Shown here piece after piece: positions 1 to 64,000 of a stretch of DNA of 64,000 nucleotides (position 1 is the stretch's first letter; the number at the start of each line of letters is the position of its first letter). A program made the position numbers and the translations under genes. A model generated the notes under the pieces. The model saw nothing but the letters and a program-made list of their open reading frames with translations. It ran no database searches and had not been told where the DNA came from. This DNA is from Candidatus Krumholzibacteriia bacterium (GTDB taxonomy: Bacteria > Krumholzibacteriota > Krumholzibacteriia > Krumholzibacteriales > Krumholzibacteriaceae): NCBI GenBank assembly GCA_963836185.1, contig CAWIIQ010000001.1, forward strand, positions 992,001-1,056,000, in the 5' to 3' direction.

Positions 1-1332
1 ATCCTGATCGATCTCGGTGCGCAGATCCTCATGTGGACGATCGAGACGACCCTCGTCGGCCACATCGCGATCAGTACGCTCGCGAGGTGCTATCCCGGGA
101 CGGGCGCAACGGGCGTTGACGCACTTACCGCGGTCGGGAACGTCGTACAGGTCATCCTCTATACATGCACGATCCTCCTGATCTTCGTCTTCGGGGCTTC
201 GATAATCATCGTGAGACTGCTCGGTGCCGGCAGGAAAGAAGACGCCAACCACTTCCTCGGACAGACTATATTCACCGCGATCTTCCCGGCGATCGGCATC
301 GCGGTCATCTGGTATTTCGCGGCGCCCCTGATATTCAGGACAGTGCTCGGTACATCCGAAGCAGTGACCGTGATCGGCGTCGATTATCTCCGGACCGTAT
401 CGTGGTTCGCACCCTTCATCATAATGAATTTTGTCGCAATCGGGCTCGTAAGAGGAGCCGGAGATACGCACCTTGCGATGGTGACTGGACTGCTCGTAAA
501 CGGCATACACCTTGTGCTGGCCGTGCTTCTTGTATTCGGCATCTGGAAGTTCCCCGAACTCGGCGTGAGGGGAGCGGCGCTGGCGGCCGGGACGGCGCAT
601 ACGGTCGGATGCATCTTCACTTTCAGCGTCATACTGCGCGGCCGTTCGATGATCATATTCAACTGGAGCGATTTCAGGGATATCAACAGGCGAAGCATCA
701 TCCGTATCATACAGACCGGTACGCCGATAACGCTCGAACAGCTCGCGTGGATGACCGGGATGACGATCGTCATCGGATTCAGCAACAGGCTGGCGCCCGC
801 GGCGGCGGCCGGCCACATCATCATCCTCACATATCAGCGGATATTCTCGATGATATACCAGGCTTTCGGGATGGGCGCGTTGACCCTGGTCGGGAAACGA
901 TACGGCGCCAGGGAGTTTATCAAGGCGAGACAGACGACCCGGATGTTCGCGTGGCTGGTCAGCGGAGTGGTCGTGGTCATCGCGGGGGTCCTGTACATCA
1001 GCGCGAGGTACTGGGTGCTGCTGTTCACATCCGATCCCGAGGTGATCAGGGTGGGCGTCTACGCTCTGAGGATCGCCGCTCTGATCCAGATACCGAAGGC
1101 CCTGTCGTACGTATATTCATTCAGTCTCCGCGGTATCGGTGAGAACCGGTATCCGATGTACCTCGCCTTCTTCGGGGTCATATTCTTCCAGGTGATACTC
1201 GGTTACAACCTCGCATTTACAGCGGGACTATCGCTGGCCGGGCTGTGGATAGCGGCAGGGGTCGACGAAATGTTCAAGATGTCGATGTTCTTCAGGCGGT
1301 TCAGAAAGAGGATCCGGAAACTCACGGCTTAG
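1..1332 (+). CDS. MATE family efflux transporter (5'-partial)
   Basis: Frame open from base 1. Multi-TM protein with MATE motifs (RGAGDT..AM, PELGVRGAALA, GTPITLEQ, LRGIGE). Confidence 0.85.
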   Translation: MLIDLGAQILMWTIETTLVGHIAISTLARCYPGTGATGVDALTAVGNVVQVILYTCTILLIFVFGASIIIVRLLGAGRKEDANHFLGQTIFTAIFPAIGIAVIWYFAAPLIFRTVLGTSEAVTVIGVDYLRTVSWFAPFIIMNFVAIGLVRGAGDTHLAMVTGLLVNGIHLVLAVLLVFGIWKFPELGVRGAALAAGTAHTVGCIFTFSVILRGRSMIIFNWSDFRDINRRSIIRIIQTGTPITLEQLAWMTGMTIVIGFSNRLAPAAAAGHIIILTYQRIFSMIYQAFGMGALTLVGKRYGAREFIKARQTTRMFAWLVSGVVVVIAGVLYISARYWVLLFTSDPEVIRVGVYALRIAALIQIPKALSYVYSFSLRGIGENRYPMYLAFFGVIFFQVILGYNLAFTAGLSLAGLWIAAGVDEMFKMSMFFRRFRKRIRKLTA

Positions 1333-1412
1333 ATCTGGCAGGTGCGCCTGATAGATGCGCTATGAAACAGTAACGCCCCGCGGGCGTATTGCAATAAGGG
1401 TGTGAATCACAG

Positions 1413-2075
1413 ATGGCAGAAAAGAAACGTGGATATTTCATAACCTTCGAAGGCGTTGAGGGATCGGGAAAATCCACCGTGGCCGGTGCTGTTATGGAGA
1501 GATTCCTGCAGGCCGGTCTCGAATGCATCATCACCCGGGAGCCGGGAGGAAACGAGATCTCGGAGAAGATAAGGGAGATGCTGCTTGATCCGGGAAACAC
1601 ATCTATCTCTCCGAGGACCGAACTGCTGCTGTACGTAGCCAGCAGAGCACAGCTTGTCGGCGAAGTGATCGGCCCCGCGCTGAAGGAGGGGACGAGCGTG
1701 ATGTGCGACAGGTTCATGGACGCCTCGGTCGCCTACCAGGGGTGGGCCAGGAAGCTCGGCGAGGATGTCGTCGAGGGCCTCAACTCGTTCGCGGTGGCGG
1801 ATAACGTGCCTGACAGGACTTATCTGCTCGATCTCGAAGTCGGCGACGGTTTCGAGCGTGGACCCGACCGGAGAGAGGCCGAGGGGCAGCGGAACAGGGA
1901 CAGGCTCGAGCTGGAGAAGAGGGATTTTCACGAGAGAGTGCGGGAGGGATACCTGCGGATCGCCGCGCGGGAGCCGGAAAGGGTCGTCGTAATAGACGCT
2001 TCCAGGACGCTCGAAGAGGTGATTGAGGCTGTTACAGGGAACCTGAGGACCCTTCCCGGGTTAAAAGGTCTGTGA
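1413..2075 (+). CDS. tmk: thymidylate kinase
   Basis: FITFEGVEGSGKST P-loop, TREPGG, CDRFMDASVAYQG, DRLE. Confidence 0.95.
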   Translation: MAEKKRGYFITFEGVEGSGKSTVAGAVMERFLQAGLECIITREPGGNEISEKIREMLLDPGNTSISPRTELLLYVASRAQLVGEVIGPALKEGTSVMCDRFMDASVAYQGWARKLGEDVVEGLNSFAVADNVPDRTYLLDLEVGDGFERGPDRREAEGQRNRDRLELEKRDFHERVREGYLRIAAREPERVVVIDASRTLEEVIEAVTGNLRTLPGLKGL

Positions 2076-2177
2076 TCATTAAGCGTTTGATTCCGATTCC
2101 CGGTGGAAACATATTAAGGGGTGCCGGATATCCGGCCGGCCGGGAAAGAAGATAAACAATTCCATGGGAGGTCTCCA

Positions 2178-3800
2178 TTGAGACTCGACAAGAGATTCGC
2201 GATATCAGCATTGGCCCTGATCCTGCTCGTGGCGGCGGCCTTCTACGTGTTTGCCGGGGAGCAGCGAAGGGACAGGGAGACCTCGCTCGAAGAGATCGAC
2301 AGGCTCAATGAGGTCCTCACAAGGGTCCTGGACTATTACGTCGACGAGAAGGAGCTAAGCGACGTCATAGACGATGCCATACGGGGCATCCTCGAGGATC
2401 TCGATCCGCATTCGGTATATCTCGACAAGCGTCAGTACGAGAACCTCATGATCGACACGAAAGGCGAGTTCGGGGGTCTCGGCATCACGATAACGGTGAG
2501 GGAAGGTTTTCCCACCGTCATATCCCCTATCGAGGATACGCCGGCTTTCAGGATGGGGATCCAGGCCGGTGACCGCATAATAGCGATCGAGGGCGAGCCC
2601 ACGGAGGGCTGGAGCAGCGACGAGGCGGTCGGAAAGCTCAGGGGAGCTCCGGGTACCCAGGTCAACATCACCGTCGGCCGTGATGCCGGCCATGAAGAGG
2701 TCGACTCGCTTGACGTTACGATCACACGAGAGATCATCACAGTGCCGAGCATCACTTATTACGATATTATCGACGGAGTCGGTTATATCAGGATCTCGAG
2801 GTTCGCCGAAAACACCGCGCGCGACCTCGACTCGATACTCGACGGTATGGAGAAGGAAGGGATCAAGGGGGTCATGATCGATCTCAGGTCGAATCCCGGC
2901 GGCCTTCTCACAGCGGCGTTCCACGTATCGGATCTTTTCCTCGACAAGGGAAAGATGATCGTCTATACCGAGAGCCGCCTGCCCGACCACAGCCAGAAGT
3001 TCTACTCCAATGGAAAGAACGTACACGGCGATTACCCCGTCGTGGTACTGGTCAACGGGGCGAGCGCGTCAGCGTCCGAGATCGTCGCGGGCGCCGTTCA
3101 GGACTGGGACCGCGGTCTCGTGGTCGGCCAGACGACATTCGGCAAGGGCTCGGTGCAGACAGTATTCAAGATCGGCCAGGATTCGGCGCTCAAACTCACC
3201 ACCCAGAAGTACTTCACTCCGAGCGGCAGGAGCATCCACAAGGATGTGGACCGTGAGGGTAACGATATCATCGATGAAGAGGATGCTGAGAAGGAATACT
3301 ACACCGCGGGCGGACGTGTGGTCTACGGCGGCGGAGGCATCACCCCAGACTGGACGATGGAGCTTCCCGAATGGACCGACTTCCAGCGCGACCTGGAGAT
3401 AAAGAGCATATTCTTCTCGTTCGCAGTCCACTATACCGCCGAGCACCAGGATGTCGGCGAAGATTTCATCGTCACGGACGACGTGATGAAGGAGTTCCGT
3501 GATTTCCTCGTCACCAAGGAGTTCGAGTACGAGGAGGACAGCTGGACCGAGGAGAATGTCAAATACGTCGATCTGGGCATCAAGCGCGAGGTCTTCCGTA
3601 AGCTCTTCGGTACAAAGGGTGCCTACATGGCCACCCTTCCCGAGGACGATGAGGTCAACGCGGTTCTCGAGATGTTCAACGGGGCAGCGACCCTGGACGA
3701 CATGTTCGCCTACGCGGCCAGGAAACAGGAGCTTGTAAAGGCCAAGCAGGAAAGGGCAGAAGCGGAGCAGGCCGAAGCCGTGAAGACGGAGGTCGATTGA
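2178..3800 (+). CDS. ctpA: S41 family carboxyl-terminal processing protease
   Basis: N-terminal TM, PDZ domain, DLRSNPGG, SASASEIVAGA, TFGKGSVQ. TTG start at 2178 after GGAGG (ORF track starts at 2121). Confidence 0.9.
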   Translation: MRLDKRFAISALALILLVAAAFYVFAGEQRRDRETSLEEIDRLNEVLTRVLDYYVDEKELSDVIDDAIRGILEDLDPHSVYLDKRQYENLMIDTKGEFGGLGITITVREGFPTVISPIEDTPAFRMGIQAGDRIIAIEGEPTEGWSSDEAVGKLRGAPGTQVNITVGRDAGHEEVDSLDVTITREIITVPSITYYDIIDGVGYIRISRFAENTARDLDSILDGMEKEGIKGVMIDLRSNPGGLLTAAFHVSDLFLDKGKMIVYTESRLPDHSQKFYSNGKNVHGDYPVVVLVNGASASASEIVAGAVQDWDRGLVVGQTTFGKGSVQTVFKIGQDSALKLTTQKYFTPSGRSIHKDVDREGNDIIDEEDAEKEYYTAGGRVVYGGGGITPDWTMELPEWTDFQRDLEIKSIFFSFAVHYTAEHQDVGEDFIVTDDVMKEFRDFLVTKEFEYEEDSWTEENVKYVDLGIKREVFRKLFGTKGAYMATLPEDDEVNAVLEMFNGAATLDDMFAYAARKQELVKAKQERAEAEQAEAVKTEVD

Positions 3801-4468
3801 AGAACCAACGAATCGCCATAGTAAGCGATTTTGACGGTACGATCACGCTTCGGGATGTAGGGCATCATTTCTTCGAGAAGTTCATTCCCGACAGGAAGGC
3901 CCATGAGGAGCTTCTCGAGAAGTGGAAGATCGGCCTGATCAGTTCCCGCGAGTGTCTCGACAAGGAGATAGCGTGGGTTCGGGCTGGCCTTGCGGACCTC
4001 GACGATTTCATCGAAAACGAGCCTCTCGATCCGTTCTTCAAGGATTTTGTCGATTTCTGCAACAGGCGGAAGTTCGAACTGATGATACTCAGTGACGGGC
4101 TCGACTACTATATCGACGCTATCCTCATGAGGTACGGCTACGGATTCATCGATTTCAAGGCGAATCATCTGGTCACAGAGGGGGACAGTATCACCGGCGT
4201 CGAATTCCCCTGGTATCTGCCCGAGCTCTGCGACATGTGTGCGAACTGCAAGAAAGCGCATGTCGACAAGATGCGCGGTGAAGGATACTTCACAGTCTAC
4301 ATAGGCAACGGTTACAGCGACAGATGTCCGTCGGAGCACGCTGACATGGTCTTTGCCAAGGGGGAACTGCTCGACCACTGCGAGCAGAAGAAGATAGACT
4401 TCGTCCGCTTCAGGAATTTCCGCGATGTCGAACGGGAGATGATGACAAGGCTCTATCTGTCTGAATGA
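3797..4468 (+). CDS. MtnX-like HAD-IB family phosphatase
   Basis: DFDGTIT motif I, SDG, CxxCxxCK, GNGYSDRC, VFAK. Overlaps the ctpA stop (TTGA). Confidence 0.8.
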   Translation: MKNQRIAIVSDFDGTITLRDVGHHFFEKFIPDRKAHEELLEKWKIGLISSRECLDKEIAWVRAGLADLDDFIENEPLDPFFKDFVDFCNRRKFELMILSDGLDYYIDAILMRYGYGFIDFKANHLVTEGDSITGVEFPWYLPELCDMCANCKKAHVDKMRGEGYFTVYIGNGYSDRCPSEHADMVFAKGELLDHCEQKKIDFVRFRNFRDVEREMMTRLYLSE

Positions 4469-4532
4469 CCGGTCCGCGGGGAGGACGGTACAGCTTTCAA
4501 ATCAGAAGAAACGCGGAAAAAATCGCACGGGG

Positions 4533-4934
4533 TCACTCATCCTGCTCACGCTCTTCTTCCATCCTTCTTATCTCTTCCCTGTGATGACGGTCCAGCCGTT
4601 CTGTGTAGAGGCGGGTGATAAACCCGTTGAACTCGAATATATCGCTGTCTGTGATCTCGCTGCTTCCATTAAGAAGCTTCATCCGGTCCATCACATCTGT
4701 CATATCGTTGCGGGAACATATCTCTTTCTCGTAGCATTGCCAGAACTTGTCGATGGCCTCCTGCAGTTCATTGCCGTACTTCGCCTGCAGATCGGCGGGC
4801 ATCGATGAGTACAGCCTGTCGGCGGATCTGAAGTACGATCTGGCCGATATCCAGTCTTTTCCGGCAACGAGCGCCACGATGATCAATATGGCCGCCGCTC
4901 CGGCGATCAACGCCTTTTTTGTTTTACCGGACAT
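4533..4934 (-). CDS. hypothetical protein with N-terminal membrane anchor
   Basis: GGAGG RBS, hydrophobic N-terminus, fills the gap between convergent genes. Confidence 0.65.
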   Translation of the reverse strand: MSGKTKKALIAGAAAILIIVALVAGKDWISARSYFRSADRLYSSMPADLQAKYGNELQEAIDKFWQCYEKEICSRNDMTDVMDRMKLLNGSSEITDSDIFEFNGFITRLYTERLDRHHREEIRRMEEEREQDE

Positions 4935-4979
4935 CTTTCCTCCATCGATTTATCGCGCCTGAAAATCCACTATCGTATC

Positions 4980-5831
4980 TTACACCCCGCCAAGGGTGGA
5001 AGTAAACCATTCGACGGTCAGCGACACTGCTTTGTCGAGGGCGTGTGCAGGTTCCGACATCGGGTGAGTCACACCGAAAGTATGACCGCATCCACCGATC
5101 GTCTCCAGTCTCCTCTCGCCCTTTCGAGGAAGATCGAAGAACGCTTTCGCCTCGCTGATCGAAACGGCCGCGTCACGTTCCCCGTGGATGATCAGATGCG
5201 GGATCTCCAGTGCGGCCGCCGATGACAGGAGGTCGTACTTCTCCCTGTTCGAATCTATATCCTCGTAGTACGAGTAGTCGAGATGCAGTGGGGCCGGTGA
5301 ACGGCTGTCGGAGAATTCGAGGGTGCCCGTTTCCTTCCAGTCCTTTTTCCGGCGGTCGGTGTACCTGTCGAGCTTCGACGGCGTTGCCCATGTGACGATC
5401 GATCTTACTTCGGGGAATGATTTCGCGGTCAATATCGAGACCGATCCGCCCCTGCTGTGCCCGAGCAGTCCCCGGGAGGGTGATGCGGGGAAGGGGAAGG
5501 TGTCCGGACCTGTCCAGCGCAGGACCCGTTCGAGGTCGGCGAGCTCGGTCGACACATTGTTCGAGGCGAATTCGACAGGCCTCGTGATCATCCCCGTCTC
5601 ATCGTCCGTGCCGCTGTGGGAGAAGCTTATCGTCACAACATGGAATCCGGCCAGTGCGAGGCTCTCGGAGACATGAGGAAAGAATCCCCATCGCCTGTAC
5701 CCGAGGAATCCGGGGCAGATGACGATAACCGGCCTTGCGGAGTCCCTGAAGGCCGTCCTGACATCCGCAAAGACAGGCAGGCCGTCCCCGCCGATGACGG
5801 TATCCGCTGTGAAAACCTTTGAACCTTTCAT
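4980..5831 (-). CDS. alpha/beta hydrolase (S9/dienelactone hydrolase-like)
   Basis: GHSRGG nucleophile elbow, HGERD and GHTFG triad motifs. ATG at 5831 preferred. Confidence 0.8.
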   Translation of the reverse strand: MKGSKVFTADTVIGGDGLPVFADVRTAFRDSARPVIVICPGFLGYRRWGFFPHVSESLALAGFHVVTISFSHSGTDDETGMITRPVEFASNNVSTELADLERVLRWTGPDTFPFPASPSRGLLGHSRGGSVSILTAKSFPEVRSIVTWATPSKLDRYTDRRKKDWKETGTLEFSDSRSPAPLHLDYSYYEDIDSNREKYDLLSSAAALEIPHLIIHGERDAAVSISEAKAFFDLPRKGERRLETIGGCGHTFGVTHPMSEPAHALDKAVSLTVEWFTSTLGGV

Positions 5832-5879
5832 ATTCGATAAGGTATTATCTTTTACGTGGAAATGCAATGGAGGTCGGCG

Positions 5880-6716
5880 ATGAGAAAACGTGTGCTGTTT
5901 GGAATACTTATAACACTGATCATATTCGTTGTAGCCAGAAGACTATCGATGAACAGGCCCGCAGAGGCCACGTGGACATTCGATGATGTGAAGATCACCC
6001 ATATGACCGTCTTTGAGCAGGTCGGGCCGGGGCAGCCGGAGATACTCCTGCATGTCGATCCTCCCACGGAGATCGACGCGGCCGTTCTTTATCGTGTCCC
6101 CGGTACAGAGGCGTTCGACACGGTCGGGATGTCCGAGATATCGACTGGGGTATGGTCGGCGAGACTCCCCGCCGGGCAGAAGGGGGACAGGCTCGAGTAC
6201 GGCTTCAGGATTTTATGGGCCACCGTCTACGATGGGGGGGGCAGTTCGACGGCAACCGATATTTCCGGCTATTATCTGATCAAGTACAAGGGAGAGGTGT
6301 CGGTGACCGTCCTCGTCCTGCACATACTCTGTATGTTCGCCGCCTTCTTTTTCATCGTCGAGGCGATACTCGGCGCTTTCGCCATGATCATCATGGGAGA
6401 GGAGAAGGAGTTCACCGTCGCGCAGACGAGATGGGTGCTGCTCTTCACTTTTCTCGGGGGTATGCCGCTTGGATTCGTCCTGAACAGGCAGAGATTCGGG
6501 CCGCTATGGGAGGCCTTCCCCTTCGGGACCGATATTACCGATAACAAGACACAGCTCATAATTATCTTCTGGATAATAATCGCGGCCCTGTCATGGAAGA
6601 GTTTCGCGTGCAGGAGAACAGGACGCGACGCTATCGGGCCAGGCGCCTATGCCACCGCCGTAATAATAGCTTCGGTCCTCAGCCTGTTCCTGTATCTCGT
6701 GCCTCACAGCCTCTGA
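5880..6716 (+). CDS. hypothetical membrane protein (extracytoplasmic beta-rich domain plus about 4 TM)
   Basis: GGAGG RBS, N-terminal TM, four C-terminal hydrophobic helices with a PFGTDITDNKT motif. Confidence 0.7.
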   Translation: MRKRVLFGILITLIIFVVARRLSMNRPAEATWTFDDVKITHMTVFEQVGPGQPEILLHVDPPTEIDAAVLYRVPGTEAFDTVGMSEISTGVWSARLPAGQKGDRLEYGFRILWATVYDGGGSSTATDISGYYLIKYKGEVSVTVLVLHILCMFAAFFFIVEAILGAFAMIIMGEEKEFTVAQTRWVLLFTFLGGMPLGFVLNRQRFGPLWEAFPFGTDITDNKTQLIIIFWIIIAALSWKSFACRRTGRDAIGPGAYATAVIIASVLSLFLYLVPHSL

Positions 6717-6820
6717 TGGTATCTGTCTGTGGGCGCCTTTGACGGGAGACTCTGAAATCAGACTCAGATCGGGGTCTCTCAAATCCGGCTCAGACGGGAG
6801 CCTCTGACGGGAGCTGCTTC

Positions 6821-7822
6821 ATGACATTCGATCCTCCCGGACATATGCGATCCCCCTTTTCAGGGACAGCTGCCGGCCTTGCCCCGCTGGCCGGCTGGTC
6901 TGACGCGCCATTCAGGCTGCTCTGCTTCGAGTACGGCGCTGATTTTGCCGTGACGGAGATGGTCAGCGCGGAAGGGCTGATCAGGGCGGGCGAAAAGACG
7001 GCACGCCTGATCGAACGGATGCCCGGCGAGGGCCCGGTGGGCGTCCAGCTCTTCGGATCCGATCCGGCGGCTTTTGCCGAAGCGGCGGCGATAGTCTCGA
7101 AAACCGCCCCGGCCTTTATCGACCTCAATTTCGGATGTCCCGTCAAGAAGGTGATCAGGAAAAATGGCGGCTCGGCGATCATGCGCGATCTCGACCTGAT
7201 GGGACGGATCTGCGAGGCTGTCGTGTCGGCATCAACTATTCCAGTGACAGCGAAGATCCGGAGCGGCTGGAGCCCGGCCGAGGAGAATTTCATCGAGGCG
7301 GGGAAGACCGCCGAGGAGGCCGGAGTTACGGCCGTGACCCTTCATCCGAGGTACCGGACGCAGCTCTTTTCGGGAGATGCCGACTGGAGCCACCTCGCGA
7401 GGCTGCGAGAGGCGCTTACAATAGATGTCGTAGCGAGTGGTGATGTGCGGGGAGCGGAGGATTACCGGAAAATTGTCGAGATAACAGGGTGTGAAACTGT
7501 TATGATAGGCAGGGGCGCGTTCGGGCGCCCCTGGGTATTCAGCGAGATAAAGGCTGCTCTCGAGGGACGGCCCTGGATCCCGCCCAGGCCGGAGGAAAAG
7601 ACCGGTGTTATGATCAGGCTGGCCCGTATGGAGGAGGAGTGGAAGGGTGAGAAACGGGCAGTAGTCGAGATGCGCAAGCAGTACAGGTGGTTCATCCGGG
7701 GATTGCCGGATGTGAAGGACTACCGTATGAGGCTTTCAACCGCTGAATCCCTGGCAGATGCGGCGGAGATAATATCAGAACTTAAAAAAGACATGGAGAA
7801 GAGATGGACAGGGACAGCCTGA
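6821..7822 (+). CDS. dusB: tRNA-dihydrouridine synthase B
   Basis: LAPLAG, TEMVS, VQLFGS, DLNFGCP, VTAKIRSGW, VMIGRGA.GRPW. Confidence 0.9.
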   Translation: MTFDPPGHMRSPFSGTAAGLAPLAGWSDAPFRLLCFEYGADFAVTEMVSAEGLIRAGEKTARLIERMPGEGPVGVQLFGSDPAAFAEAAAIVSKTAPAFIDLNFGCPVKKVIRKNGGSAIMRDLDLMGRICEAVVSASTIPVTAKIRSGWSPAEENFIEAGKTAEEAGVTAVTLHPRYRTQLFSGDADWSHLARLREALTIDVVASGDVRGAEDYRKIVEITGCETVMIGRGAFGRPWVFSEIKAALEGRPWIPPRPEEKTGVMIRLARMEEEWKGEKRAVVEMRKQYRWFIRGLPDVKDYRMRLSTAESLADAAEIISELKKDMEKRWTGTA

Positions 7823-8571
7823 AGAAACTGCTGGATGAAGTCGCCGGCGGCAGGACCGGTGTGGATGAGGCGGTCGAACGCCTCCGGACACTGCCGTTCG
7901 AGGATACCGGGTATGCCCGGATAGATCATCACAGGGAACTGCGGCGCGGATTTCCAGAGGTGATATTCTGTCAGGGCAAGACTCCGGAGCAGATCCAGGG
8001 TATCGCGACGAGGATAATCAGGCACGGATCGGACCTGCTTGCTACGAGGTGCTCCCCCGAGCAGTTCGCGGCCGTTTCCGGCGCGATCGAGGGAGCCGTC
8101 TACCATGAGGATGGAAGGCTCTTCGCTGTAAAACAGTCGAAGCAGGAAGAAAAAGGTTTTATCGCCGTTGTCGCCGGCGGGACCTCCGACAGGCCCGTGT
8201 CTGAAGAGGCCGCACTGACGGCGCATTATCTAGGGTGCAGGGTGGAGAGGTTTTACGATGTCGGCGTCGCCGGTATCCACCGGCTTTTCTCCTCGTGGGA
8301 GGAGATCAAGGAGGCCGATGTGATCGTCGTCGTGGCGGGTATGGAGGGAGCTCTGGCGAGTGTAGTAGCGGGGATGGCCTCCGCGCCGGTCATAGCGGTT
8401 CCCACGAGTATAGGATATGGAGCGAGTTTCGGCGGGCTTGCGGCGCTGCTGGCGATGCTGAACAGCTGCGCCGGTGGAGTCACAGTCGTCAACATCGATA
8501 ACGGGTTCGGCGCCGCTTATGCCGCGGCGGTCATCTGCAGAAAGATATATCCGGACGAACAGGGGAAATAG
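7804..8571 (+). CDS. larB: nickel pincer cofactor biosynthesis protein LarB
   Basis: DHHRELRRGFPEVIF, GTSD, DVGVAGIHR, AGMEGAL, PTSIGYG, LNSCA, VNIDNGFGA. Confidence 0.95.
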   Translation: MDRDSLKKLLDEVAGGRTGVDEAVERLRTLPFEDTGYARIDHHRELRRGFPEVIFCQGKTPEQIQGIATRIIRHGSDLLATRCSPEQFAAVSGAIEGAVYHEDGRLFAVKQSKQEEKGFIAVVAGGTSDRPVSEEAALTAHYLGCRVERFYDVGVAGIHRLFSSWEEIKEADVIVVVAGMEGALASVVAGMASAPVIAVPTSIGYGASFGGLAALLAMLNSCAGGVTVVNIDNGFGAAYAAAVICRKIYPDEQGK

Positions 8572-9891
8572 ATGCCGAAAGCGGATAGAAGAACGAAGAA
8601 GGCGAAAAGTGCCGGGCCGATGAGCAGACCGCGGAAAAATAAATCGATCGATTCGATCGTTCTCGACCCCGTCCTGGGCTTGAGCGGCGACATGTTTCTA
8701 GGGTGCCTTTTCGCACTCGGCGCCGACAGGCGTGAGGTCGAGAGACAGGTCGCTACGATGCCGGGGCTCGAGAAGTTCAGTATCGTATCGGGCAGGGTAA
8801 AGCGCAGGGGAGTGACCGCTGTAAGGGCGAGAGTGATCTGTCCCGACAAGGCAAGGCCGAGGGACCTCGGGACGATCCTGTCCATGATAAAACGTTCGAA
8901 GCTCGGCAGGGGCGTGAAGGAAGCGGCCTCGAACGCGTTTATGGTGCTCGGCATGGCCGAAGGGAAGATACATGGTGTCCCCACCGACCATGTGCATTTC
9001 CACGAGGTCGGAGCAGTCGACTCAATTGTAGACATCGTCGGTACGGCTGTAGCACTTTCACTGCTGGGCTTTCCGAAGCTGTACCACAGGCCGTTTGTAC
9101 TCGGGAGCGGAACTATCACATTCTCTCACGGTACGCTCCCCCTTCCCGCGCCCGCGACTCTTGAGGTGTTGAAGAACAGGACAGTTTCGTTAGGTACCGT
9201 AGAGGGTGAGGTCGTCACACCCACCGGCGCGGCGCTTGCCGTGGCGTTCGCGAGGGAACTCCCGGCCGACATGCCGCTGCATATAGAAAAAGTGGTCTAT
9301 GCCGCCGGGACCCGTGAGAAGGGAGGCGAGCCGGGGATGCTCCGTGCCGCCGCCTGCTCCGGTGCCGCCTCGGGGTATGGAGCGGGGGGAAAAGAAGAGC
9401 ATCGGGGACTCGTCACTGTAATCAGGACGACTATCGATGATATGACGCCGGAGTTGTTCGGGTACGTACAGGAGAAGCTCCTCGAGGATGGAGCGCTCGA
9501 TGTCTTCATGTCTTCTGTCGCGATGAAGAAGAACAGGCCCGGTATTCTTCTTACCGTACTCTGTCAACCCGGCTCTGAGGAGAGGCTAGCAGGGGCGCTT
9601 TTCAGGGAGACCACCACGATAGGTGTAAGGATCGGGTACGAAGAGCGCATCGAACTCAAACGTACCGCCGATCATGTCGACACGCCGTTCGGCCGCATAG
9701 CGGTGAAGCGGGCCCTGCTTCCGGAGGGCGCGGTCAAGACCGCGCCTGAATATGAATCGTGCAGAAAAGCCGCAAAGAAACATGGCGTTAGTGTAAGGGA
9801 AGTGTTCGAGGCGGCTATCGCCGCGTCGATAACCGGAGTCCGCAGTGGTGGAGCAGACCGGAATAAACCATCGAAAAAGAAAAGGTCGTAG
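8572..9891 (+). CDS. larC: nickel pincer cofactor biosynthesis protein LarC (Ni insertase)
   Basis: SGDMFLG, AEGKIHG, VHFHEVGAVDSIVDIVG, TPTGA, IDDM, MKKNRPG, ETTTIG, PEYE. Confidence 0.93.
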   Translation: MPKADRRTKKAKSAGPMSRPRKNKSIDSIVLDPVLGLSGDMFLGCLFALGADRREVERQVATMPGLEKFSIVSGRVKRRGVTAVRARVICPDKARPRDLGTILSMIKRSKLGRGVKEAASNAFMVLGMAEGKIHGVPTDHVHFHEVGAVDSIVDIVGTAVALSLLGFPKLYHRPFVLGSGTITFSHGTLPLPAPATLEVLKNRTVSLGTVEGEVVTPTGAALAVAFARELPADMPLHIEKVVYAAGTREKGGEPGMLRAAACSGAASGYGAGGKEEHRGLVTVIRTTIDDMTPELFGYVQEKLLEDGALDVFMSSVAMKKNRPGILLTVLCQPGSEERLAGALFRETTTIGVRIGYEERIELKRTADHVDTPFGRIAVKRALLPEGAVKTAPEYESCRKAAKKHGVSVREVFEAAIAASITGVRSGGADRNKPSKKKRS

Positions 9892-9898
9892 AGAAAAA

Positions 9899-10654
9899 GT
9901 GAGACGCATTTATACAGCGATACTCTTTGCGGCTCTGGCTGCCTCGATAGCTTCGTGCGGCGGAGGGGGAAAGAGCGTCAGTACGGGGGAGCCGGCCAGT
10001 ACGGTTACCCACAAGGTCCTTCCCGGCGAGAGCTGGGAGTCGATCTCCGAGGATTTCTACGGTTCCACGGCCAGGGCGGAAGCGCTCGCGAATTTCAACG
10101 GAGCTGACCTGTCCGGGCAGCCGGCAGCGGGAAAGGGCATCAGTATTCCCCTGTCCCCCGATGACCTTGACATGCTGGATTCGAGACTGGATGCAGCCTC
10201 GATCTATAACGAGGGACTCGATCTGGTCGTAAATGGCAACTATGCAGGTGCCGTCGATAAATTCAGGGAAGCCCTGAAGCTGGACCCCGATCTTCACGAA
10301 GCGTCGTTCAATCTGGCCGTCACGTATCAGAAGCTCGGCCTTCAAAGCAATGCCGAGACCGTGCTCGAGGACCTCGTGACGAAAGAGCCGGGTAATGCCG
10401 AGTATTATTTCGCGCTGGGTAACGCGAGGTTTTACCAGGGTCACTACAGTAATGCCGCAAAGGCTTTTCGCCGGGCCCTCGACGTCGATCCGGGCTACCT
10501 GCGGGCGCTCTATTCTCTGGCGGTCTGCCAGGAGAAGATGGGCGATGAATCGAAGGCAATGGGGACATGGAGGAAATACCTCGAGCTTGATCCTGACAGC
10601 GAATGGGCTGACGAGGCAAGAGCGCGGCTCGGAACACTGGAAAAGAAGCGATGA
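9899..10654 (+). CDS. LysM- and TPR-containing lipoprotein
   Basis: Lipobox IASC, LysM-like HKVLPGESWESISEDFYG..ANFNG, then TPR repeats. GTG start at 9899. Confidence 0.75.
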   Translation: MRRIYTAILFAALAASIASCGGGGKSVSTGEPASTVTHKVLPGESWESISEDFYGSTARAEALANFNGADLSGQPAAGKGISIPLSPDDLDMLDSRLDAASIYNEGLDLVVNGNYAGAVDKFREALKLDPDLHEASFNLAVTYQKLGLQSNAETVLEDLVTKEPGNAEYYFALGNARFYQGHYSNAAKAFRRALDVDPGYLRALYSLAVCQEKMGDESKAMGTWRKYLELDPDSEWADEARARLGTLEKKR

Positions 10655-10754
10655 TCCTGTTCGCCGAGGACGTGCGGACAGTAAAATATAACAGAATGCG
10701 GATAACAAAAAGCAATGCGCTGTGGACAGTGATTCGGTAAGCAGGGAAGCGCGT

Positions 10755-10853
10755 ATGACAAGGGAGCAGATCACTGAGAAGGTCTCCTGGACCAAGACAT
10801 CTCTGGAAGTCGAAGGCAGGATGATCACTCTTACATCGGAGGAACGGGGATGA
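10755..10853 (+). CDS. possible 32-aa small protein coupled to the peptidase gene
   Basis: MTREQITEKVSWTKTSLEVEGRMITLTSEERG. Purine-rich upstream sequence; stop overlaps the next start as ATGA. Confidence 0.3.
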   Translation: MTREQITEKVSWTKTSLEVEGRMITLTSEERG

Positions 10854-12571
10854 AAGTCCGACTCCTGGAAGTGGCAATGATCATGGGCGCCGCCGCCACG
10901 GCTTTCAGTTCATGCGGTAAGGATGTGGAAATGGAATTCGGAATGTTCGTGGAAAAACATGTCAGGGAGGTATCGCCTCTTGAGAAAGAGGGGTCGATCG
11001 CCCATTGGAATGCTGCATTGAGCGGAACGGAAGAGGACTTCAGGAAGTACTCCGATATCAGGCTGAAGATGGAGAAGATTTACTCCGATAAAAGTTCGTT
11101 CGAACTGGTCCGTGACGCGCGAGATTCAGGCAAGCTCAAGGACCCTCTGGTGATAAGAATGGCGGAGGTCCTGTATCTCAGGTACCTGGGCAATCAGACC
11201 GATCCGCAGCTTCTCGAGAGCATCGTCAACCTCTCGGGGAAGGTGGAGAACAGGTTCAACGTCTTCAGGGCCGAGGTCGACGGCGAAAAACTTACATCCA
11301 ATGATGTCAACGCGGTCCTGCGGGAGAGTACGGACAGTGAATATCGAAGAGTCGTCTGGGAAGCGAGCAAGGCTGTTGGAAAAGAGGTCGTAGGCGATCT
11401 GCTGGAGCTTGTACGGTGGCGTAATGAAATGGCACGTGAAGCCGGATTCGACAACTATCATTCGATGTCGCTCGCTCTGAGCGAGCAGGACGAAGAGTCA
11501 CTCGCAGTGCTTTTCGACGAACTCGACGAACTGACAGCGGAACCATTCAGAATGTTGAAGGACGAGATCGATGGAAAACTGGCCGAACAGTTCGGGATAT
11601 CCGTGGACGATATCCGCCCGTGGCATTACAGCGATCCTTTCTTTCAGGAAACTCCCTCGGGAGGGATGGTCGGGCTCGACCGATATTTCAGTGAACGTGA
11701 CATAGTCGCCATCGCGGCTGATTTTTATGAAAGCATAGGAATGCCGGTCGGCGATGTGATCGCCGCGTCCGACCTCTATGAAAAGGAAGGCAAGAACCCG
11801 CACGCGTTCTGCACCGATATCGACAGGGATGGCGACATCAGGATACTCTGCAATGTGAAGGATAACATCTACTGGATGGAGACGATGCTTCACGAACTCG
11901 GGCATGCTGTCTACGACAAGTATATTCATCGTGACCTGACATGGCTGCTCAGGTCGTATCCTCATCTCGCGACAACCGAGGCTTCGGCGATGTATTTCGG
12001 CAGACTCGCCCAGGATCCGAACTGGATCGGGGCCGCGCTTGGGCTCGACCGTGAGGAGCAGGACAGGCTGGCGCCCATGGTCGAGAGTTCCCTTAGAGCG
12101 AGGCAGCTGATATTCACACGCTGGACTCAGGTGATGTTCCGTTTCGAGAAGGAGCTTTACAGAGATCCCGACGGTGACCTGAATACGATCTGGTGGGACC
12201 TGGTCGAGAAATACCAGCTTGTGCGTCGGCCCGATGGACGAGATGAGCCGGATTGGGCGGCGAAGATCCACATAGTATCGAGCCCCGTCTACTATCACAA
12301 CTATATGCTTGGCGAAATGATCGCCTCACAGTTTCACCACCATGTTCTGACAAAAATCGATGAAGGTGTGGCCGAACGGGGCATCTACGGCAACCTGGCT
12401 GTCGGAGAGTTCTTCCGCGAAAAGGTCTTCAGGCCGGGGAACATAGATCCCTGGACGGAGCACATCGAGAAGATCACGGGTGAACCCCTTCAGGCGAAGT
12501 ATTTCGTGGAACAGTTCGTATGGCGGAACGCGGGGCAGGACGGGGAGCGAAACGTGGGGGGCGGAGATTGA
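10850..12571 (+). CDS. M2/M3 family zinc metallopeptidase, probable lipoprotein
   Basis: HELGH motif with downstream EASA glutamate, PHAFCTDIDR, YYHNY, lipobox-like FSSC. Confidence 0.85.
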   Translation: MKVRLLEVAMIMGAAATAFSSCGKDVEMEFGMFVEKHVREVSPLEKEGSIAHWNAALSGTEEDFRKYSDIRLKMEKIYSDKSSFELVRDARDSGKLKDPLVIRMAEVLYLRYLGNQTDPQLLESIVNLSGKVENRFNVFRAEVDGEKLTSNDVNAVLRESTDSEYRRVVWEASKAVGKEVVGDLLELVRWRNEMAREAGFDNYHSMSLALSEQDEESLAVLFDELDELTAEPFRMLKDEIDGKLAEQFGISVDDIRPWHYSDPFFQETPSGGMVGLDRYFSERDIVAIAADFYESIGMPVGDVIAASDLYEKEGKNPHAFCTDIDRDGDIRILCNVKDNIYWMETMLHELGHAVYDKYIHRDLTWLLRSYPHLATTEASAMYFGRLAQDPNWIGAALGLDREEQDRLAPMVESSLRARQLIFTRWTQVMFRFEKELYRDPDGDLNTIWWDLVEKYQLVRRPDGRDEPDWAAKIHIVSSPVYYHNYMLGEMIASQFHHHVLTKIDEGVAERGIYGNLAVGEFFREKVFRPGNIDPWTEHIEKITGEPLQAKYFVEQFVWRNAGQDGERNVGGGD

Positions 12572-13410
12572 TCTGGCTTCTTCCCGCCGCGCTCTGTTCC
12601 ATCTCGATAGCGGCGATTCTCAAGATAAACGAACGACGCGGGGGAGACCGGCTGCTGCTGGCGGGTGCCAACTATTTGTTTGCCTCTGTACTTGCCTTCA
12701 TTATCCTTCGCGGCGGTGTGAGTCTGCCTTCCACCGGGACGCTTGTGCTCGGCGCCGTGACGGGTATCATCTACGTGCTGGGTTTTCTCCTTCTTATGGC
12801 CGGGATCGCCAAGGGGCCGCTCGCCGTTTCTGTAACGGTCATGCGTCTGTCTGTAGCTGTTCCTGTGGTAGTCGCGATATTTCTCTGGAATGAGACTCCC
12901 GGGCCGCTCCAGTGGGTAGGCCTTGCAGCAGGTTCTGTAGCGATCGTCCTCTTCGGGTTCGGCATTAAAGCCCAGGACGGGGACCGGCATACAGGAGCGG
13001 GATTCTGGATCCTGATGGTAACGATGTTTGCCGTCATGGGAACAGGTGATATCCTGCTCAAGGCATTCCGGGAGATGTCTCCCGATTCGGAAAGACTCGT
13101 GTTCACCTTCCTGTTGTTCACATCAGCCGCTGTTTTTACCTGGCTTGTGATCTTCATCCGCCGTGTTCCGTTCAACCGTTCAACATTCTTTCTGGGATTC
13201 CTTCTCGGAGTACCCAACCTGTTCAGCACAGTTTTCACTCTGCTGGCGCTTCGTGGAGTGCAGGCTTCGATAGCGTTTCCCTTTATAAATCTCACCGTTA
13301 TATTCGGATCGACTATTCTCGCTCTCGTAGCATGGAAAGAAAAACTCGGGCCCGTAGCTACGGCAGGGCTCGTAGTGGCGGCGCTGGCCCTGATCCTCCT
13401 GCCGATGTGA
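12568..13410 (+). CDS. EamA/DMT family transporter
   Basis: About 10 TM in two repeats ending LWNETP and WKEKL. TTG start overlapping the upstream stop. Confidence 0.75.
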   Translation: MIWLLPAALCSISIAAILKINERRGGDRLLLAGANYLFASVLAFIILRGGVSLPSTGTLVLGAVTGIIYVLGFLLLMAGIAKGPLAVSVTVMRLSVAVPVVVAIFLWNETPGPLQWVGLAAGSVAIVLFGFGIKAQDGDRHTGAGFWILMVTMFAVMGTGDILLKAFREMSPDSERLVFTFLLFTSAAVFTWLVIFIRRVPFNRSTFFLGFLLGVPNLFSTVFTLLALRGVQASIAFPFINLTVIFGSTILALVAWKEKLGPVATAGLVVAALALILLPM

Positions 13411-13656
13411 TCTTGCCTGATAGGCGGCGTCAAAGATCTCCCGGTAATTTACATAAATACAATAAGTTCCAGCGCAGCGTCGATATGCGGCCGAAGGTTC
13501 TGCGTGAAGTCCGATATTTTACGCATGAATCGACCAGTCGGTGCGTTTATATAGAGAGGAGGCCGGGATCGACCGGCTGTGAATCTCAGAGAACAAGGCC
13601 GTCCGGATGAATCCGCCGGAATGTAAAATGGCGGGACGGGGAAAGGACACTGACTG

Positions 13657-14364
13657 ATGAAGAAGATCTTGATACTTGCAATAGCTATTGCGGTCATACT
13701 GCCCTCAGCGGCTTCCGCAAAGGATCCAAGCCTTTTCAGCATATACCTCAAGGATCGCACCACGGAGAATTTCCTGAAGGCGTTCGAACATTATGAGAGC
13801 CTGAGAGCGGATACTGCCAATTACAGCGCCGCTGTAATACTGGCCTACATGAGTCTTATCGAGCTTGAGAAGAATCTCGGGATGCTTGAAGAGAATATGG
13901 ATGATCTGACAAACAAGAATATGTTCAGCTATGCGAACATCCTTCTCGAGCTTGACAGGTACGATGAATCTATCGCCATCTACGAGGTCCTCAATGAGAA
14001 GACCCCCAAGTGGTCATGCCCCTGGCGCCACAAGGGAGAGGCACTCTGGAAGAAGGGCGACCTTGACGGCGCAGTCATAGCGCTTAACAAGGCGATCGAG
14101 ACTCGTGAGACTCACTACGATGCTTATGTGATGCTTGCTGAGGTCTACAATGATCTGGACGAGTGTGAAACAGCTCTCGAGACTCTTGAAAAGGGGCTTA
14201 CATATTACGGCAAGGATATCGAGGATCCCGAAAAGGAAGTCTCGAATATTGATGTCGCTTTTCTGCACCTCGAGCTCCTCGAGAAGTGCGGCGATAAGGC
14301 TGACTACGACGAGCTTCTTGAGAAGATCAAGAGCATCGCTCCGGATGACGAGCGATTGAAATAG
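13657..14364 (+). CDS. exported tetratricopeptide repeat protein
   Basis: Signal peptide (AASA-K) and TPR-pattern helices. Confidence 0.75.
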   Translation: MKKILILAIAIAVILPSAASAKDPSLFSIYLKDRTTENFLKAFEHYESLRADTANYSAAVILAYMSLIELEKNLGMLEENMDDLTNKNMFSYANILLELDRYDESIAIYEVLNEKTPKWSCPWRHKGEALWKKGDLDGAVIALNKAIETRETHYDAYVMLAEVYNDLDECETALETLEKGLTYYGKDIEDPEKEVSNIDVAFLHLELLEKCGDKADYDELLEKIKSIAPDDERLK

Positions 14365-14395
14365 ATTTTCACCTCAGCGGACCGTTGGTGAAATT

Positions 14396-14427
14396 GGGCG
14401 TGCCGGTCGGCGGCGCGCCCCTTTTTT
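14396..14427 (+). terminator. intrinsic terminator
   Basis: GGGCGTGCCG/CGGCGCGCCC stem followed by a T6 tract. Confidence 0.75.
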
Positions 14428-14577
14428 ATATCTCATGGTATTCTGAATGGCTATATTGGGGGAGTGTGAACCTGGATCTTGATACGAGGTGTCGGGGCGC
14501 TTCTCGCGCCCTGATTTTCATGATTCTTGCATGAATCCATATAAATGTGCCGGCAACGCCTGCAAGGGGGATATGAG

Positions 14578-15507
14578 ATGAGTAAAACGACTAAATACAA
14601 AGCACTTATGATTGTTGTGGCCGTGGCGGGCCTGATGTTCATGTCGTGCAGTTCCGACGATGCATCGCCGACTTCTGTCAAAGATGACGATGATAACGGT
14701 GGAACCGGAGGAGGAGATATCAGCATGATTATGGATCATACATGCTGCGATATATCGGCTGTTCCGCGCTCGGCCATCCAGGGCGCAATCGACAATCTCC
14801 ACATCGCCTATGGGCATACGTCTCACGGGAGTCAGCTCACTACGGGTATGGACCGGCTGGCGAATTTCCTGGGCGACGACCTGTATAATTACAGCAACGG
14901 AGGCGTGGACGGGACACTCGATCTGCATGACTATGCTTTCAATTCGTACGGTGCGACTGATCTGGGCGCTCCCGACCGGACGACATGGGCTACGGCGACG
15001 AGAGGCTATCTCGACGATAATCCTGATGTAAACGTGGTGATATGGTCGTGGTGCGGCCAGGTGAGTTCTGCTACTGCGCAGGATATTCAGACATACCTCG
15101 ATCTGATGAACCAGCTGGAGATAGACTACCCCGCCGTTGCTTTCGTCTACATGACAGGGCATCTGGACGGATCAGGTGAGACCGGTAATCTTCACCTGAG
15201 GAACGAACAGATCCGGGCGTACTGTGAAGCTAACGACAAAATACTTTATGACTTCGCTGACATTGAATCGTACGATCCGGACGGTGCCTACTATCTCGAT
15301 ATGGCTGCCAACGACGCCTGCGAGTACGACAGTGACAGCAACGGGTCTCGTGAATCGAACTGGGCGATCGACTGGCAGAACGCCCACACGGTCGATGTCG
15401 ATTGGTACAGCTGTAATTCCGCGCACAGTCAGCCTCTCAACGCGAATCGCAAGGCGTATGCTGCCTGGCACCTGTGGGCGAGGCTCGGAGGTTGGGACGG
15501 CGAATAA
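14578..15507 (+). CDS. uncharacterised lipoprotein (possible SGNH-like fold)
   Basis: Lipobox FMSC, D/G-rich linker, then a domain with AYGHTSHGSQ, WSWCGQ, YMTGHLDG, DFADIES, AHS. Confidence 0.75.
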   Translation: MSKTTKYKALMIVVAVAGLMFMSCSSDDASPTSVKDDDDNGGTGGGDISMIMDHTCCDISAVPRSAIQGAIDNLHIAYGHTSHGSQLTTGMDRLANFLGDDLYNYSNGGVDGTLDLHDYAFNSYGATDLGAPDRTTWATATRGYLDDNPDVNVVIWSWCGQVSSATAQDIQTYLDLMNQLEIDYPAVAFVYMTGHLDGSGETGNLHLRNEQIRAYCEANDKILYDFADIESYDPDGAYYLDMAANDACEYDSDSNGSRESNWAIDWQNAHTVDVDWYSCNSAHSQPLNANRKAYAAWHLWARLGGWDGE

Positions 15508-15522
15508 ACATTCGACTATATG

Positions 15523-15596
15523 CAGTGAACGGTGACCGAAATGTTCACTGAAATACCGTGAGCGGGCACTGACAGGTTCACTGAAATACAGTGTAA
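15523..15596. repeat. 33-bp tandem palindromic units (about 2.3 copies)
   Basis: CAGTGAAC-N12-GTTCACTG-AAATA. GTTCACTGAAATAC is exact at 15543-15556 and 15576-15589. Confidence 0.7.
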
Positions 15597-15604
15597 AAGT
15601 AAAC

Positions 15605-15660
15605 AAAGCCCCCTATAATCGGTTTCGTATCAGATGATATGAAACTGTAAGGGGGCTTTT
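15605..15660 (+). promoter_or_regulatory. long hairpin covering the RBS of the DsrE gene; contains a TATAAT box
   Basis: AAAGCCCCCT/AGGGGGCTTT 10-bp outer stem, GGTTTCGTATC/GATATGAAACT inner stem, TATAAT at 15614-15619. Confidence 0.5.
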
Positions 15661-15661
15661 C

Positions 15662-16102
15662 ATGAGGCATCGTTCCGTTTTCGCGATACTCCTGCTTCTT
15701 CTTGTCGTTTTCTTTGCTTCGACTGCTGTTGTCACCACAAATTCAAATGAAGTGTCCGGAAAGAACCGCATATCAATTCTCTGGACCAGCGGTGATCCGG
15801 CGGTAGCAGAGCATGTCGTGATGCCGTATTCATTCTATTCAAAGAAGGCCGGCTGGTTCGACGACGTTCGGCTGATAGTCTGGGGACCGTCTTCGAAGCT
15901 ATTGTCCGAAAATGAAGACTTGCAGAAAAAGATCGTCGAATTGCAGGAGGCCGGCGTGAAAGTAGAAGCATGTGTAATGTGCGCTGACTCTTATGGTGTT
16001 AGCGATAAGTTCAGAGAGATGGGTATCGAAGTGATACCTATGGGCCAGCCCCTTTCCGATCGCCTGAAGTCGGACGGTGAGTGGAAGGTAATAACGTTCT
16101 GA
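15662..16102 (+). CDS. DsrE family protein with signal peptide
   Basis: VRLIVWGPS and VEACVMCADSYGV motifs. Confidence 0.75.
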   Translation: MRHRSVFAILLLLLVVFFASTAVVTTNSNEVSGKNRISILWTSGDPAVAEHVVMPYSFYSKKAGWFDDVRLIVWGPSSKLLSENEDLQKKIVELQEAGVKVEACVMCADSYGVSDKFREMGIEVIPMGQPLSDRLKSDGEWKVITF

Positions 16103-16121
16103 TAACAGGAAAGGATTTCGC

Positions 16122-16998
16122 ATGTACTGGTCCGGTTACACTCGCAGGATCATTTTGATCCTGGCCCTGTTCACAGTCTTATCCGTTGTAACCACCTCTC
16201 CTTCAGGAGCTTTTCACCTTGTGAAAAAGTGGGCCACGGATCCGGTCTTTGACGTGCCTGAATCAGTGTGCTGGGATTTCGACAGGGAGATCCTCTACGT
16301 TTCGAATATAGCCGGCAATCCGGGTGAGAAGGACGGCGAGGGATTCATCTCCAGGGTCTCGATAGATGGGGAAGTGAAAAAGCTCAGATGGGTCACAGGA
16401 CTGAACGCCCCAAAGGGAATGGCTGTTTACGGCGGAAAGATATATGTAAGCGATATCGATGAACTCGCCGTGATCGATATCAGAACGGACAAGGTGGTAG
16501 AGCGTTATCCGGCAGAGGGAGCTGTCTTTCTCAATGACGTCGCGGCAGACAGGAAAGGAAACATCTACGTATCCGATTCATCCAGAGGGAACAGCGTCAT
16601 CTACAGGTTCGCGGATGGAGAACTCGAAGTCTGGTTGCGGCACAAGGATATACAGAGTCCCAACGGGTTGTTCGTCGACGGCAATCGGCTCGTGGTGGGG
16701 AACTCGGGAGATGCCACGACTCAAGGCCGTGGATCTCAAGAGCAAAAAGGTTACAACAGCTGTAAATGTAGGGTCGTCGGTCGACGGCGTGAAGGTCGAT
16801 TCAAAGGGGAATTATATCGTTACAGACTGGAAAGGCAGAACTGCCCTGATAGAGCCCGAAGGCGGGATATATATACTCATCGATACAAGGTCGGAGGGGG
16901 TAAATGCCGCTGATATAGAACTCGTGGACGAATATGACATGGTAGTGATCCCGACCTTTTCGGATAATCGGGTCGTAGCGACAAAACTTATCTATTGA
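16122..16998 (+). pseudogene. SMP-30/gluconolactonase-like beta-propeller protein, frameshifted
   Basis: PES, LNAPKGM, FLNDV, PNGL, DG motifs split over two frames. Removing one base at about 16719 gives a 291-aa ORF (GDAT-LKAVD). Confidence 0.75.
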
Positions 16999-17010
16999 AA
17001 GGAAATCGCG

Positions 17011-17430
17011 ATGAAGAGTTACCGCAAGGAATTGTGGTTCAGTATACCGACAAGAAGGGCGATGATAAACATCACTCCGCATGTTGACGAATGCCTGGCA
17101 GAGAGCGGGATATCGGAAGGACTCTGCCTTGTCAACGCGATGCATATTACTGCATCTGTATTCATAAACGATGACGAGAGTGGATTACATTCAGATTACG
17201 AGCAATGGCTGGAGAAGCTTGCTCCACACGAGCCGGTCAGTGCGTACCGTCACAATCGTACGGGTGAGGATAATGGTGACGCGCACCTGAAACGGCAGGT
17301 GATGGGACGTGAGGTAGTGGTTGCCGTTACTGAGGGAGCGCTTGATTTCGGGCCCTGGGAGCAGATCTTCTACGGAGAATTCGACGGTCGCCGTAAAAAA
17401 CGAGTATTGGTAAAGATTATCGGGGAATAA
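17011..17430 (+). CDS. yjbQ: YjbQ/UPF0047 family protein
   Basis: [37 protein letters not shown]. Confidence 0.92.
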
Positions 17431-18859
17431 GGACATTCAAGCGCCAGCTGCCTGCGTAAGGTCTTGTGTGCTGAATCAAGTGCTGGCACCGGGCAGGTTC
17501 GTTCCAGCGTCCAATCGATCTCTTGGCTTGTTTGATGGAACTTTGCCATATGCTTTCCGGCATAATCTTCACCGGATTCCTTGACATACTGCTCCATGTG
17601 CTTCTTTCCGTAGGCCCTCTCGGCCTCGAGCCGGTTGTGCTTCCCGCACAGCAGCCTGAGATTCTCCGGTGAGTCGTCCCCGCCCCTGGCAAAGGGGACC
17701 TTGTGGTCTATCTGCAGGTCCCAGGTAGACCCGCATCTCCTGCCGCCGGGGGAGACAAAGGAACATCGTCCCCTGTCCCTGGCGTATACCTCGTCACGGA
17801 CCTTCCGGGGGATATACCGCGATTGATCAGGGGCCCTGTCTGACCTGGGATCCTGTATGTTCGATTTTACGGCAGCAGGCAACGACGATCCCTTCTCGGT
17901 CCTCTTCTCCCTCTTCTCTTTTCTCCTGATCCTCCCCTCAGGGCTTTGTCTTTCGATGTACTCGTCCATCAGAAGAGAGAAGAGCTCGCCCAGCTCAAGA
18001 TGCCTGTGATACTTCGAGGAGAGAAGAGAACGGACCCTCTCGACCTTTCGCATGAAGTCGGGGTCCGCTCCGAACGTGACCTTCAGCCTCTCCTCGAAAA
18101 CCACTGTCTGCGCGGCGAAGGGCCTGCTGCCAGTATCAGGGCTGGCTGCCGGCCCTTCGCCGCTGCCAGCTCTGCTCCCCTTCGAAGTGGCAGGATTTTT
18201 ACCGCCACCGGTGGCGGTGGAGAATTTACCACCCCCGTCTAACGTGTTGTCTCCGAGGCTGTTGCGATCGTATCGTCTTGTCTCCGTCACTCTTACGGCA
18301 CAGTCTTGTCTCCGCTGCTCTTGCGATCGTCGTCTTTTACAGCTAGCAGCGTTTTTACATATACAGGGGTGACCCTGTCTCGGATAGCGCTCTTAGGCCT
18401 GCGGCTGCTGACAAGAAGCTCGACCTCTCTCTTCGAGGCTCCCTCTATCCGGCAAAGAAGATCAGAGACATTCTCCGGGGTCATGATCCTGGTGACCATC
18501 GCGAGGTTGGTCATGCTGACCTTCCCGCAGGAGAGCGAGCGGTAGACAGCCGGGTAGTCCCTGATGCACCTGGCGATACTTATCCTCCTGCTGGCCGTGG
18601 ACTCGGAGTATCCGAGACGCTCCGTGCAGAACTCATAGAGAGAGCTGAAGCCGAGAGGAAGATAGAGCTTTCTTCTGTCTATCTCGATCAGGTGGACGAG
18701 GATAGAAAGCACGGTCTTTCTCTCAGTCTCAGAGAGCTTACGTATACCGGATAGAAGGGCCCTGTTTGAGACAGACTTCAGGGCTTTTACTTCCGGGATG
18801 GTCTTTGTGGATCTACTGCTGGAACGGATCGAGCTCTTCGTCGTCCTCATCATCGTCAC
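17370..18859 (-). pseudogene. HNH endonuclease with long N-terminal domain, split into two ORFs
   Basis: N-terminal part (LGFSSLYEFC..LGYSE..A.RRI) and C-terminal part (RYIP..VR.EV..RD.GRC..C...LQIDH..PFA.GG....NLRLLC..HN) are one family architecture, broken near 18270-18300. Confidence 0.8.
18201..18218. repeat. perfect 18-bp palindrome inside the HNH gene
   Basis: ACCGCCACC|GGTGGCGGT. Confidence 0.85.
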
Positions 18860-19356
18860 CTCCGGGTGAGATCAGGTATTTATCTCTGCCCCCCATTTGC
18901 CCTCTCCATCTGAGGACATTATAACACGGACTTCTGGCGGCAAAACAGATGGCCCGTGGCGCCTCGACAGGGGCCGGGATAAGCCGGATGCTCGGAATCT
19001 TCGAGAGAGGCGAAGAGAGGGGCGCTGAGGTCCGCCTGGCGGCGTAATCTACGGCGGGCACGCAGGTTGGAGAATCGGGCCCGAAAAAGCCGTCAAGGAT
19101 TATTTTTGGTTTTTGGGGAATATTATTGATTGTTTTGAGGATTACTTTTGGGTTTTCCGACGACTATTCTGGAGTTATCTGGAGTGCTTTTGGGGTTTCG
19201 GGATTGCTTTGGGATCTTCGCGGGATATTTCGAGGAGGAGCGGGTTTGAATCCGGGGGAAGCCAGTGCTGGCTCGGGATAAAGACGAGGAAAAGGTATTT
19301 AAAAGCGCTTCGCTGCCCTTTTTCTCCCTCTTTTCGCGAACGGGAAGAGAAAGTGG

Positions 19357-19385
19357 TTGCAACCGGACCGGCCACTGTATACTAT
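19357..19385 (+). promoter_or_regulatory. sigma70-type promoter of the pyr operon
   Basis: TTGCAA-N17-TACTAT directly upstream of the PyrR leader. Confidence 0.6.
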
Positions 19386-19397
19386 CCCTGTGATTCA

Positions 19398-19483
19398 CCT
19401 TTTAATCTGGTCCGGGAGGCCAGGAAAGGGACGCTTTAAGGACCCGCGTATCCATTCTGCCCTCCGGCCGAATGGTTTTTTTT
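19398..19483 (+). promoter_or_regulatory. PyrR-binding leader / transcription attenuator
   Basis: CCTTTTAA-TCTGGTCCGGGAGGCCAG-GAAAGG resembles the PyrR binding loop. Terminator CCATTC.GCC/GGC.GAATGG plus T8 at 19452-19483. GGAGG/CAGGA can alternatively pair with TTCTG/CCTCC (antiterminator). Confidence 0.85.
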
Positions 19484-19485
19484 AG

Positions 19486-20223
<738 letters not shown>

Positions 20224-20257
20224 CCGTGTCATGAACGAAGAGAAGTCACAAGGAGGC

Positions 20258-21217
20258 ATGATAAAGGTGCAGCTCAACAGGAAGGATCTTCTCGGCCTGG
20301 AATTCCTTTCCGCCCAGGAGATCAAGTTGATCCTCGACACGGCGGATAATTTCAAGGAAGTCCTTCAGAGGAAGATCAAGAAGGTTCCGGCGTTGCGGGG
20401 AGTCACGATCGCCAACGTATTCTACGAGCCTAGTACGAGAACCAAGATGAGTTTCGAACTCGCTGAAAAGAGACTCAGCGCTGATATAATCAATTTCGCG
20501 AAGGCGACATCGTCGGTGAAAAAAGGCGAGACTCTGAGGGATACACTCGAAAACATACAGGCAATGAAAGTCGATATAGTTGTAATGCGTCACGGATCCT
20601 CTGGCGCCCATAAATTCGCCTCGGAATTCCTTGATGCGTCGATAGTCAACGCAGGTGATGGAAGACATGCCCATCCGACACAGGCTCTTCTCGATATGCT
20701 CACGCTGCGGGAGAAGTGGGGAACGTTCACCGGCAAACGAGTGACGATAATCGGTGATATCATGCACAGCAGGGTCGCACGCTCGAATATATGGGGACTG
20801 ACGAAGATGGGTGCGAAGGTAACACTCTGCGGCCCACCCACGATGATGCCGATGGATATAGATAAGCTCGGTGAGGGTGGAGTGAAGGTGGAGTTTGACC
20901 TGACAAGAGCGATCGAGAACGCCGATGCGATCAATATTCTGAGGATCCAGCTCGAGAGACAGAAGGCAAAACTGTTCCCCAGCTCGAGAGAATATTTCGA
21001 GGTGTTCGGGATCAGCCCGGAGGCTCTCACTCGAGCGCCGAAAGGATGCATCGTCATGCATCCTGGTCCGATGAACAGGGGTGTAGAGATAGCACAGGAA
21101 GTCGCCGATGGACCGCAGGCAGTAATCCTGCCGCAGGTCGAGAACGGTGTCGCCGTCAGAATGGCGGTCCTCTTCCTCCTGGCTGGGGGGAAGTCCGAAG
21201 AAGAGATCCCGAGCTGA
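20258..21217 (+). CDS. pyrB: aspartate carbamoyltransferase catalytic subunit
   Basis: FYEPSTRT, HPTQALLD, GDIMHSRVARS, RIQLER, HPGPMNRG. Start could be 20231, 20258 or 20267. Confidence 0.95.
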   Translation: MIKVQLNRKDLLGLEFLSAQEIKLILDTADNFKEVLQRKIKKVPALRGVTIANVFYEPSTRTKMSFELAEKRLSADIINFAKATSSVKKGETLRDTLENIQAMKVDIVVMRHGSSGAHKFASEFLDASIVNAGDGRHAHPTQALLDMLTLREKWGTFTGKRVTIIGDIMHSRVARSNIWGLTKMGAKVTLCGPPTMMPMDIDKLGEGGVKVEFDLTRAIENADAINILRIQLERQKAKLFPSSREYFEVFGISPEALTRAPKGCIVMHPGPMNRGVEIAQEVADGPQAVILPQVENGVAVRMAVLFLLAGGKSEEEIPS

Positions 21218-21251
21218 AAGGGCCGTATTTTGAATCGAGCAAGGAGCTGAG

Positions 21252-22553
21252 ATGATAGATTGGAAAGACAAGAAAGAATTCTGGATCGCGGGGGCGAGGA
21301 TCGCGGATCCAGTCGCAGGAAGGATAAGGACCGGTTCAGTCCTGATTCGTAAAGGCTTGATAGAGGAAATCACCTGGCAGAAGAAGGTGAAGACCGACCT
21401 GCCGGTATTGGAGGCAGACGGGCTTCTGCTGGCCCCCGGGTTTATCGACATTCATACACATCTGAGGGAACCCGGCTTTGAGGACAAGGAGACTATCGAG
21501 ACAGGGACAGCTGCCGCTGCCGCTGGTGGATATACCGCTGTTGTGTGCATGGCCAATACAGATCCGGTTATCGACGACCCGAGTGTCGTCGAGTCTATTC
21601 TCAAACGGGCCGCTGATGTGGGCAATTGCCGTGTATACGTGAACGCCGCCGCCACAAAAGGACTCGAGGGTGTCGATATCTGCGAGTATCATCACCTCAA
21701 GGAAGCCGGTGCGGTCTCACTGAGCGACGATGGGAAATACATCACAAACAGCCAGGTCATGCGGTCGGCTCTCGAATATGCGGGGATGCTCGGGCTGGTG
21801 GTCATTTCACACGCTGAGGATCCTTATCTGACAAACGAGTCACAGATGAACGAGTCGTTCTGGTCGACCAAGCTGGGACTTAAAGGGGCTCATGCAGCGT
21901 CTGAGGAGATAGCAGTTGCCAGGGATATCAGACTGGCCGAGCTGACCGGTTCGATGCTTCATATAGCCCACGTCTCAACCGCCGGAGCAGTCGATCTGAT
22001 CAGAAAAGCGAAGAAGAAAGGTGTAGTGGTTACTGCTGAGGCGACTCCGCACCACCTCACTCTCGACGAGACGCTCCTCGAGAATTATGACAGGAACCTC
22101 AAGGTCAATCCGCCACTGAGGGGAAAGAAAGACATCGCAGCGCTGCGAGTCGCTCTTCGTGACGGGACGATCGACTGTATCGCCACAGATCATGCGCCGC
22201 ATACGGCCATCGACAAACAGGTCGAATTCAATTTTGCTCCGCCGGGGATGATCGGACTTGAAACATGCTTCGCCCAGCTCAACACAGAACTGGTGGCCAA
22301 GGGGGAACTGGAACTCATAGATCTGATACGGCTGCTCACGAGAGGTCCGGCAGATGTGCTCAGTTTGCCAGGCGGGAAGATGGCGCAGGGAGAGCCAGCA
22401 GATCTCGTCCTGATCGATCTGAACGAGCGGTGGACGCCTGAAAGGGAGAATCTGAAGTCAAAATCGTTCAATACACCACTTCTCGGCAAAGAGTTGACAG
22501 GCAGGGTGCAGGGAGTTTTCATTGAGGGAAAATGGCTTCCGTCTGTTATATAA
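21252..22553 (+). CDS. pyrC: dihydroorotase
   Basis: PGFIDIHTHLREPG, HAED, HIAHVST, KVNPPLR, ATDHAPH. Confidence 0.95.
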   Translation: MIDWKDKKEFWIAGARIADPVAGRIRTGSVLIRKGLIEEITWQKKVKTDLPVLEADGLLLAPGFIDIHTHLREPGFEDKETIETGTAAAAAGGYTAVVCMANTDPVIDDPSVVESILKRAADVGNCRVYVNAAATKGLEGVDICEYHHLKEAGAVSLSDDGKYITNSQVMRSALEYAGMLGLVVISHAEDPYLTNESQMNESFWSTKLGLKGAHAASEEIAVARDIRLAELTGSMLHIAHVSTAGAVDLIRKAKKKGVVVTAEATPHHLTLDETLLENYDRNLKVNPPLRGKKDIAALRVALRDGTIDCIATDHAPHTAIDKQVEFNFAPPGMIGLETCFAQLNTELVAKGELELIDLIRLLTRGPADVLSLPGGKMAQGEPADLVLIDLNERWTPERENLKSKSFNTPLLGKELTGRVQGVFIEGKWLPSVI

Positions 22554-22652
22554 TAGGAGTGAAAGGCGAAGCGGGAACCGGATGGAAAATCCATCCTGCT
22601 GGACCGTTTATACAGAAACGAATGGCATGCCCCTGAGTCAGGGAATCCGGAA

Positions 22653-24506
22653 GTGAAAAACAGACTGTTCGTCAAGACGATCACGATGTTCGCCGTGGTA
22701 CTGGTTGCCGCGGTGATGTTGGGGTCCTGTGCCTATTTCAACACCCTGTATAATGCACGAAAGATCTATGCTGAAGCCGAGGACATGAGAATAGAAAAGG
22801 GCACTGAGGTAGACAGAAATCTGAAGTCGAAGTATGACGAGGTTATCACCAAGTGCGGCAAGATCATCAGGGACTACCCGGACAGCAAGTGGGTCGATGA
22901 CGCGATTTTCCTGATGGGACAATCTCTCGTCAGACAAGGTGAATTCGACAAGGGAATCCGTAAGTTCCTCGAGCTTACGACCAACTATCCGGAGAGCGAG
23001 TATGTGCCCAATTCGCTTTACTGGCTCGCCAAGGCCAATTATGAAAAGGGCGATTTAAATCAGGCCCTTCTCTATACACAGCGCTTCCTGGAAGCATATC
23101 CTGACAATGATATGAAGTTCGATGTAGCATTTCTCGCGGGTGACATATACCTGGCGCTTGAGAATTATCAGGATGCTCTGATTTTTTACTCAAGGGTGGC
23201 AAATGAGTCTGGAAAGAGGGAGTACAAGGAAGAGGCCTCATTGCGCAGCGCCAATCTTTATTACCAGATGGAAGACTGGACCAACGCGGCCACCGGCTAC
23301 GAGAGCGTGCTCGGAAAAGGGATGGATTGGAAAACGAGGTACAATGTCTCTCTTTCTCTGGCAGACTGCTACACGAATATCGGCGAATGCGTCAAGGCAT
23401 TCGAATTGTATGACGGTCTTCTTAAAGAATTGACGACGACGAAAGAAACCCCGCCAGTCAAGCTGGGAGTGGCGGCAAGTTATGTCTGCATGGATTCTCT
23501 GCCGGCAGCGATCAAGGAATACAACGGTATTGCGACTTCATTTCCAAGATCGAACTATTCGGCAGAGGCCTATTTCCATCTCGGTGTGATCTATCACGAG
23601 AAGCTCGATTCTCTTCGGCTGGCACAGGAGGCGTATTCAAAGGTCAGTAACGAATCCGCAAGCTCTGAATATGCTGCTGTAGCGCTTCAGAGATCGAGCA
23701 GCCTGAACAGACTTCTTGAACTTCAGAACAGTTCTGGAGAAAACGAGGGTGAGGAAGCTATAGCTGAGAAGCGTTTCCTTGCCGCTGAGATCCAGCTGAC
23801 GAGATTGAATGAGACTGATCTCGCACTTGGCAATTATCATGCGGTAGTCGACAGCTTCCCGGAGACGAGCTACGCTCCTCTTGCGGCATATGCGATAGGA
23901 TGGATATACAGGGTGGACAAGGGGGATACTTCGCAGGCTGTCGAAGCATTTTCCCATCTCATCCGAAAGTATCCCGTATCACCGCAGGCCAGGGGAGCGC
24001 TATACGAGGTCCACCTGCTCGGAGAGGAAGAGTTGAGGAATCAGCTCGAGGCGTATCTCGATTCCGCCGTGGCCGACACAGCGAGGATTTCGGCGCGGAA
24101 AGATCAGTTAAGGGCGGAAGCCGCTGCTATGGCTGCTGCTTCACTGGATTCGAGTATTACATTGCCTGGTGACAGTGTTGGCGCCATGGCGGACAGTCTC
24201 GGAGTGCCAGGTGACAGTATTGGCGCTATGGCGGACAGTCTCGGTGCAGCAGCAGACAGCCTTGTCTCTGTACCGTCAGCTAATGATTCTACAAAGGCGG
24301 ATTCCACAGGAGTCGGAAGGTCATCTGCTGTTGATACTGCCCGTGCCCCATCGAGAGAAGAGATCAAGAAGGATACTACATACCCGCTGGATGGAGCAGC
24401 GGACACAACCGGGACGAGGAATCCGCCGCGACCATCCGGAGAGACTCGCGGGCAACCGGCGGACAATTCACCTTCTGGAAGATCCGGAAGAAGGGAGAAT
24501 CGGTGA
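22653..24506 (+). CDS. TPR repeat lipoprotein with low-complexity C-terminal tail
   Basis: Lipobox LGSC-AYFNTLYNA, many TPRs (YP.S.W/Y...A), A/D/S-rich tail. Confidence 0.8.
   Translation: MKNRLFVKTITMFAVVLVAAVMLGSCAYFNTLYNARKIYAEAEDMRIEKGTEVDRNLKSKYDEVITKCGKIIRDYPDSKWVDDAIFLMGQSLVRQGEFDKGIRKFLELTTNYPESEYVPNSLYWLAKANYEKGDLNQALLYTQRFLEAYPDNDMKFDVAFLAGDIYLALENYQDALIFYSRVANESGKREYKEEASLRSANLYYQMEDWTNAATGYESVLGKGMDWKTRYNVSLSLADCYTNIGECVKAFELYDGLLKELTTTKETPPVKLGVAASYVCMDSLPAAIKEYNGIATSFPRSNYSAEAYFHLGVIYHEKLDSLRLAQEAYSKVSNESASSEYAAVALQRSSSLNRLLELQNSSGENEGEEAIAEKRFLAAEIQLTRLNETDLALGNYHAVVDSFPETSYAPLAAYAIGWIYRVDKGDTSQAVEAFSHLIRKYPVSPQARGALYEVHLLGEEELRNQLEAYLDSAVADTARISARKDQLRAEAAAMAAASLDSSITLPGDSVGAMADSLGVPGDSIGAMADSLGAAADSLVSVPSANDSTKADSTGVGRSSAVDTARAPSREEIKKDTTYPLDGAADTTGTRNPPRPSGETRGQPADNSPSGRSGRRENR
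24165..24248 (+). repeat. 42-bp intragenic tandem repeat (2 copies)
   Basis: Encodes PGDSVGAMADSLGV and PGDSIGAMADSLGA. Confidence 0.85.
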
Positions 24507-25306
24507 AAGGCCTGTTTACAAGCAGGACGATCAGAACGGAAAGACTTTCCCCATCGAGCTATCTCGTTGTATTCGAAAGACCGCGCGGTTTTCCCGATGC
24601 GGAGCCGGGGCAGTTCGTATCATTGAGGGTCACACCAACGATAACGCCTCTTCTTAGACGGCCATTCAGCATCATGGATCTGACAGCGACAGAGCTGCAT
24701 CTCCTCGTGAAGGTCGTCGGAAAGGGATCCGAGATACTGGCGCACGCACCGTGCGGCACCGAGATGGATATCGCGGGCCCTCTGGGAGGCGCTGGTTTTC
24801 CATCACCGGAGAACAAGGACGCCGTCTTTGTTGCGGGCGGGACCGGACTTGCTCCCATGATATTCGCAGCCAGGACGTGGAAGCGGGAGGGGGTGCTGGG
24901 CCGGGCGGACCTGGTCTACGGAGCTGGTTGTGAGGAAGAGCTGCTCGTCTCTGTCTGCGAGGAGGATTTCACTGCCGTGCACGCCGCGACCATCGACGGG
25001 TCATGCGGATTCGAGGGTGACGCTGTCGCTCTGCTCGAAAGACTTGTAGATGACGGCGAAGCTGGCGGCGGGTTCCTTTACTCCTGCGGTCCTGAGGGAA
25101 TGGTGCGGGCCATGGAAAGAAAAGCTTCATCTGGTTTTGAAAGACATTATACATCGCTGGAATCGGTTATGGCCTGCGGAGTGGGAGCGTGCCGTGGATG
25201 CACGGTTCCCGTCAAAACGGAAGATGGCTCGGTGCTTCGGGCCATATGCAGTGACGGAACTGTTTTCGATGCATCGGAGATAGACTGGGAAAGGTGGGAA
25301 GAATGA
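24503..25306 (+). CDS. pyrK: dihydroorotate dehydrogenase electron transfer subunit
   Basis: PGQF, LRRPFS, GGTGLAP, CGPEGM, MACGVGACRGC...C.DG 2Fe-2S motif. Confidence 0.92.
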   Translation: MKGLFTSRTIRTERLSPSSYLVVFERPRGFPDAEPGQFVSLRVTPTITPLLRRPFSIMDLTATELHLLVKVVGKGSEILAHAPCGTEMDIAGPLGGAGFPSPENKDAVFVAGGTGLAPMIFAARTWKREGVLGRADLVYGAGCEEELLVSVCEEDFTAVHAATIDGSCGFEGDAVALLERLVDDGEAGGGFLYSCGPEGMVRAMERKASSGFERHYTSLESVMACGVGACRGCTVPVKTEDGSVLRAICSDGTVFDASEIDWERWEE

Positions 25307-26193
25307 ACCGGCATCCGCTTGAGACGAAGATAGGCGCGGTGACCCTGCGTAATCCGGTTCTTCTCGCTTCAGGCCCGGCAGGATATGGACTTGAATATGA
25401 AGGAATGATCGACCTTGTGCGCATCGGTGGTGTAGTCACCAAGACGATCTCATTTGAGCCGAGAGAGGGCAATCCCGGTACACGGCTCCACGAGACAGGC
25501 GGCGGTCTGCTGAACAGTATCGGGTTGGAAAATGTCGGGGCCGAGGTCTTTTTCTCGGTAAAGATGCCCTCACTGGCCAAGGCCGGGATAAAACCTGTTG
25601 TGAGCCTCGCGGCGGAGGACTGGGACGGGTACAGGAAACTTCTGGACGCGACTGCCGATGCCGATGGTGTCGATATAGTAGAACTGAACCTGTCCTGCCC
25701 AAACGTGGAACGTGGCGGGATGGCGGTGGGAACGAATCCTGAACTTCTGGCAAAATACGTAAGGCACGCCAAGGATATACTCCCTCGAATGACCGTATTG
25801 GCAAAATTGTCTCCCAATGTCAGCGACATTACCGCCCTGGCCCTCGTTGCGGAGGAGGCGGGCGCTGACGGGATAACCGCGATAAATACCCTGGTCGGGA
25901 TGGATCTGGACATGGCAGCCGGCCGCCCGGTTTTCAAGCGTGTAAGGGCCGGGCTCTCCGGACCGGCGGTCATGCCGATCGCCCTGGATGCGGTATGGAG
26001 GATATCGAGGACAGTCGATATTCCTGTTGTCGGGGTCGGTGGAATAACGAGCGTCGAGGACGCGATGAAATTCTTCATGGCCGGCGCCGTCGCGATCCAG
26101 CTCGGTACGGCGGTATTTTATGATCCCGCACTGCCGGAAAAGATAGTCGAAGCGCTGGAGGAGACAGGGATACCCGCTGCGCTTGACGATTGA
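25303..26193 (+). CDS. pyrD: dihydroorotate dehydrogenase (type 1B)
   Basis: NPVLLASG, NSIGLEN, ELNLSCPN, KLSPNV, GLSGPA. Confidence 0.93.
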   Translation: MNRHPLETKIGAVTLRNPVLLASGPAGYGLEYEGMIDLVRIGGVVTKTISFEPREGNPGTRLHETGGGLLNSIGLENVGAEVFFSVKMPSLAKAGIKPVVSLAAEDWDGYRKLLDATADADGVDIVELNLSCPNVERGGMAVGTNPELLAKYVRHAKDILPRMTVLAKLSPNVSDITALALVAEEAGADGITAINTLVGMDLDMAAGRPVFKRVRAGLSGPAVMPIALDAVWRISRTVDIPVVGVGGITSVEDAMKFFMAGAVAIQLGTAVFYDPALPEKIVEALEETGIPAALDD

Positions 26194-26218
26194 CAGAAAA
26201 CTGATAATCTCATCTATT
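26190..26218 (+). promoter_or_regulatory. possible internal promoter for pyrF
   Basis: TTGACA-N17-TCTATT in an AT-rich gap. Confidence 0.4.
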
Positions 26219-26272
26219 GATATATGCGGCTCGGATAACAGTATGAAATAGTGAAGCTATGAAAGGAACCTG

Positions 26273-27007
26273 ATGACACCTTCAAAGAGAACACCCCGGA
26301 TCATCGCCGCTCTGGACGTTGAAAAGAGGATCGACGCGATCTCCCTCGTTGCCGACCTGAGAGGCAAGATCAATCTCTTCAAGGTCGGGAGCCGTCTGTT
26401 TACAGCTGAGGGCCCGGGAATGATCGCCGAGATCAACGATGCCGGTGGATCGGTCTTTCTCGATCTGAAGTTCCATGATATCCCGGCCACTGTGGCCGGG
26501 GCGGTCCGCGCAGCCTGCGGCCTCCATGTCTTCCTGATGACGATACATACGGCAGGCGGCTATGACATGATGAAGGCAGCCGCGGATGAGGCTGCCGCTG
26601 TTGCCGCTAAAAGCGGTATTACACGGCCCAAGCTTGTAGGAGTCACGGTGCTGACGAGTATGTCTTCCGAGGATCTCGCCGAAGCATCGGGATACGGAGG
26701 GAGTGTCGAGGATCTCGTCCTGAAGAGGGCCGAACTGGCGAAGAAGTCAGGTCTCGACGGTATAGTCGCTTCGGTTAAAGAAGCGGGTAGGATACGTGAG
26801 GCCATGGGAGATGGTTTCGTCATCGTGACACCGGGCATCAGGCCGGCAGGCGCCGCAGCAGGTGATCAGAAACGCGTTGCGACTCCTCGTGACGCGATCG
26901 ATGCCGGATCTGACTACCTCGTGATAGGACGTCCGATATACCATGCTGAGTCGCCGGCAGCTGCCGCAGACGCTATACTCGAAGAGATGGGAGAGAGCGG
27001 CAAGTGA
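26273..27007 (+). CDS. pyrF: orotidine-5'-phosphate decarboxylase
   Basis: ALD, FLDLKFHDIPATV, VTVLTS, VTPGIRP, DQKR, GRPI. Confidence 0.95.
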   Translation: MTPSKRTPRIIAALDVEKRIDAISLVADLRGKINLFKVGSRLFTAEGPGMIAEINDAGGSVFLDLKFHDIPATVAGAVRAACGLHVFLMTIHTAGGYDMMKAAADEAAAVAAKSGITRPKLVGVTVLTSMSSEDLAEASGYGGSVEDLVLKRAELAKKSGLDGIVASVKEAGRIREAMGDGFVIVTPGIRPAGAAAGDQKRVATPRDAIDAGSDYLVIGRPIYHAESPAAAADAILEEMGESGK

Positions 27008-28326
27008 ATCCCATGTGGAAGGCCGTCGCGATCTTTGCCGCGGTCTACATCGGGCTGATTGTCTTCAAGCGCGACCGCTGGCTGACGGCATGGATCGGGG
27101 TCGTTGCCGCCATGATCTTCGGATTGGTGGGGCCGGTCGAACTCCTGCGGCAGGCCATCAGGTGGAATTTCATCGGGATATTTTTCGGATCGGTGATCCT
27201 CGCTGAGCTCTTCGTCTATTCCCGGATGCCGGAGACGATCGCCGACAGACTGATAAACAGGTCAAAGAATCTCTCCGTAGCGCTGATGCTCGTGATCTGT
27301 TTTGCCTCGTTTATCTCAATATTCATCGATAACGTCGTTACCGTCCTGATCGTAGCCCCGATCGCGCTTCAGTTGACGCGTAAGGCGGGTGTTTCGCCTA
27401 TTCCGGTAATCATCGGCCTTGCAGTCGCGTCTAACCTTCAGGGGATGGCCATTCTTATTGGCGATATCCCGAGCATGCTCCTCGCTGCGCAGGAAACGAT
27501 GACCTTCCTCGATTTCTTCTGGGATGATGGAAGACTCGGAATATTCTGGTTCGTTCAGCTGGGCGCTGTGGTCGGATCAACCGTGCTATGGTTGTATATC
27601 AAAGAATACAGGCAGAAACCTGAGAAGATCGCGGTCGCGGCCATTCATTCGTGGGTTCCTTTCTGGCTGATAATCCTGATGGTAGTCCTTCTCTCGCTCT
27701 CGCCGATGATCGATCCCGACATGGAATGGCTGGCCGGAGTCATCTGCCTGACGACGGCGCTGGCTGGAGTCATATGGTATTGGATCAGATTCAGCAAGGG
27801 CGGCAAGCGGCATAAGTGGAATTTTCACTGGCGCACGACTCTGTTCCTGATGGCGATATTTGCCCTGGTCTACATGCTGACAAAGATCTATACGGATCCT
27901 GACGGCCGGGAAGTCAGTGTGATCAACGAGATCGTAGCCCATCTCGACGGTCTCAGGGGCGAAAATCCGTTTATCGTTCTTTCGATCGTGGTCTGGATAT
28001 CGGTCATGGTATCGGCGTTTATAGACAATGTACCTTATATAGCCGCCATGCTGCCCCTCGTTGCCGCCTTCGGGGACTCCTTCTGTCCCGGAGGCAGGGC
28101 GCTTCTTGTCCTAGGCCTTCTGATAGGCTCATGTATGGGCGGCAACGTCACGCCCATCGGGGCGGCGGCCAATGTGACAGCGATGGGTATCCTCGAGAAA
28201 GAGGGGAAGCCGGTATCGTTCTGGGGCTTTATGAGGATCGGCCTGCCATTTACGATAGCGGCTACAGCATCAGCTTATCTAGCCCTTTACCTCGTATATA
28301 GATACATTCATCACGTCATTTTCTAG
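27004..28326 (+). CDS. ArsB/NhaD (SLC13-like) anion permease
   Basis: Multi-TM, two FIDNV motifs, LIGDIP, GGNVTPIGAAAN. Confidence 0.8.
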   Translation: MNPMWKAVAIFAAVYIGLIVFKRDRWLTAWIGVVAAMIFGLVGPVELLRQAIRWNFIGIFFGSVILAELFVYSRMPETIADRLINRSKNLSVALMLVICFASFISIFIDNVVTVLIVAPIALQLTRKAGVSPIPVIIGLAVASNLQGMAILIGDIPSMLLAAQETMTFLDFFWDDGRLGIFWFVQLGAVVGSTVLWLYIKEYRQKPEKIAVAAIHSWVPFWLIILMVVLLSLSPMIDPDMEWLAGVICLTTALAGVIWYWIRFSKGGKRHKWNFHWRTTLFLMAIFALVYMLTKIYTDPDGREVSVINEIVAHLDGLRGENPFIVLSIVVWISVMVSAFIDNVPYIAAMLPLVAAFGDSFCPGGRALLVLGLLIGSCMGGNVTPIGAAANVTAMGILEKEGKPVSFWGFMRIGLPFTIAATASAYLALYLVYRYIHHVIF

Positions 28327-28389
28327 ATTCCGGCCCCGCGATTACGTGTCAGACAGTTCCAGAAGCTGTTTGTCGAGTGCCCTTTCGGT

Positions 28390-28418
28390 TTGCGATGAGG
28401 GCCGACGTCTGATATAAT
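28390..28418 (+). promoter_or_regulatory. sigma70-type promoter of the polysaccharide cluster
   Basis: TTGCGA-N17-TATAAT with extended TG. Confidence 0.6.
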
Positions 28419-28485
28419 TGAACTTCTATATGGTAATTACGTTCTCCTCATGCGTCCACGCGGAGGCGCAGGAAAGGGCAGCCAG

Positions 28486-29448
28486 ATGCGAGTACTTATA
28501 ACGGGGATAACGGGTTTCGCGGGAAGTCATCTCGCTGACCTGTGTCTTACGATGAAGGATGTCGAAGTCTACGGGATCATCCGCTGGAGGAGCCGGACGG
28601 AAAACATCGAACATATCTGGGACAGGCTCAACCTGCTCGAGTGTGATCTGAGGGACGCTTCGTCCACTCGTGATGTGATCGAGGAGATACGTCCTGACAG
28701 GATATTCCACCTGGCGGCGCAGAGCTTCGTGCCGACCTCGTGGAAGGCGCCGACAGAATCACTCACTACGAATGTCATCGGCCAGGTCAACGTCTTCGAA
28801 GCTGTCCGCAAACTCGACATCGACTGCTCGCTCCAGATAGCCTGCTCAAGCGAGGAATACGGGATGGTATATCCAGACGAAACGCCTATCAAGGAATCGA
28901 ATCCGCTCAGGCCCCTGAGCCCGTATGGCGTCAGCAAGGTGGGGCAGGACATGCTCGGCTACCAGTACTTCATGAGTTACGGGATGAAGATCGTCCGCAC
29001 TCGTGGATTCAACCATACGGGGCCGAGGCGCGGACCGGTATTTGTCTGCAGTGATTTTGCCAAGCAGATAGTCGATATCGAGAAGGGTCTCCGCGAACCT
29101 TACATGGAAGTGGGGAACCTCGACGCGCGAAGGGACTTCACGGATGTCAGGGACATGGTCCGTGCCTACTGGCTCGCCCTGGAAAAAGGGAAGCCGGGCA
29201 CAGCATACAATATCTGCACCGGCACGCGGTTCAGCATAAAGGAGATCCTGGACATGCTGATAGATATCAGCGGGGTCAAGGTAGAGGTGAGGACGGACAA
29301 GGGAAGGCTGAGACCGAGTGACGTGCCACTGCTTCAGGGCGACAACAGCCTGTTCACTGGTGATACAGGCTGGAAGCCCGAGATCCCGATGGAAAAGACA
29401 ATGGCCGATCTTCTCGAATTCTGGAGGACCTGCCCGAGCCGGCGCTGA
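28486..29448 (+). CDS. GDP-mannose 4,6-dehydratase / GDP-4-keto-6-deoxymannose reductase family SDR
   Basis: GITGFAG, HLAAQS, SSEEYG, YGVSK, FNHTGP, RDFTDVRD. Confidence 0.85.
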   Translation: MRVLITGITGFAGSHLADLCLTMKDVEVYGIIRWRSRTENIEHIWDRLNLLECDLRDASSTRDVIEEIRPDRIFHLAAQSFVPTSWKAPTESLTTNVIGQVNVFEAVRKLDIDCSLQIACSSEEYGMVYPDETPIKESNPLRPLSPYGVSKVGQDMLGYQYFMSYGMKIVRTRGFNHTGPRRGPVFVCSDFAKQIVDIEKGLREPYMEVGNLDARRDFTDVRDMVRAYWLALEKGKPGTAYNICTGTRFSIKEILDMLIDISGVKVEVRTDKGRLRPSDVPLLQGDNSLFTGDTGWKPEIPMEKTMADLLEFWRTCPSRR

Positions 29449-29470
29449 TAGCCGGACGAAACGACGGATT

Positions 29471-30529
29471 ATGAAAGCGCTAGTTACAGGTGCATCTGGA
29501 TTTGTAGGAGGCTATCTGGTCTCACGGCTCGTCGCGGGCGGGGCAGAGGTCCTCGGCCTGGATGCGGCCGCTGCGAAACCTGGGAAAACGCCGGATTCCG
29601 GCGGCGGGACAGGTTCGGGCTCATTCGAGATCGATGGGAGGATGCTGCCGCCTGAATTTCCCGGGAAAGGGGCCGAGATAAGGAGGTGCGACCTGCTCGA
29701 CGCTGAATCTGTCGAACAGGCTGTTTCCGACTGGTCCCCTGATGTGATCTTTCATCTCGCGGCGCAGAGTTCAGCCGCCAGGTCCTTCCAGGACCCGGCG
29801 GGAACTATGCGTACGAATGTCATGGGAACGCTCAATCTGCTCGAAGCGGTCCGCAGGAACCAGAAAGCGAGAATCGTTTTAACGGGCTCTGCCGAGGAGT
29901 ACGGAAAGCGTGACTCCTGCGAGATGCCGCTTCTGGAGAATTCTCTGCTGGAGCCGGTCAGTCCGTACGCCGCAAGCAAGGCTGCTCAGAATATACTCGC
30001 CATGCAGTATCATCGCGCCTTCGGTATCGAGGTTGTCGCGACGAGAAGTTTCAGCCATACGGGACCGGGCCAGACCACGGTCTTTGTGCTTCCGTCATTC
30101 GCCAGGCAGTGCGCTGAAATTAAGACCGGCCTGAGGGAACCTGTACTTCGCACCGGCAATCTCGAGGTGGCGCGTGACTTTCTTGATGTAAGGGATGTTG
30201 TGGAAGCATACCTGCTGCTGGCCGAGAAGGGGACGCCTGGCGCGACGTATAATGTCTGTTCAGGGAGCGCTCTGGCGTTGACTGACGCGGTGGAGCAGTT
30301 GACCGCGATGACCGGAGTCAAAGTCTCGGTGGAGCCGGATCCGGAGCGTTTCAGGCCGGCTGATGTCCCTGTCCTGACAGGAGACAATGGAAGACTTATA
30401 GAAGATTGCGGCTGGTCCGCCGCCATCGGAAGGGGTAAGATGCTCAGCGACCTCTTCGCGTGGTGGGAGGCCTCCGTAAGGGTTGCGAATAACCAGATAA
30501 CACATCGTCCGCAAAGTACGGACTGCTGA
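29471..30529 (+). CDS. second GDP-sugar dehydratase/reductase (Rmd-like) SDR
   Basis: GASGFVG, HLAAQS, SAEEYG, YAASK, FSHTGPGQ, RDFLDVRD. ATG at 29471. Confidence 0.85.
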   Translation: MKALVTGASGFVGGYLVSRLVAGGAEVLGLDAAAAKPGKTPDSGGGTGSGSFEIDGRMLPPEFPGKGAEIRRCDLLDAESVEQAVSDWSPDVIFHLAAQSSAARSFQDPAGTMRTNVMGTLNLLEAVRRNQKARIVLTGSAEEYGKRDSCEMPLLENSLLEPVSPYAASKAAQNILAMQYHRAFGIEVVATRSFSHTGPGQTTVFVLPSFARQCAEIKTGLREPVLRTGNLEVARDFLDVRDVVEAYLLLAEKGTPGATYNVCSGSALALTDAVEQLTAMTGVKVSVEPDPERFRPADVPVLTGDNGRLIEDCGWSAAIGRGKMLSDLFAWWEASVRVANNQITHRPQSTDC

Positions 30530-30544
30530 AACAAGGAGTGATCG

Positions 30545-31867
30545 ATGCCTAAGATCTGTATGGTCGGGACCGGATATGTAGGACTGGTAAGCGGCGCCTG
30601 CCTGGCTGATTTTGGAAATGAAGTAATCTGTGTCGATATTGACAGTGACAGGATAGAGAAGATACAGAACGGAATCATGCCGATATATGAGCCCGGGCTC
30701 AAGGAACTTGTCGCGAGGAACTTCGAGGCGGGCAGGCTCAATTTTACGACCGATCTCGCAGATTCGGTCAGGAAATCAGAAGTTATATTCTGTGCTGTAG
30801 GCACACCTATGGGCGATGACGGAGCGGCAGATCTGAGCGCTGTGTGGGCCGTTTCGAAAGACGTGGCGCTGGCTATGGACGAATACAAGGTGTTTGTCCA
30901 GAAAAGCACGGTCCCGGTCGGCACTTCCGAGGAGGTCGGCCGGATCATCAAGGAGAATCTGAAGGGCGACACTCCTTTCGACCGTGTATCCAACCCCGAA
31001 TTTCTTCGCGAAGGGTCTGCGATAGAGGATTTCATGAGGCCGAACAGGGTAGTCATCGGCGCCGAGACCGAGAAGTCGAAGGAGATTATGAGAGAGATCT
31101 ACCGTCCTCTCTACCTGCTCGAGACGCCGCTCGTCTTCACATCTATACGTACGGCGGAACTTATCAAGTACGCGAGCAACGCATTCCTCGCGGTGAAGAT
31201 ATCGTTCATAAACGAAATGTCGGATCTTTGCGAGAAGACCGGCGCGAATGTGAGCGAGGTAGCCAAAGGACTGGGGCTGGACAAGAGGATCGGACCGAAA
31301 TTCCTTCACGCCGGTGTCGGTTACGGCGGCTCCTGTCTTCCCAAGGATGTTTCCGCGATCCTTCGGACGGCGGACGATGTCGAGGCGGATCTTCGGGTCA
31401 TCGGCGCTGCAAGCGACGTCAACAGATCGCGTATAGACAGGCTGCTCGAAAAGCTCGAATCAGAACTGCCCGATGTGTCAGGGAGAAAGATCGCGGTGCT
31501 GGGCCTTTCATTCAAGCCGAACACAGACGACATCAGACATGCCCCATCGTTGAGGCTGATCGATCTTCTTCTCGCGAAGGGAGCTCAGATCTCGGCCTAC
31601 GATCCGATAGCCATGGATAACGTCAAGGGATCGTACAGTGGAAAAATCGAGTTTCACGATGACGCCTATTCGGCCATGAACGGCGCAGAGGCATTGGTAA
31701 TAATGACAGAGTGGAATGAATTCAGGCAGCTCGACCTCGACAAGATCAAGGATGTGCTGACTGAACCCATTGTGATAGATTGCCGCAACATCTACAAACC
31801 ATCCATAATGAATGGACTTGGATTCAGGTATCATTCATTCGGCCGGCCCGGGGATGCGGATATCTGA
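30545..31867 (+). CDS. ugd: UDP-glucose 6-dehydrogenase
   Basis: GTGYVGL, KSTVPVG, SNPEFLREG, GYGGSCLPKD, FKPNTDD. Confidence 0.93.
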   Translation: MPKICMVGTGYVGLVSGACLADFGNEVICVDIDSDRIEKIQNGIMPIYEPGLKELVARNFEAGRLNFTTDLADSVRKSEVIFCAVGTPMGDDGAADLSAVWAVSKDVALAMDEYKVFVQKSTVPVGTSEEVGRIIKENLKGDTPFDRVSNPEFLREGSAIEDFMRPNRVVIGAETEKSKEIMREIYRPLYLLETPLVFTSIRTAELIKYASNAFLAVKISFINEMSDLCEKTGANVSEVAKGLGLDKRIGPKFLHAGVGYGGSCLPKDVSAILRTADDVEADLRVIGAASDVNRSRIDRLLEKLESELPDVSGRKIAVLGLSFKPNTDDIRHAPSLRLIDLLLAKGAQISAYDPIAMDNVKGSYSGKIEFHDDAYSAMNGAEALVIMTEWNEFRQLDLDKIKDVLTEPIVIDCRNIYKPSIMNGLGFRYHSFGRPGDADI

Positions 31868-31958
31868 GGCGATGGCTGATCTGAACTAGCGGGAGACCTG
31901 ATACTTCCGCGTACGAGATCGTGGGATCACACGGCTCGGAGATCCGAACGGAGGACAG

Positions 31959-32981
31959 ATGAAGAAGATCGTTGTTACCGGAGGAGCTGGATTCATCGGC
32001 TCTAATTTTGTTCGGATGCTTCTGGGGCGGAAGAGCGCGATGAAGGTAGTCGTTCTCGACAAGCTTACCTATGCGGGGAATCTCAACAACCTTGCAGGCC
32101 TTGAGAAAGACAGGCGCCTGAAGTTTATCAAGGGAGATATCTGCAACGCGAAGCTCCTCGAGAAGATACTCCCGGGGACTGATATTATATACAACTTCGC
32201 CGCTGAGACTCACGTTGACAGGTCGATACTGGAGGCAGGCAGTTTCGTCAGGACCGATGTCGTCGGCACGTACACGCTTCTCCAAAAGACGCTCGAGTAC
32301 AAGGTGCCCCGGTTCATTCAGGTATCGACAGACGAGGTCTACGGCAGTGTACTCAAGGGCTCGTTCCGTGAGACGGATCCGATCAAGCCGAACAGCCCGT
32401 ATTCGGCAAGCAAGGCCGGGGCCGATATGCTTGTCAGGGCGTTTCACAAGACGTACGGACTGCCGGCGCTGATCACGAGGAGCTCAAACAACTACGGGCC
32501 TTACCAGCATCCTGAAAAGTTCGTCCCTCTTTTCACGACTAACGCGATAGAAGGAATGCCCCTGCCTCTTTACGGCGATGGAAAGAATGTCCGGGACTGG
32601 ATATACGTCGATGATAACTGCAGGGCGATCGATCTGGTGGGAAGGAAAGGAAAGGTCGGTGAGGTCTATAATATCGGCGCGGGAGACGAGAAGACCAATA
32701 TCTATATTGCCCGGAAGATCGTCGAGCTCACCGGGGCAGATCCTTCGCTCCTTACTCTCGTCTCAGACAGGCCGGGCCATGACAGGCGCTATTCCGTGGC
32801 GACCAGGAAGATCAAGGCGCTGGGATGGACCAAGAAAACAAAGTTCGATGAAGGAATGAAAAAGACCGTGCGGTGGTACAGCCAGAACGAGGACTGGTGG
32901 CGCCCGGTGCGCAAAGGAAGCTTCAGAAAATATTACAGCAAGATGTATTCTGGCAAGATCAAGGAAGGCAGGAAGGTTTGA
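31959..32981 (+). CDS. rfbB: dTDP-glucose 4,6-dehydratase
   Basis: GGAGFIGSNF, DKLTYAGN, AAETHVDRS, STDEVYG, YSASKA, RPGHDRRY. Confidence 0.93.
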   Translation: MKKIVVTGGAGFIGSNFVRMLLGRKSAMKVVVLDKLTYAGNLNNLAGLEKDRRLKFIKGDICNAKLLEKILPGTDIIYNFAAETHVDRSILEAGSFVRTDVVGTYTLLQKTLEYKVPRFIQVSTDEVYGSVLKGSFRETDPIKPNSPYSASKAGADMLVRAFHKTYGLPALITRSSNNYGPYQHPEKFVPLFTTNAIEGMPLPLYGDGKNVRDWIYVDDNCRAIDLVGRKGKVGEVYNIGAGDEKTNIYIARKIVELTGADPSLLTLVSDRPGHDRRYSVATRKIKALGWTKKTKFDEGMKKTVRWYSQNEDWWRPVRKGSFRKYYSKMYSGKIKEGRKV

Positions 32982-34066
32982 AAGCAATATTAGTCGTGGG
33001 TGCGAGGCCCAACTTCATGAAAGCTGCGCCGTTGATGCGCGAATTCGCCAGCCGCGACAATATCGAAGCCCGCCTGGTGCATACGGGGCAGCACTATGAT
33101 GAGAATATGTCGAAGATATTCTTCGAGGATCTCGAGCTTCCCGAACCCGACATATATCTCGGTATAGGATCAGGCAGCCACGCGGAACAGACAGCCCGCG
33201 TTATGGTCGAATTCGAGAAGGTCGTCCTTGAAGACCGCCCCGACGTGATAATCGTTGTGGGCGACGTCAACTCGACCATTGCATGCTCTATCGTCGGCTC
33301 GAAGCTGTGGATACCTGTCGCCCATGTCGAGTCCGGCCTGCGGAGCTTCGATCTCGCGATGCCGGAAGAGATAAACAGGATGGTCACCGATATCCTCTCA
33401 CGCTTCTGTTTCACGACTTCTCCGGAGGCGGAGACCAACCTTAAGAAAGAGGGAGTCGGTGAAGAGAGGATCTTCTTCGTCGGCAATATAATGATCGATT
33501 CGCTTATGAATTTCGTAGACAAGGCAGACGGTTCTCATATCCTCGAGCGGCTGGGACTTGTCGAAAAAGGCTATATGCTCGTTACGCTTCACAGGCCGTC
33601 GAACGTCGATGATCCTGATGAACTGCGCGAGCTTTTCTCGATGCTCTCCAGGCTGGCGGAACGGATGCCGGTCGTGCTGCCCATACATCCGCGGACCAGG
33701 AAGATGCTTGAATCGGCTGATCCTCCCATCGCCCTCTCCGAGCATATCAATCTGATCGATCCGGTAGGATACCTCGAATTCGTCGGCATGATGAAATCGG
33801 CAGGTATCGTTGTGACTGATTCAGGCGGGATCCAGGAGGAGACTACTGTCCTCGGGGTACCGTGCGTCACCGTTCGCGAAAACACAGAACGTCCGATCAC
33901 GATCGAGGTAGGAACGAACATCCTCGCCGGAACCGACCCCGCCAGGGTCGAGGCCGCTGTCAACGGTATCCTCGACAACGGCATAGGGGATCATTCCCTT
34001 CCTCCGTTGTGGGACGGGAAGACCGCCGGCAGGATAGCCGATATACTCGTGAGGCATTTCTCCTGA
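32978..34066 (+). CDS. wecB: UDP-N-acetylglucosamine 2-epimerase (non-hydrolysing)
   Basis: VGARPNFMK, HTGQHYD, HVESGLRS, MPEEINR, TDSGGIQEE, TERP. TTG start overlapping the rfbB stop. Confidence 0.92.
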   Translation: MKAILVVGARPNFMKAAPLMREFASRDNIEARLVHTGQHYDENMSKIFFEDLELPEPDIYLGIGSGSHAEQTARVMVEFEKVVLEDRPDVIIVVGDVNSTIACSIVGSKLWIPVAHVESGLRSFDLAMPEEINRMVTDILSRFCFTTSPEAETNLKKEGVGEERIFFVGNIMIDSLMNFVDKADGSHILERLGLVEKGYMLVTLHRPSNVDDPDELRELFSMLSRLAERMPVVLPIHPRTRKMLESADPPIALSEHINLIDPVGYLEFVGMMKSAGIVVTDSGGIQEETTVLGVPCVTVRENTERPITIEVGTNILAGTDPARVEAAVNGILDNGIGDHSLPPLWDGKTAGRIADILVRHFS

Positions 34067-34078
34067 TCCCGTTATCAG

Positions 34079-35614
34079 ATGAACGAGAAACAGACGGATA
34101 ACTCCGATCTCCGGGACAATCGCGAAAGTGGCGGGGAATCTCTTGCTTCGGGTTATTTCTGGACCTTCGGTTCGACGGCTCTTCCTCTTGCAAGCGCCTT
34201 TATCGTATCGCTGATAGTCGCGAGGACGATGGGGCCGCGCGCAGTCGGCCTGATAAACCTGACGATGGCCGTAGCTACGATCTTCCTGATCATCGCGAAA
34301 TTCGGTGTCGATGGAGCAGGATCGAGGCTTGCCTCTGAATATGCCGTTTCCTCACCTGTATTGATCCGTCCGCTCGTGAAGTCAGCGTTCCTGCTGCGAC
34401 TGGCATTTACACTTCCGGTATCCATCGGTGCTTTTCTGCTGGCGCCGGCGATCGCTTCGATCTACAGCGATCCCGAGCTGGAGCCGCTCTTCCGGCTCGG
34501 GGGACTGGTAATACTCTCGGTAAGCTTTAACGAGCTGGCTGCGCTTATAGTACTGGGCCTCAAGAAGTTCAAGATCCTTTTCGCAATGCGAGCGGTAATG
34601 TTCGCTGTCAGGGTCGGCCTGGTTATAGCGGCCGCAGCCCTTGCGCTCGGAGCGTCCGGCGTTATCTGGGCCTACATCACAGCGGCCGCGGTGACTGCCG
34701 CCCTTGTGTTTATCTATCTGTCGGCGGGAGAAAAGGCCGATGCCTCTCCGGAGCGCCTCAGCCATATGAGGTCCAGGCTCTGGCGCCTGAGCCTGACGCT
34801 CGCTGTCAGCGGAGCGTCGGTAACGATATATTCGATGCTCGACAAGATCATGCTCGGCTATTTCAGGGACGCTGTCGATGTCGGCATCTACTCCATGGCG
34901 AGAAATCTCCTGGAGACCTCGCTCTTTCCGATGTTCGCGCTCGTGATGACGCTCAGACCCGCTCTTGCCGGTGCATGGGCAACGGGCGACAGGCAGCGCT
35001 GCAGCGACATGGTAAACAGATCGCTCACCGCCGCGTTCGCATATTCCGCATGTGTCGCTACCGTATTCGCCTGCCTGGCAGGGCCCCTGGTGACTGGACT
35101 GTTTTCCGACAAGTTCGAGGCATCGGCAGGAATACTGGTGTTGTTCATACCGCTGCTCGTGATGCGCAGCATTGGGTCTGTGATACTTCCAGGGCTGATC
35201 GCCGCGAATAAAGCAGGTACCTACGCAAAGCTGACAGTGTTGGGAGCGATCCTCAATTTCATCCTGAATGCTTTGCTGATACCGCGCTGGGGAGCGCAGG
35301 GCGCCGTGATATCGACACTGCTTTCCTATATGCCGATCGAGATCCTCGGCCTAACGGCAGTCTCCCGCGAGATCGGCGGCCTCCGCAGAAAAGGCGATAT
35401 TTCCCGTGCGGTCAGGATCGCCTCGGCAGCGGTGCTTATCTGGGTGATATATACGAGATATGTCCCCGCGCCGTCGAGCCTGCCGGTCACTATGGTTCAC
35501 GCGGCGGTACTCTCCGCTGTATTCCTGTCCATCCTTATCGCCTTGAAAGCTGTTAAGAAGAGCGATCTGCTCGAACTCCTCGGACCGATGCTTCGTATAT
35601 TCAAAACCCGTTGA
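34079..35614 (+). CDS. Wzx-type polysaccharide flippase
   Basis: 12-14 TM, DKIMLG..VGIY, LNALLIP.WGA.GA motifs, cluster context. Confidence 0.8.
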   Translation: MNEKQTDNSDLRDNRESGGESLASGYFWTFGSTALPLASAFIVSLIVARTMGPRAVGLINLTMAVATIFLIIAKFGVDGAGSRLASEYAVSSPVLIRPLVKSAFLLRLAFTLPVSIGAFLLAPAIASIYSDPELEPLFRLGGLVILSVSFNELAALIVLGLKKFKILFAMRAVMFAVRVGLVIAAAALALGASGVIWAYITAAAVTAALVFIYLSAGEKADASPERLSHMRSRLWRLSLTLAVSGASVTIYSMLDKIMLGYFRDAVDVGIYSMARNLLETSLFPMFALVMTLRPALAGAWATGDRQRCSDMVNRSLTAAFAYSACVATVFACLAGPLVTGLFSDKFEASAGILVLFIPLLVMRSIGSVILPGLIAANKAGTYAKLTVLGAILNFILNALLIPRWGAQGAVISTLLSYMPIEILGLTAVSREIGGLRRKGDISRAVRIASAAVLIWVIYTRYVPAPSSLPVTMVHAAVLSAVFLSILIALKAVKKSDLLELLGPMLRIFKTR

Positions 35615-35719
35615 TAATAAGGCAATAACAAGACCGGCAATGTCGGGCCGAGTAGCCGAGAGATGCCAACTCGTCCTTGACAAGGGGTACGGCATAAACG
35701 ATTCTTAACCGTAACATCC

Positions 35720-36844
35720 GTGGAAGGCGGCGTCTTGACGGCTATAGATTATTTAGTAACATTCGCCATATCGCTCATCCTGGGCCTGATCCTCACGCCG
35801 ATGGCTATCGGGATGGCAGTGCGATGGCGGATCGCCGAGAAACCGAACGGGCGCACCGGGAGGGGGGAGATCGCTCACATCGGCGGTGTCGCGATCATCG
35901 GGGCGATCATCTTTTCCTTGATTCCCGTCTTTCTCTTTTTCCTGCCGCATCACCCGGTCAACAGAGCGTTTCTGCCTGTGATCATTGCGAGCGGTTTCCT
36001 GATCTTCCTGCTCGGGATTATCGATGATCTGAGATCCCTGCATTATCTGTACAAACTTTTCTTTCAGATAACCGTTTCGATCTTCGTGGCGGCCGGCGGG
36101 CTGGGGCTTCTTGAACACTTCGGTCTTGTTGACCTGTCTATATCCACGGCGGTGATCGCGTCGATACTGACCGCCTTCTGGATGCTTACTATAACGACAT
36201 CGTTCAATCTGATCGACGGGCTAGACGGGCTTGCCTCGGGCGTTGCCGTCATATGCGCCTCTGCTTTCGCGGCCGCCGGTCTGTTGACGGGCCTGCCGAT
36301 GGTAGCCGCGCTCTCTCTTGCTGTGCTCGGAGCGGCTCTGGCCTTTCTCAGGTACAATTTTCCGCCCGCGAGAATATTCATGGGTGATTCGGGCAGTCTC
36401 TTCTTCGGTCTGATGTTCGGCCTGATATCCCTTCTTCTGGTAGTGCCGGGTGAGAAGGTCCTCATGCGTGCCCTGGGAGGTGTGATCATCCTGAGCCTTC
36501 CCCTGCTCGATACCGGGCTGGCCTTTATAAGGAGGATTATCAGCGGAAGGCCTCCTTTCGAGGCTGATCACATGCATATTCATCACATCCTCCTTTTCGG
36601 CTGCGGCTCTGCGAGGAAGGTCGACCTTATGCTCTGGTCTCTCTCAGTTGTCTTCGGGTTGCTGGGCGTTCTGACGATCCTTGGCCATACCGCTGCCCTC
36701 GCGGCCGCAGGAGTCCTCGAACTCGTGATCTTTGTCCTCGCCCTGCGAAGGATGGTCACGTTCGACATGTCCAGGGAGAAGGCCGAACGGATACTCTCAG
36801 AGTGCGGCGTCTCCACCTCCAGTATGGCCGTACACAACGACTGA
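35720..36844 (+). CDS. MraY/WecA family undecaprenyl-phosphate GlcNAc-1-phosphate transferase
   Basis: GGVAI, GIIDD, NLIDGLDGLA, YNFPPARIFMGDSGS, HIHH. Confidence 0.88.
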   Translation: MEGGVLTAIDYLVTFAISLILGLILTPMAIGMAVRWRIAEKPNGRTGRGEIAHIGGVAIIGAIIFSLIPVFLFFLPHHPVNRAFLPVIIASGFLIFLLGIIDDLRSLHYLYKLFFQITVSIFVAAGGLGLLEHFGLVDLSISTAVIASILTAFWMLTITTSFNLIDGLDGLASGVAVICASAFAAAGLLTGLPMVAALSLAVLGAALAFLRYNFPPARIFMGDSGSLFFGLMFGLISLLLVVPGEKVLMRALGGVIILSLPLLDTGLAFIRRIISGRPPFEADHMHIHHILLFGCGSARKVDLMLWSLSVVFGLLGVLTILGHTAALAAAGVLELVIFVLALRRMVTFDMSREKAERILSECGVSTSSMAVHND

Positions 36845-36937
36845 TCTTATCCCCGTTGAGTTTTCCCGCTCTTTACACGATAATCTCCTTGTGATAGATT
36901 CTTTCGCGACACAGGGAGCGTTATTCCATACACTTCG

Positions 36938-37861
36938 ATGGAACAGGTCAGAATGCCGAAGCCGGCGATAATCAAGGTAGCAGGAAAAGCGGATCCCGCC
37001 TCGAAGGTGAGTACGGCGTCGGCGCTGGAGTCACTCAGGGAGGCCTCGGGGAACGTCGAGTTCTCCGATTACTCGGAAGAGGGTTCCAGAAGCCGGCAGG
37101 TTACTGATACACCGGCTCTCCTCGGGCTTGTGTCGAGGGGACGTGCTGATATAGCCGTGATCGAAGCTGGCGAGCTGCCGTTGAAGTTCAGCGGCAAACT
37201 CGAGATAGGCGCGGTGCTGCAGAGAGGGAATCCGTTCAATGTTATCATATCGAACGAGGATATGATCCTTGACGATCTTCCAGCCGGTATCTCGATAGCC
37301 GTAGGGGACCCGGCGCTGAAAGGTCAGCTTCTCGGCTACCGTGACGATATCGATCTCGTCGACCGCGACGAGGATTTCGCCGGGCTCAGGGAGTTACTCG
37401 ACAGGGGAGTGATCGGGGGGTTCGTCGCACGGGCCTGGGAAGTCGAGCTTCTCGGCAGGCAGGATGAAGTGGTGGAAGTGTTCACGTCTTCTATCTGTAT
37501 GCCGCCGGCCGGCCAGGGCGCGGTAGTGCTGATCATCCGCAGCGGGGATAAGAATGCGGCCGCGGCAGTCCGGAAGATCAACCATCCCGCCAGTCTTGCC
37601 GAGATCGTCCTGGAGAGGACGCTTCTGGGTGCTATGTCAAAGGATGGGAAGGGTGGTCTAGGAGTCCTCGCGGAGTTCGATGAGGACGAATTCAGACTGA
37701 GCGCGGTGATCGTATCTCCCGACGGCTCGAGAAAGATAGTCTCGGAGATGCAGGGTTGGCCGGGAGATGAGCTGAAGGTAGTCAGATCGCTCGTCGAAGA
37801 CCTTTTCGAGAAGGGCGGCGGAGAGATCATGGAGATGTACAGAAATATTCCGGAGGAATGA
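36938..37861 (+). CDS. HemC (porphobilinogen deaminase) fold protein, catalytically degenerate
   Basis: Colinear with HemC (GRADIAV, LDDLPAG, P.AGQGAV, INH, ER, SPDGS) but active-site motifs are replaced. Confidence 0.8.
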   Translation: MEQVRMPKPAIIKVAGKADPASKVSTASALESLREASGNVEFSDYSEEGSRSRQVTDTPALLGLVSRGRADIAVIEAGELPLKFSGKLEIGAVLQRGNPFNVIISNEDMILDDLPAGISIAVGDPALKGQLLGYRDDIDLVDRDEDFAGLRELLDRGVIGGFVARAWEVELLGRQDEVVEVFTSSICMPPAGQGAVVLIIRSGDKNAAAAVRKINHPASLAEIVLERTLLGAMSKDGKGGLGVLAEFDEDEFRLSAVIVSPDGSRKIVSEMQGWPGDELKVVRSLVEDLFEKGGGEIMEMYRNIPEE

Positions 37862-37868
37862 CGGGTCG

Positions 37869-39140
37869 ATGCTCGACAGAAAACTGATCAGAAAAGATCC
37901 TGAAAAGGTAAAGAAGGGCGTGGTCGCGAAAGGCGTCGATTACGACATCGATGGATTGCTCGAACTCGATGGCAGAATGCGTGACCTGATCCAGGAGACC
38001 GAGAAACTCAAGCACAGGAGAAACACGGTATCGAAGGAGATCTCCTCCCTCAAGAAGGAAGGTGCCGATGCATCGTCCCTGATGGCTGAGATGAAGGAAA
38101 ACTCCAACCGGATCAGGGAGATCGACCACGAACTGAAAGAAATAGAAGAAAAGATCGTTGAACTCGAGAATGGTATCCCCAACCTTCCTCATGAATCGGT
38201 TCCGTTCGGAACATGCGATGCCGATAATCCAGAGGTAAGGCGATGGGGCGAGATACCCGAGCAGCCCGGGGAGATCCTTGTCCACGAAGAGATTGGGGAG
38301 AAACTCGGGATCCTCGACATGTCGGCGGGTGCGCTGATTTCCGGCAGGGGTTTTGTCGTCCTCAGGGGCGATGGCGCCAGGCTCTCGAGGGCGCTGGTTT
38401 CTTTGATGCTCGACATACACCGGGAGCAGGGATACGAGGAACTGGCAGTTCCCTATCTCGTCAACAGAGAATCGATGACGGGTACGGGCCAGCTGCCGAA
38501 GATGGCGGAGGACATGTATCATTGCGAGAAGGACGATCTTTATCTCATCCCGACCGCCGAGGTCCCGGTGACGAATATATACCGCGATGCAATGCTCGAC
38601 GGCGGTTCACTTCCACTCAAGGCTACGGCGTTCAGCCCGTGCTTCCGCAGGGAAGCGGGGAGCTACGGGCAGGAGACGAAGGGGCTTATCAGGGTGCACC
38701 AGTTCGACAAGGTCGAGATGGTCAGGTGGACACTGCCGGAGAAGTCGTACGAGGAGCTCGAGATCCTTCTAGGCGACGCGTGTGCCGTCCTCGAGGTGCT
38801 CGAGCTTCCATACAGGGTGATCGAGCTGTGCAGCGGCGACCTCAGTTTCTCCGCGGCAAAATGTTACGATATCGAGACATGGGCGCCCGGTTCCGACAGG
38901 TGGCTCGAGGTCTCGTCGTGCAGCAATTTTGAGGATTTCCAGGCGAGAAGAGCCAGGATAAGGTTTAAAAGGGAGAAGGGAGCGAAGCCGGAGTTTGTGC
39001 ACACGCTCAACGGTTCCGGACTCGCTCTGCCGAGGATCATAGTCACGATCCTCGAGCTGAACCAGACCCCGACAGGTAAGGTAAGGATACCGAAAGCACT
39101 GGTCCCCTACATGGGAGGACAGGAGTACATTGAAGCGTAG
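37869..39140 (+). CDS. serS: serine--tRNA ligase
   Basis: GTGQLPK, LIPTAEVP, CFRREAG, RVHQFDKVE, EVSSCSN, HTLNGSGLA. Confidence 0.97.
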   Translation: MLDRKLIRKDPEKVKKGVVAKGVDYDIDGLLELDGRMRDLIQETEKLKHRRNTVSKEISSLKKEGADASSLMAEMKENSNRIREIDHELKEIEEKIVELENGIPNLPHESVPFGTCDADNPEVRRWGEIPEQPGEILVHEEIGEKLGILDMSAGALISGRGFVVLRGDGARLSRALVSLMLDIHREQGYEELAVPYLVNRESMTGTGQLPKMAEDMYHCEKDDLYLIPTAEVPVTNIYRDAMLDGGSLPLKATAFSPCFRREAGSYGQETKGLIRVHQFDKVEMVRWTLPEKSYEELEILLGDACAVLEVLELPYRVIELCSGDLSFSAAKCYDIETWAPGSDRWLEVSSCSNFEDFQARRARIRFKREKGAKPEFVHTLNGSGLALPRIIVTILELNQTPTGKVRIPKALVPYMGGQEYIEA

Positions 39141-40386
39141 GCCCGCGCTGAGGATTCCGGGAAATCTGCCATTTCTCCTCAGGATCTACTTCATCGCCGG
39201 TACGGTCATACTCGTTACCGGCGCTCTCTGGTACAACAACAGCCTCATAACGAGGATGAAGGCACAGTCCGAGGATACGACCAGGCTCTTTTCCGAGTTC
39301 ATCGCCATCGCGCTGAAAGATGTCAGCGAGGAATCGAGCCAGGACTTCATCAGGGAGGTCCGCGGCGCGATAACGCTTCCCTTTGTCCTGAGCGATCGCT
39401 CCGGCCGGCCGGTCGTGTGGAGCGGCATCGGGATCGATATGCTTGCCGATGACGAGTACAGAAGGGTGATCGACTTCGATCCGCAGCGACCTGACGATCC
39501 GCTGCTCGAGAAGGTACAGAGCACAGCGAAGGAATTCGATCGTATCAACGACCCGATCAGTGTCGAATCGGAACTTCTCTCCCTCGTGATCCATTACGGT
39601 CCGTCTAAATTGAGCAGGGAGCTGCGTATCGCGCCGTTCGTACAGTTCGGGGTGTTTATAATCTTCATCGTCATCGGCCTGTTCGGCCTGCGCGCCGTCA
39701 AGATAGGGGAAAAGAGATCGATATGGGTCGGGATGGCTAAAGAGACCGCGCACCAGCTGGGTACGCCATTATCGTCGATTATGGGCTGGCTCGCGATCAT
39801 CCGCCAGAAGGCCTCCGAGGAGGGATGCTCCACGGCTCTCGACGGCCCGGTGGACGAGGCATCGGCTGACGTGGAAAGACTGAGCAGGATCTCCGCGCGG
39901 TTCAGCAAGATCGGATCGGCGACTCCACTCGAGTACCAGAGGATCGCTCCGATAATCGAGGAGACGGTCGATTACTTCGAGCGCCGCAGGCCCGCGCTGA
40001 AGATCAATTCGACGATTGAGATCGATGTCGAGGAACTGCCGCTGATCCGGTGCAGCACCGATCTTCTCGGATGGGTATTCGAGAATCTTATAAAAAACTC
40101 GCTAGATGCGATTGCGGGAGACAGCGGAAAGATAAATATTGCCGGCAGGGTCGACCGCGGCGACCGGGCCGTCGTGATCCTTTTCAGCGACAACGGGAAG
40201 GGTATGACCTCGGGGATGAAGAAGAAGGTATTTGATCCCGGCTTTACGACGAAGAGCAGAGGCTGGGGCCTGGGACTGGCTCTTGTAAAGAGGATAGTAG
40301 AGGATATTCATGGAGGATCGATAAAGGTCGCGGCTACGCATCCGGGAGAGGGAACGACATTCCAGATCGTGTTCCCGGTAGATTGA
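39130..40386 (+). CDS. membrane sensor histidine kinase
   Basis: 2 TM; H box AHQLGTPLS, N box ENLIKNS, DNGKG, FDPGFTTK, GWGLGL. Confidence 0.9.
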   Translation: MKRRPALRIPGNLPFLLRIYFIAGTVILVTGALWYNNSLITRMKAQSEDTTRLFSEFIAIALKDVSEESSQDFIREVRGAITLPFVLSDRSGRPVVWSGIGIDMLADDEYRRVIDFDPQRPDDPLLEKVQSTAKEFDRINDPISVESELLSLVIHYGPSKLSRELRIAPFVQFGVFIIFIVIGLFGLRAVKIGEKRSIWVGMAKETAHQLGTPLSSIMGWLAIIRQKASEEGCSTALDGPVDEASADVERLSRISARFSKIGSATPLEYQRIAPIIEETVDYFERRRPALKINSTIEIDVEELPLIRCSTDLLGWVFENLIKNSLDAIAGDSGKINIAGRVDRGDRAVVILFSDNGKGMTSGMKKKVFDPGFTTKSRGWGLGLALVKRIVEDIHGGSIKVAATHPGEGTTFQIVFPVD

Positions 40387-40412
40387 CAGGATCCCTGGAA
40401 AGGCACTAAAAA

Positions 40413-41963
40413 TTGAAAGCCAAGAAGATAATCTGGGTAGATGACGAGATAGACCTTCTGCGCTCGCACATGATCTTCCTCGAGGGGAAGGGTTACGAGA
40501 TGAAGGGCGTATCGAGCGGCGAAGAGGCGGTCAGGGTCCTGTCCGCCGAGCCATTCGACCTCGTGCTGCTCGATGAGACTATGCCAGGCAAGACCGGTCT
40601 TGAGACGTTGCAGGAGATCAAGGAGATATCCGCGAACATCCCCGTCATCATGATCACGAAGAACGAGGCTGAGGGCCTGATGAACCAGGCCATCGGCATG
40701 AAGATAGACGATTACCTGCTCAAGCCGATCAATCCTCTGCAGATATTCTCGGCGGTCAAAAGGGTGCTTGAGGCGCACAGCATCCAGGAGGGAGCGGCCT
40801 CGAAGGACTACCTCCAGGTCTTCAGAAGGATAGACGACCAGGTCTCGCAGCGCCCGGACTGGAAGCAGTGGGCCCAGATACAACAGGAGTTGTGTCAGTG
40901 GGACCTCGAATTCGACCGTTTCGGCGGAACCGGCATGGACCAGATACACAACGACATGAAGAAGAAATGCAATGTCGAATTCGCCCACTTTATCGAGGAT
41001 AACTATTCCTCATGGCTTCACGGCGGCGATGGGCCGACGCTGAGTGTCGATGTGTTCAAGAAATATGTCTTTCCGCATCTCAACGCGAAAAAGAAGGTCT
41101 ACTTCTTTGTGATAGACTGCATGAGATACGATCAGTGGCTCACTATTGAGGATATCATAGCTCCCTTCTTCAACATCACAAGGGATGTGTACTACTCGAT
41201 ACTTCCTACGGCGACCCCTTACTCGCGCAACTCGATCTTCTCGGGGCTTTATCCCGCTGATATCCAGAAGCGCCATCCCGAACTCTGGCTGGAACGCTCG
41301 AAGGACGAGTTCAGCAAGAACAGGTATGAGGACAGGCTGATGGAAGAGCAGGTGAAGCGCGCGAGAATGAGCCACCTGAAGACTAAGTACGCGAAGATCT
41401 ACAACGCTGAAGAAGCAAACGATATACACAGACAGGTCGACTCGTACGGTGATCTCGACCTCGTCGCCATGGTCTTCAATTTCCTCGATATTCTCGCTCA
41501 CGGCAGGAGCCAGAGTGACATCCTCCAGGAGATAGCCCCAGACGAGGGCGCGTTCAGGTCGCTGATGAGATCGTGGTTCAGCCATTCGGCCCTGCTGGAG
41601 ATCCTCCGGAAGATATCGAGGCTCGGCGCCACCGTCGTCATAACAACCGATCACGGTGCGGTCCTGGGACAGAAAGCGAGCCTCGTGCACGGAAACAGGG
41701 AGACATCGACAAACCTGAGGTACAAGTTCGGCGAGAACATAAACGGGGATCCGAAGCAGACCCTTCTCATAAGGAATCCGTCGGACTTCAGGCTGCCCTC
41801 CGAGAGCCCGTCGAAGAACTATATACTCGCGCGCGAGAACTATTACTTCGTCTATCCGACCCGGTTTCACGAGTATGAGAAGCAGTATCAGGACACCTTC
41901 CAGCACGGCGGCATCTCGCTCGAGGAGATGATAATCCCGTGCATGACGCTGACCCCGCGATAA
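40413..41963 (+). CDS. porX: PorX-like response regulator (REC + PglZ/alkaline phosphatase domain)
   Basis: WVDDEID, LLDE.MPG, IDCMRYDQW, ILPTATPYSRN.IF, TTDHG, FQHGGISLEEM. Directly upstream of tsaE. Confidence 0.88.
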   Translation: MKAKKIIWVDDEIDLLRSHMIFLEGKGYEMKGVSSGEEAVRVLSAEPFDLVLLDETMPGKTGLETLQEIKEISANIPVIMITKNEAEGLMNQAIGMKIDDYLLKPINPLQIFSAVKRVLEAHSIQEGAASKDYLQVFRRIDDQVSQRPDWKQWAQIQQELCQWDLEFDRFGGTGMDQIHNDMKKKCNVEFAHFIEDNYSSWLHGGDGPTLSVDVFKKYVFPHLNAKKKVYFFVIDCMRYDQWLTIEDIIAPFFNITRDVYYSILPTATPYSRNSIFSGLYPADIQKRHPELWLERSKDEFSKNRYEDRLMEEQVKRARMSHLKTKYAKIYNAEEANDIHRQVDSYGDLDLVAMVFNFLDILAHGRSQSDILQEIAPDEGAFRSLMRSWFSHSALLEILRKISRLGATVVITTDHGAVLGQKASLVHGNRETSTNLRYKFGENINGDPKQTLLIRNPSDFRLPSESPSKNYILARENYYFVYPTRFHEYEKQYQDTFQHGGISLEEMIIPCMTLTPR

Positions 41964-42018
41964 CACGTGATGTTATTGCTGGCGGCGTTTCCGCCAGTCG
42001 GGTAAAATCCATAACGAT

Positions 42019-42528
42019 ATGAACAGCAGGATAACAAGGCTTGGAAAAGCTGCCGGGCCGGTGCGTGTCGCAACGGCCGGGACCGGATCGCCGGATGAGA
42101 CACTGGCGCTGGGCCGGCGTATCGGTGAGATACTTCCCTTCGGTACGACCATGTCCCTCGAGGGCGGCCTCGGAGCGGGAAAGACCGCACTGGTCAAGGG
42201 GATAGCTATCGGACTCGGCATCGAGGCTGAGGTCCTCAGCCCGACCTTCATCCTTGTGGAGGAGTATCGGGGAGGCGAAGCCCCGCTCCTTCACTACGAC
42301 CTCTACCGGCTCGAGGAACTAGGCGAAGTAGAGAGGATAGGGATGTTCGACGCCGTTGACGGCAGGAACATCGTAGTGGTCGAATGGGGAGACAGGCTCC
42401 CGGAAGGAACGATGGAATTCGACGTGACTGTTTCGATCAGGATAACGGGGGATGACAGGAGGGATATCGAGATCACGGCGCCATCGGCTGTCATCGATGC
42501 CCTCAAGGGATGGGAGGAAGGAGCATGA
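42019..42528 (+). CDS. tsaE: tRNA threonylcarbamoyladenosine biosynthesis ATPase
   Basis: LEGGLGAGKT, SPTF, H.DLYRL, VEWG. Confidence 0.92.
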   Translation: MNSRITRLGKAAGPVRVATAGTGSPDETLALGRRIGEILPFGTTMSLEGGLGAGKTALVKGIAIGLGIEAEVLSPTFILVEEYRGGEAPLLHYDLYRLEELGEVERIGMFDAVDGRNIVVVEWGDRLPEGTMEFDVTVSIRITGDDRRDIEITAPSAVIDALKGWEEGA

Positions 42529-43250
42529 AGCCTCTGGTGCTCGCTCTCGACGCCTCGCATATGACGGGGAGCGTCGCTGTCACGAGAGGAAGCGATCCGC
42601 TCCACGAGATAATATTCGATGCCAGCGACACTCATTCGGCCACCCTGATGCCCGCGGTAGACAGATGTCTAGCCGCGGCGGGGGCGGCGATAAGGGATAT
42701 CGACCTCTTCGTTACCGTGATAGGTCCCGGATCGTTCACGGGGCTGAGGATCGGCCTCGCCACTGTGAAGGGATTTGCCGCGGTTGCCGGGCGTCCGGTG
42801 GCAGCGGTCGGATCGCTCGAACTTATCGCGGCTGCCGCCGGGGCCGGCAGCGCGTTCGCCGTACCGCTGATAGACGCTCGCAGGGGAGAGGTGTACGCGG
42901 CGATGTACGATATATCAGGCGATCTGCCGGTCGAGGTCCATCCTCCTTTCGCGTCGGTTCCAGGTTCTCTCGCCTCGCGTGTCACCGGGGCCGGGTCCAC
43001 CGGCAGCCTCCTTGTATGCGGTTCGGGATTGAACAGCTATCGTGATGAGCTCGAGGCTTCATTTCCGGCGGGAACCCTTTTCGGCGCTCCGGACTGGTCT
43101 TCGCCGTCGGCAGGTCAGGCGGCCACGCTGGCCCTTGAGCGTGAAGCGGTTCCTTACGAACGGCTTTCAGCACTCGAGCCTCTCTACGTCCGGCCACCGG
43201 ACGCGAAACTGCCTTCCTCAGCCAGGCTCCGGCCCGGGGGCGGCCGATGA
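42525..43250 (+). CDS. tsaB: tRNA threonylcarbamoyladenosine biosynthesis protein
   Basis: LALD, HS..LMP, GPGSFTGLRIG, DARRGEVY, PLYVR. Confidence 0.92.
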   Translation: MKPLVLALDASHMTGSVAVTRGSDPLHEIIFDASDTHSATLMPAVDRCLAAAGAAIRDIDLFVTVIGPGSFTGLRIGLATVKGFAAVAGRPVAAVGSLELIAAAAGAGSAFAVPLIDARRGEVYAAMYDISGDLPVEVHPPFASVPGSLASRVTGAGSTGSLLVCGSGLNSYRDELEASFPAGTLFGAPDWSSPSAGQAATLALEREAVPYERLSALEPLYVRPPDAKLPSSARLRPGGGR

Positions 43251-43726
43251 AGAGCGCGGACCTGACGATCAGGGAAATGACCGCGGCCGACATCCCTCCA
43301 CTCCTCGAGATCGAACGCGTATCATTCCCCGTGCCGTGGAGTGCGGGGATGTTCATGATACAGCTCGGCCTGGCCGAAGAGACGGAGAACCTCGTCATAC
43401 TCAGAGGTGAAAGGATAATCGGGTATATTTCCTCATGGTACGGCTACGAGGAGGTGCATATCCTCAGCATCGCGGTAGCAAGCGACCAGAGGGGGAGCCC
43501 CGCGGCGCAGATGCTTCTCGCCGCGGCCGAGGATATGGGGATAAAGAATGGATGCCGCAAGGCGGTCCTTGAGGTGAGGGTAAGCAATGGCCGCGCTATC
43601 AGGTTCTATGAGAAACACGGATTCATTCAGGTCGGCAGGAGGAAGGGCTACTACTCAGACTCGGGCGAGGATGCCCTGATCTTCGACAAGGATATCGGCG
43701 AAGGGATCGATCGGGGGAGCGATTGA
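43247..43726 (+). CDS. rimI: ribosomal protein S18 alanine N-acetyltransferase
   Basis: IE..SF..PWS, LEVRVSN..A..FY...GF, RKGYY...EDA. Follows tsaB. Confidence 0.9.
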   Translation: MKSADLTIREMTAADIPPLLEIERVSFPVPWSAGMFMIQLGLAEETENLVILRGERIIGYISSWYGYEEVHILSIAVASDQRGSPAAQMLLAAAEDMGIKNGCRKAVLEVRVSNGRAIRFYEKHGFIQVGRRKGYYSDSGEDALIFDKDIGEGIDRGSD

Positions 43727-44517
43727 CACAGGGGAAAGCCAGCGACGTCATCCAGGTTCCCGCGGAGATGAAAGGGGCCGCCGAAACCGCCGTTGTGATC
43801 GGCTCGGGCCTGTCACCGGAAAGATGGCCGGGGAAGGTCCTCGCGGAAGCGGAATACTCAGGGATAGAGGGTATGGCTGTTCCGGAAGTCGAGGGACATC
43901 CCGGTGACCTGATCCTTCTCGAAACCGGGAGGGGCAAATCGGCGGGAGGCAGGCTGATCGTCTTTGCCGGCAGGGTGCATCTCTACGAGGGAAAGGGCTG
44001 GGACGGCGCCGGCGCCGCCGCGGTCGCCGCCTCGGCGCTGGGATGCCGGAGGATGATCCTGACCCAGGCGGCGGGGAGCCTCAAACGCTCGCTGCATCCC
44101 GGATCCTGGATGCTGCCGTCGGAAGTCATCGCTCTTCCGTGGAATACCCGCACTCAGCGATCACAGGCAGAACCCGTCATATCGCCCAGCCTGCGCGCGA
44201 AAGTAGCCTCGGTGGCCGCCGAAGCAGGCCTGGTACTTGCTGAAGGTATCCTTTACTGGACAGCCGGACCTGCCTACGAGACGCCGGCGGAAGCGCAGGC
44301 GGCCGTACTGATGGGAGCGGACGCGGCTACGATGTCACCACTTCCAGAACTCGCCGCGGCGGCCGGAAAGGGGCTGGAGGCGGTGTGCCTGTCATATCTG
44401 ACGAATTTCGCGCCCAATGTATCGAATGGACCTGCTGGTCATATGGAGGTTCTGGAGGCCGGCAAGAAAGGGGCCGAATGCCTCTCCCGCCTCCTTCCGT
44501 ATCTGGCAAAACTATGA
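43723..44517 (+). CDS. purine-nucleoside phosphorylase (divergent)
   Basis: GSGL, V.GH.G, GRVHLYEG, GP.YET.AE, GADA..MS..PE, TN. Confidence 0.8.
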   Translation: MTQGKASDVIQVPAEMKGAAETAVVIGSGLSPERWPGKVLAEAEYSGIEGMAVPEVEGHPGDLILLETGRGKSAGGRLIVFAGRVHLYEGKGWDGAGAAAVAASALGCRRMILTQAAGSLKRSLHPGSWMLPSEVIALPWNTRTQRSQAEPVISPSLRAKVASVAAEAGLVLAEGILYWTAGPAYETPAEAQAAVLMGADAATMSPLPELAAAAGKGLEAVCLSYLTNFAPNVSNGPAGHMEVLEAGKKGAECLSRLLPYLAKL

Positions 44518-44613
44518 AAAAAAGGCTTTTTAACGCTCCCTGCAGGGTGTTAAATTAGGTGAACAAAGGATTTTCCCGCTTGTAGGACTTTTCCACAACG
44601 GGGAGGAACAGAT

Positions 44614-45519
44614 ATGAACTGGTTGAAAAAGGCAAAACAGGGGATCAAGACCTGGCGGAAGACGGACGTTCCTGACGGGCTCTGGGAGAAATGTCCCTCG
44701 TGCGGCGAGATCCTGTACAGGAAAGAACTGCTCAAGCAGCGTTCGGTCTGTCCGAAGTGCGAGTATCACTTCCGTATAAATGCCTCGGCGTATATAGATA
44801 TACTGGTCGATGAGGGTTCATTCGTGGAGACCGAGGCCGCTCTGTCATCGAGAGATCCTCTTCACTTCAAGGACAGCAGGAAGTACAGCGATCGCCTGAA
44901 GAGCGCTACGAAGAAGACGGGACGCAATTCAGCGATCATCACCGGCACGGCCGTCATCGAGGGCCAGCCGTCAGCGCTGGCAGTACTGGACTTCAGCTTC
45001 CTGGGCGGAAGCATGGGGTCGGTCGTCGGCGAGAAGATAAAGAGGATAGCGGATGTCGCCATCGAGAACCGGTTCCCGCTGGTAATACTCTCCGCATCGG
45101 GCGGGGCGCGCATGCAGGAGTCTATCCTGTCGCTGATGCAGATGGCCAAGACATCGGCAGCCGTCGCTGCTGTTTCGAGGGCGAGGCTCCCTTATATCTC
45201 GATACTTACCAATCCGACCACGGGCGGCGTGGCGGCTTCGTTCGCATTTCAGGGCGATGTGATCATTGCGGAGCCGAAGGCTCTTGTCGGTTTCGCCGGT
45301 CCGAGAGTGATCCGCGAAACAGTCGGCGAGGAGCTTCCCGAGGGATTCCAGCGCTCCGAGTTTCTGCTCGAGCACGGAATGATCGACATGATCAAAAACC
45401 GCCGCGAGCTCAAGAAAGCCCTCGGTTTCGTTCTCGACTCGCTCACGGGCTCCGGGCTGGCAGGCGCGGAGGCGGAGCAGAGGGAGAATGGCCAGAACAA
45501 GATCACGCTCATCAGGTAG
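44614..45519 (+). CDS. accD: acetyl-CoA carboxylase carboxyltransferase beta subunit
   Basis: GLW.KCPSC...CPKC zinc finger, GGSMGSVVGEK, SGGARMQE, PTTGGV.ASFA, FAGPRVI. Confidence 0.96.
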   Translation: MNWLKKAKQGIKTWRKTDVPDGLWEKCPSCGEILYRKELLKQRSVCPKCEYHFRINASAYIDILVDEGSFVETEAALSSRDPLHFKDSRKYSDRLKSATKKTGRNSAIITGTAVIEGQPSALAVLDFSFLGGSMGSVVGEKIKRIADVAIENRFPLVILSASGGARMQESILSLMQMAKTSAAVAAVSRARLPYISILTNPTTGGVAASFAFQGDVIIAEPKALVGFAGPRVIRETVGEELPEGFQRSEFLLEHGMIDMIKNRRELKKALGFVLDSLTGSGLAGAEAEQRENGQNKITLIR

Positions 45520-46798
45520 AGGGATATCCTTTCCCTCGATAGATTTTCTCTTCTCATTGAGACCGACGAAGATGCGGCTCGGCCTGGAGAACATCACGGC
45601 CCTGCTCCGTTCGCGTGGAGACCCTCAGGCGGGTGTCCCTTCGATACTTATCGCAGGGACGAACGGGAAGGGGTCGGTGACCACGTTCGTGTCATCGATA
45701 CTGCGTGCGGCGGGCCTGAAGACAGGCACCTTCTATTCGCCGCATCTGTTCAGGATAAACGAGAGGATCAGGGTCGATGGCGATGAGATCCCCAGTCCCG
45801 AGCTTGACAGGATAATCGGAGAACTCAGGGAAGGGTACGGCGACACGCCGTTCACATTCTTTGAGGGGATCACGGCAGCAGCTGCGATATGGTTCCGCGA
45901 GCGCGGAGTCGACGCGGCGGTCTACGAGGTCGGCCTCGGGGGGAGGCTTGACGCTACCCGGCTCGTCGACGCGAGAGTCACTGTGGTGACCGGGATCGCG
46001 ATCGATCACAGTGAACACCTCGGAGGAACGAGGGCCAGGATACTCGATGAGAAGCTCGGGATCACAAGGCCGGGAGCCCCTCTGGTCGCCAGCCTTTCGA
46101 CGAAAGCGCTGGCGAGCCGGGCGGCCCGTCACTGTGAGGTAATGGGGATCCCGTTCTGTCCAGTATCGAGTGAAGTGGAGCGGTCGGCGGTGAAAATATC
46201 CTCCGGCGGGATGACTTTCTCGCTCGCTACCCCGGTGCGCGATTACGGAACAGTGCGCACCGGGATGATCGGCAGGCACCAGGCCGGCAATGCGGCAACG
46301 GCTGTCAGGGCTGTGGAGGCCTTCCTTCCAGGGCGCCGGCCGGGCAGGGAGGTCGTAAGGAAAGGACTGGCCAGCGCGTCGTTCCCTGGAAGATTTCAGG
46401 TATTAAAGGGGGAACCCCGCGTGATCCTCGACGTATCACATAATGAAGAGGCGCTCTGCGCCTCGATCGATACGCTCCTCCAGCTCTCTCCCCCTGAAAG
46501 GAACGTCATAGTGTTTGGCGTTATGGCCAGGAAACAGCTCGGCAGGTTTCCAGCGAAGGCCATGCGCGGCGCGCGTGAGATCATACTCGTGCCGCTGAAG
46601 GATAAAGGCGCGGCCGGCAGAGATGAGCTCTTCTCGAGATTTTCCGGCGCGGCCGCGGGTTCTGTTCACGCCGCGATAAGGTCGACGGGCGGTATGGCCG
46701 GGGCTATAAAACTCGCGGGCAGGCTGACCGGGCCGGATGATACATTGCTGATACTCGGATCGCATATCGCGGTCGAAGAAGCCATCGCGCGCATGTAG
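45488..46798 (+). CDS. folC: folylpolyglutamate synthase/dihydrofolate synthase
   Basis: AGTNGKGS, SPHL, TFFE, EVGLGGRLDAT, DH...LG, PGRF, LDVSHN. Follows accD. Confidence 0.92.
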   Translation: MARTRSRSSGRGISFPSIDFLFSLRPTKMRLGLENITALLRSRGDPQAGVPSILIAGTNGKGSVTTFVSSILRAAGLKTGTFYSPHLFRINERIRVDGDEIPSPELDRIIGELREGYGDTPFTFFEGITAAAAIWFRERGVDAAVYEVGLGGRLDATRLVDARVTVVTGIAIDHSEHLGGTRARILDEKLGITRPGAPLVASLSTKALASRAARHCEVMGIPFCPVSSEVERSAVKISSGGMTFSLATPVRDYGTVRTGMIGRHQAGNAATAVRAVEAFLPGRRPGREVVRKGLASASFPGRFQVLKGEPRVILDVSHNEEALCASIDTLLQLSPPERNVIVFGVMARKQLGRFPAKAMRGAREIILVPLKDKGAAGRDELFSRFSGAAAGSVHAAIRSTGGMAGAIKLAGRLTGPDDTLLILGSHIAVEEAIARM

Positions 46799-46824
46799 GC
46801 GATGCGTCTGTGAAAGGAAAAAGG

Positions 46825-47757
46825 ATGAAGAAGATACTCGGTGTCGATATCGGCGGTACGGACATCAAGCTCGGCATAGTGACGGAAGAGGGCGAGATAG
46901 TCGAGAGAGGGAAGATCTCCACGATGGCCGGTGAGGGTGCGCAGCAGGCGGCGGCAAGGGTCGGGGGCTGGCTGCTGGAAAATGGCCGGGAGCACCGGGT
47001 GACGGCTGCGGGCATTGACTGTGCGGGACTTATAGACGGCAGGAAGGGATACCTGTACTATTCCCCGAACCTGCCCGGCTGGACCGATATAGATCTGAGC
47101 GGGCTTTACGCGGATCAGCTCGCCCTGCCTGTGACGGTAGACAACGATGTCAACTGCGCCGCGTGGGGTGAATTCATCCTGGGAGCGGGCAGGGGAACGC
47201 GGCATTTCGTCTGCCTGACCCTGGGAACGGGGATCGGCGGCGGGGTGATCGCGGATGGGCGTCTCTATCGCGGATGGCAGGGTATGGCCGGTGAGGTCGG
47301 CCATCAGGTGATCGATCCGTCGGGGCCGGAGTGTGTCTGTGGCTCGAGGGGGTGCCTCGAGGCGATGGCAAACGCTTCGTCCATAGTGTCGAGGGTCCGG
47401 CTGGCGATAAGAGCCGGAGCGGGGTCGGCGCTGGAGGACAGAGATGATCTTACATCTGAAGATGTCGCCGCAGCCGCTGCTGGTGGAGACAAGGTGGCGA
47501 TAACCGCCCTCGCCGATACTGGTCGCGCACTGGGAACAGGGCTGGCGAATATAGTGCACCTCTTCAACCCCGAGGTGATAGCCGTCGGAGGCGGAGTGGC
47601 AGGCGCCGGTGAGATGATCCTCGGGCCGGCAAGGGAATCGATGCTCGGGCAGCTGATGGATGACATCCTTGCCTCGGTGAGGATCGTTCCGGCCGAACTC
47701 GGGAATATGGCTTCGCTGGTCGGGGCCTCGATGATGGCGCTCGAGACAGTGGACTGA
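46825..47757 (+). CDS. ROK family sugar kinase (glucokinase-like)
   Basis: GVDIGGT, NDVNCAA.GE, LGTGIGGG, GEVGH, CVCGSRGCLE. Confidence 0.9.
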   Translation: MKKILGVDIGGTDIKLGIVTEEGEIVERGKISTMAGEGAQQAAARVGGWLLENGREHRVTAAGIDCAGLIDGRKGYLYYSPNLPGWTDIDLSGLYADQLALPVTVDNDVNCAAWGEFILGAGRGTRHFVCLTLGTGIGGGVIADGRLYRGWQGMAGEVGHQVIDPSGPECVCGSRGCLEAMANASSIVSRVRLAIRAGAGSALEDRDDLTSEDVAAAAAGGDKVAITALADTGRALGTGLANIVHLFNPEVIAVGGGVAGAGEMILGPARESMLGQLMDDILASVRIVPAELGNMASLVGASMMALETVD

Positions 47758-47781
47758 GAAACGCCTGCAGGAAAGGATCGA

Positions 47782-50700
47782 TTGAAAAGGGTCCTCGCAA
47801 TAACGGCGGCGGCAGCCGCGATATTCACCCTTGCCCTGGCCGGAGGCACACCGCCCCCGGCCCTCGCGCAGCAGACCATCACCTCTCCCGGGGATACATC
47901 TCTCTACCGGATCAGGTTCAACACATTCAGGTCGAGGATAGAGGACGGGCTTCAGGTCTGGCATATGGAAGGCGATGTCCGGATCGACCACCAGAACGCT
48001 ACGGTGACGAGCGAACGGGGGCGCCACTATCCCGAATTGAAGCATACGATTCTCGAGGGCGACGTGCGCGGGGTCGATGGATCGATGCGGATGTTCAGCG
48101 ATCTCGGCGAGTATTTCGGCGAGACGAATATCCTGATAATGATAGACAATGTGCGGCTGATCGACGAGGGGCTCGAGGTGACATGCCGAAGGGCCGAATA
48201 CGACAGGGAAGAGGGAACATTGATTCTCACCGGCAATGTGCGGCTCTCCGACAGCACGAGAGTCATGTATGCCGACTCGATCTTCTACGATCGTCAGATA
48301 GAGACAGCCGATGCGTGGCGGGACGTAGTCATAATAGATACGTCGGAGGATTTCTCAGTATCCGGAGCACACGGCCGGTTTTATCGCACCACGGGTGAAG
48401 CGATCATGTACGAGCACCCCGTCCTCGTCTTCGACGACCATGCCGAAGAGGAAGGACGCGTTACGAGCGAGTGGATGAGCTATGACATGGAGAAGGATGC
48501 CGGTGTCGCCGTCGGAGATGTCAACATGCTCAAGGGGCGCACCAGAGCGACGTGCGATTCGGCCTCGATCTTCAACGATGAAGGATTCATGGAACTGTTC
48601 GGTAACCCGGTCGCGAGAAGCGGCCCGTCGGGGATGACCGGTGAACGGGTGATGCTGTATTACAACGATCAGGGCGTGGAGAAGATCATTCTCCCCGAGA
48701 AGGGCCGCCTGACGGAAGCGCCGAAACCGGAATCCCCGTGGACCGGGGATTCGTGGATCGAGGGTGACTCGATCGTGATCCACATGTCGAACGATGCCGT
48801 GGATTCGGTCCAGATATTCGGTAACGCCAGGGCGATGTATTATCCATATGAGGGTGACGAGAACAAGGTCTCTAACAACTTCTCGCGTGGCGACACGATG
48901 TTCTTCAGGTTCGATGGTCCGGACCTGAGATATGTGAAGATATCCGGTGCCGCCTCGGGTACGTACAACTATCTCAACCTGGGACCTGGAGAGTCGATCG
49001 ATTCACTCGCGGCGCTCGTCGACAGCTCGATAGTGTTCAGGGAATTCGGACGGGACGCCGAGAAGATCATATATGAGGCGAGCGAGATCGAGTATTTCGC
49101 TACGACCGAGGATATCGTCATGCACGACGGCGCGAAGGTGAATTACCAGAACAAGTCCCTTACCGCCGGATATCATAAACTTCAGCTCAAGGCTGAATAT
49201 CCTCGACGCGCACGGTGAGCCGGCGCTCGATGAGAGCGGGCAGATGATGTACGGGTACGGGATGGGATACGATATGGAGACCGAGGGCGGTCTCGTGATG
49301 GACGGATCGACAAAATACGACGACGGGTATTATCTCGGCAAGAGGATCTTCAAGCAGGGCGAAGATGTGCTCAAGGTCTACAGTTCGACATACACAACAT
49401 GCGACTACAGGAAGTCACACTACTCGATGCGGGCCGGCAGGATGAAGGTCTATCTCGACGACAAGATCGTATCGGGCCCGATAACGCTCTACATAGGCGA
49501 GATCCCCTGCTTCTGGCTGCCGTACATGGTCAACTCGATACGACGGGGCCGCCAGTCGGGATTCCTCCGCCCGAATTTCGATATCGGGATCAACAGCCGC
49601 GACGGGCGTTTCATCAGGGGGCTGGGATATTACTGGGCGACGAACGACTATACGGATTTTACGCTTACGACCGATTTCAACGAGAACAGCAACTTTCGCA
49701 TACATCTTACCAACAGGTACAAGCTGAGGTACGTGCTTGGAGGGAACGTCAATCTCGATTTCTTCAGGGACTTCAACAAGAAATCGTATGAGTGGACCTT
49801 CAAGTCGAGTCACAACCAGACCTTCGGCAAGACCGCTTCCCTTCGAAGCAACCTGAGCTTTGTCAGCAGCGACGAGGCGCCTTCCTCGGTATACCGCGCC
49901 GACGACGTCGCGCGCGTCGTGGACAGGCGGATATATTCGACGATCAGCTTCAACAAGAGCTGGGGCGGAACGAGGCTCGGGCTCTCGGCGAGCCGGAACC
50001 AGACACTGAACGTGAGCTCGGACAATCCGAACGTAGTGTATATATCGAGTACGCTCCCGTCTCTTTCCTTCAATCTGCCGAGGATGTCGCTGTGGTTCGG
50101 CGAGAAACATTCGGGATCGGAGAGGGGGCTCTGGGAGGGGATCCTTCGCGAGGTGACCTGGGCGCCCAACCTGAAGGCGACACGTACGACGTCGCAGAGC
50201 GACGCGAGAAGGACTGATGATCTGACGGCGAGCTCCAGTGCTTCTATCAGCAAGCAGAACAGGTTCCTCGGGCTCAATATCGCCCCGGCGATGGGAGTAA
50301 ACTGGAGCTACGCCAATACCTTGAAAGACGAGATCAACCTGAAGTACGTCATACCTCCCCAGGCGGCGGAGATGACCGGTGATACAGTCTCCGTTCCGAT
50401 AACCATCGATCCCTCGAACAACTTTCTCAGGATAATCCTCAATGGAACGGAGAGCGATGACATCCTCATCACCGAGGGTGTATATAACACCGGCGCTTCT
50501 CTCGCGATCGAGCTGGAGAACTCGATCAATTCCTGGGCGGGCTGGGGGTCCGACCAGGTGACCGTCGCATGGCTCGACGATGGCGGAAGTACGGGAAGTT
50601 TCAGGTTCACCTCGAACGTGACAGGCACGGGATCATCGATCGAATTCGTCGATATCCCGAACGCGGTCTACGCGGCGATCGGGATCACGGCTGGGGTGCC

Positions 50701-51718
50701 GGCGTACGGATCGGACCAGTCCGGGCCGACCCCGAACGAGAGGTACAAGAACGAGGTGTCGATGCGTTTTTCTCTCAGCGTGGGAACGACGCTTTACGGA
50801 GTCTTTTATCCGAATATCGGCTCGCTGGTCGGGATCCGGCATACATTCAATCCGTCTGTCTCGTGGTCGTACGTCCCCGCGCTGACATCGAACCAGAGAG
50901 CGACCCAGGGATACAGCTGGTCATTGAGGAATGTCATAGACCTGAAATATCTCAAGGACGGCCAGGAGGCGAAGAAGAACAATGCCTTCACATGGAACAT
51001 GAGCGGAACGTACAGCCCCGAGCTGCAGGAAAGGCAGTTCTCCAATATCAGGTCGAGCATCAGGACGTCGGTGGGCAGGCTGGCCTCAATATCACTGAAC
51101 AACACGATCGATCCATACGAGTGGGAGTTACTCTCATCGAGCTTCTCGGCGAACATGAGTTTCGGCAGCGGTTTTACATGGCCGGGAAAGTGGGACCTGC
51201 CGGAGCGTGAAAAGATCAGGGTCGCGAAGGAGTTGGGCTCGGCGCCGAAGGAAAGCGATGAAGACGAGGAAGAAGACGAGATAGACAGCTACGACGGTTT
51301 CGTTTCCGATTTCGACGACGAGGATAGCTGGTCCGACGAACCAGGAGGAGGCGGACGCCCGGGAGCTTCGGGCAGAGGAACAAGCTGGTCGCTCAATATC
51401 GGCTACAGCTACTCCGGTTTCGGAGGCAACAGCATGTCGAGCCCGACGAGCAAGGTCGACATGCGCGGCAGCTTCAATTTCACGCCGAACTGGAAACTGA
51501 CTTTCAGCAATTACTTCGATATCCAGCGGCGAGAGTTTACGTCTCAGCAGTACAGCCTCATGCGTGATCTTCACTGCTGGCAGGCGGGATTCGTGCACCG
51601 CAGGTTCGGCGACGATTACTCCTATTACTTCCAGATACAGATCAAGGCGCACGGCGATCTCAAGTACGAGCAGGGAAAGAGGGGGCTCGGCGGGACCGTG
51701 CCCGGGTTCCTTGACTGA
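47782..51718 (+). CDS. lptD: putative LPS-assembly protein LptD with extended OstA-like N-terminus (one apparent frameshift)
   Basis: Signal peptide, repeated beta-jellyroll segments, YTTCD..HY, SGFLRP, GLGYYWA, RDLHCW. Removing one G at about 49168 joins 47782..49218 and 49244..51718 into about 1311 aa. Confidence 0.75.
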
Positions 51719-51849
51719 TGTTCGGGCCCCGCTGGCGACCTGCCGGAATCACGTCTGACCTGAATGCGTTCTCCCTTTACTGTTGCGGGCTGCGGGCGGC
51801 ACACCCTCGAAAAAAGTGATAAGAACAGTAAAAAACAGGTATAAAAGTC

Positions 51850-51878
51850 TTGACACCCCTGTCGGGCCGCGATAATCT
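51850..51878 (+). promoter_or_regulatory. sigma70-type promoter of the HU gene
   Basis: TTGACA-N17-TAATCT, with an AGGAGGTGA RBS downstream. Confidence 0.65.
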
Positions 51879-51918
51879 GGCGCCAGTTGAATCACGAAAG
51901 CGAAGGAGGTGATACGAA

Positions 51919-52212
51919 ATGAACAAGACTGATCTCATCGAAAAGGTCGCGAAAAAGACCGGCATGACCAAGAAGGATTCGGCCATGGTTGTCGACGCGA
52001 TCTTCAGCACAGCTCCGAAGGAAGGCATTATTGCGACAGAGCTCGCGGCCAACAGAAGAGTGCAGATAACTGGATTCGGCACCTTCCAGACCCGTAAGCG
52101 CAAGAAACGCAAGGGCCGCAATCCCCAGACGGGCGAGACCATCACGATTCCGGCGACCAAGTTCCCCGCCTTTTCGGCTGGTAAGGCTCTCAAGGGCCGC
52201 GTAGCCAAGTAA
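51919..52212 (+). CDS. hup: HU family DNA-binding protein
   Basis: [36 protein letters not shown]. Confidence 0.95.
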
Positions 52213-52230
52213 CAGGGGTTTGCATGATAC

Positions 52231-52266
52231 AGGGGCAAGGAGAATGTTTTCACTTTGCCCCTTTTT
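52231..52266 (+). terminator. intrinsic terminator after HU
   Basis: AGGGGCAA/TTGCCCCT stem followed by a T tract. Confidence 0.65.
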
Positions 52267-52288
52267 CCATTCACGTTAGAATCCATAT

Positions 52289-53677
52289 ATGACAAAGACG
52301 TCAATGATATTGAAGCTGGCCCTGCCGGCTCTTCTCTTCTTCGCTCTCGCGGCGGGATGCACCCGGGATGAACCGGTGACGATCATATTCACCGGTGACA
52401 CGCAGGGGCGCCTAGTCCCCGCCGGGTGAGGCGAGTCCGCCTCAGGCGGCGTGGCCCGGCGGGCCGCGGCACTAAGCAGGATGAGAGAGGAGACACCCGG
52501 CCTGCTGCTCATCTCAGCCGGTGATTTCTACGCGGATAAAGGCATCCTCGAGCTTTACAGGAGCCGGTTCCTGGCGAACATGATGGTGCTGGCCAGGTAC
52601 GACGCCGTCGCCGTCGGCGAGAACGAACTGTCGTATGATTTGAAGGCGATACAGGAGGAGGCTCAGACCGGCCTTCCCGTGATCTGCGCTAATCTTTACT
52701 ATGAGAACGAAAGACTGTTCCCGCCATATGTCATCAAGGAGGCAGGCGGTTCGAAGATAGGGATATTCGCGCTGCTGGGGGAGGATTCGCCCGCGATAGA
52801 GGGGATCGAGCTCAGAGACGCGGCAGTCGAGGGTAGCGATGTCGCCGCGGAGCTGCGCGGTCTCGGATGCGACCTGGTGATTCTGCTGGCTCATTTCAGG
52901 CGCGAGGAACTCGAGTCGCTTCTCTACGGGATCGAAGGAATAGACCTCGTCATAAGAGGACATACCGAGCGTGGCGAGAAGGCTTCGAGTGACTGCGCCG
53001 ATACGATCGGAGGGTCATTTCAGGATTTCGGGGTCCCTGTGCTCTATTCGGGCGACAAGGGACGTGCTCTCGGCAGGGCCGTGATGACTCCTGCGGACGG
53101 TGGATGGGAACTGACAGATACTACGCTCGTCACACTTCCCAAGTCAGCTCCGAGCGACACGATGGTCGCCTCGATGCTAAACGGTTTCTTCGTCGAGGAG
53201 GGTGTGAGGCGCAAGAAGATGCAGGTCACTCAGTTCGTCGCGCGCGATCCCATTACTGGCAAGCTCAGGGAGAAGTATATCGGAATGGCCGTCTGCGCCC
53301 GCTGCCATGACCGTACAGCGGCTGATTTCATCGTCAGTCCTCACTTTCGTACATTCGCGCGGATGACCGAGTCGGGAAACGAAAGAAACGCCAAGTGTCT
53401 CCCCTGTCATACGACCGGATACGGCAGATTCAGCGGGTATGACCCCGAATCCGACGAGAAGGGCGGCATCGATCTCAGGGGAGTCCAGTGCGAGGCGTGT
53501 CACGGCCCAGGAACTAAACACACGCGGGACGGTAAATACAAGGAGGAGGCGAGGAAGAACTGCCGGGTCTGTCACGACGCGAAGAACAGCCCGCATTTCA
53601 ATTTCCAGACCTTCTGGGCGAAAGTGGGACATCGGGCCCTCGCGGACAGCGCCGGAGCGTCAGAGGCGCACAGATAG
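52289..53677 (+). CDS. probable selenoprotein: lipoprotein with UshA-like metallophosphoesterase domain and tetraheme cytochrome c domain (in-frame TGA at 52427-52429)
   Basis: MTKTSMILKLALPALLFFALAAG-C lipobox, IIFTGDTQGRLVPAG*GESASGGVARRA in frame with ORF 52451..53677; AGD, GENE, LLAH, RGH motifs; CARCH, CLPCH, CEACH, CRVCH. Confidence 0.8.
52427..52470 (+). promoter_or_regulatory. candidate bacterial SECIS-like structure
   Basis: Hairpin TGAGGCG-agtc-CGCCTCA containing the UGA, then GTGGCCC-ggc-GGGCCGC with G in the apical loop. Confidence 0.45.
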
Positions 53678-53693
53678 ATCTTCGGATGATACT

Positions 53694-54458
53694 ATGAGAA
53701 CTCTATTGATATTTCTCTGCGTGACAGCGGTGCTGCTTTCGGCAGGTACTGTCTCGGCGGATGTCGACTTTCTCGTGCCCGGGGTCTCCCTGCATTCTAT
53801 CGATTTTACCGCGGGAACGGCGGTGTCTTACCTGATCATATCGGAGGCTCACGGCATAAGGGACAGCTCGCTTGTCACGCTGAAGGTAACGGGCAATGAT
53901 TCAGGGGCCGCCGTCCTGGAGATAAGTTCCACGACCTGGCCCCCGGTAGACGCGGAGAGGATAACCGTACGCCTGACCTTGTGCGCAAACGCCGGCGAGA
54001 TGAAGACCCCCGAGGAGTTTTACTCCTGCATAAGCGATATCCTCGTCAGGGACGGCGCGGAAGATTTCAGGGAGCCGTCACTGGAGGAACTCGAGGATTT
54101 CGATATCGGCAGGCTCTTTCTCAAGAGAAACGAGGGATTCCAGCGGCAGGAGCTCGAACCTGAGAAGGTGGAGGTCCCTGCCGGGACCTTCCCATGCGAG
54201 GTCTTCGAGTATTTCAGGAGCGACCGGCGTGACGTGGCGATGGGGGGGATCACGGCTGAACGTTTCGAGAAGGAGAGGAGCATCCTGAGGATATCCTCCG
54301 AGGTCCCCTTCTGGGGACTCGTGAGAAGCCGTGTCGAACGGAGCTCGAAAACGCTCTATCCGGGCGGCCGCAGCCAGCGAGAGACCATGCCCAAGGTCAC
54401 TGTCACCGAATCGGTCCTTCTGGACTACTCCACTCCAGGCAGGGTAGAGGGAGACTGA
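53694..54458 (+). CDS. hypothetical exported protein
   Basis: Signal peptide (VSA-D), E.VEVPAGTF.C motif, 16 nt after the cytochrome gene. Confidence 0.65.
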   Translation: MRTLLIFLCVTAVLLSAGTVSADVDFLVPGVSLHSIDFTAGTAVSYLIISEAHGIRDSSLVTLKVTGNDSGAAVLEISSTTWPPVDAERITVRLTLCANAGEMKTPEEFYSCISDILVRDGAEDFREPSLEELEDFDIGRLFLKRNEGFQRQELEPEKVEVPAGTFPCEVFEYFRSDRRDVAMGGITAERFEKERSILRISSEVPFWGLVRSRVERSSKTLYPGGRSQRETMPKVTVTESVLLDYSTPGRVEGD

Positions 54459-54598
54459 TTCCGGGCCCGGAAGCCTTGCCGTCCATACCATCTCACCACG
54501 ACAGATCATTCTTTGATTCATGTCTTTTCGTTTGATTGTGCATGCAAGACCACTTATTTTTATCTGGTAAAAATGATTACTTTCAAACGAGGTGGAAA

Positions 54599-56950
54599 GT
54601 GAAGAGGATCGCCGCAACTGTCATCTGTATTCTCACCATCATTAACATATTTCCTGTCATGTCATCAGCGGATACCTTCGGGACTGAGTCCGGGCTCCGC
54701 AAAGCAGTCGTGATAATCAGCGGCGGCGACGCCGGTTCCTACGCGAAGGCTATGGATCTGGCCGGGAAGGCCGGAGCGAGGGGCGTGGTCGGCCTGCCGC
54801 CGACGATGTTGTTTGGAAGGTTCCCCGCCGGCGCAGGGGCGAGTGATTTCGAAGGGCTCGACGTCCGGTTCTTCACTGAAGCGGCGGATATCGATCCGAT
54901 GGAGGTGGACCTCATCACGCTGAAGGTCGCCAGAGGGCTTCTCGACCAGGAGAAGATCCTCAGAATGTCGAAGCCGATACCGGCCGAGCCGTTCAAAGAC
55001 TTCGTATTCGATTTTCCTGAAGAGCTCGCAAGGCGAAATCCCCCGAAGGCAGGCGGTCCGAAAGGAAGCGCTCCGTCGGAGATAATGGAGAGGGGCATCA
55101 GGCAGAACTCCGAGTTTCTTCTCGGCAAGGTGCTCGTCAACGTTATCCTTCCAGAAAGTTCCGGGACCGGTCATAGCGAGGACTGGACGGATGACGAGAT
55201 AGGCAATGCGCTGCGCGATATCGCTATCGGACTCTCACAGTACGAGAACGCGACTAACTGGATGCCGGAGGGGACGCAGCCGGTGTTTTCCGTGAACTGT
55301 CCCGTGCTGCACCAGAGAGTGCCCGTATCGATAGAGCCTACCGAGGGTAACTGGGACTCCGATCCGTTCTGGATCTCCGAGGTGATGGACTACTTGGGGG
55401 AGAGCTACAATATCGATATGCCTGCCGATGCGTGGACGGCGGAGAAGGCGCATATCTTCAACAACGCGATGAGGGAGGGGATCCTCGATGACGGCAGCCC
55501 CGCCCACGACTGGGTATTTACCGCTTTTGTCGCCGATGCCAGTGTCAACGGGTGCTGGCTGGGCGATTCTTATGTTGCCTATACGGTCTTTCTCGGAGGT
55601 CCGTATATTGTAGTTCCCTACCCTGCCTGCAGGTTCGGCGACGGTATCGGTTTCGCCCACGTTTTCATCCACGAGATGAGCCATGTCTTCTGGGCGCTCG
55701 ATGAGTATGCCAGCGCGGAAGCGTCATGCAACGCCAGGTCGGGCTATCTCGACTACATCAACGCCAACTCGTATTTCCGGGATTGCGGGGCGCGCCGGGC
55801 CTGCATCATGAACAACGCCCCGTTGAACGAACCGCTCGCGATATGCCCGTGGACGATGGGGCAGGTCGGGCTAGCCGATGACTACGATATTTTCCAGGAT
55901 GAAAATGTGCCTAACTCGATCCCGGATATCTACGAGGTCTTTCCTGAAATGGAAATCAGCATCCCTGTGACAGATACGATCTTCACGAGCGATCTGGCCG
56001 TCGGGATAAGGATCGAGACGACGCCGGTGCCGAACCAGAATTCCGCGTTCGGGGGCGAGGGTATCGACTATGCGCCAGTACTGACAAAGCTGGAGATGAG
56101 CATAGGCGATGACGGGATCTTCGTGCCGGTCGAGGGGATGAGGACCGGCAGCCCGAACTTCAGCGGTGGGATGCTTCTGCAGGAGGGACTCGATCCCGGC
56201 GAGAACCTTATCAAGTTCCGTGTGGAGAACGAGGTGGGGCTGAGTGCGACGGACAGTGTCAGGGTCTATTTTGTCGGTATCCGCTACTACGCGACCTCGT
56301 CTGCCGCCAGTGAGGAGAGTATCGAAGTACGATGGCAGACGGCATGGGAGCTTTTCGGAGCGGATTTCGAAATATACAGGGAAGATCTTACGGCGAGGAC
56401 TCCAGATGCGCTTTACGCCACGGTCCCTGGAGGATCTTCTTCCGGGGAGATCGATGAAAGGCGCCGCTTTGTTTATATTGACGACGATATCATGCCGGGG
56501 CATACGTACAGATACAGGATCATCGGGACGATAGACGAGGGTGTTCCGCGGCCGCTGACCTACGCGGCGCGCGAGCTGGTCGAGACGGCGGTCGTGCCGC
56601 TCGCCGGAAACTTCGTCTCGCCTGCTATCCCCAATCCTACAGATGACAGGGGGAGCACCTTCAGCATCGCTGTGCCGAGAAGCTACTTCGATCCTTCGGG
56701 CACGACCTCGAGGGATATCATGCGCGCGCCGATGGCCGAGACGAAGACCACCGTTCAGGTCAACGTATACGACGTCACGGGCAGAAAGGTCCGGGAGGTC
56801 TATAACCTGGGCGTCTTCGGCGGGCAGATCCTGACGATGACCTGGGACGGCCTCGACAACAACGGCGGTCAGGTGGCGGCGGGCGTATACTTCATGAAGG
56901 TCACGGCCGGCTCCAATGAGCAGGTCCAGAAGGTCGTCATCATCCGCTGA
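54599..56950 (+). CDS. secreted zinc metallopeptidase-like protein with C-terminal FlgD-Ig/T9SS-type sorting domain
   Basis: Signal peptide, HEMSHVFWALDEY...CIM zincin motif, C-terminal PNP...VYDVTGRKVR...WDG.D..G..VA.GVYF.KV...KVVIIR. GTG start after GAGGTGG. Confidence 0.8.
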   Translation: MKRIAATVICILTIINIFPVMSSADTFGTESGLRKAVVIISGGDAGSYAKAMDLAGKAGARGVVGLPPTMLFGRFPAGAGASDFEGLDVRFFTEAADIDPMEVDLITLKVARGLLDQEKILRMSKPIPAEPFKDFVFDFPEELARRNPPKAGGPKGSAPSEIMERGIRQNSEFLLGKVLVNVILPESSGTGHSEDWTDDEIGNALRDIAIGLSQYENATNWMPEGTQPVFSVNCPVLHQRVPVSIEPTEGNWDSDPFWISEVMDYLGESYNIDMPADAWTAEKAHIFNNAMREGILDDGSPAHDWVFTAFVADASVNGCWLGDSYVAYTVFLGGPYIVVPYPACRFGDGIGFAHVFIHEMSHVFWALDEYASAEASCNARSGYLDYINANSYFRDCGARRACIMNNAPLNEPLAICPWTMGQVGLADDYDIFQDENVPNSIPDIYEVFPEMEISIPVTDTIFTSDLAVGIRIETTPVPNQNSAFGGEGIDYAPVLTKLEMSIGDDGIFVPVEGMRTGSPNFSGGMLLQEGLDPGENLIKFRVENEVGLSATDSVRVYFVGIRYYATSSAASEESIEVRWQTAWELFGADFEIYREDLTARTPDALYATVPGGSSSGEIDERRRFVYIDDDIMPGHTYRYRIIGTIDEGVPRPLTYAARELVETAVVPLAGNFVSPAIPNPTDDRGSTFSIAVPRSYFDPSGTTSRDIMRAPMAETKTTVQVNVYDVTGRKVREVYNLGVFGGQILTMTWDGLDNNGGQVAAGVYFMKVTAGSNEQVQKVVIIR

Positions 56951-57130
56951 TTCCCGCGGTGGCAGGACCGGATCAGGTGAAAATCATTCTCATGACATAG
57001 AGCCTGTTCTCATTGTATGCCGTAACATCAAATATCACTTTTGATTGCGGCGACCCACTTGCAAATACATGCTGGCCGTGATATATTGCTTCCGGCAGCC
57101 GTGCGAAATGAGGAATCTGACGGATAAGTG

Positions 57131-57159
57131 TTGACGGCTGCGCTGGATAGTGATATAAG
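57131..57159 (+). promoter_or_regulatory. sigma70-type promoter
   Basis: TTGACG-N17-TATAAG with extended TG. Confidence 0.5.
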
Positions 57160-57245
57160 GGCACCATATATTGTGCAAATATGACTCAAGTACCACAGCA
57201 TGGAGTGGTGCGGGTCTTTCATGTCCAGGGACGGGAGGAGAAGCA

Positions 57246-57428
57246 ATGAAGCCGGAAGGACACGAAGGGTCGATACTTCAGAAAAGCAAGAACTACGTGA
57301 AGTTCCACAGGTTACTCGCCAAAGCCGAAGCGGACGGGAGGCTGGACGGCAAGCACAGATGCCCGGTCTGCGGGATGAGATATCTTGCCGCGAGTGAGGC
57401 GGATGATTGCTGCAGAATCGAGGATTGA
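57246..57428 (+). CDS. 60-aa Cys-rich small protein (putative zinc finger)
   Basis: GGAGGAG RBS; CPVCGMRY....EADDCC. Confidence 0.6.
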   Translation: MKPEGHEGSILQKSKNYVKFHRLLAKAEADGRLDGKHRCPVCGMRYLAASEADDCCRIED

Positions 57429-57462
57429 TCCTCGGCATCTCTTCAGGTGGAGGTAAACAGCT

Positions 57463-57882
57463 TTGGCTACTGGCAAGACCGCAAAGAAGCGGACGATCAG
57501 ACAACATTGTACCCCTTGTGATAAAGACTTCGATATGGAAGTCGTCGAGGGTGGCGAGAGCAAAGAGGACGTGATCTGGCTCAAGTGCCCGGGTTGCCAG
57601 GGATTCCTTCCATACATGATAGAAGAGGAAGGTGCAGCGTCAGGCAACGGCAGCGTGGAACCGGCGGAACTCGCTCCGGAAGATATCGATGAAGAGGAGA
57701 GGGAGCAGGCCAGGGAATATGTCGAGTCGGGAGAGTTTGAGATCGGCGATATCATCTATCACAGGTCATGGCACGATTACGGCAAAATCGTCTCAAAGGA
57801 AGAACTCCCCGGCAACAGAAAGACGATAATCGTGAACTTCGTCAACCAGGGCACTATCCGTCTTCTCGAGGGAGTGACCTGA
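57463..57882 (+). CDS. zinc-ribbon + Tudor/SH3-like domain protein
   Basis: GGAGGT RBS with TTG start; CTPC...CPGC; acidic linker; FEIGDIIYHRSW..YGKIV. Confidence 0.7.
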   Translation: MATGKTAKKRTIRQHCTPCDKDFDMEVVEGGESKEDVIWLKCPGCQGFLPYMIEEEGAASGNGSVEPAELAPEDIDEEEREQAREYVESGEFEIGDIIYHRSWHDYGKIVSKEELPGNRKTIIVNFVNQGTIRLLEGVT

Positions 57883-57893
57883 AAGGCCTGACC

Positions 57894-58757
57894 TTGAAGA
57901 CCGGGTTTCCAAGTATCTGTCTTATCGTTGCCGCGATGATATTTTCGGCCCCGGAGCCAGCGATGGCCACGGGGCCGTTTCTGAATCTGCCGACATATTA
58001 CGGCCGGGTCGATACAGTCAGGGCCATCATCGATGTCGGGCAGTCGTTCGTCGAGGGTGAGTTTGAGAACTCGACGGCCCTGTCATTCGAAACCGGTTTC
58101 AGGAGCGGCGAACGGACCCGCGTCAGGATGCAGATCCTATATCCGATAATCCGCAGGGACGGATATTATAATCACGGTTTCGGCGATCTCATGCTCAGCG
58201 CCGAGTTGAAAATAGTCGGTGATACCCTCAGGATCAACGGCCTCTTCTTTCGCGGAGACATGCGCATACCGACTGGATCGGCGAGCCGCTGGCCCTATGC
58301 CGGCGAGAGCCTGGACGGAGGAGGAGGACTCGAATACAGGCGGTTTTCTGATACATTCGATTTTCGCTGCTCGGCGACTTACACGCTTGTCGGCCGCAAG
58401 GCCGAAGAGGAATTCTTCAGAAACGAGAATTACGCACTGGCCGGGATCCTTTTCGGCCTCAAACCTTTCAGCGCCGTTTCGGTCGAGCTGTCCGCGTTCG
58501 CGCAGTACTTCAGGAACGGCGATTTCAGGGAAGTCTACCTGATCGGCTGCGGGACCCGTCTCAAAGGGGGCCTCGATGTCCGTCTCTCGGGCGGAATAGA
58601 CAACGGAGGGAGCCTCGAGCGTGTCTGGAACTCGATGATCCAGATCGGGATCACATGGCGTTTCCCCGGCGGCTGGAATAGAAAGCCCGATCCTGACGAT
58701 GACCTCCCGGAGGGGATTCCGCAGGACGGCCTCCAGCCTGAAAAGACAACACCCTGA
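57894..58757 (+). CDS. hypothetical exported protein, probable outer-membrane beta-barrel
   Basis: Signal peptide, alternating amphipathic strands, GFGDL and IPTG motifs, GITWRF before a short tail. Confidence 0.6.
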   Translation: MKTGFPSICLIVAAMIFSAPEPAMATGPFLNLPTYYGRVDTVRAIIDVGQSFVEGEFENSTALSFETGFRSGERTRVRMQILYPIIRRDGYYNHGFGDLMLSAELKIVGDTLRINGLFFRGDMRIPTGSASRWPYAGESLDGGGGLEYRRFSDTFDFRCSATYTLVGRKAEEEFFRNENYALAGILFGLKPFSAVSVELSAFAQYFRNGDFREVYLIGCGTRLKGGLDVRLSGGIDNGGSLERVWNSMIQIGITWRFPGGWNRKPDPDDDLPEGIPQDGLQPEKTTP

Positions 58758-58843
58758 ATGCAATCTGCGAAATCACGATGTTCCAATTGTTCCTCGTTGT
58801 GGAGTAGAGTCCGCAACCTTTCCGCAATGTTGCCCCCTGTATA

Positions 58844-58858
58844 AGGCACATACCTTGC
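58844..58858 (+). promoter_or_regulatory. sigma54 (-24/-12) promoter
   Basis: AGGCAC-ATACC-TTGC, correct GG-N10-GC spacing, 48 nt upstream of the ATG at 58907. Confidence 0.6.
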
Positions 58859-58906
58859 GTTGCCTGATGTTCGTCAAGACTGACTCTGGCTGCGAGGAAT
58901 ACATCG

Positions 58907-60376
58907 ATGGCAACGCATCCTGTCGAAACGATACCTGAGATGGAGGCAAGCGAAGCCGCTTCGCGCGATATGGCGAAGAGCGGGAACAGCGACGCCTCAT
59001 CCCTGCTGGACAGCCTGCTCGAACCGGTCGAGCAGGGAGTGGTCATCCTCGATCATTCCCGGACACCGGTCTTCGCGAACAGGTGCGCAAAGGGGATACT
59101 GTCCGTCGCTGCGAACGAGGAGATCGCCGGAATAATCGAGAGAAGCTGTCCCGACAGTCTCTTTGATAAATGCACGTCGAACGGATCTGCCGTGACATAC
59201 GTGGACGTCACTCTGCCCGACAAGGAGACGCGAAAGCTCCTCGGGCTGGAGGTCCGGGCGATAGGCATTCCCGGTGAGTCGGCGGCATACTACGTGTTGA
59301 TCCATGATTTTTCACGCTGGAAAAAACTCGACGAGCTGAGGTCGCGCTTCGCCACCTCGCTTTCACACAGGATGAGGACACCGCTTACCGCGATCAGAAA
59401 TGCCGTCAAGATACTCAGCGAACAGCCGCTCGAGGGAGAGGACAGGGAGAAACTCCTCGATATAGGCTGGAGAAATGTCGAGAAGCTGATCACGAACCTC
59501 GATGAACTGCAGAAGATATTCATGATCGAGTCGGAGGAGACAAAGGTATGCCGTGTCCTGACGAGAGCTCGTCACGACCTGAAACCTGTCTTCGACAAAC
59601 TCCAGAGCGAAGGCAAGCTCCGCGGCTACAAGATAGGTATGCCGGATATGACGGTGTTCACCGGCCGGGGAAGCCTCAGGGATTTCATCGTCACTTCGAT
59701 CGAGGCATACAATACCTGGCTCGGAGAAGCGCCGTTCATCGAGTGCAGTTCTTCGATCAAGGAGGAGCTCTGCTACCACGGCGGCGTGGAGAAGAGCCTG
59801 AAGATATACCTCAGGCCGAGGACGAGCGGGTGGCTGAGGTCAGTCAGGGAAGGCCTCAGGGATTATCTTTCTTTCCACGAGGCTCACAGGGGCCTGGTCC
59901 TTGACAGGCTGGCCGACGCGCTTGACGCCGAGCTCGAGATCAGCTCCGGGAACACGATCAGCATCAGGCTTCCGCTCAAGCCATCCTTTGATCGCGAGAA
60001 GGACCTCGTCAGCCCGCTTCACATGATGATGGAACGCGCCGATTTTTCAGGCAGCGAGTTCTGCCTGATCGATATGCACATGGTCGGGACTTCCGACAGC
60101 GCTTCCGAACTGGTCGGCACTCTCGAGAAGGTCATGTGCTCGGTCCTCACCGGAGAGCATATGATCTCAAAGGGAGAGGACGGTTCGTCGTGGGTCCATT
60201 TCATCGTCGGCAAGTGCCCCGATGATATCGAGGGTGTAATGAAGAGCGTGCACGACAAGTTCCTCGAGGCCTGCCGCAGGAGCGGGGAGCAGATGATACC
60301 TTCGTTGAGATGGGAGACCCGGTACAGCCGTGTAGCTGGGGAATGCATACCTGAGTCAGAGATACTCGACATCTGA
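58907..60376 (+). CDS. PAS + HisKA protein with degenerate ATPase and GGDEF-like domains
   Basis: QGVVILD...VFAN PAS start; HDFSRWKKLDELRSRF..SHRMRTPLTAI H box; no recognisable N/G1/F/G2 boxes. Confidence 0.65.
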   Translation: MATHPVETIPEMEASEAASRDMAKSGNSDASSLLDSLLEPVEQGVVILDHSRTPVFANRCAKGILSVAANEEIAGIIERSCPDSLFDKCTSNGSAVTYVDVTLPDKETRKLLGLEVRAIGIPGESAAYYVLIHDFSRWKKLDELRSRFATSLSHRMRTPLTAIRNAVKILSEQPLEGEDREKLLDIGWRNVEKLITNLDELQKIFMIESEETKVCRVLTRARHDLKPVFDKLQSEGKLRGYKIGMPDMTVFTGRGSLRDFIVTSIEAYNTWLGEAPFIECSSSIKEELCYHGGVEKSLKIYLRPRTSGWLRSVREGLRDYLSFHEAHRGLVLDRLADALDAELEISSGNTISIRLPLKPSFDREKDLVSPLHMMMERADFSGSEFCLIDMHMVGTSDSASELVGTLEKVMCSVLTGEHMISKGEDGSSWVHFIVGKCPDDIEGVMKSVHDKFLEACRRSGEQMIPSLRWETRYSRVAGECIPESEILDI

Positions 60377-60405
60377 CACTGTTCGTTCTGAATGATATTC
60401 CGGAA

Positions 60406-61710
60406 TCAGTTGAAGATCTCTTCCTTATGCCTGGCGGTTTTATTCGCGGGCGGATCTTTCCGTTTATCCTCGTTCGACCTCATGGAGAGCAGCAGGAGGC
60501 TGAGAGGTTCGCTGATTGTATGGCGGACGCTCGGCAGGTGGTTGTTGAATGTGTAGCGGCCGCTTCTAAGAGCCATGATCTTGTGAAACGCAGTCTTGCC
60601 GTCCCAGCTCTTCAGCCTGGCATGGATGATCTCGCCCTTCTCGAAGAAGACCTCTCCACGCCCTGTCTGGGAGACGATCATCAGCCTCCCCGACTTCAGA
60701 TTGCTGTTGAGCAATGAGACTATATCGAGTACAGGGATGAGCGAAAGGCTTCCCTGCAGCGGATAGCTGCGTGATTTCTTCCTGCGCTTGAGATTAAGCA
60801 CGAGAAGACCGGTGATCACGACGAGAAGGACGATCAGGACATTAGACCTGAGAACTGACAGTACGCGCGAGGTCGGTTCCTCGAGTGTCTTTATCGCTTC
60901 AACACCCTTTGCGACTCCCTTCGCCATCGTTTCCCCTGCCGGGGCGGAATTCTGCTCATCTTCCTCAAGCAGCGCTATCTCCCTTAGCTTTTCTCTCGCC
61001 CAGCTGTTCTCGGGATCGAGTGCCAGGACGTCGCTAAGCGCCTTCTCGGCCTGGCCCTTCGTTTCGGCGGTATATGAGGCAAGCACCGTACGTGCCCGGC
61101 CCAGCGCATTTTCGACCTCGGCCCTGTCAAAACGCCTCTCTATCTCATCTAGCATCGATATCACATCTGTGTTCGAAGGATCGCGCTCGGCGGCCTGAAC
61201 GAGGTATTCCTTCGCTGAATCGAGGTTGTCCATGGCAAGGTGGCACCTTGCGATCTGGACCAGGGGGGCGGGGTCGTACGGCCTGATCCCGAGATAGAGC
61301 GAGAGCTTGGGTATCGCGAGATCGTATTTTCCGTTGCTCATCAGTCGTTCAGCCTCGGCGAGGAGCTTGGTCGTAAGACTCTTCTCCATCCGGGCCAGCT
61401 TGTCGCGGGCCCATGTAGCGTCGGGTTCCTGCTGGAGGCCCCTGAGCAGGAGCTCACGGGCATATTCGAGCTGGCCGCGTTTCTCGTAGATCTGAGAGAG
61501 CTGCCATATCGGCGATGTGAACGATTCGTCGTACTTAAGGGCCTTCATCAGGTAGTCTTCGGCCTTTACATCGTCACCCCGGGCGAGGGATTTCTGCGCC
61601 TCAACGAACAGGCGCTCAGCCTCTACCCTGGATGAGGACTGGGCATGAAGACAGGGGGCGAGCAGGCCCGCCGCCAGAAAAACGGCCGAAATCAATACAA
61701 TTACCTTCAT
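60406..61710 (-). CDS. TPR protein with TM helix and C-terminal DUF4388-like domain
   Basis: Signal peptide, TPRs, TM, LQGSLS....DIV.LL...KSGRL.....GEVFFEKGEIIHA. Confidence 0.75.
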   Translation of the reverse strand: MKVIVLISAVFLAAGLLAPCLHAQSSSRVEAERLFVEAQKSLARGDDVKAEDYLMKALKYDESFTSPIWQLSQIYEKRGQLEYARELLLRGLQQEPDATWARDKLARMEKSLTTKLLAEAERLMSNGKYDLAIPKLSLYLGIRPYDPAPLVQIARCHLAMDNLDSAKEYLVQAAERDPSNTDVISMLDEIERRFDRAEVENALGRARTVLASYTAETKGQAEKALSDVLALDPENSWAREKLREIALLEEDEQNSAPAGETMAKGVAKGVEAIKTLEEPTSRVLSVLRSNVLIVLLVVITGLLVLNLKRRKKSRSYPLQGSLSLIPVLDIVSLLNSNLKSGRLMIVSQTGRGEVFFEKGEIIHARLKSWDGKTAFHKIMALRSGRYTFNNHLPSVRHTISEPLSLLLLSMRSNEDKRKDPPANKTARHKEEIFN

Positions 61711-61892
61711 TTGTCACACTCCGGGATGGATTTCCGCAAAAACTGTTCCATACCTTCGAGGGGCTTCTAACTATCTGTTGATTTTACGTGTCAGCATCTG
61801 TTAAACTTCCGGAACTTGTAGCAATTTCACGGGTTAAGATACCCTATCGGGTTATTTTTCAAGCCGCTGCGAGCGGCCATCGGGAGGATGAG

Positions 61893-63046
61893 ATGGATTT
61901 CGAGCTGACCACCGAACAGAAGGACATCCAGGAAGCGGCAAGCCAGCTTTGCAAAAGGTGAATTTAGCAAGGGAGTTAGCCCTGAAGCACGAGGAGGAGC
62001 ATTCTTTCCCCAGAGAACTCTGGAAGAAGGCGAGCGAACTCGGGTTCATCGGGCTGCATTTTCCCACTGAAGCGGGCGGCTCGGGCCTTGGAGTGATAGA
62101 GAACGTGCTCGTCGTGGAAGCGTTCTGCAGGCGCGATTCGGGCCTCGGAACGGCCCTGGCTCTCTCCGATTTCGCTGCTGAGATCATCATGCGCCACGGT
62201 TCGGATGAACAGAAACAGAAGTATCTGGCCGCAGTAGCCAGGGGAGAGATGATCTCGGCCGGAGCCTTCACCGAGGCGAACCACGGCAGCGATATCACGA
62301 GGATGGATACGAGGGCCGTCAAGGACGGCGACTCGTGGGTGATAAACGGAAACAAGATGTTCATCACGAACGGCCAGATAGCGGACTTCTACATCGTGCT
62401 CTGCCAGACCGACGACAAGGCCGATCCTTCATACAGGGGGATGGCGACGATTCTCGTAGACAAGGATACCGAAGGGCTCTCGACCGAGGATGTCGGCTCG
62501 AAGATGGGCATCAAGATGACCTCGACTGCAGAAGTGATTTTCGACAACGTCCGCGTACCTGAAGGCAATATCATAGGAAAGGACGGCAAAGGCTTTTACC
62601 AGGTCCTCGAATTCTTCGATGAGAGCCGGGTCGAGATCGCTGCTACCGCGCTCGGTATCGCACAGGGAGCGTTCGACAGGGCGATCGATTATTCGATCGA
62701 GCGTGAGCAGTTCGGCAGGCCGCTGGCGAAGTTCCAGGTCACCCAGCACAAGCTGGCCGACATGGCTACCGCTATAGAGTACGCGAGACTGCTTACATAC
62801 AAGGCGGCGTGGAACTTCGACAAGGGACGGATCGATCCCAAGCTGACATCGATGGCGAAGTATGTCGCGGCCAGGACCGCCGTCCAGGTGGCTGATGAGG
62901 CGATACAGATCCTCGGCGGGTATGGTTACATGACCGAGTATGAGGTGGAGCGTTACTACCGCGACGCGAAGATCGCCGAGATCTACGAGGGGACCAAGGA
63001 AATACAGAAGAACACGATCGCCAGCCACCTGATCAAGGAGCGCTGA
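61893..63046 (+). CDS. acyl-CoA dehydrogenase (N-terminus frameshifted)
   Basis: MDFELTTEQKDIQ start with GGAGG RBS at 61893; TEANHGSD, NGNKMFITNG, REQFGRP, GGYGY, IYEGT.EIQ. Removing two extra bases (about 61947 and 61971) gives 383 aa. Confidence 0.88.
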
Positions 63047-63624
63047 TGATACTGCGTGATGGATCCGGCAGAAAGATCGGCACGGCGGCCTGTGCCCTGG
63101 CGGTGGCTCTTTTTGTAATCTCCTGTTCAGGAGAGGGCGACGGGGGAGATACCGCCGTCGAGACAGGTTCGAGCGGGCAGCAGCCCGCTGCGGCGGAGAA
63201 TACATACAAGGGAAATGTTTCAGACGTCACTTTCAGGACCCTCGACGGGGACGAGAAAAAGTTGTCCGATTACGGCCCGAAACTGATGGTGGTCAATTAC
63301 CTTGCCACCTGGAACGAGGACTCCAAAAAGCTCGTGCCGATAATGAACGAGATGTGGCGAAAGTTTGGCGGTAACGTGATAGTTCTCGGAGTAGTCGTTG
63401 ATGTGAAAAGCGCCGCTCAGGCGAAGGCTTTCGGAAAATCGACCGACATGAAGTTCGAACTTCTGATGCCCGGCGGTCACTCAGGCAGGTTCGGTACTCC
63501 GGGCAAGCTGCCGACATCGTATTTCGTGACGAAGGACGACCATTTCCTGTCGAGTTTCGAGGGGCTCGTCAGGGAAAAGCAGTACGAGGACATGATACGG
63601 ATGATGCGTGTCCGGCGCATGTAA
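63046..63624 (+). CDS. TlpA/redoxin-fold lipoprotein lacking CxxC
   Basis: Lipobox VISC; F.TLDG....LSDY....VVNYLATW-NEDS; LPTSYFV. Confidence 0.7.
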   Translation: MILRDGSGRKIGTAACALAVALFVISCSGEGDGGDTAVETGSSGQQPAAAENTYKGNVSDVTFRTLDGDEKKLSDYGPKLMVVNYLATWNEDSKKLVPIMNEMWRKFGGNVIVLGVVVDVKSAAQAKAFGKSTDMKFELLMPGGHSGRFGTPGKLPTSYFVTKDDHFLSSFEGLVREKQYEDMIRMMRVRRM

Positions 63625-63643
63625 CACTGATCTGGAGGCATTG

Positions 63644-64000
63644 ATGCCGCTGGCTTTCACACAGGACCAGCTCGCGCTTATCAACCTGCTGCTCAGGCTT
63701 GCCGTCATGGCCGGATTAACAAGCCTCATCCTCGGCTTCCGTTTCACCGACGACATTCTCGTAAAGGTATCCGTTCCCTCGCGAGAGAAGATCAAGCTGA
63801 CGATCCTGCTTTCAGTGATCTTCTCGGTGGGCGTCCTGATAAGGAAGATGTCGGCTCAGGCGGCGATGGACCTCTCGCTGGAGGGAGCGATCTTTGCCGG
63901 GCTCCTCGGCGGAACATGGGTCGGAGCCGGGACAGGATTCGTCATCGGCATGACATGTTTTCTGATCGGGGAGACAGTCTCTCTCCCCCTTTACACTGCG
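63644..64000 (+). CDS. membrane protein, probably LytS-type 5TM sensor kinase N-terminus (3'-partial)
   Basis: GGAGG RBS; open frame MPLAFTQDQLALINLLLRLAV...DLSLEGAIFAGLLGGTWVGAGTG to the window end. Confidence 0.55.
   Translation, partial: MPLAFTQDQLALINLLLRLAVMAGLTSLILGFRFTDDILVKVSVPSREKIKLTILLSVIFSVGVLIRKMSAQAAMDLSLEGAIFAGLLGGTWVGAGTGFVIGMTCFLIGETVSLPLYTA

Follow-up and report, generated by a model that had tools for sequence, protein, structure and literature searches.

An order-specific variant of the UshA-like selenoprotein family with a predicted selenocysteine and a tetraheme cytochrome domain

The gene at positions 52289..53677 of the window, the 64,000-nt stretch of DNA analysed here, encodes a protein of 462 aa when its in-frame UGA is read as selenocysteine (Sec47), a decoding which the comparison of orthologs makes very likely. 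What is new is a variant confined to the order of the source genome (hereafter the own order), which fails both the motif and the score tests of its family; the family and its architecture have already been catalogued. The own order offers a natural experiment on the active site, in which a single branch has both lost one cysteine and gained another. This swap names the residues to be tested, and makes it answerable whether they form a redox pair, bind a metal or bind a heme. Features described below lie on the + strand unless marked otherwise.

Reading of the in-frame UGA

The frame runs from the ATG at 52289 to the TAG at 53677, and its single internal stop is the TGA at 52427..52429, which is codon 47 (PAG-U). 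The elements described in the initial annotation are all found in the sequence: the called ORF that begins at 52451 and carries four CxxCH motifs, the 46 codons preceding the TGA in the same frame and completing the 462-aa read-through product, the lipobox LAAG-C, the cysteine of which is C24, and the motifs IIFTGDTQG, DTQ, GENE and GHTE. The lipoprotein signal peptide spans 52289..52360, and Met6, at 52304, is a possible alternative start. Export and lipid anchoring, which had also been proposed, gain support as predictions from the own-order orthologs, where a hydrophobic leader core is found in 33/33 and a lipobox-like motif in 30/33. On the read-through product, Pfam assigns residues 31-226 to Metallophos and 335-406 to Cytochrome_C554.

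Within the class the gene is nearly ubiquitous, the class-wide search having matched 151/151 genomes, and in each of the 30 top-ranking class loci, among them that of the window, a TGA stands at the Sec column behind an open frame that encodes a signal peptide. Full-length orthologs occur in 49 of the 52 own-order genomes, with exactly one in-frame TGA in 49/49; the three remaining genomes are 73-82% complete, and one of them holds a TGA-bearing fragment. The sequences of 33 of the 49 orthologs were read and aligned with 37 loci picked from other families for spread, second paralogs included, giving an alignment of 70 loci. Distant representatives numbered 149 (150 were listed and one own-order entry was left out), 109 of which extend over the Sec column as well as the heme domain. 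The Sec column holds Cys or Sec in 70/70 class loci and in 107/109 distant representatives, with Cys in 12 of the 37 loci from outside the order. Near orthologs from the sister family (n=11) divide into six with TGA and five with TGY (TGC or TGT). The codon carried by homologs at 52427, which the initial annotation had proposed to check, is in this way either TGA or Cys. Many orthologs also use TGA as the terminal stop of this gene.

Database entries convey little of this, since all 120 homologs listed of the 255 found (one being the window's own) start 3' of the Sec codon, so that both the export signal and the predicted active residue are missing from them. The homologs with names are mostly from Candidatus Krumholzibacteria, to which the genome is accordingly assigned. 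A scan with the single protein returned matches only within this class, and a scan of the locus by alignment gave no usable pattern.

Behind the UGA, a predicted SECIS element occupies 52450..52468, over codons V55-A59, with a stem of 8 bp, an energy of -16.8 kcal/mol and a GGC loop (52458-52460) that starts 28 nt after the TGA. The bacterial consensus given in PMC13188914 comprises a loop of 3-9 nt with G, a stem of 4-16 bp, a spacing of 16-37 nt and an energy of at most -7.5 kcal/mol, and the hairpin agrees with it on all four points, which bears out the SECIS check suggested by the initial annotation. Its energy is not better than that of shuffled sequences (z -0.8; folding z-scores overall range from -0.8 to -2.1), and the support for the element therefore comes from its conservation. 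A hairpin, counted as such when its stem has four or more pairs and its loop GG, is present in 32/33 own-order orthologs and 23/25 other TGA genes (55/58 TGA genes in all), against 1/12 Cys genes. Across genes, stem pair 5 appears as G-C, C-G, U-A, A-U and G-U. Moreover, among 87 conserved degenerate positions (four or six codons), the lowest codon entropies belong to A56, R57, R58 and A59 (0.0, 0.2, 0.63 and 0.8 bits, with at least 1.1 at every other position), the codons of which form the SECIS stem region and its GGN loop. Two GC hairpins had been described initially, and it is the second that proved conserved; the first (52427..52444), which pairs the UGA itself, folds in this manner in 12 of the 33 own-order orthologs and was ruled out as a SECIS. 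Inside one sister lineage (L052, L053, L096-L106), a reversion from Sec to Cys is accompanied by decay of the hairpin, a small-scale loss of the SECIS.

As to the selenocysteine machinery, another check put forward at the outset, selA, selC (tRNA-Sec, anticodon UCA) and selD are present in the genome, and selB is found in frameshifted pieces at C1:47922-49803, with numerous single-base indels in comparison with two congeners. Because selB is above the cut-off and free of stops in 12/12 relatives, one of them matched only partly, its break is tentatively taken here as an assembly error. A copy of EF-Tu at C1:71107 is likewise frameshifted, which suggests a locally noisy assembly. The selD gene, with an in-frame TGA of its own (CSG-U), lies at C1:1062086-1063012, about 6 kb past the end of the window. 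A cytochrome c assembly gene is also encoded.

The UGA might alternatively be the trace of a pseudogene, of a sequencing error or of some other recoding, for instance as Trp. An error is conceivable in an assembly with indel errors, as in selB, and no public read among those shown spans codon 47: 14 public runs each held only small shares, none of the pieces shown from the contigs of four runs spans 52427, and coverage in public RNA runs is confined to the neighbouring HU gene. However, the codon is TGA throughout the order and its sole alternative is Cys, the occurrence of the SECIS follows the TGA, and a reading as Trp is at odds with the many orthologs in which TGA terminates this very gene. 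The conservation of the codon, with TGA in 49/49, the distribution of the SECIS and the alternation of TGA and TGY practically refute these explanations. The recoding proposed by the initial annotation is supported by the fixed TGA, the Cys alternative, the SECIS and the machinery.

Family, locus and paralogs

The best NCBIfam match of the protein is NF041198 (UshA_like_PCGU), with a score of 199.5 bits where the cut-off is 275; a second own-order ortholog, at 195.7 bits, also remains below it. The profile matches in two stretches, with model positions 352-519 falling on the heme domain. The cysteine of the family's CxU/CxC motif is present in 0/33 own-order orthologs; as the variant is also below the NF041198 cut-off, motif-based annotation of selenoproteins would miss it. 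Orthologs at the same locus in two other genomes (G030 and G081) exceed the cut-off, and the own order is sister to PCGU orthologs with support 98/92, as expected of a descent from CxU members. A second profile, NF049981 (UshA-like family 2, CxxU), gives 41.9 bits against a cut-off of 140, which leaves the protein outside that family. The fusion of a phosphoesterase with a tetraheme cytochrome, described in the initial annotation, is not novel: it is the architecture of NF041198 itself, which spans both domains, and it is widespread, since 109 of the 149 distant representatives have the two together. In those 109, Cys stands at U-2 in 105 and at U in 107.

The UshA-like (COG0737) selenoprotein family is listed as CxU in PMC13188914, PMC9312934 and PMC2398784, and it has been catalogued since 2008, through table entries and one passing sentence. 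UshA is not mentioned in the main text of PMC1976440, and our literature searches did not find a functional study of the family.

The gene is a vertically inherited core gene at a housekeeping locus, not a member of a respiratory cluster. Its fixed upstream neighbour is the HU gene (51919..52212), directly upstream in 17/17 loci across the class, and before HU lies a block which we take to consist of accD, folC, a ROK kinase and an LptD-like gene. The next gene downstream (53694..54458) begins 16 nt after the stop, is adjacent in 12/17 loci and is possibly co-transcribed. It encodes a 254-aa protein with a signal-peptide-like N-terminus and no match in Pfam or NCBIfam, the Atlas neighbours of which are unnamed clusters (score 0.97, of low recognition value) and a CT021-domain cluster (0.92). 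A promoter scan yielded a weak site at 52255-52282 (three sites found, 0.9 expected), on which no conclusion is based. At 52232-52267, just 3' of HU, an inverted repeat with a T run behind it resembles a terminator by eye; the scan did not list it. The LptA/LptD-like gene is split at 49218-49244 into ORFs 47782-49218 and 49244-51718, probably by an assembly frameshift; most relatives have one long ORF.

The fusion to hemes is not obligatory, because two further proteins of the genome have the domain without them. One, at C1:967523-968512 (-) (L108), carries EPCG-TGA with a hairpin behind it and is likely a second UshA-like selenoprotein of this genome, similar TGA-bearing paralogs being found in many own-order genomes. 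The other, at C6:5252-6226 (-) (L109), is an RSCG-C lipoprotein. Since the tetraheme domain is present in RSCG-C proteins of families f6 and f9, this paralog may reflect a separate loss or gain of the cytochrome.

The cysteine replacement and candidate mechanisms

Ala45 (52421..52423) occupies the position of the family's CxU cysteine. The initial annotation had remarked on this Ala in place of a partner cysteine, and the replacement turns out to be order-wide: position U-2 is A in 24, S in 3, G in 2, F in 2, V in 1 and Y in 1 of the 33 own-order orthologs, with Cys in 0/33, against Cys in 37/37 other class homologs. Conversely, Cys236 (52994..52996) is invariant in the own order (33/33) and lies in an order-specific insertion after His225, in a loop where a Cys is found in 0/37 of the others. 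The stretch H225-G255 counts 29 residues in all 33 own-order orthologs versus 19-24 elsewhere, and Cys236 is the sole invariant residue in positions 226-249 of the own order. It is present in 120/120 listed database homologs, and its column holds Cys in 0/109 distant representatives, 10 of the 92 resolved having a Cys elsewhere in the segment.

A 74-row tree, built from 19 of the 33 own-order orthologs, all 37 others and 18 representatives, shows the own order as one clade with support 100/100 and a stem of 0.69, which places the loss of Cys45 and the gain of Cys236 on one branch. The swap is a single event, and the contrast between 33 and 37 sequences therefore counts once. The coincidence is suggestive of Cys236 having replaced Cys45, and we give about even odds to Cys236 acting as the redox partner of Sec47. 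Cys133, invariant in the order (33/33), and Cys194, present in 27/33, are rival partners; outside the order they occur in 13/37 and 14/37, and their gain does not coincide with the loss of Cys45. The 'lone Sec' of the initial annotation is doubtful: the Sec is probably not alone, since the loss of the CxU cysteine coincides with the gain of Cys236 in 33/33.

The 5'-nucleotidase-type calcineurin-like domain and its linker helix extend over 52367..53215. The predicted model of the protein has a pLDDT of 91.9 and a pTM of 0.76 (0.89 for the model of a PCGU ortholog); mean pLDDT is 91 for residues 227-236 and 69 for the next ten. The N-domain with its linker helix matches 5'-nucleotidase N-domains at Z 31-32 and SoxB at Z 29.7, with rmsd 2.3-3.9. 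A comparison of isolated beta-bridges between the model and the PCGU ortholog pairs the Sec-loop bridges with each other and is uninformative on the Cys236 loop. The roles of metal-ligand and catalytic residues (DxH His, GNH His) are presumed here from UshA. On that basis, five ligands are kept in the own order (D37 33/33, D79 31/33, E111 31/33, H202 33/33 and H225 31/33), and one metal may still be bound. His is found in 0/33 at motif I and in 1/33 at the catalytic position; with both lost, nucleotidase catalysis is unlikely, and the substrate domain is absent as well, in line with the loss of nucleotidase function suggested initially. The altered metal motifs, in contrast, are no peculiarity of this protein: five ligand positions are kept in the order, and among distant members each metal ligand is kept in about half and the catalytic His position varies, with CGC retained. 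In family f7 (L046, L047, L061, L062, L076), orthologs and duplicates devoid of nearly all metal ligands keep PCG-U and the four hemes.

The cytochrome c554-type tetraheme domain, with its four CxxCH motifs, lies at 53273..53632, and the C-domain matches cytochrome c554 (1bvb) at Z 12.1, with an rmsd of 2.6 over 123 residues. Three further His are conserved (352, 411 and 448), which brings the conserved His to seven, the hemes numbering four; no Met is conserved, so that one heme would be left without a second His. In alignment, the second CxxCH corresponds to those of c554 and OcwA, in both of which heme 2 is the open site (10.1101/641308). The heme lacking a second His would, by this alignment, be heme 2.

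As a tentative reading, to which as a whole we give slightly less than an even chance, we propose a lipid-anchored extracytoplasmic Sec/Cys redox enzyme built on a 5'-nucleotidase scaffold with c554-type hemes. SelB would bind the stem-loop 28 nt downstream of the UGA and direct the insertion of Sec, after which the protein would be exported, receive its lipid at Cys24 and acquire four hemes. Sec47 is predicted in the loop that follows the first strand, on the side that in nucleotidases binds the metal and the substrate. There it would attack a substrate containing sulfur or selenium; from the example of MccSep one may guess at sulfane sulfur or a disulfide. A partner cysteine would resolve the product to an Se-S bond, to be re-reduced by the heme chain. 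This partner would be the CxU cysteine in the wider family and probably Cys236, on the loop leaving the last metal motif, in the own order. That the chemistry is redox rather than hydrolysis, as the initial annotation held, appears likely because Cys or Sec is constant at its column (70/70 loci, 107/109 representatives) while the metal ligands are kept in about half and the substrate domain is replaced. The proposal has to contend with the five metal ligands kept in the order, the heme-less paralogs, the housekeeping neighbourhood and a selB that is broken in the assembly.

The other readings overlap in part. Sec and the cysteine could be metal ligands that replace the lost first-site His, making the protein a selenolate/thiolate metalloenzyme or a metal-handling protein, possibly with SoxB-like sulfur-ester chemistry and hemes that set the redox state. 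The conservation of D37, D79, E111, H202 and H225 in 31-33/33 with the motif I His missing, the place of Cys236 in the loop after the last metal motif and the SoxB fold match at Z 29.7 all point in this direction. We nevertheless hold it to be unlikely: in families f5, f7 and f8, CGU persists in syntenic orthologs from which several or even most of the ligands have disappeared, and the metal site is therefore not the constant of the family. Alternatively, the catalytic domain could close onto the cytochrome and bring Sec to the open side of heme 2, in the manner of MccSep, with the cysteine (Cys45 in the family, Cys236 here) ligating or approaching the iron and Sec reacting beside it. Seven His for four hemes, with no conserved Met, would leave such a site vacant. 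A conserved SPxF motif may cap heme 2 instead, as in c554, and with heme-less paralogs in existence and no NF040886 match for this protein we regard an arrangement of this kind as quite unlikely.

It is more improbable that Sec is truly alone, Cys236 forming a structural disulfide or being unrelated, and hemes or a small thiol recycling the oxidised Sec. Other conserved cysteines do exist, and single-Cys variants without the insertion occur elsewhere: among distant representatives, P0164 and P0180 have a single motif Cys and no insertion Cys, and P0187 and P0266 have neither. Against this stands the gain of Cys236 together with the loss of Cys45, which Cys133 and Cys194 (13 and 14 of 37 outside the order) do not share. 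Continued activity as a nucleotidase or phosphoesterase, to which Sec and the hemes would be accessory, would agree with a fold closest to 5'-nucleotidases and with the several ligands kept, but with the catalytic His in 1/33, the motif I His in 0/33 and the substrate-binding C-domain absent it is highly improbable.

Comparison with known systems

With the 5'-nucleotidases UshA/CD73 and the thiosulfohydrolase SoxB the protein shares the N-terminal fold and the linker helix as well as, for the most part, the Asp and His ligands of the second metal. It departs from them in the loss of the motif I and catalytic His, in a change of Asn to Glu, and in having a cytochrome in the place of the C-terminal substrate-binding domain. 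Four CxxCH motifs and the c554 fold are common to its C-terminal part, Nitrosomonas cytochrome c554 and hemes 1-4 of OcwA; unlike c554, the domain is fused, smaller and without an ammonia-oxidation context, scoring 22.7 against a cut-off of 400 with NF043010.

NF041198 has the same two-domain layout, the Sec column and the GGxARR motif. Where that family has CGU, the own order has xG-U, with x being A, S, G, F, V or Y, together with an insertion of 8-10 residues that contains the invariant Cys236 and, mostly, a lipoprotein signal.

MccSep, a polysulfide reductase that joins Sec and heme 2 (PMC13510729), provides the experimentally tested precedent for joint action of Sec and a heme. Searched with the NF040886 (MccSep/ExtKL) profile, the protein gave no match at E up to 0.1. 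A separate pentaheme protein of the genome, at C1:206349-207779 (+) (L110), shows a weak ExtKL/MccSep match of 49 bits against a cut-off of 250 and has no internal stop. Should the nucleotidase domain close like a hinge and bring the open heme to the Sec/Cys pair, with the partner cysteine rebuilt 190 residues away in a new loop, the protein would have arrived at MccSep-like sulfur chemistry independently, by a second route, a scheme we consider rather doubtful. Both MccSep/ExtKL (NF040886; PMC13510729) and the present protein are exported c-type multiheme proteins with one Sec, by prediction in our case. Catalysis by Sec and heme is demonstrated for MccSep, which has five hemes, an Ig-like Sec domain and a Cys-ligated heme 2, without a phosphoesterase domain, whereas four CxxCH motifs are found here.
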